A DNA stretch of 24,000 nucleotides from Marinilabilia salmonicolor (GCF_003003035.1 NZ_PVTS01000023.1:34696-58695), one strand, 5' to 3'. Shown: positions 1 to 24,000, counted from the first letter of the stretch. Numbers and translations: made by a program. Notes: a model not told the origin generated them from the letters alone.

Positions 1-2
1 CC

Positions 3-194
3 TTATCCAATGACTGCTTAAAGTTTTGTTTCAACAATCAGGTTTCCAGGGTAAAGTTTTGTAAAACGCACAAAGGGTCTATACTTCGGGAAAGGTACTT
101 CTCTCTTTACGCAGAAGAGACATTTATGTTATTGGAAGGAAAGGTTATATTTTGTGGAAACAATTATTCTTACTCTCTAATCCTTTCTGAATAA
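3..194 (+). CDS. Possible 3' end of an unidentified CDS entering from the left edge
   Basis: Frame 3 is open from the window edge for 63 codons (...GSILRERYFSLYAEETFMLLEGKVIFCGNNYSYSLILSE*) and ends at TAA 192-194. It is absent from the ORF track because no long start-to-stop ORF exists in the window. I recognise no motif; the only support is the length of open frame in AT-rich DNA. Confidence 0.3.
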   Translation, partial: LSNDCLKFCFNNQVSRVKFCKTHKGSILRERYFSLYAEETFMLLEGKVIFCGNNYSYSLILSE

Positions 195-239
195 TAAATA
201 TTTGCCCAAAGGTAGAAATAAAAAACGTTGGTTTTTAAA

Positions 240-1187
240 TCATTGGAACATCAGATATATTGGGTAAGCGACCAGTAAAAGTGCAGCTTCCCATCGATCT
301 AACTTTCTTTTCCTGCCAGAAAACATAGCAATGAAAAGGAATATGGTGCCCAGCCCCAAAAAACATATATCCAGGTTAAAGGATTGGTTAAAATTAAAAG
401 GCTTTATGACCAGACTCGTTCCAAGAATTAAGAAGATATTGAAAATGTTGGAACCAATAATGTTCCCAACTGCGATGTCAGAGTTTTTCTTAAAAGCAGC
501 GACTATGGAGGTTGCAAGTTCGGGAAGGGAAGTACCGGCTGCAACAATCGTAAGGGCAATTATCTTCTCGCTAACTTCAAAATATCGGGCTACCCCTATT
601 GCGTTGTTAACAACCAAAGAACCTCCCAGAATAAGTCCGGCTAATCCCAGAATAATTGAGAACCATATTTTTATTGGAGACGCTTCTGTAGATGGGTTAG
701 ATCTTTCTGGTTTGTCTTTTTGGAGCTGTTTCCTTAAATAAAGAAGGAATAGCCCGAACAAGCTTAATAAAATAATGCCGTCCATAAAGGTTAGAGCTTT
801 GGTATCCTCCGGGGAAAAGAATAAATCGTTGCTCAGAAAATACAATAAAACTACTGCCAGAAAAGAGAAGGGAATTTCTTTCCAAACCGTTGAATGCTGA
901 ACAACAAGGGGTGTGATTAAGCCTGAAAGACCTAAAATTACGAAAAGATTAAAAATATTGCTCCCAATGACATTACCCATAATAATATCCTGATGCCCCT
1001 CAATAGAGGCTATTGAGCTGACAACCAACTCAGGTGCGGAAGTTCCAAAAGCAACTATGGTTAATCCAATGGTGAGATCAGAAATTCCATATTTTCTGGC
1101 CAACCCGGTAGCACCATTGACAAGCCCGTTGGCACCCGAAATGAGAAGGGCAAATCCCAGTATTAATAAGATATATGATGACAGCAT
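240..1187 (-). CDS. CaCA-family Na+/Ca2+ (K+-dependent type, YrbG-like) antiporter
   Basis: 315-aa polytopic membrane protein. It carries the two internally duplicated alpha-repeat signatures GNVIGSNIFNLFVILG and GNIIGSNIFNIFLILG, plus GTSAPE/GTSLPE motifs typical of Na+/Ca2+ exchangers. The ATG lies 11 nt after the stop of the upstream CDF gene, so the two are probably an operon. Confidence 0.9.
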   Translation of the reverse strand: MLSSYILLILGFALLISGANGLVNGATGLARKYGISDLTIGLTIVAFGTSAPELVVSSIASIEGHQDIIMGNVIGSNIFNLFVILGLSGLITPLVVQHSTVWKEIPFSFLAVVLLYFLSNDLFFSPEDTKALTFMDGIILLSLFGLFLLYLRKQLQKDKPERSNPSTEASPIKIWFSIILGLAGLILGGSLVVNNAIGVARYFEVSEKIIALTIVAAGTSLPELATSIVAAFKKNSDIAVGNIIGSNIFNIFLILGTSLVIKPFNFNQSFNLDICFLGLGTIFLFIAMFSGRKRKLDRWEAALLLVAYPIYLMFQ

Positions 1188-1198
1188 TGTTTGTTTTT

Positions 1199-2104
1199 CT
1201 AATTAAAACCAGCAAAAGGTTCAATATGAATCCCAATATGGGAATTTTCGCCAAATTCCCTTTTCAATTGAATTTCTATTTCTGTAGCTATATTATGCGA
1301 AACCTCAACGGTAAGATTTTTGTCAACCTTAATATGGACGTCAACCGCTATAATTTCTCCAATTCTTCTTGTTCTCAAATTATGAAACCACAAGACACCT
1401 TCAGTGCCTTTAATCTCTTCCGAAATAATATTCTCCACGTCTGAGGGTAAAGAGGTTTCCAATAACTCTTTGATGCTGGGAATAGCTGCGTCCCACCCGA
1501 TTTTTAAGATAAAAATACTCACAATAATTCCTGCCAGAGGATCAAGAATCCTCCAGGATTCTCCCAGAAAGAATGCCCCTGAAATCCCCAGGGCTGTTGC
1601 TATTGAAGAAAATGCATCTGAACGATGATGCCATGCATTGGCCTTTAATGCACTGCTTTTCGTTTTTTTTCCTGCTAAAAAGGTGTACCAGAACAGGACT
1701 TCTTTTGCCAGAATAGAAATTACGGCTGCATATAACGCTATTATTCCGGGTTTAAGAATAGGTTCCCCCGAAACAAACCGGATAATTTTCATGGTTCCTG
1801 ACCATAATATCCCAATCCCGACAAGTCCCAGAGCAAATCCGATTAGCATGGTAGCAAAAGTTTCAAATTTACCGTGCCCGTAATGATGGCTTTTATCTCT
1901 CTCCTTTCCTGAAACTCCGATAAACATTAAAACAATTAAATCCGTGACTAAATCAGAAAGGGAATGAATGCCATCAGCCAACATAGCAGAACTTTTGCCT
2001 ATAAGGCCTGCGATAATCTTACCTAAAGACAAAACCAGGTTTACAATCGAACCTGTAACGGTTACTCTTTTAATAAGTTTTATTCTTTCGAGCTCCATTT
2101 TCAT
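1199..2104 (-). CDS. Cation diffusion facilitator (CDF) family divalent-metal efflux transporter
   Basis: Six predicted TM helices with CDF motifs (SLSDLVTDL, HHYGHGKFE, HHRSDAFSSIATALG) and a C-terminal cytoplasmic domain (HNLRTRRIGEIIAVDVHI). The track ORF starts at a TTG (2134). I place the start at the first ATG (2104, MKMELERIK...). Confidence 0.88.
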   Translation of the reverse strand: MKMELERIKLIKRVTVTGSIVNLVLSLGKIIAGLIGKSSAMLADGIHSLSDLVTDLIVLMFIGVSGKERDKSHHYGHGKFETFATMLIGFALGLVGIGILWSGTMKIIRFVSGEPILKPGIIALYAAVISILAKEVLFWYTFLAGKKTKSSALKANAWHHRSDAFSSIATALGISGAFFLGESWRILDPLAGIIVSIFILKIGWDAAIPSIKELLETSLPSDVENIISEEIKGTEGVLWFHNLRTRRIGEIIAVDVHIKVDKNLTVEVSHNIATEIEIQLKREFGENSHIGIHIEPFAGFN

Positions 2105-2214
2105 GTCCGATAATATTAAAAAACATATTGCCAAATGATATAAACCCGGATTTGTCGTTTGAAAGTTAAGCTAAAGGTTTGTAAATTCATGCTTTAAGCA
2201 AGTTTTTTTTTTTA

Positions 2215-3864
2215 ATGACAAACAACTGTTTTATGAATATCTCCACCTACTTAAAATCTTTAGCGATAGTTTTTCTAATTGTAATTCCATGGAAAGTCTT
2301 TATTACCGGAGCTACCCCTTCTCCTGATTCCGGAAGTATAAAAGAACTTCTTCATGAAAAGATTGATCATCTTGAACAATACCTGACTCTTGATCAGGGA
2401 ATTGAAATTTATGCGATCCCATCAGTAATAAAAACTTACAGGGATCGGAACTTCCACCCTGTTTGGGAAAGAAGACAAGATGTTGATGATCTTATTACCG
2501 CCATTAAGCAAAGTTACGATCATGGACTTTCACCATCCGATTATCATATTTCTACTCTCGAACAAATGTCGATTGCACGCACTGCTGAAGAGAAGGTATT
2601 AAGAGATATTATTTTGACAGATGCTTTTTTACTTCTGACTTCACACATAATCTCAGGAAAGACAAATCCAAAGACAAGGAATGCGCAATGGCATGTGGTT
2701 AAATCTGAAAGAAATCCCATATCCTACATAGATGATATCAGCAAAGAACCGTTACTCCCTGCACTTGAAAGACTATATCCAAAGCATATAAACTATGATT
2801 TGTTAAAGCAACAACTTGAGAAGTACAGGAAAATAGAAGCGGAAGGGGGCTGGCCGGAGGTTAGCTCTGGTTCCATGTTAAAACCAGGAATGGCAGACCC
2901 GCGTATTCCCCAAATAAAAGCAAGATTGAGAGTAACAGGGGAGTATGATTCCTCTTTTGACCAGGAAAACAATTCTTATGATGATGTATTACAACAATCT
3001 GTTGTGAAGTTTCAAAAAAAACATGGAATTGAAGCACTTGGCAATATAGGCCCGGAAACAACCATGGCAATGAATACACCGGTCAAAGAACGAATAAAAA
3101 CACTTGAGGTAAACCTGGAGCGCTGGCGTTGGCTTCCAGTTGAGTTTAGCCAGTATTATGTTTTGGTGAATATTGCCAATTTTGAATTGGAAGTAATCGA
3201 CAACAAGCAGCCAATCAACCATCAAAAAGTTATTGTGGGCCGACCGTACAGGAAAACTCCGGTGTTCAAAAGCGTAATGGAGTACCTGGATATTAATCCA
3301 ACCTGGACCGTTCCGCCAACAATTCTCAGAAATGATTTAGTTCCCGAGATTCAAAAAAATGTCCGTTATCTAACCGATAAAAACATAACTGTTTTTAGCC
3401 CGGATGGAAAAAAGCTTAATCCCGATTCAGTCAACTGGAACAGCAATAGTGTATTCTCTTATAAATACAGACAAGAACCAGGAAAAAGCAACGCTCTGGG
3501 AAGGATAAAATTTATGTTTCCCAATACTTACAATGTCTATTTGCATGATACACCGACACGTGAGTTGTTCAACAGGACAGAAAGAGCTTTCAGTTCAGGC
3601 TGTATCAGAGTGGAAAAGCCTATTGAGTTGGCAGAACTACTTCTCGCGGATCAAGGGAAATGGTCGCAGGCTTCAATTAAGAAAGCTATTGAATCCAATA
3701 TTACTCAAACCGTTCGTTTAACACGAAAGCCGGAGGTTTATCTACTTTACTGGACTGCCTGGATCGATCAGGAAGGGAATCATCATTTTTCTAAAGATAT
3801 ATATGACCGCGATCAGTCAATTTACATCGCTCTTAAATCAAGGCCCGTTTACGATTTAGATTGA
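2215..3864 (+). CDS. L,D-transpeptidase, YcbB/LdtD-like (peptidoglycan-binding domain plus YkuD catalytic domain)
   Basis: 549 aa with an N-terminal signal/TM segment and a PG-binding-like segment (VVKFQKKHGIEALGNIGPETTMAMN). The YkuD catalytic signature is HDTPTRELFNRTERAFSSGCIRV, containing the His and Cys. An alternative start is the ATG at 2233. Confidence 0.9.
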   Translation: MTNNCFMNISTYLKSLAIVFLIVIPWKVFITGATPSPDSGSIKELLHEKIDHLEQYLTLDQGIEIYAIPSVIKTYRDRNFHPVWERRQDVDDLITAIKQSYDHGLSPSDYHISTLEQMSIARTAEEKVLRDIILTDAFLLLTSHIISGKTNPKTRNAQWHVVKSERNPISYIDDISKEPLLPALERLYPKHINYDLLKQQLEKYRKIEAEGGWPEVSSGSMLKPGMADPRIPQIKARLRVTGEYDSSFDQENNSYDDVLQQSVVKFQKKHGIEALGNIGPETTMAMNTPVKERIKTLEVNLERWRWLPVEFSQYYVLVNIANFELEVIDNKQPINHQKVIVGRPYRKTPVFKSVMEYLDINPTWTVPPTILRNDLVPEIQKNVRYLTDKNITVFSPDGKKLNPDSVNWNSNSVFSYKYRQEPGKSNALGRIKFMFPNTYNVYLHDTPTRELFNRTERAFSSGCIRVEKPIELAELLLADQGKWSQASIKKAIESNITQTVRLTRKPEVYLLYWTAWIDQEGNHHFSKDIYDRDQSIYIALKSRPVYDLD

Positions 3865-4562
3865 GAAGCATATTCTGAAAGGCTGAAATAGCTTTCTTCC
3901 GGATAATAAATAAAAACACAAGACTTGTTTTTAATAGACTGGATAATCGTTTTATTTTTTTCAGGTGGCAATGCGGGACAACCAAAGCTTCGTCCCAGGC
4001 GTCCATGCTTATTTACAAATTGCATGGTCGCATACTGAGCTGCATGAATAACAATTGCTCTTTCCCTGGCTTTATCATTAATTCCGGGTTCAACACCATC
4101 AAGACGAAGGGAAAGACCATGTTTGCCATGGTAAGTTTCGCCAGTAACAAAAAAGCCCAGACTGCTCATGTTCGATTGTGGAATGTTTGAAAACTTTTCA
4201 GCTTTATTTTCTCCCGTGTTTTTGCCATGAGCCACCAGAGTATGCTGTACAATTTTTAAACTATCACAATCAATAACCCAAAGTCTCTTTTGTGTAGAAG
4301 AAAGAGAAAAATCAATTAAAGTCAGGTATTTATTGTTTTTCAGCTTCCCCTCCTCCATTAAATTTTGTTTCCCTTTCATTCCCAATCGAAAGGCTTCAAA
4401 AGATGGTCTTTGGTACTCGGGAGTAAGCGAATTATAAGCGGTAAGTATGTTGTTGGAAGGATTATTCTGCTTTTCAGATTCTTTTCCTAAACTGGTTTGT
4501 CCCAAATTCAGAAAAAAAATAACAACAACGAAGATTAATCTTTTGTCAATTGTGCCCTGCAT
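3849..4562 (-). CDS. Murein L,D-transpeptidase catalytic-domain family protein (YkuD_2 type)
   Basis: 237 aa with a signal peptide. Family-typical stretches are VAHGKNTG, SSLGFFVTGETYHGKHGLSLRLDG, ERAIVIHAA and HGRLGRSFGCPALP (catalytic Cys). Its 3' end overlaps the convergent gene by 16 nt. Confidence 0.88.
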   Translation of the reverse strand: MQGTIDKRLIFVVVIFFLNLGQTSLGKESEKQNNPSNNILTAYNSLTPEYQRPSFEAFRLGMKGKQNLMEEGKLKNNKYLTLIDFSLSSTQKRLWVIDCDSLKIVQHTLVAHGKNTGENKAEKFSNIPQSNMSSLGFFVTGETYHGKHGLSLRLDGVEPGINDKARERAIVIHAAQYATMQFVNKHGRLGRSFGCPALPPEKNKTIIQSIKNKSCVFIYYPEESYFSLSEYASQSKS

Positions 4563-4884
4563 ATCTTCCCTCCTTCTTAAAATATATTGACTTATTCTGT
4601 GTTTACGAAGAACAGTCTCTTATTGTTTCAAAAATAAGAAATATTTCCCACAACCTGCATACCAAACATAGAAACGTTAACATCAAACCTTCAGAGACTT
4701 ACACTCCAAGTATTTCATTCCAGATAAGAACTCAATGAACAACAAACTATTCTGACTTTATTGTGAAACAAGAAAACACGCCACCCCATTTTAATATCCG
4801 GTAATTCCTGGATTTAAACCCAAAAACAAACCAGCCGGAATTCTAACGGTCATCCATATTCATAAAAAATGACATGTTTCTCTG

Positions 4885-5451
4885 TCAGATTCCTGTAGCA
4901 CCACCCGACACTATAAATTTCATCACAACAGCCGGATTTACATCAATAGACCGAACCTGGTTCTTTGGAACTATAAACAACTCACCTGAAAAGTTGTAGG
5001 AATGAGGAAAGTAAACGGCAACCTTCTCTTTTTCATCAAGCTTGCTCAGATCCTCTTCAGTAATAAAACCCAATTTCTCCAAATTGGAAATAGGATTCAC
5101 CAAGACAATGACAGGCTTTTTAAATTTTCTTTCTTTTCCAACAAAAGCAGAAAAAAGGTCATTCAAAGCGGAATAAATAAATTTCAACAGGGGGGCCTTT
5201 TCAATAAGTCTGTTAAAGAAAATCTTGAACGGCCTGGCAAGAATGCTGCTGCCAATAATTCCCACCAACACCAGGAAAAAGAAAATGAACACCAGCCCCA
5301 ATCCCGGAATATCTATTCCAAGATATTTCTTAAGGATTCCTTCCAGCAGATTATCAGTAAAACTAAAAAGAACATAGATAATGTAAGCCGTAATTCCAAA
5401 GGGGGCTATATAAAGCAAACCCTGAAAAAAATAATTTACAATTCTCTTCAT
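4885..5451 (-). CDS. DUF502 domain-containing membrane protein
   Basis: 188 aa with two N-terminal TM helices (IPGLGLVFIFFFLVLVGIIG). The conserved C-terminal part (PLLKFIYSALNDL ... YFPHSYNFSGELFIVPKNQV ... MKFIVSGG) matches the DUF502 layout as I remember it. Confidence 0.75.
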   Translation of the reverse strand: MKRIVNYFFQGLLYIAPFGITAYIIYVLFSFTDNLLEGILKKYLGIDIPGLGLVFIFFFLVLVGIIGSSILARPFKIFFNRLIEKAPLLKFIYSALNDLFSAFVGKERKFKKPVIVLVNPISNLEKLGFITEEDLSKLDEKEKVAVYFPHSYNFSGELFIVPKNQVRSIDVNPAVVMKFIVSGGATGI

Positions 5452-5755
5452 AAAACAAAATTAACAACATCAACAATGACCAAAATTACGATATTTCCTT
5501 TTAATCATTTCTGAGGTTCTGTCACTTGGAGATTTTCCCACAAAAACCATTGAGAACTATCTCAACTTTTGAAAAATTCCAAATTCTTTCTATCGTGACA
5601 CCGTTTATATGAGGAATTATTTAGAAATTTGCAGCGGAATAATTCGAATTCAGCTAAACAAATATCATCAAACATCTAAAGCATAACAACCTGCATTACA
5701 AATCATGTTGTTTAAATAAATTAAATAGCATTTCTTTTAGAAAAAATATTGGCAA

Positions 5756-6532
5756 ATGAAAAAAACTTTAAAGCTCAAAATTTTTGCAAGCTTTATGCTT
5801 CTTATTGCAATGTTGGCTATTGCAGGGGCTATTTCAATTCTTGAGTTTCGCTGGTTAAGTAATTCAGTTCATGGCCTGGTGGAAGATAATTATAAATCCA
5901 TCGAAGCATCAAAAAAGATGGTTGAAGCTTTGGAACGGGAGGACAGTGGAATTTTATTATTGATGTTGGGTGAATGGGAAGAAGGTCGTGAAATACTGAA
6001 AGCAGCAGACAGATCTTTTTTCTCGGCATTTGAAGTTGCAAAGAATAATCTTACCGAGAATAATGAAGAAAGCTATATCAGGGATATTGAAAAGGCGTAT
6101 AGAATTTACAAATCGAGTTGGCAACGTCCGATTGTTGATACGGACAAACAGGGTAACATCGTATGGTATAAAGATGATATTCACCAAAAATTTGTTGACA
6201 CCAAATCTGCCGTGAATGAATTAATGTCTTTAAATCAATCCAGTATGTTTAATGAAGTCTCGGATTTAAAAGAAAAATCAAAAAGAGCAATTATGCCAGG
6301 TATTGTTTCAATAATCGCAGCGTTGGTTTTTTCAATTATACTAAACTTCTTTATTACAAAATATTTTGTAAATCCAATATCTGAATTAGCAGAAGCAGTT
6401 GATAATTACCGTGACGGAGATAAAAGTCTCAGAGTTGATATTTCCTCCAATGACGAAATCAAAAAATTAGAAAACGCAATTAATGATTTACTTCAAAGAC
6501 AGGTGAAAAATTTCAATACTTCGAAGAAATGA
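5756..6532 (+). CDS. Membrane sensor-like protein: four-helix-bundle (MCP-type) periplasmic domain plus HAMP, no output domain
   Basis: 258 aa arranged as TM1 (FASFMLLIAMLAIAGAISIL), a ~150-aa helical extracytoplasmic region, TM2 (IMPGIVSIIAALVFSIILNFFI), then a HAMP-like segment (VNPISELAEAVDNYRDGDKSLRVDISSNDEIKKLENAINDLL). The protein ends there. Its stop overlaps the trkH ATG (ATGA at 6529-6532). Confidence 0.7.
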   Translation: MKKTLKLKIFASFMLLIAMLAIAGAISILEFRWLSNSVHGLVEDNYKSIEASKKMVEALEREDSGILLLMLGEWEEGREILKAADRSFFSAFEVAKNNLTENNEESYIRDIEKAYRIYKSSWQRPIVDTDKQGNIVWYKDDIHQKFVDTKSAVNELMSLNQSSMFNEVSDLKEKSKRAIMPGIVSIIAALVFSIILNFFITKYFVNPISELAEAVDNYRDGDKSLRVDISSNDEIKKLENAINDLLQRQVKNFNTSKK

Positions 6533-7962
6533 AAAAAGAAATTATCATTAAGCACCTGGGAGTTGTACTCTTATTGAATGGGGTTTTCTTATTTATATCT
6601 TTCCTGATTTCCTTTTTTTTGAACGAATCATCAACGGTTTCGCTCCTATTTAGTGCATTAATATGCGGAATTTTTGGGGTTTTCCCACTCATCTTTGTTG
6701 AACGAACAGAGCATATAAGTTTTAACGAGGGCTTAACCATTGTTGTTTTAGGTTGGATAATTACCTGTGTTGTTGGCATGTTACCCTACCTAATGTGGGG
6801 AGGGGAATTTACACTAACTAATGCCTGGTTTGAAAGCGTTTCAGGTTTTACAACAACGGGCTCAACAATTTTAACTGAAATAGAAAGTTTACCAAAAGGA
6901 ATCCTTTTTTGGCGTTCATCAACCCACTGGATTGGAGGCATTGGCGTAATTTTGTTCGTTTTACTTATTCTTCCAAGGTCAAAGGGACAAAGAATAACCA
7001 TATACAACACTGAGATTTCCAGTCTTTCAAAAATGAATTTTCGGTACAACACCCGTAAAATAGTACACATTCTTGCAGTTGTATATATAAGCCTGACTCT
7101 GCTTGAAACAATAGCCTTAATGGTTTTTGGAATGAATTTTTTCGATGCGATAAATCATTCTTTTGCAACAATCGCAACGGGTGGTTTTTCCACAAAAAAC
7201 CTGAGCATTGCAGAATATAATAATCTCGGCATAGAAGTTATTATTATGGTATTTATGATTCTCAGCGGAAATCATTTTGGTTTGATTTACGGTACCATTA
7301 TGCTGAAAAAAGAAAATTTATTTCGGTCTTCCCTGGCAAAAACCTTTGTTTCAGTATTGTTAATTGGTATTTTACTGGTAACCTTGAAATTATATTTATC
7401 TGGAACCTATGATTTATTGACTTCATTGCGTTACGCATCGTTTCAGGTAATTTCGCTTGGAACAACAACCGGTTTTGCCACTGTAGATACAATTCATTGG
7501 CCAATCTTCACACAAATTATCCTGATTTATTTTACAATTCAATGTGCCATGTCCGGGTCAACCTCTGGAGGGTTGAAATTTGATCGTGTGTATATATTTT
7601 TCAAATTATTAGGAAAGCAAATAAAATTACTAAAACACCCTAATAGTGTTTTTGTGTCAAAATTTGACGGCAAGAGGATTGACGAAAAATTAGAAGAACA
7701 GACCTTGGTTTTTATTGTATTATATGTTGCTGTATTCTTTGCAACTACTATCATCTTAACAGCAATGGACATTGATGGGATGACTGCATTTTCCGCCTCA
7801 ATAGCTACTTTAGGAAATGTCGGACCCGGGTTTGAGAATGTAAGTTCGTTGGGAAATTTCGCATCCTTACCCGATTTTGGAAAGTTCGTTTTATCTATAA
7901 ATATGCTTTTAGGACGACTTGAAATATTCAATATTCTGGCTTTAATAATGATAAAAAAATAA
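6529..7962 (+). CDS. trkH: TrkH/KtrB-family potassium uptake transporter subunit
   Basis: 477-aa polytopic protein with repeated M1-P-M2 pore-loop signatures (SGFTTTGST, ATGGFST, GTTTGFAT, SGSTSGGLKF, LGNVGPG) characteristic of the Trk/Ktr/HKT superfamily. Confidence 0.92.
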   Translation: MKKEIIIKHLGVVLLLNGVFLFISFLISFFLNESSTVSLLFSALICGIFGVFPLIFVERTEHISFNEGLTIVVLGWIITCVVGMLPYLMWGGEFTLTNAWFESVSGFTTTGSTILTEIESLPKGILFWRSSTHWIGGIGVILFVLLILPRSKGQRITIYNTEISSLSKMNFRYNTRKIVHILAVVYISLTLLETIALMVFGMNFFDAINHSFATIATGGFSTKNLSIAEYNNLGIEVIIMVFMILSGNHFGLIYGTIMLKKENLFRSSLAKTFVSVLLIGILLVTLKLYLSGTYDLLTSLRYASFQVISLGTTTGFATVDTIHWPIFTQIILIYFTIQCAMSGSTSGGLKFDRVYIFFKLLGKQIKLLKHPNSVFVSKFDGKRIDEKLEEQTLVFIVLYVAVFFATTIILTAMDIDGMTAFSASIATLGNVGPGFENVSSLGNFASLPDFGKFVLSINMLLGRLEIFNILALIMIKK

Positions 7963-8094
7963 GCTTATTCAAATCACTCGTTTAGATCTAATAAAAAGAA
8001 TCTCGCCTGGTTTTACGAAAAAAATCAAGGAAGGAAGAGACAAAAACGGGAATCCGGAGAAAGCTTTAGTGAGTTAAAAACCTGGTTTTGAAAT

Positions 8095-8122
8095 GGTCTT
8101 CAAACAATTTGAAGATCTTTTT
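8095..8122 (+). terminator. Rho-independent terminator downstream of trkH
   Basis: 10-bp stem GGTCTTCAAA (8095-8104) / TTTGAAGATC (8108-8117, one G-U pair), CAA loop, then TTTTT (8118-8122). It lies 133 nt after the trkH stop. Confidence 0.6.
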
Positions 8123-8186
8123 GAATACAAGTCAACGGTGGCTTCTTAGGTTGACGATTTGACTTTGTAATAACACGCAGTAAAAT

Positions 8187-8211
8187 AGGCCTGCCATATT
8201 TGGGCAGACCT
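8187..8211 (-). terminator. Rho-independent terminator downstream of the OMP gene (minus strand)
   Basis: The minus-strand RNA reads AGGUCUGCC-CAAAUAU-GGCAGGCCU (9 bp including one G-U) followed by AUUUUA. On the plus strand the same stem has a C-A mismatch, so it is better on the minus strand. It lies 36 nt after the stop at 8247. Confidence 0.6.
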
Positions 8212-8246
8212 TTCGAAACCTACATATATTCAAGCTGTTTGCATTG

Positions 8247-9054
8247 CTAAAACATAAACCTCAAACCCAAAATCACTCGATTCCCGGCCTGCAATCCTCC
8301 TGAATGAGAATTGTTAACCGCAATTTGATACAATCCCTCAATTTTAAGATGAGGGGAAACAAACTGGAGGCCCGGCGATACATATCCTGAAACATTTGAT
8401 TCTCCGGTTCCCGGGTTATTGTTGATCAGTGAAAACTCCTGTACGGGCGACAAGATCCAATTCTCCAGACCTGGCAGCAGAATATTTCGCGAAATTGCAA
8501 GGTTCACTTGAAATACTCCTGCAGCTGCCTCCTTTTCACTTGTGTTATAATTGACCCATTCGTATGCATTGTTAAGATCAAATGACCAGAGTCCCGGACG
8601 AAATGAGGCATTGACACCGATTACCGGACTAAATGTATTTGCTGCAGATTTCCTCAGAACAGGGAATGTACTTCCAACAAATCCTGCAATTCCCAACGAG
8701 TAATGCCGGGTGTTTTTACGGTACAACTTCATTTTTCCCATTAAAAAAGGATCCATAAAGCTGTTGTCCATTTGCATCATGGTTTCATTACTAACCACAT
8801 CTCTATATGCATTGCGCATCATCAGCGTTACATCGGGTGTTAAACCGTAGGCCACTACCAATGGCATCATGTGCATCCGAATTTCGTTCCCTCCCATCCT
8901 ATTAAATAATGCTTCTATACTGGAGACGAACAATTATTCGATCCTGAGCCGGTGTAAGACCTGCATCTACACTAATTCCCTCTGCCCTTGAATAAAATCC
9001 AAGGGCCATAAAAATTATCGTAAGCAAAATAAAACGGAATCCATTATTCTTCAT
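8247..9054 (-). pseudogene. Outer-membrane beta-barrel 'transporter' (MetA/phenol-degradation-like porin) interrupted by a +1 frameshift
   Basis: ATG 9054 opens a 50-codon frame with a clear signal peptide (MKNNGFRFILLTIIFMALGFYSRAEGISVDAGLTPAQDRIIVRLQYRSII*, stop 8902-8904). The 228-codon track ORF (8247-8933) has no signal peptide, is in another frame, and ends in a barrel-type C-terminus (GLRFMF). The total span is 808 nt, not a multiple of 3. Removing one T from the TTT run (plus-strand AAA 8905-8907) fuses them as ...RLQYRSIINRMGGNEIRMH.... Confidence 0.6.
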
Positions 9055-9628
9055 TTCCATGGGGATTTAGTTTCTTGCCTGGAGTAAAATTGGCCTTTCT
9101 AATGCGATTTTCTATTTCTTCGTCAGATACCGAAGCCCCGGGTTCCAATAAAACAGAGATCTGCTTTTTCTGGAAACTGGCTGTTGATCTGGTTACTCCC
9201 TCAATTTTGTTTACCTGCTTTTCGAGGGATGACTGACACCCTGGACAATCCATGCCAAAAACCTCATATTTAACAACCTGATTCTTCTCTTCTGGAGCAC
9301 GATCGTACTTACAGCAACCCGGAAGTTTTTCATAAACCTCGTCCGGTGCTTTGTGCATATTTGTGTCATGCCCCGTCTGGGCAATGGCCATGTGGATATG
9401 GTGAATATTGGTTTTTGCTTCGTCATAGGTCACGGTGATCATTTCGGATTCTTTATTCCAATCCGAGCCGGTAACCCCATCAACAGAATTTGCAGCTTTT
9501 TCAATGCGGGCTTCACACATGCCGCATTCCCCTTTTACTTCAAATTTCTCTGTTTTGTTTTGTGCAAAGATGGTAGCTCCTGATCCGATCAATAGCAGGG
9601 TCAATAAAACTATTATTTTATGTATCAT
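9044..9628 (-). CDS. Secreted heavy-metal-associated (HMA) protein with two metal-binding domains
   Basis: 194 aa with a signal peptide (MIHKIIVLLTLLLIGSGATIFAQ). The first HMA-like domain has a CGMC motif (VKGECGMCEARIEKAA), a CC pair follows (LPGCCKYD), and the second domain is a canonical HMA (GMDCPGCQSSLEKQV). Its stop overlaps the ATG of the downstream OMP gene. Confidence 0.85.
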   Translation of the reverse strand: MIHKIIVLLTLLLIGSGATIFAQNKTEKFEVKGECGMCEARIEKAANSVDGVTGSDWNKESEMITVTYDEAKTNIHHIHMAIAQTGHDTNMHKAPDEVYEKLPGCCKYDRAPEEKNQVVKYEVFGMDCPGCQSSLEKQVNKIEGVTRSTASFQKKQISVLLEPGASVSDEEIENRIRKANFTPGKKLNPHGNEE

Positions 9629-9632
9629 AATG

Positions 9633-9791
9633 TTATCCTTGTTTTTGAAAAAATGATTGAAAATTTATTAGAAGATAAATACTTGGTCCTCTGGGGATAA
9701 AATCACCAAAAGGATTAAGCAAGCTTTGCTGATGAAATATTGGCCGGGTACAGAAAAGACTACCACACGTCGGAAGGCAACAAGGGCACAT
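9633..9791 (-). CDS. Candidate unannotated 52-aa Cys-rich small ORF
   Basis: Hand translation of the minus strand gives ATG 9791 -> MCPCCLPTCGSLFCTRPIFHQQSLLNPFGDFIPRGPSIYLLINFQSFFQKQG* (TAA 9633-9635). It is below the 60-aa track cutoff. It fills most of a 228-nt gap between the HYC_CC_PP and HMA genes and stops 4 nt before the HMA ATG. I recognise no homology, so it may be a chance ORF. Confidence 0.25.
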   Translation of the reverse strand: MCPCCLPTCGSLFCTRPIFHQQSLLNPFGDFIPRGPSIYLLINFQSFFQKQG

Positions 9792-9856
9792 CACATGCCA
9801 ATGTTATCTATACTCTGCCAACAAAAGGAAAGAATTCTCTTTTTGGAAAATTTAAA

Positions 9857-10228
9857 TCATAACCGATAAACCTGGAACAATGCCAGGCGCCTGGCCATTT
9901 TTTGAATTGGCCCAAAGGAAGGTGGAATAGCAGAACGTAAACGCTTTTCAGGTGTTGTTACATCTATTTCTTTTGAAACGCTATCAAGGAGTGCTGAAAA
10001 GAGGTAAGGTAAAATGGAAATTGAGGCAGATACAACAAAATCATTTTTTACCTGAAGAAACTCTGTCTCTGTTTCACAACATGGTTCAACGTCACAGCAG
10101 GGATGCTCTCCACTTAGTTCAACAGAAATGAGATCGTGATCGCAATAATGCTTAGATATGGTAACCCCGGTTGTCGAAATCAACAACAAAGCAACCATGA
10201 TAATATTTGTGACAGTTCTAAGCATCAT
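9857..10228 (-). CDS. HYC_CC_PP-family small membrane-anchored Cys-rich protein
   Basis: 123 aa with an N-terminal TM/signal anchor, then the motifs that name the family in the right order: KHYCDHD, PCCDVEPCCE and IPPSF. The family name is from memory of NCBI naming for Bacteroidota proteins and was not verified by search. Confidence 0.6.
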   Translation of the reverse strand: MMLRTVTNIIMVALLLISTTGVTISKHYCDHDLISVELSGEHPCCDVEPCCETETEFLQVKNDFVVSASISILPYLFSALLDSVSKEIDVTTPEKRLRSAIPPSFGPIQKMARRLALFQVYRL

Positions 10229-10382
10229 TTAATGAATATACATTATAAACTCATTTAAGAGTAATTCAGGAAAAAAATAACACCCTCCAGATAATGCATA
10301 ATGCAAATGGTTATCATAACTGGGTTAGTGAATAACAAAAAAATATTGCTATTGTTGAGATCATTAAATATTTATAAATAAG

Positions 10383-10412
10383 AAAGGCCTGCCGGCATTC
10401 CGACAGACCTTT
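10383..10412 (-). terminator. Strong rho-independent terminator closing the minus-strand gene run
   Basis: The minus-strand RNA reads AAAGGUCUGUCGG-AAUG-CCGGCAGGCCUUU (13 bp including two G-U pairs) followed by CUUAUUUAUAAAUAUUU. It lies 73 nt after the SRAP stop at 10486. Confidence 0.7.
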
Positions 10413-10485
10413 GACCTTAACCCTAACCCGAGGGCAAAAATAAACCAGTAAACCCGGGTGTACAAATTTTTTCAAAGAAAATTTC

Positions 10486-11091
10486 CTACTTTGATGGAAC
10501 GGCTTGTATCAGATCATTCTGCATCACAAGCTCTCCCCCATCCAACCAATCTTTCTCTGCTTCCGGACTCAATATTACCGGCATTCGCTTTTTTGTATTG
10601 TGAATCTCACTCATCAGCTCATTGGCAGCAGTTGTAATGATCGTGTATGTATTCAGCGTTTCTCCGGTATTTCTATTTGTCCAGGTATTCCAGAGTCCCG
10701 CAAAGGCAAAAGCCTCTTCGTCTGGCAGCGTTAAAAGGTACTTCTGCTTGAATTTTCCTTTCGGATCAAGCCATTTCCATTCATAGAACCCATCGGCCAA
10801 AACCAGGCAGCGTTTCGCAAGTGATGGTTTGAACGACGGTTTTTGGTCAAGTGTTTCCAGTCTGGCATTAAGCGTGCTTTTGCGGATGTTGGTATCTTTC
10901 GCCCAAGGCGGAATAAGGCCCCAGGAAAAACCCTGAATGGCATCATTCCTGTCATTTGTAATAACTGGAGTAATCGGAAAAGTAAAAGCATAAAAAATTT
11001 CCGGAGTGTACCATTCCGGTGTCAAAAACCGGGCTTTAAAACGGTCTTCAAGCTGTTTGAAGGTTTTGTTGTTTTTGGTTCGGAAACACAT
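10486..11091 (-). CDS. SOS response-associated peptidase (SRAP; YedK/HMCES family, abasic-site processing)
   Basis: 201 aa starting MC (catalytic Cys2; MCFR rather than the commoner MCGR). Family signatures are FSWGLIPPWAKD, LADGFYEW, FAFAGLW and IHNTKKRMPVIL (conserved His plus RMPVIL). Confidence 0.88.
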   Translation of the reverse strand: MCFRTKNNKTFKQLEDRFKARFLTPEWYTPEIFYAFTFPITPVITNDRNDAIQGFSWGLIPPWAKDTNIRKSTLNARLETLDQKPSFKPSLAKRCLVLADGFYEWKWLDPKGKFKQKYLLTLPDEEAFAFAGLWNTWTNRNTGETLNTYTIITTAANELMSEIHNTKKRMPVILSPEAEKDWLDGGELVMQNDLIQAVPSK

Positions 11092-11128
11092 GATTTTTGG
11101 ATTTTAAACTGTTTTTTCATCACCTCCT

Positions 11129-11626
11129 CTAACGGAGCTTAAGTCTTGCAAAAACCTTAGAAGGGTTTTTCCTTTGTTCCAGGATATACTCCATAACCGG
11201 ATTGGTGTCCAACTGTTCAAAATCGATAAATTCCTTTTCCCTGGCCAGGATCCTTACCGGAAAGACTATTCCGGTTTTTGTATCGTTAATAAAATAACGG
11301 GAATTATTGAAAGTTATCCGTCCATAAAATTTAACTCCCTGAGCCATCCGCTCTTTAATGGACTCAATGGTTGGGTTCTTAATAAAAGTCAGGTGGCAGG
11401 CCTGAAAATCATGATCTTTGTTATCGGAAGCCCTTAAACGAAAGGTTACCACATCGTCCTTGTGGGGACAAGCCATAGGCAGCTCTTTGGTTTGCCGGGC
11501 CCACAAAATCTGTTCATTTCTTTCATATCGGAAAAAGTAAGATTTTCCGATTATTTCCTCCTTAATAAATCCGTATTCCTTACTTACATCAAATTGGGTT
11601 ACAACGCCTCTGTGCTCTTTATTCAT
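11129..11626 (-). CDS. Hypothetical protein with one or two cold-shock-domain-like (OB-fold) modules
   Basis: 165 aa. The N-terminal half aligns by eye to CspA: GVVTQFDVSKEYGFIKEEIIGKSYFFRY versus [28 protein letters not shown], and later DDVVTFRLRAS versus GQKVSFTIESG. The C-terminal half (FYGRITFNNSRYFINDTKTGIVFPVRI...) looks like a second, more degenerate copy. That it is coding is fairly secure; the fold call is tentative. Confidence 0.5.
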   Translation of the reverse strand: MNKEHRGVVTQFDVSKEYGFIKEEIIGKSYFFRYERNEQILWARQTKELPMACPHKDDVVTFRLRASDNKDHDFQACHLTFIKNPTIESIKERMAQGVKFYGRITFNNSRYFINDTKTGIVFPVRILAREKEFIDFEQLDTNPVMEYILEQRKNPSKVFARLKLR

Positions 11627-11666
11627 ATAGGTTTAACGATGGTTTTGTGTCATAAAGATGCGGATT

Positions 11667-12008
11667 TTATTGAATCTGATTCTTCTTCCATTTAACAGTA
11701 AAACTCATTAGTCTGTTTCCAAACACCTTCAACATTAACGGGCTCAATACCACCTCAGGCAAAAAAGCCGGCAGAAAAATAAAGAAAAACATTATATCGA
11801 AAGGTAAATTCCAGAAACTCCATATAAAAAATGATGCAGGGATAGTCAAACACCGGGTCACCAGAATAACAGCCAGGCTTTTCAAAAAGGATTTTCTGTT
11901 TTTACGCAGATTATAAAGCTGAAAACCCGCCCCAAGGAGATAAGTAATTGAGCCCATTAATAAAATGAGCTCAATTATCTCTATTATAGGGGTCGGTTGT
12001 TGCTCCAT
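11667..12008 (-). CDS. Small integral membrane protein, unknown function
   Basis: 113 aa with about three hydrophobic helices (IIELILLMGSITYLLGAGF; AVILVTRCLTIPASFFIWSFW; IMFFFIFLPAFLPEVVLSPL). It is co-oriented with and closely spaced to its neighbours. I recognise no motif. Confidence 0.55.
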   Translation of the reverse strand: MEQQPTPIIEIIELILLMGSITYLLGAGFQLYNLRKNRKSFLKSLAVILVTRCLTIPASFFIWSFWNLPFDIMFFFIFLPAFLPEVVLSPLMLKVFGNRLMSFTVKWKKNQIQ

Positions 12009-12075
12009 GAGATTTCACCTAAATTGTGGTTAGTCGGAAATCCCGACATACCATATTTTTTGTCAGAAAATGCGG

Positions 12076-13401
12076 CTAATCTGTCTTTTCATTCAAATTC
12101 AAATTGTACCAGTCAATCTTTCTGGAGAAATACATAACCAGTCCAAGGATTATAAAAATGCCTATGCTTCCGATTAGCAATGCGTAATCCTGTAATTGAA
12201 TTATTACGAAAATGAATGTGTAAAGCACGGCCAGAATTCCTGAAATCAGCATTGTTAATTTTCCTGATTTCAATATTGCCCTTACATAGCCTGATACCAG
12301 TAACAAAGTTGATAGAGCAGAAACAATAAAGGCAATATTGTATTTCAGATGCTCAGATATTGATAAAAGTAAGGTGTAAAAAACCACTAAAGCAATTCCC
12401 ACCAGGATATACTGGATCGGGTGGATAAATATTTTATTCAGAACTTCGATAAAGAAGAATACCAGAAAGGTAAAACCAATAAACAATATGGCATATCTGA
12501 TCGACCTGTAAGATTTCTGGTAACTATCCACCGGAAGCAGAAGGTCAATCCCGAAAGCGGATTCATCGATTGAGTGTCTGCTGTTGGTCCAGGCTTGAGG
12601 AAAATTCCTGTTTAGGTGCAAAACATTCCAATTGGCCTTAAATCCTTTATTGGTGACTTCACGGCTATCCGGCAAAAAAGCACCGTTAAAGCTGGGATTG
12701 CTCCAAGCAGATGAGATATTTATATCGGTTACTTTGCCAACAGGCGTAAAATAAAGCAACTGACTACCCTTCAGATCCAGATGAAGATTGAAATTGTACT
12801 TTAGGTTGTTATCAGGATTCATTACGAGCTGTGCATTGATTCCACTTTTCACAACATCATTTGAAGAAACTCCCGGGTTAAATGGTATTTCCTTGTTGTT
12901 CCATTCTAATGCCACCTGTTCCTCTATCCCTCTTAAATCGTCAATACCAACAACAAACTCGGCTTTATCCAAAAGAATATTTTCTGTCGGAATATCGAAA
13001 GTGTTAAAATCCACATTGTCAAAGTTTCCTGAAATATTGATTTTGGAATTGTAAACGACAATTTCATAAATCCCTCTATATCTTTTCTCCGGATTAATGT
13101 TTCCGGAGATGTTAAGTTTCGATGGAAGAATGTGAAGATATTCTTTGACCTGAATGACTTTCTCAGTTGAGTCTTTTTTTGAAAACTCTTTTACATATCT
13201 ATAATACGGAATGGAGATAAAAGGTCCTGAAATAGTTTGCTCCTGCCCCCACTTTGAACTAACCTCAGTGATGGCCTGTCGCTGAGTGTTTTCCCGTTCA
13301 AAGATCAGGCTTTCAATCATCGATGTAGGAATAAGCAACAGCAGAGCAATGACAACTATTGCTCCCACCTTAAAATAGATGTTGGTTTTTAGTGTTTTCA
13401 T
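12076..13401 (-). CDS. creD: CreD-family inner-membrane (cell envelope integrity) protein
   Basis: 441 aa with CreD architecture. It has an N-terminal TM, then ERENTQRQAITEVSSKWGQEQTISGPFISIPY (compare the E. coli CreD N-terminus), a large extracytoplasmic domain, and a cluster of 5 C-terminal TM helices. It starts 30 nt after the hsdM stop. Confidence 0.82.
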   Translation of the reverse strand: MKTLKTNIYFKVGAIVVIALLLLIPTSMIESLIFERENTQRQAITEVSSKWGQEQTISGPFISIPYYRYVKEFSKKDSTEKVIQVKEYLHILPSKLNISGNINPEKRYRGIYEIVVYNSKINISGNFDNVDFNTFDIPTENILLDKAEFVVGIDDLRGIEEQVALEWNNKEIPFNPGVSSNDVVKSGINAQLVMNPDNNLKYNFNLHLDLKGSQLLYFTPVGKVTDINISSAWSNPSFNGAFLPDSREVTNKGFKANWNVLHLNRNFPQAWTNSRHSIDESAFGIDLLLPVDSYQKSYRSIRYAILFIGFTFLVFFFIEVLNKIFIHPIQYILVGIALVVFYTLLLSISEHLKYNIAFIVSALSTLLLVSGYVRAILKSGKLTMLISGILAVLYTFIFVIIQLQDYALLIGSIGIFIILGLVMYFSRKIDWYNLNLNEKTD

Positions 13402-13431
13402 AATGACCTTTTAACTGGTTTTAATAGGGTA

Positions 13432-15060
13432 TTAAATTAGCGGCAATCCCAACTCCTTCAAAAATTCATTGTGTTTATCAGTATTCGTTTTGATTCGTTC
13501 ATTTATTGATGCCAGGCGTTCATTCACTTCTTTCAAGTCAATCTTTTCTTCTTCTGCAGCTGTATTCACATAGCGTGAAATATTCAAATTGTAACCGTTC
13601 TTTTCGATTTCTTCCATCGAAACTTTTCGTGAATAACGGTCGGTTTCTTTTCGGTATTTGTATGTTTCGACGATAGATGTAATATTCTCTTCCCCCAGCC
13701 AGTTCTGACGCTTGCCTTTCTCAAAATGCTCACTGGCATTAATAAACAGGACATCTTCTTCCTTTTTACACTTTTTCAGTACCAGGATACAAACCGGAAT
13801 ACCCGTAGAATAAAACAAATTTGGAGGCAACCCGATAACCGTATCAATATTATTGTCTTTTAGTAGTTTGGTTCGGATACGCTCTTCTGCTCCTCCACGA
13901 AACAACACTCCATGTGGCAAAATAATGGCCATGGTTCCTCCTTCAGCCAGGAAGTGAAACCCGTGCAAAAGAAATGCAAAGTCGGCAGCTGATTTCGGGG
14001 CCAATCCGTAACTTTTAAAACGAAAATCCTCGGCCAGAGTGTCGTTTGGTTCCCAACGCAAACTAAATGGGGGATTGGCTACGATGGCATCAAATTCTAT
14101 CTTTTTGGATGGATTTATCTCGTTCAATATATCCCAGTGATTGAGCAGGGTGTCACCGTGATATATATCAAACTCGGTATCTTTCATGCCATGCAACAGC
14201 ATATTCATTCGGGCCAGGTTGTAGGTCGTAATATTGTTTTCCTGCCCATAGATTTTACCGGTATTGCCACCACCTTCTTTTATTCGTTTCCTTACGTTCA
14301 ACAAAAGTGATCCCGAACCACAGGCAAAATCCAGTACTTTGTCGAGCTTACTTTTCTTTCCTGTGGAAGGTTCCTGGCTATCCAAGGTAACGATTTCAGA
14401 GAGGATGGTTGAGATTTGTTGAGGTGTATAAAACTCGCCTGCTTTTTTACCGGAACCGGCGGCAAATTGCCCAATCAGATATTCATAAGCATCCCCTAGT
14501 GTATCAGTATCGGTAGAAAATTCGGCAATTCCTTCAGCAATTTTCTGAATAATGGTGCAAAGCTTTTTATTCCGGTCGGCTGGTGTTCGACCGAGCTTTT
14601 CAGAATTCAGGTTGATTTCTGAAAACAAACCCTGAAAAGAATTTGCAAACGATTCGTTTTCGATGTAGCGGAAACCGGCTTCTAAAGTAATAAGTAATTC
14701 CCCATCTTGTGTTCGGGCCAGTTCGGTAATATTACTCCAAAGATGCTGCGGTTTGATTACGTAATGCACTTTTCTCCGCATTTGTTTTTCAAACTCTTCA
14801 ACATCTTCTGGATTCTCGTAGTACCAAATTTCTAAGGGTGTATTTACCTTTAATTTAGACATCACGTCTATTGGCGTGTCATCAGGGTAATCTCTTCCTA
14901 ATTCCTTTTTTGCAGATTCTACATAGTTGTGAGATAAGTATCTTAGAAACAAGAATGAAAGCATGTAATCGCGAAAATCGTCCGCATTCATTGCACCTCG
15001 TAGTTGATCTGCTATTTTCCAAAGGGTTTTACCCAGTTGTTGTTGTTCTATTTGTGTCAT
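13432..15060 (-). CDS. hsdM: Type I restriction-modification system, N6-adenine DNA methyltransferase subunit M
   Basis: 542 aa with an HsdM_N-type N-terminus (LWKIADQLRGAMNADDFRDYMLSFLFLRYLS). The SAM-binding motif I is DFACGSGSLL and the catalytic motif IV is IVANPPFSLRW. The ATG lies 2 nt after the hsdS stop. Confidence 0.95.
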   Translation of the reverse strand: MTQIEQQQLGKTLWKIADQLRGAMNADDFRDYMLSFLFLRYLSHNYVESAKKELGRDYPDDTPIDVMSKLKVNTPLEIWYYENPEDVEEFEKQMRRKVHYVIKPQHLWSNITELARTQDGELLITLEAGFRYIENESFANSFQGLFSEINLNSEKLGRTPADRNKKLCTIIQKIAEGIAEFSTDTDTLGDAYEYLIGQFAAGSGKKAGEFYTPQQISTILSEIVTLDSQEPSTGKKSKLDKVLDFACGSGSLLLNVRKRIKEGGGNTGKIYGQENNITTYNLARMNMLLHGMKDTEFDIYHGDTLLNHWDILNEINPSKKIEFDAIVANPPFSLRWEPNDTLAEDFRFKSYGLAPKSAADFAFLLHGFHFLAEGGTMAIILPHGVLFRGGAEERIRTKLLKDNNIDTVIGLPPNLFYSTGIPVCILVLKKCKKEEDVLFINASEHFEKGKRQNWLGEENITSIVETYKYRKETDRYSRKVSMEEIEKNGYNLNISRYVNTAAEEEKIDLKEVNERLASINERIKTNTDKHNEFLKELGLPLI

Positions 15061-15062
15061 AA

Positions 15063-16355
15063 TTAATTGTCAATTTTCGGAAACAAGCCTTGCATTAAGC
15101 CCTTTTTGTGCGACTGCAAGTGCTCTACTTTTTCTGATTGGGCGGTGATTAACTCATCCAAGGCAGATAGACAGGTGGCGATTTTTTGCTGTTCTTTAAA
15201 GGATGGAATATAAACCACTAATGTTTTTAATTGATTAGCATAAAGGTGAACAACTGAAATTCCTTGCGCAATTTGTGCAAGCTCTTTTTTCTTTGCATTA
15301 TTTAAATAATAGGCAAGGAAAACACCATTAATTCTTGTTTTAATGATGTTCAAATCACCACCCAAAGCAACTCCCTCCTTCATAACACAAGAAGCTGTGG
15401 CTATATCAATATGAGTTTCGCCGGATGAAGGAATTATTACATCATTCTTTTCACTCAATACTAAAGTTTCACTATTTAAATTTGTGAATGACTTTATATC
15501 TCGGATAGTTTCATTGTAATGAGTATATAATTCTCCGTATCTGATACAAGGTAAACTTCCATTTTCCGAAATATCACTTTTGGATATTCCTTTTCCCTTT
15601 GAAAATGTTGCAACTTCCCCTAACGTATTATTTACCCACTCTCCATCATTCTCAAACTCCGGAAAACGAAACTTCGGTACTTTTTCACCTTCTTGGGGAA
15701 AAAGATTTTGCATCAAGCCTTTTTTGTGGTCTTTGAGGGCCTGAAGTTTATCATTGTGGGCGGCTATCAGCTCGTCTAAGGAAGAAAGACAGGAGGCAAT
15801 TTTTTGTTGTTCCGGTATTGTAGGAGGTAAATTAATCGGCATTGAAGCGTATTCTGTTCCATTAATGCCTGGCTGTCCACTTCTTGCAGAAATGAAACTT
15901 ACCCACTTCCAATATTGTTCAGAGTAAAGAAACTGGAAGAGCAATTCTGAATCTATTTTCTTGGTATCTGGTTTTACTCTTATAAGAAACCCTGCAAAAA
16001 CAAGTTTACCGTCCTTTTTTCTGTATTTGTATGATTTGCCAACACTTGCCCCTGTTCTTGCTAAAACTATATCTCCCTCCGACAGATAATTATCTTCAGT
16101 GACATTTCTGTTTACAGAAACTTTATCCCTTGTAATAAATGTTCCATCATCAGAGATATCGGTAATTCTAAGATAAGTTGGCAATTTATCAGAATATGGT
16201 GCTGCGGGTGCATTAATTCCATATTCAGGATTTTTTAATAAGCAATCACCTAATATCTTTAATTCCCACTCCCCATCCTCCACAAACTCAGGAAAACGCA
16301 ATTCCGGTATTAACCCTCCAGCTTTGCTTTTGGCACGTTTTATCACCTTACTCAT
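15063..16355 (-). CDS. hsdS: Type I restriction-modification system, specificity subunit S (two TRDs)
   Basis: 430 aa with a duplicated N-terminal motif (LRFPEFVEDGEW at residue ~19 and FRFPEFENDGEW at ~229). Two coiled-coil conserved regions are 27/43 identical by hand alignment: EQQKIASCLSSLDELIAAHNDKLQALKDHKKGLMQNLFP (15684-15812) and EQQKIATCLSALDELITAQSEKVEHLQSHKKGLMQGLFP (15066-15194). They separate two unrelated target-recognition domains. Confidence 0.92.
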   Translation of the reverse strand: MSKVIKRAKSKAGGLIPELRFPEFVEDGEWELKILGDCLLKNPEYGINAPAAPYSDKLPTYLRITDISDDGTFITRDKVSVNRNVTEDNYLSEGDIVLARTGASVGKSYKYRKKDGKLVFAGFLIRVKPDTKKIDSELLFQFLYSEQYWKWVSFISARSGQPGINGTEYASMPINLPPTIPEQQKIASCLSSLDELIAAHNDKLQALKDHKKGLMQNLFPQEGEKVPKFRFPEFENDGEWVNNTLGEVATFSKGKGISKSDISENGSLPCIRYGELYTHYNETIRDIKSFTNLNSETLVLSEKNDVIIPSSGETHIDIATASCVMKEGVALGGDLNIIKTRINGVFLAYYLNNAKKKELAQIAQGISVVHLYANQLKTLVVYIPSFKEQQKIATCLSALDELITAQSEKVEHLQSHKKGLMQGLFPKIDN

Positions 16356-17175
16356 TGTTCCCCAGTTTTCTAGTGTTATCGTCTGATAAAAGGATTTTCA
16401 TTTGGTTAATGGCAATTTGATTGAGTTTTTTTAACCGTTCGGGTTGTGGGACATTCTCGTCAATCAGCACGGCATTCAGGTTTTCGAGATTGGCCAGGCA
16501 CACCAATTGCGAAACATTGGCATAATCGCGGATATTCCCTTTATCACCGGGGTTTTCGTCTCGCCACTGCTTTGCTGTTTTGCCAAACAACGCCATGTTA
16601 AGCACATCGGCCTCATTGGCATAAACATAGCTTATTTGTTGAGGTGTAAGGTTATCTGGTATCAGTTTTTCTTTAATGGCATCGGTATGTATCCGGTAGT
16701 TTATTTTGGTAAGTTTTCGTTTAATATTCCAGTCCAACTCTTTTTCTTGTTGGCTTTTCAGGTATTGAAATTCTTTAATCAGGTAGAATTTAAATTCAAC
16801 CGAAACCCAGGAGGCAAATTCAAGGGCAATATCAATATGGGCATAAGTACCACCGTAGCGTCCTGATTTTGCAACTATTCCGATGGCATTAGTAGCTTCA
16901 ATCCACTTTTGAGGTGATAAAACAAAGTGATTATAACCGGCTTCATTTTTAAACAGGTCGAATTCGACCTGTTTAAAATCCGGATTGTGTAATTTTTCCC
17001 AAAGCCCTAATAATTCAATTGTATTTTTACTGCGCATCCAGTTTTTAATGATATCCCTTGGCGCTTCTGGGTTCTTGTGTTTCGCAATATCTGTAATACA
17101 TATAAAGTCTTTTTGCTCCGATTGCATGAACCCAATCTGCAATCCCTGAACATTTATGTTTTTACTTTTCTTCAT
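16348..17175 (-). CDS. KilA-N domain-containing protein embedded in the R-M operon
   Basis: 275 aa. The N-terminal ~120 aa (FICITDIAKHKNPEAPRDIIKNWMRSKNTIELLGLWEKLHNPDFK ... SGRYGGTYAHIDIALEFASWVSVEFKFYLIKEF) match my memory of Bacteroidota proteins annotated as KilA-N domain-containing. The C-terminal half is unassigned. Its stop overlaps the hsdS start by 8 nt. Confidence 0.72.
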   Translation of the reverse strand: MKKSKNINVQGLQIGFMQSEQKDFICITDIAKHKNPEAPRDIIKNWMRSKNTIELLGLWEKLHNPDFKQVEFDLFKNEAGYNHFVLSPQKWIEATNAIGIVAKSGRYGGTYAHIDIALEFASWVSVEFKFYLIKEFQYLKSQQEKELDWNIKRKLTKINYRIHTDAIKEKLIPDNLTPQQISYVYANEADVLNMALFGKTAKQWRDENPGDKGNIRDYANVSQLVCLANLENLNAVLIDENVPQPERLKKLNQIAINQMKILLSDDNTRKLGNNE

Positions 17176-17270
17176 TATTTCAATTATTCTCTCAAATTCG
17201 GGGAAATAAGAATATCAATTATCGTTGCCTATATTTTAATTGTGCCGGAAATGCCATAATTACAAATTCC

Positions 17271-20200
17271 TTACTCATAGGCTGCCAATCCTGAAATTTC
17301 GCGCCCTTGGGCTAATTTTTTTAATTGTGGTGCAAGGTCCTTCATCAATGCTACCTCTACCTTACTTCTTTGTTTCCATCCTAATTCCAAGGGTTCCAAT
17401 AGATCTGTGAGTTTTTCCCCGTCAAAAATCATTCGGTTCATAACCTGTTCAACAAAGTCTTTCAGGTCTGATGTTTCTAACCCGTGTTTGTTGGCAATGG
17501 CAGCCAGTTCCTTGTGGTACTTCTCAGCCTTAAATGTTTCATAACCTTTCTGCAAAGTCTCCACATCCTTTCCACTTTCCCAATCCAGACTGTTGATGTA
17601 TTCGGTCAGATCCTCCTCCTCATCCATGAGGTTGGAATTCGATTTCAGCAAACCAATGACCTGCGCCTTGGTCATTTTTTGTTTGGCCGGTTTCTTCTGT
17701 GTACTATCAGCAATCAGGTTCATGATGTAATCGTAGTCAATCACCGCAGAAGCAAACAATACAAATTCAAAATCCAGTTGCTGTATTTCTTCCGGGGCAT
17801 CATCACCCTCTTTTTGCTGTATTTCCCTGAATTGTTTGGCGGTTTCTATGTAGGAGCTTCTGAATTCCTGTAAAGTTTCCTTTGGAAGTATGGCCTCAAT
17901 CATCTCCTTTTGCTCCTCGTCCAAATCGGTGTATTGGTCCAACTGGGTTTTGAGCCGTTGCACTTCCTTGAAATTTTTCACAAAAGAAATCCGGGCAGCA
18001 TCACCTTTTAGGTTGTAAACTTCCTGTGGTTCGTTGGCTAAATCATGTTCATGCATGAATTCCCCCAAAGCTTCAACTGCCTTTTGATATTTTTCAATCA
18101 CCACCGGAGCAGGATCAACCATCCATATTTCTTTGGCCTTGCCGGCATCTTCTCCGGAAAAAAGAGTAATGGCCTGGTTAACGGCATCCTGTTGCGAGCG
18201 GAAATCCAGAATATTTCCATAGGGTTTGGTATCGTTTATCACACGATTGGTACGCGAAAAAGCCTGAATCAATCCGTGATGTTTCAGGTTCTTGTCCACA
18301 TACAAAGTATTCAGGAATTTGGAATCAAAGCCTGTGAGTAACATGTCCACTACAATGGTCAGGTCAATTTTATTCTTACGAGGATATTCTTTATTGCTGA
18401 ACTTTTGGTCTTTAATGCGTTTTTGCACATCCTGATAGTACAAATCAAACTCATTAAAGCTGTGATTGGTGCCATATTGTTTGTTGTAATCGGCAATAAT
18501 CTCAGTTAAAGCTTTTTTCTTCTCTTCCGGATTTTGCTTGTTGTCTTCTTTCTCCTGCGCTAAATCCTCCTGAAGCTGTTTAATGTCTGCTGCATTTTTC
18601 TGACTTTGCTGGTCACCGTTGGCAGCAATCAATTGTGCCGGTGGCGAAAACACACAGGCAATGTTCAAAGGCACATAATCCGGATTTTCATTTAACTTTT
18701 TCTTTTGAATTTCCTTGAACAAGCGATAATATTCTATTGCATTGTTGATGGAAGCTGTGGCCAAAAGTGCGTTAAATTTCCGCTGATTGGTGGCAGCATT
18801 ATGCTTGTCAATTATTGCTTCTGCTACGGCCTGCTGAGCAAGAGCTTCTCCAGGCTTAGGATTTTGTTTACCCTCCCCTTTAAAATAATCAATGTGAAAA
18901 CGCAGGACATTTTTGTCATCAATGGCATGAGTTATCGTGTAAGCGTGTAGTTCCTTTTCAAAAATGGTTTTTGTCGTCTTATAGGTCTCGTATTGGTCTT
19001 CACGAATTTTTTGAGAGGCATTGTCATCAAAAATGGGCGTACCAGTAAATCCAAAAAGCTGCGCATTTGGAAAAAACTCTTTGATCGCCTTGTGATTCTC
19101 TCCAAACTGGGATCGGTGGCACTCATCAAAAATGAAAACCATCCGTTTGTCGCTCAAGGACTCTAACCGTTCTTTATAGTTCCTTTTATATGTGCCATCC
19201 AGTGCCAAACCCAATTTTTGAATGGTGGTGACAATCACTTTATCGGCATAGTCGGTGGAAAGTAAACGTCTAACCAAAGTTTCGGTATTCGTGTTTTCTT
19301 CCACACTTCCTTCCTGAAACTTATTAAACTCCTCACGGGTTTGACGGTCGAGATCTTTACGATCAACTACAAAAAGGCATTTTTCAATATCAGGATTGTC
19401 TTTTAAAAGCGTTGAAGCCTTGAAAGATGTCAGGGTTTTCCCACTTCCGGTGGTATGCCAAATGTAACCATTACCCCTGTTTTGGTGAATGCAATCAACA
19501 ATGGCTTTTACAGCATAAATTTGGTAAGGCCGCATAACCAGCAATTTCTGTTCACTCTCTACCAATACCATGTACTTGCTAATCAACTCACCGAGGGTGC
19601 ACTTTTTCAGAAACTTATCTGTGAATGATTCAAGGTGCCTGATTTTCTTATTTTTCTCATCAGCAAGTTGGTAAATAGGCAAAAACTGCTCATCTGCATT
19701 GAATTGAAAATGCTGGTTTTTATTATTGGCGAAATAAATTGTATTGCTGCGATTGCTCACAATAAATAACTGCATGAAACACATCAGGGAGTTGCCATAT
19801 CCATTGCCCGGTTCATTTTTATAGTCCACGATTTGCTGCATGGCTTTCCGGGGCGAAATATCCAGTTTCTTCAACTCAATTTGCACTACCGGCAAACCGT
19901 TAATCAAAAGGATAACATCATAGCGTTGATTACTGTTTTCCGTATTAATTCGTAGTTGGCTGACAACCTCGTATTCATTCTTACACCAGTCTTTGATATT
20001 GACCAAAGTATAATGTAGTGGCGTACCATCTTCCCTTTGAAAATACTGCCTTTCGCGCAACATTTTAGAAGCTTCAAAAACATCAGGCTCAATAATCTGT
20101 TCCCGCAACCTTAGAAACTCACTATCCGTAAGACGAACACGATTCAGGGCTTCAAATTTGGCTTTGAAGTTCTGCTCAAGTGTTTTTCTATCAACAATAT

Positions 20201-20273
20201 CGGGCCGATGAGTATATTTCAGCTCTTTGAGCTGCTCAATTAGCTTTTCCTCTATTTGATGTTCTTTCGTCAT
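17271..20273 (-). CDS. hsdR: Type I restriction-modification system, restriction/translocase subunit R (EcoR124/type IC-like by N-terminal layout)
   Basis: 1000 aa. The N-terminal PD-(D/E)xK nuclease region is YDVILLINGLPVVQIELKK. The SF2 helicase motif I is WHTTGSGKT and motif II is FIFDECHRSQ, followed by FGFTGTP and a QAFSRTNR-type motif VI. A long helical C-terminal domain follows. Confidence 0.95.
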   Translation of the reverse strand: MTKEHQIEEKLIEQLKELKYTHRPDIVDRKTLEQNFKAKFEALNRVRLTDSEFLRLREQIIEPDVFEASKMLRERQYFQREDGTPLHYTLVNIKDWCKNEYEVVSQLRINTENSNQRYDVILLINGLPVVQIELKKLDISPRKAMQQIVDYKNEPGNGYGNSLMCFMQLFIVSNRSNTIYFANNKNQHFQFNADEQFLPIYQLADEKNKKIRHLESFTDKFLKKCTLGELISKYMVLVESEQKLLVMRPYQIYAVKAIVDCIHQNRGNGYIWHTTGSGKTLTSFKASTLLKDNPDIEKCLFVVDRKDLDRQTREEFNKFQEGSVEENTNTETLVRRLLSTDYADKVIVTTIQKLGLALDGTYKRNYKERLESLSDKRMVFIFDECHRSQFGENHKAIKEFFPNAQLFGFTGTPIFDDNASQKIREDQYETYKTTKTIFEKELHAYTITHAIDDKNVLRFHIDYFKGEGKQNPKPGEALAQQAVAEAIIDKHNAATNQRKFNALLATASINNAIEYYRLFKEIQKKKLNENPDYVPLNIACVFSPPAQLIAANGDQQSQKNAADIKQLQEDLAQEKEDNKQNPEEKKKALTEIIADYNKQYGTNHSFNEFDLYYQDVQKRIKDQKFSNKEYPRKNKIDLTIVVDMLLTGFDSKFLNTLYVDKNLKHHGLIQAFSRTNRVINDTKPYGNILDFRSQQDAVNQAITLFSGEDAGKAKEIWMVDPAPVVIEKYQKAVEALGEFMHEHDLANEPQEVYNLKGDAARISFVKNFKEVQRLKTQLDQYTDLDEEQKEMIEAILPKETLQEFRSSYIETAKQFREIQQKEGDDAPEEIQQLDFEFVLFASAVIDYDYIMNLIADSTQKKPAKQKMTKAQVIGLLKSNSNLMDEEEDLTEYINSLDWESGKDVETLQKGYETFKAEKYHKELAAIANKHGLETSDLKDFVEQVMNRMIFDGEKLTDLLEPLELGWKQRSKVEVALMKDLAPQLKKLAQGREISGLAAYE

Positions 20274-20328
20274 ACTGCTTTATTGTGTTGCGAAAATTAC
20301 AAAAAATAATCGCCTATTCCTTGTTTAA

Positions 20329-20336
20329 CAAAAATA
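20329..20336 (-). promoter_or_regulatory. Bacteroidota-type -7 promoter box (TAnnTTTG) upstream of hsdR
   Basis: The minus strand reads TATTTTTG, 56 nt upstream of the hsdR ATG. I found no convincing TTTG -33 element at the expected 19-21 nt spacing, so this is weak. Confidence 0.25.
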
Positions 20337-20488
20337 GAATTTACATAAAGTCTTTATTTTACAGGGATAGAGAAATTAAGAAGGATGGGAAATTTCATTA
20401 TCGAACAATATATAAAACCAATATAATTGATCTGATATCTTAAGCCAAAATAAACCTCTTGCATTTTTTACAAGTCTCCAAAGTCATC

Positions 20489-20505
20489 AAAAAACGCCAA
20501 AGGCG
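20489..20505 (-). terminator. Short GC-stem intrinsic terminator after qatD
   Basis: The minus-strand RNA reads CGCC-UUU-GGCG followed directly by UUUUUU. It lies 34 nt downstream of the qatD stop (20539-20541). The stem is only 4 bp but all G-C, and the U6 tract is canonical. Confidence 0.45.
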
Positions 20506-20538
20506 ATTTGCGATTGTGCTTGGCTGTGTGTTGGATTT

Positions 20539-21267
20539 TCATTTAATTAACCTTTTAAAGTTTGACCAAAGGATTGAGGACATTCTAAGGAAGTCAACCT
20601 CAAAAATAACAGATAATTCTTCGACTATATATCTAATATCCTTAGGTGTAAAAGGTTTCTTATTATACTTAACAAATGGAGAATCTGTTTCCAATAATAA
20701 TTTATCTAATGGAATCATCTTAATTAATTCTTTTCCAGAATTTGATTTAACCATCGAGTAATTAACAGAAAAGAAATATCCATTTTTGATAGCTTGATTC
20801 AATGTAATTTTACTTCCTGAATACCAATGCAAGATTACTTTACCGTTAAACGAGGCACCTATAATTGATGTAATTTCATCTGCACTTTGCCTTGAATGGA
20901 TTGTTAGTATTTTACCTCCAATCTGGTTACATCGGTCAATAAGCTCAGTAAAGAAAGATACTTGAAGTTCTTTAAAATCTTTACCTGTCTTAAAATCTAA
21001 ACCTACTTCCCCAATGTATCTGGTTTCATTTAACAATGTCCACATTTGAGGAATGTGATGTTTGTATTGAAAAAGTAATTCAGGGTGAAATCCTAATGCA
21101 GGTCTTATATATTTTGATGAAATTTTTTCCTTTAGCTTAGAATAAAGTACAGGTAAATTACTAACTGCGATGGTGTATATCTTATTTTCTTCAACCTCTT
21201 TGACTATATCACTAACAGATTTGAATAAATCTAAATGAAAATGAGTGTCGTATAAGTAACTATCCAT
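20539..21267 (-). CDS. qatD: Qat anti-phage system TatD-family metal-dependent nuclease/hydrolase QatD
   Basis: 242 aa with the TatD N-terminal HxH motif (YDTHFHLD) and later metal ligands (GEVGLD, LTIHSR, ILHWYSG, LLETDSPF). It overlaps the qatC stop by 8 nt and is the last gene of an A-B-C-D ordered operon. Confidence 0.85.
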   Translation of the reverse strand: MDSYLYDTHFHLDLFKSVSDIVKEVEENKIYTIAVSNLPVLYSKLKEKISSKYIRPALGFHPELLFQYKHHIPQMWTLLNETRYIGEVGLDFKTGKDFKELQVSFFTELIDRCNQIGGKILTIHSRQSADEITSIIGASFNGKVILHWYSGSKITLNQAIKNGYFFSVNYSMVKSNSGKELIKMIPLDKLLLETDSPFVKYNKKPFTPKDIRYIVEELSVIFEVDFLRMSSILWSNFKRLIK

Positions 21268-22558
21268 TGTATTTATCTAAAAGCTCAGCTAGTTCATTCA
21301 TTCCACTTACATAGAGTTTTTCAAACTCATATTGCTTATATAAAATAGGACCAGATTCCTGAATTTTAAATATTGTTTTAGATGAAGAATTTTTAAAATC
21401 CAGAATCCCAATTTTGTATGATTTAAGGTCAATTGGAGCGTTATTCCCTAAATTGAAATTCACATTCTTATATGATGAATAATCGACACTATATGCCTTT
21501 TCAATAGCTGCTCTACGTATTACACAAGGCAAGCAAGTACCACAGTGTATAGGGGCTTTTGCCTTATCATATCGAGCTTGGTCCGGGTGAGAACATGACA
21601 TTGTCTTCGAAATGTTTTCTTTTAGGAAAGCAGAGTCAATACATTCAATAATCATCTCTCCTTTTGTTTTGAATTGGTAAGGATTATTTAACTCAACTTT
21701 GATATCTAGATTATTTAGTAGGGTTTGTAACATTCCCATATAATATGGATGAGTTGTTCTTGTACTACTTGTTCCTAATCGTGTGTTCGTAAGTGGGATG
21801 TTTAATGAAATTAATCCATTCTCTGGGATAAATAGTTTGGTCTGTTCATTTAAAGCAGAAGCTAAAATTATTGCGTGCGTAAAGAACATAAATGAGCGAG
21901 TCCTTGTCGAATCTTCTATACCACCAACAGGTGCTGCGTGAAAATTAAAAAATTGCTTATCGGTAAGAGCATACTTCTCACTAAGAATTGTTTTTACATT
22001 ATTCTGATATTCAATAACACCTTTACCTCCACCATAATGTCCTATAAAAGCGATATTCTTTTCTTTGCCTAATAAATCAATTGCACCAATAAAAGAATCC
22101 AATCCTCCTGAAAGCATACAAAATGCTAATGGTTTATAATTTTTCCTAGATTTTTCCGCACATTTTTTTACTCTTAACTCCTTATTGTTTAATTCCCTTT
22201 TTCTGAATTCAAATTCCCATAAATCCCCACTTAGGAATGATACCATTTGTTCGAGCAATTCTTTTTGATTGTTCCATTTATCAGGTTCTAAAACAGGCAT
22301 GTATATTTTGAACCTTCGAGTCCATGAATCAAAAGTATCTTTTCTAAGAACTTTTCGGTCGGCATAATATACCATCAATGAAATGTAAAATAAGTCAAGT
22401 GCCTCATCTGAAAAGAAGTTTGGAAACTGGCAGAGCCTCCTTACAGTTTGATAAAATGTCCAATGATATTCCTTTTTATCATTTAGATTAATATTAAAAA
22501 GACAATCCTGAACGGAAAAATTATCTTCATCATTTAATCTGCATATAATTTGAATCAT
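21260..22558 (-). CDS. qatC: Qat anti-phage system QueC-like PP-loop ATPase QatC
   Basis: 432 aa. The PP-loop SGGLDS sits at residues 150-155 (22094-22111), preceded by a ~140-aa N-terminal extension absent from housekeeping QueC. A QueC-type zinc cluster is present: C...HCGTCLPC (C-x16-CxxCxxC). The start overlaps the qatB stop (ATGA). Confidence 0.85.
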   Translation of the reverse strand: MIQIICRLNDEDNFSVQDCLFNINLNDKKEYHWTFYQTVRRLCQFPNFFSDEALDLFYISLMVYYADRKVLRKDTFDSWTRRFKIYMPVLEPDKWNNQKELLEQMVSFLSGDLWEFEFRKRELNNKELRVKKCAEKSRKNYKPLAFCMLSGGLDSFIGAIDLLGKEKNIAFIGHYGGGKGVIEYQNNVKTILSEKYALTDKQFFNFHAAPVGGIEDSTRTRSFMFFTHAIILASALNEQTKLFIPENGLISLNIPLTNTRLGTSSTRTTHPYYMGMLQTLLNNLDIKVELNNPYQFKTKGEMIIECIDSAFLKENISKTMSCSHPDQARYDKAKAPIHCGTCLPCVIRRAAIEKAYSVDYSSYKNVNFNLGNNAPIDLKSYKIGILDFKNSSSKTIFKIQESGPILYKQYEFEKLYVSGMNELAELLDKYNG

Positions 22559-23433
22559 AGTATATCCTCCATAACCTTATAACATTGTTCGTAAAGATTC
22601 TCGACCTCTTTGTTCATTTTATTGTTAAAATCAATTTTAGAGAAGTCTTTATCTTTTAATGTTGTTTCTACTTTTGAATTGATATATTCTTTTAACTCTT
22701 TCTCCTTACTTATTGCATCAGCAGGAGAAGTTGATTTTGATTCAATACGACTTCCTAAATCATTAATAATTCTTTCGTAAATATAGGATTCCACTTGTAT
22801 CGGAATCATTTCGTTCAAAAGCTCCTTATCAATCTTTTCTAAAGTAGTTATGTCATTGTTTTCATCGTCAAGTTTTTCATATAAAACTTCCATTGTACGA
22901 AGTAATGCTTTTCTTGCAACAGAATCTTCTTTGGTTACAGGAATGGGTGCTATTCGATTTATAACATCTGTTAATATTTCTTTTGCAGTTCTTCCCTCAT
23001 ATTCAACGTTATATTGAGATAATGTTTCTCGAATTCCTTGCGTTGAACTACTGCTTAAAAATTGTCCTAAACCCGATGTTGAACGAATACCGCTTGACGC
23101 AGATTTTGCAGCGCTTTTTGAGCCTCCATGAGCTTTAACATAACTTGAAACAGCTCTTTTGAAGTTTCGAGATGCGCCAGAGGCATACCGAGACATAAAG
23201 TTTTTAGCATTACTCCAGTTATTCTCATTGCCGTTTGAGTCTTGATTATTACCACTGTTTTCATCGTTATTATGGCTCTGATTATTTTCAGCAGAATCTC
23301 CATCAGTATTATTATTCTCTTGGTCTTGAGAATTATCATCACCATTCTGTGAGTCAGGATTTGTGGTATCATCAAAATCATCAGGTAATAATGGATTCCC
23401 GGATGGTCCGGTGTACATACTTGAGGTTCCCAT
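22555..23433 (-). CDS. qatB: Qat anti-phage system associated protein QatB
   Basis: 292 aa, assigned by position between the QatA-like and QueC-like genes with 4-nt coupling. It starts MGTSSMYTGPSG, followed by a ~75-aa acidic N/D/Q/S-rich low-complexity region and a helical C-terminal domain. There is no enzymatic motif, which fits QatB being uncharacterised. Confidence 0.7.
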   Translation of the reverse strand: MGTSSMYTGPSGNPLLPDDFDDTTNPDSQNGDDNSQDQENNNTDGDSAENNQSHNNDENSGNNQDSNGNENNWSNAKNFMSRYASGASRNFKRAVSSYVKAHGGSKSAAKSASSGIRSTSGLGQFLSSSSTQGIRETLSQYNVEYEGRTAKEILTDVINRIAPIPVTKEDSVARKALLRTMEVLYEKLDDENNDITTLEKIDKELLNEMIPIQVESYIYERIINDLGSRIESKSTSPADAISKEKELKEYINSKVETTLKDKDFSKIDFNNKMNKEVENLYEQCYKVMEDIL

Positions 23434-23437
23434 ATTT

Positions 23438-24000
23438 TTATTTTATTTCATTACCAATTGCGTTTTTTAATCTTGGGTTATCTTTTTGCCATTTCTCAAG
23501 GAGTTCATTTATCTCCAAGACTTTATTGGATGTTGAGGCAAATTCTTTTATCCGTGGAATGAATGAAACTTTAATATTACCACTTGGTATTGCATTTAAA
23601 CATGCAATAGTATCGGTATAGTTTTCGGGTCGGCTTCCACCCCAAGAAATGAATGACTTAAATAGCTCGGCGGAAATATCAGATGCTGTTTCAATCTCTG
23701 AAATAACTGCTCTTAGTACTTGGGCTGATTCAAAATCGCTTATCAAATTAGCTTTTTTTAGAGCTTCGGTTCTTGCAGAATCACTTCCTGACAATAATCC
23801 AGATAAAATATTTTCAGCTTCAAGGCTTAATTGTTTTATTTCACTAGTACTTCTTAATTGAAGACTCTCTCTTGAAAAGTAGAAGTAAGGTTGCAAATTA
23901 GTTTCACTTAATTTAGGTTCTATTTTAATCCAATTTATAAACCAGTCATCATCTTTCCAGAGCTTTAGCTTTTCAACTTTATCCCATTTATCATTTTCAA
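23438..24000 (-). CDS. qatA: C-terminal part of the QatA-like protein (Qat ATPase); 5' end lies beyond the window
   Basis: By hand translation the frame stays open from 23438 to the window edge (...ENDKWDKVEKLKLWKDDDWFINWIKIEPKLSETNLQPYFYFSRESL...). The track start at 23896 is only the first in-frame TTG. The stop lies 4 nt before the qatB ATG. The ATPase domain itself is not in the window, so identity rests on operon position. Confidence 0.6.
   Translation of the reverse strand, partial: ENDKWDKVEKLKLWKDDDWFINWIKIEPKLSETNLQPYFYFSRESLQLRSTSEIKQLSLEAENILSGLLSGSDSARTEALKKANLISDFESAQVLRAVISEIETASDISAELFKSFISWGGSRPENYTDTIACLNAIPSGNIKVSFIPRIKEFASTSNKVLEINELLEKWQKDNPRLKNAIGNEIK

Follow-up and report, generated by a model that had tools for sequence, protein, structure and literature searches.

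Positions 20,539 to 24,000 of the window (the whole stretch of 24,000 nucleotides that was analyzed) contain three complete genes and the end of a fourth, all co-oriented and tightly coupled in the order qatA-qatB-qatC-qatD (Table 1). Judging from the sequence, we consider it about 90% probable that they are qatBCD and the 3' end of qatA, within a complete and intact qatABCD anti-phage operon. The source of the DNA is Marinilabilia salmonicolor (Marinilabiliales), a marine species, in agreement with the Bacteroidota origin given in a preliminary description of this stretch. The junctions of 4, 4, and 8 nt listed there have the right sizes, the first being a gap and the other two overlaps. The TAA stop codon of qatA (23440..23438) is separated by the spacer AAAT from the ATG of qatB at 23433, qatB and qatC share ATGA, and qatC and qatD share ATGGATAG. 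The gene order is the canonical one, each ORF having its own Qat profile match, and it is common to 6 contigs with an identical QatC and to the relatives in Draconibacterium orientale and Clostridia. Neither a terminator nor a promoter could be assigned at the operon.

Table 1. Features of the qat locus in window coordinates.
Feature	Coordinates	Strand	Length	Description
qatD	20539..21267	-	242 aa	Predicted type II (HxH) TatD-family metal-dependent nuclease
qatC	21260..22558	-	432 aa	PP-loop ATP pyrophosphatase of the QueC family, with extensions specific to Qat at both termini
qatB	22555..23433	-	292 aa	Presumed protein substrate and adaptor
qatA, C-terminal part	23438..24000	-	186 codons	Stop-free frame up to the window edge
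QatB N-terminal motif M1-G2-T3-S4, codons	23422..23433	-		Translation checked
QatB residues 21-74	23212..23373	-		N/D/S/Q-rich low-complexity linker, predicted disordered
QatC PP-loop SGGLDS, residues 150-155	22094..22111	-		Binds the pyrophosphate of ATP
QatC TRTTHP, residues 266-271	21746..21763	-		T266 and T268 form the Qat-specific T-x-T
QatC zinc site C322, C339, C342, C345	21524..21595	-		Pattern C(x)16CGxCxxCxxRR

All four proteins were matched by the Qat profiles of PADLOC. The E-values are 9.9e-42 for QatB (residues 1-289), 1.6e-119 for QatC, and 1.2e-64 for QatD. For QatA, the fragment encoded in the window gives 7.4e-12 (profile positions 461-636 of 646) and the full protein 1.5e-124. 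Since four adjacent genes match four different Qat-specific profiles, with E-values from 7e-12 to 1.6e-119, the locus is not a chance assembly. The NCBIfam equivalogs have cut-offs of 600, 100, 280, and 230 bits for QatA to QatD. They are passed by QatB (115.8 bits), QatC (460 bits), and, narrowly, QatD (233.7 bits), whereas QatA reaches 473.9 bits across its full length and stays below its naming cut-off. The qatD product fails each of the equivalogs of the housekeeping proteins TatD, YcfH, and YjjV by a wide margin. The exact protein sequences are present in RefSeq as WP_106154623 to WP_106154626 of M. salmonicolor, and three of them already bear the names QatB, QatC, and QatD. The Qat system has been described before and the locus is annotated as such in RefSeq, which makes this a correct but ordinary find. 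A known system for comparison is the QatABCD of Escherichia coli NCTC9009, reportedly from the work of Gao et al. in 2020, with the structures 9VLK/9VLL and 9WVJ/9X6C. It has the same A-B-C-D order, but its host belongs to the Pseudomonadota and not to the Bacteroidota.

The preliminary description spoke of a truncated QatA, which is true of the window and not of the genome: the gene appears truncated because the window ends there. A 67.9-kb metagenome contig (L001), 100% identical to the window across 12,741 nt, encodes the full protein of 603 aa (L001:7310-9121). The window fragment corresponds to its C-terminal region and the full protein aligns to the PADLOC QatA end to end. Extending the contig also settled the question of the NTPase motifs, since the upstream ORF encodes a KAP-family P-loop NTPase (Pfam KAP_NTPase, 1.9e-46) with both a Walker A (GDWGSGKS, residues 39-46) and a Walker B motif (VIFIDDLDR, residues 197-205, with DDLDR at 201-205), the DD of the latter being shared with the E. 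coli protein.

QatB had been called motif-less, a label that no longer fits given the conserved MGTS N-terminus and the family models that now exist (NF041924, PF28083). Members of the family start with a conserved MGTS, which includes Gly2, continue with 30-90 aa of disordered tail, and have a QatB-type core of alpha-helices. The protein seems to have this layout, with MGTS at residues 1-4, a low-complexity tail to approximately residue 74, and a predicted alpha-helical core. Its matches in the PDB are 9ZEE_A (7e-12), from Pseudomonas aeruginosa and aligned from residue 1 onwards, and 9VLL_A (2e-9). Residues M1, G2, T3, S4, Y7, G9, P10, L15, and P17 are invariant relative to the QatB of Draconibacterium, Clostridia, and P. 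aeruginosa, homologues that are 28-85% identical. The N-terminus follows the pattern MGTS...Y.GP...P.(D)F of E. coli. W18 of the P. aeruginosa protein aligns to D19 and the next residue is F20, which shifts the aromatic side chain by one position. Relative to Draconibacterium, residues 1-20 are 95% identical (dN/dS of 0.025) and the core 91% (0.057), whereas the linker, at 57% identity and a dN/dS of 0.16, evolves faster than the remainder. The linker contains 18 N, 10 D, 7 S, and 5 Q; the tail is N/D-rich where that of E. coli is P/S/G-rich. In the homologue from Clostridia, the linker lacks 32 residues, and at the DNA level it is not a tandem repeat.

QatC aligns to the structures from E. 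coli NCTC9009 (9VLK, 4.9e-77, 39% identity, residues 32-427) and P. aeruginosa (9ZEE_B, 8.5e-73, 36% identity, residues 4-426). Together, these alignments span residues 4-427 and include both extensions. The displacement of SGGLDS by an N-terminal extension, pointed out in the preliminary description, is real: the extension has around 145 aa, and the motif, also found in E. coli, aligns with S156-S161 of P. aeruginosa. The zinc cluster is kept as well (CGTCLPC at 339-345), and a fourth cysteine, C322, completes the set. The four align with C334/C354/C357/C360 of P. aeruginosa and C332/C352/C355/C358 of E. coli, and are followed by VIRR. T266 and T268 align with T278/T280 of P. aeruginosa and T276/T278 of E. 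coli, and form the invariant T-x-T that replaces the Y-x-D pair by which QueC and Cap9 recognize CDG. The motif set of the QatC of Qat systems has been defined (PMC13329287) and comprises D63, D(x)4R(x)7WxR, DxWxxxF, RxRxxxF, ExG, HP, P(x)4TK, and Y376. All of these Biochem J motifs are present here: D55 (D63 in E. coli), D(x)4R(x)6WxR at 67-81, DLWEFEF at 112-118, RTRSFMF at 219-225 (R221 and F225 being R233 and F237 in P. aeruginosa), ENG at 246-248, HP at 270-271, PYQFKTK at 293-299, and Y363 (Y376 in E. coli). With 432 aa, the protein is 33 aa shorter than the E. coli QatC of 465 aa. Its deletions relative to the latter include one residue in the spacer of the D(x)4R(x)6WxR motif and three in C(x)16CG, where the zinc-site spacer has 16 residues instead of 19. 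In P. aeruginosa, the substitutions S156A/S161A abolish defence (PMC13279940, PMC13639016), as do mutations of T278/T280 (PMC13279940).

QatD matches Pfam TatD_DNase (2.4e-43). Its best match in the PDB is 3GG7, an uncharacterized Deinococcus metalloprotein (1.9e-41), and it also matches the QatD of Acinetobacter baumannii (9XSN, 3.4e-37; PMC13434339), with both of which it shares the type II TatD TIM-barrel and the HxH motif. The HxH and binuclear metal ligands are all present (H9, H11, H61, E87, D91, H124, H147, E193, D195), giving counterparts to 9 out of 9 of the A. baumannii residues H8, H10, H60, E86, D90, H124, H148, E194, and D196. However, the identity between these two proteins is just 33%, and nuclease activity and its inhibition by NTPs are predictions for the protein studied here.

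All four ORFs are full length relative to the profiles and every catalytic and metal-binding residue is intact. The residues whose loss abolishes function in the systems of E. coli, P. aeruginosa, and A. baumannii are conserved, except for the electrostatic patch of P. aeruginosa. The closest comparison is with D. orientale DSM 25947, which carries the same cassette: its proteins are 85-91% identical and its genes are joined in the same way. The dN/dS relative to this genome is 0.05-0.11 for all four genes (0.05 for QatA), and purifying selection acts on all of them. The operon moves horizontally in a cassette-like manner: the DNA identity of 85% to D. orientale ends exactly at the operon edges, relatives adjoin a relaxase or an integrase, and the GC content is 32% in the operon against 37-41% in the neighbours.

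Could the operon be a relic, inactive or repurposed, in which only QatBC or only QatD works, or in which the QatB-QatC complex was lost? The score of QatA below its equivalog cut-off would fit such a scenario, as would the absence of the complementary patches through which the P. aeruginosa proteins interact. In pairwise alignments, the basic residues R407/R410/R414 of its QatC, which were mutated in that system, correspond here to D387/N390/K394, and the acidic residues E179/D181/E182 of its QatB to V183/Y185/E186. At the E. coli interface, R412 and K414 are replaced by K394 and I396, and F415 is kept as F397. Moreover, defence may not depend on the whole set of four genes, given that in the model systems some phages are already blocked by QatBC without the other proteins, and some by QatD by itself (PMC13279940, PMC13434339). 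The arguments to the contrary are the full-length ORFs with their intact residues, the low dN/dS of every gene, including qatA, and the conservation of the four-gene order in Clostridia homologues at 50% identity. The QatC loop N253-H270, which packs on QatB, is also well conserved in the pairwise alignment, including L261 (L273 in P. aeruginosa). We therefore regard a decayed locus as unlikely, and an intact qatABCD operon as the better description.

It is far less probable still that these genes belong to housekeeping queuosine or 7-deazaguanine biosynthesis, with the 432-aa protein acting as a preQ0-producing QueC and the TatD protein as an unrelated hydrolase of DNA repair or quality control. 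A weak Pfam match to QueC (23 bits for a cut-off of 22), the annotation of one metagenome member of the cluster as '7-cyano-7-deazaguanine synthase', and the PP-loop and zinc cysteines common to QueC all point in that direction. Yet the Pfam match is confined to residues 275-354 of QatC, and is thus not a full-length match to the housekeeping enzyme. The canonical motifs YxQxHxxE, VPxRN, and YPDC are all absent, Y-x-D has become T-x-T, and the E. coli QatC fails to complement a queC deletion (PMC13329287). The second protein meets the QatD equivalog and not those of the housekeeping hydrolases. The lack of queuosine genes noted in the preliminary description extends beyond the window: no queD, queE, queF, or tgt was found among its ORFs or in an 8.5-kb extension (around 32 kb in total). 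A canonical QueC (approximately 220 aa, PF06508 cluster 1) is refuted at the sequence level by the length of 432 aa, the partial match, and the missing motifs, and the protein aligns end to end with the QatC structures 9VLK and 9ZEE instead. Just as improbable is another QueC-based system, either type IV CBASS (Cap9, CD-NTase, and Cap10) or a Dpd-type cluster for 7-deazaguanine modification of DNA, which is suggested by Cap9 being a QueC-family enzyme that modifies the N-terminal glycine of its partner (MGGS) with a chemistry that QatC may also use (PMC13279940), but which conflicts with the absence of a CD-NTase, a TGT-like Cap10/DpdA, or other Dpd genes in the window or its extension, with the size of Cap9 (about 185 aa and not 432) and its retention of the QueC catalytic motifs (PMC13329287), and with the Qat-specific extensions and motifs of a protein for which QatC is the sole PADLOC match.

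For the qatABCD reading, the remark that the mechanism is poorly understood is now partly outdated, since five papers from 2026 provide structures of QatBC and QatD and a working model. The following scheme is drawn from those on E. coli, P. aeruginosa, and other orthologues rather than from this locus. QatB and QatC form a 1:1 complex (PMC13279940). Met1 of QatB would be removed and the Gly2 amine, on its long flexible tail, would enter the QatC active site. QatC may then adenylate a carboxylate using ATP and transfer it to this amine. This agrees with the loss of defence caused by G2D in the P. aeruginosa and E. coli systems (PMC13279940, PMC13639016) and with the N-terminal Gly found by Edman sequencing and the tail seen in the active site (PMC13376578). 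One candidate for the carboxylate is 7-carboxy-7-deazaguanine, which would yield the NDG adduct known from Cap9 of type IV CBASS; the other is some related compound. A GTSKAY peptide with the NDG modification was detected by LC-MS/MS (PMC13639016). Yet NDG was seen at low stoichiometry only, attempts by three laboratories to obtain QatC activity from CDG in vitro failed and no density for CDG was observed, and the presence of T-x-T speaks for another first substrate (PMC13279940, PMC13376578, PMC13639016). To us, the chances that the Gly2 adduct derives from CDG are evenly balanced. The deazaguanylation of the CD-NTase by Cap9 (9NTO) nevertheless serves as the model for the proposed action of QatC, as both are QueC-family PP-loop enzymes directed at the Gly2 amine of a partner's flexible N-terminus (MGGS and MGTS). 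The locus may work like the Cap9 system without being a member of it: Cap9 keeps Y-x-D and adjoins a CD-NTase (PMC13329287).

The same QatB tail probably tethers QatD, in line with its binding to QatD in a study where QatA did not bind the other three proteins (PMC13639016). QatD would act as a Mg-dependent 3'-5' ssDNA exonuclease and a Ca-dependent AP endonuclease restrained by NTPs, as suggested by the activities and NTP inhibition described for its orthologue (PMC13434339). QatA may be an oligomeric DNA-binding KAP NTPase that acts separately and broadens the range of blocked phages; DNA binding and oligomerization have been described (PMC13279940).

The operon sits in a defence island. The adjoining restriction-modification system mentioned in the preliminary description is a complete type I system (hsdR, hsdS, hsdM), directly downstream. 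An Upx-like gene lies on the other side and the island also includes PDC-S22 and PDC-S02. In D. orientale, the cassette adjoins a MobA/VirD2 relaxase and a DUF4011 helicase instead. The defence-island context, together with the purifying selection on the four genes, would give indirect support to a role of this operon in the resistance of M. salmonicolor to phages.

The operon is a complete, intact copy of the already known anti-phage system QatABCD, and the locus itself is already annotated. Each of the four products matches a different Qat-specific PADLOC model (QatD 1.2e-64, QatC 1.6e-119, QatB 9.9e-42, and 7.4e-12 for the in-window fragment of QatA, at profile positions 461-636 of 646), and QatB, QatC and QatD pass their NCBIfam equivalog cut-offs (see the table), which supports the Qat assignment of the preliminary description. 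The packing that it gave for four co-oriented genes, with junctions of 4, 4 and 8 nt, is accurate given the ORFs and junction sequences. As read from the sequence, a 4-nt spacer separates the TAA stop of qatA from the ATG of qatB, qatB and qatC overlap by 4 nt (ATGA), and qatC and qatD overlap by 8 nt (ATGGATAG). Almost the whole of QatC aligns with the QatC of Escherichia coli NCTC9009 (9VLK; 4.9e-77, 39% identity) and of Pseudomonas aeruginosa (9ZEE_B; 8.5e-73, 36% identity), QatB matches 9ZEE_A (7e-12) and 9VLL_A (2e-9), and QatD matches the Acinetobacter baumannii protein (9XSN; 3.4e-37, 33% identity). The PDB codes were traced to their source papers. These matches to solved Qat structures, together with those to curated equivalog models, settle the identity of the operon. 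Three plus-strand ORFs antisense to it (20459..20761, 23235..23621 and 23649..23861) were taken for shadow ORFs in AT-rich coding sequence.

Features of the qat operon and its surroundings (window positions, except where the metagenome contig L001, which extends past the window, is named)
Feature	Position	Strand	Description	NCBIfam equivalog score (cut-off)
qatD	20539..21267	-	242 aa, complete ORF	233.7 bits (230), passes
qatC	21260..22558	-	432 aa, complete ORF	460.1 bits (280), passes
qatB	22555..23433	-	292 aa, complete ORF	115.8 bits (100), passes
qatA, 3' part	23438 to window edge	-	open frame of 186 codons, without stop	
hsdR	17271..20273		type I R-M, downstream of qat	
KilA-N domain gene	16348..17175	-	275 aa, between hsdR and hsdS	
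hsdS	15063..16355		type I R-M, downstream of qat	
hsdM	13432..15060		type I R-M, downstream of qat	
Upx-like gene	L001:3216-6980	+	1254 aa, directly upstream of qatA, ~1.6-5.3 kb past window position 24000	
272-aa ORF	L001:1996-2814	+	unassigned, adjoins DUF1016/YhcG gene	
DUF1016/YhcG PDDEXK nuclease gene	L001:753-1814	+	PADLOC candidate PDC-S02, 7.7e-125	

The qatA gene had been described as truncated. It does run off the window, but it is complete on L001, a 67.9-kb ENA metagenome contig that shares 12,741 bases with the window at 100% identity and runs 8,558 nt beyond position 24000. The full protein has 603 aa and matches the PADLOC QatA model end to end (1.5e-124) and Pfam KAP_NTPase (1.9e-46). 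The N-terminal NTPase motifs, for which an extension of the contig had been proposed, are present (Walker A GDWGSGKS at 39-46, Walker B VIFIDDLDR at 197-205). Its full-length match to the NCBIfam QatA model scores 473.9 bits, short of the 600-bit naming cut-off, which explains why RefSeq labels this protein only as "KAP family P-loop NTPase fold protein". RefSeq records WP_106154623 to WP_106154626 (Marinilabilia salmonicolor; Bacteroidota; Marinilabiliales) match all four proteins exactly, and the other three are named there as QatB, QatC and QatD of the "Qat anti-phage system". The exact QatC sequence was found on 18 public contigs. The 90% clusters of the Qat proteins also include sequences from Draconibacterium orientale, Carboxylicivirga, Prolixibacteraceae and a Flavobacteriaceae MAG. 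The next relatives that reference genomes yielded, from Clostridia MAGs, are ~50% identical.

Sequence comparison indicates that all residues shown to be essential in the 2026 literature are kept at this locus. QatC has the PP-loop SGGLDS at residues 150-155, the zinc ligands C322, C339, C342 and C345, and T266/T268 within TRTTHP, the Qat-specific substitute for the Y-x-D of QueC and of Cap9, the QueC-family enzyme of type IV CBASS. It also carries D55, DLWEFEF, RTRSFMF, ENG, HP, PYQFKTK and Y363; relative to E. coli QatC, it is 1 residue short in one loop spacing and 3 residues short in another. The Pfam QueC match is marginal and partial (residues 275-354, 23 bits), and a motif check of the protein found none of the canonical QueC motifs YxQxHxxE, VPxRN and YPDC. 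As noted earlier, queD, queE, queF and tgt are not found nearby, either in the window or in the L001 extension; the same holds for CD-NTase and Dpd genes. QatD matches Pfam TatD_DNase (2.4e-43) and falls hundreds of bits short of the equivalogs for housekeeping TatD, YcfH and YjjV. All nine residues studied in A. baumannii QatD are matched by H9, H11, H61, E87, D91, H124, H147, E193 and D195 (PMC13434339).

The N-terminus of QatB is MGTSSMYTGPSGNPLLPDDF. In an alignment with the homologues of Draconibacterium, Clostridia and P. aeruginosa (85%, 37% and 28% overall identity), residues M1, G2, T3, S4, Y7, G9, P10, L15 and P17 are invariant. On two of six contigs, both with an identical QatC, the protein is called from Met6, giving 287 aa (L002 9141..10004, L003 6288..7151; window 23419..23433). 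Such a call cuts off the functionally essential MGTS N-terminus, and since MGTS is kept in homologues that are only 28-37% identical, the true start is M1, not M6. Start miscalling of this kind has been remarked on (PMC13279940), and annotation of QatB is systematically prone to it. The length is otherwise constant among cluster members (292 aa), the 287-aa versions being alternative start calls. Residues 21-74 form a linker rich in N, D, S and Q, and no tandem repeats, a possible source of phase variation, were found under this low-complexity tail.

What the locus itself provides is homology and residue conservation, and we infer its mechanism from the orthologues. There, a 1:1 complex of QatB and QatC is enough for defence against some phages, and defence is lost in QatC PP-loop mutants, T-x-T mutants and QatB G2D (PMC13279940). 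Met1 of QatB is removed and its tail occupies the active site of QatC, where Gly2 is beside the ATP alpha-phosphate (PMC13376578, PMC13639016). The tail also binds QatD (PMC13639016), a Mg-dependent 3'-5' exonuclease and Ca-dependent AP endonuclease that is inhibited by NTPs (PMC13434339). QatA forms oligomers, binds DNA and widens the phage range, and does not bind the other three Qat proteins (PMC13279940, PMC13639016). The model that we adopt for this locus is that QatC acylates Gly2 of QatB in an ATP-dependent reaction and that QatD acts as a tethered nuclease. We give roughly even odds to the adduct on QatB being derived from 7-carboxy-7-deazaguanine (CDG); CDG-dependent activity or CDG binding of QatC went undetected by three groups (PMC13279940, PMC13376578, PMC13639016).

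The QatB-QatC interface appears to differ from that of P. aeruginosa. In pairwise alignments, the basic patch R407/R410/R414 of P. aeruginosa QatC corresponds to D387/N390/K394 (QatC 387-397, window 21368..21400), and the acidic patch E179/D181/E182 of its QatB to V183/Y185/E186 (window 22876..22887). This electrostatic patch is a contact that was mutated in P. aeruginosa. The salt bridges thus appear to be replaced on both partners, and in the Bacteroidota lineage the two sides of the interface may have co-varied. The QatC loop packing on QatB (N253-H270, including L261) is conserved. QatC and QatD of the Bacteroidota/Clostridia lineage are 33-39% identical to the studied Pseudomonadota proteins. 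Considering this low identity, the QatA score below the equivalog cut-off and the apparent replacement of the patch in QatB and QatC alike, the mechanism of the lineage could be different, with another docking of QatB, for instance, or a non-CDG first substrate on Gly2. As a divergent orthologue, it might also permit reconstitution of QatC activity, which has so far been refractory in vitro, and identification of the substrate. We regard this reading as improbable.

All four genes are under constraint when compared with those of D. orientale (dN/dS of 0.050 for qatA, 0.091 for qatB, 0.076 for qatC and 0.110 for qatD). Constraint is uneven along QatB: dN/dS is 0.164 in the linker, which is 57% identical, and far lower over residues 1-20 (0.025) and in the core (0.057). 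The DNA similarity between these two copies, at 85%, stops abruptly on both sides (L001:7253-12022), starting 57 nt before the qatA ATG (L001:7253, outside the window) and ending 2 nt after the qatD stop (window 20537/20538). Since these edges coincide with the operon, the four genes travel jointly, as a precise cassette. It adjoins a MobA/VirD2 relaxase and a DUF4011 helicase in D. orientale, and a tyrosine integrase in a Clostridia MAG. The GC content is 32.3% in the operon, 30-33% in the upstream Upx-like and PDC-S02 genes, 37-41% in the type I R-M genes and 37.3% in the whole window. The edges, the mobile-gene neighbours in relatives and the low GC show that the operon behaves as a horizontally transferred cassette in a defence island. 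Neither flanking repeats nor a recombinase were identified at the Marinilabilia locus; the window and L001 contain no tRNA genes that could serve as integration sites, and the window has no Rfam families.

The R-M system reported next to the operon is a complete type I system directly downstream of qatD. The KilA-N gene overlaps hsdS by 8 nt and is a match to PDC-S22 (2.8e-133), a "phage defence candidate" of PADLOC. Further downstream lie CreD, two ORFs and SRAP, then ordinary transporter and cell-wall genes. Four minus-strand ORFs of 113-228 aa lack significant Pfam or PADLOC matches (8247..8933, 9857..10228, 11129..11626 and 11667..12008); the third has only a marginal PADLOC CSD_V match (E 3.4e-4 over 32 residues), and the last two, flanked by creD and the SRAP gene, are at the border of the defence island. 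In L003, from another metagenome, 14063..16108 is 100% identical to L001 16916..19199 (window about 13360..15643) save three deletions of 82, 86 and 69 nt, which split hsdS and truncate hsdM and creD; either the R-M system has decayed in a sister population or the deletions are artefacts of assembly. Upstream, the DUF1016/YhcG gene and the 272-aa ORF prolong the low-GC defence block. The Upx-like protein has an N-terminal SEC-C motif, its likeness to Upx is limited to the C-terminal half (residues 550-1232; PADLOC 1.4e-38; NCBIfam 166.8 bits vs a 1900-bit cut-off), and its N-terminal ~540 residues match no PADLOC, Pfam or NCBIfam profile. It may be a divergent Upx variant.

A terminator after qatD was suggested by eye (a CGCC/GGCG hairpin, then T6) and rejected, as a scan found none and the fold gave a z of -0.33 vs shuffles. 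The sigma-70 promoter scan gives no information in Bacteroidota. A TAnnTTTG match, a motif match only, lies 63 nt upstream of hsdR (20329..20336), and none was found upstream of qatA.

The Qat system was described in 2020. Since it is already known and this locus already annotated, the operon carries little weight as a discovery. Structures and a working model came from five papers in 2026 (PMC13279940, PMC13376578, PMC13639016, PMC13434339, PMC13329287), and Bacteroidota are only sporadic in the published survey of the system (PMC13434339). The operon has modest value as a specimen, being an intact, divergent Bacteroidota orthologue. Its essential residues are all kept while the QatB tail and one QatB-QatC patch vary, which shows the features that are truly invariant. 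It offers an alternative set of proteins for the question of what QatC attaches to QatB, and its clean edges relative to Draconibacterium show that the four genes travel as a unit.
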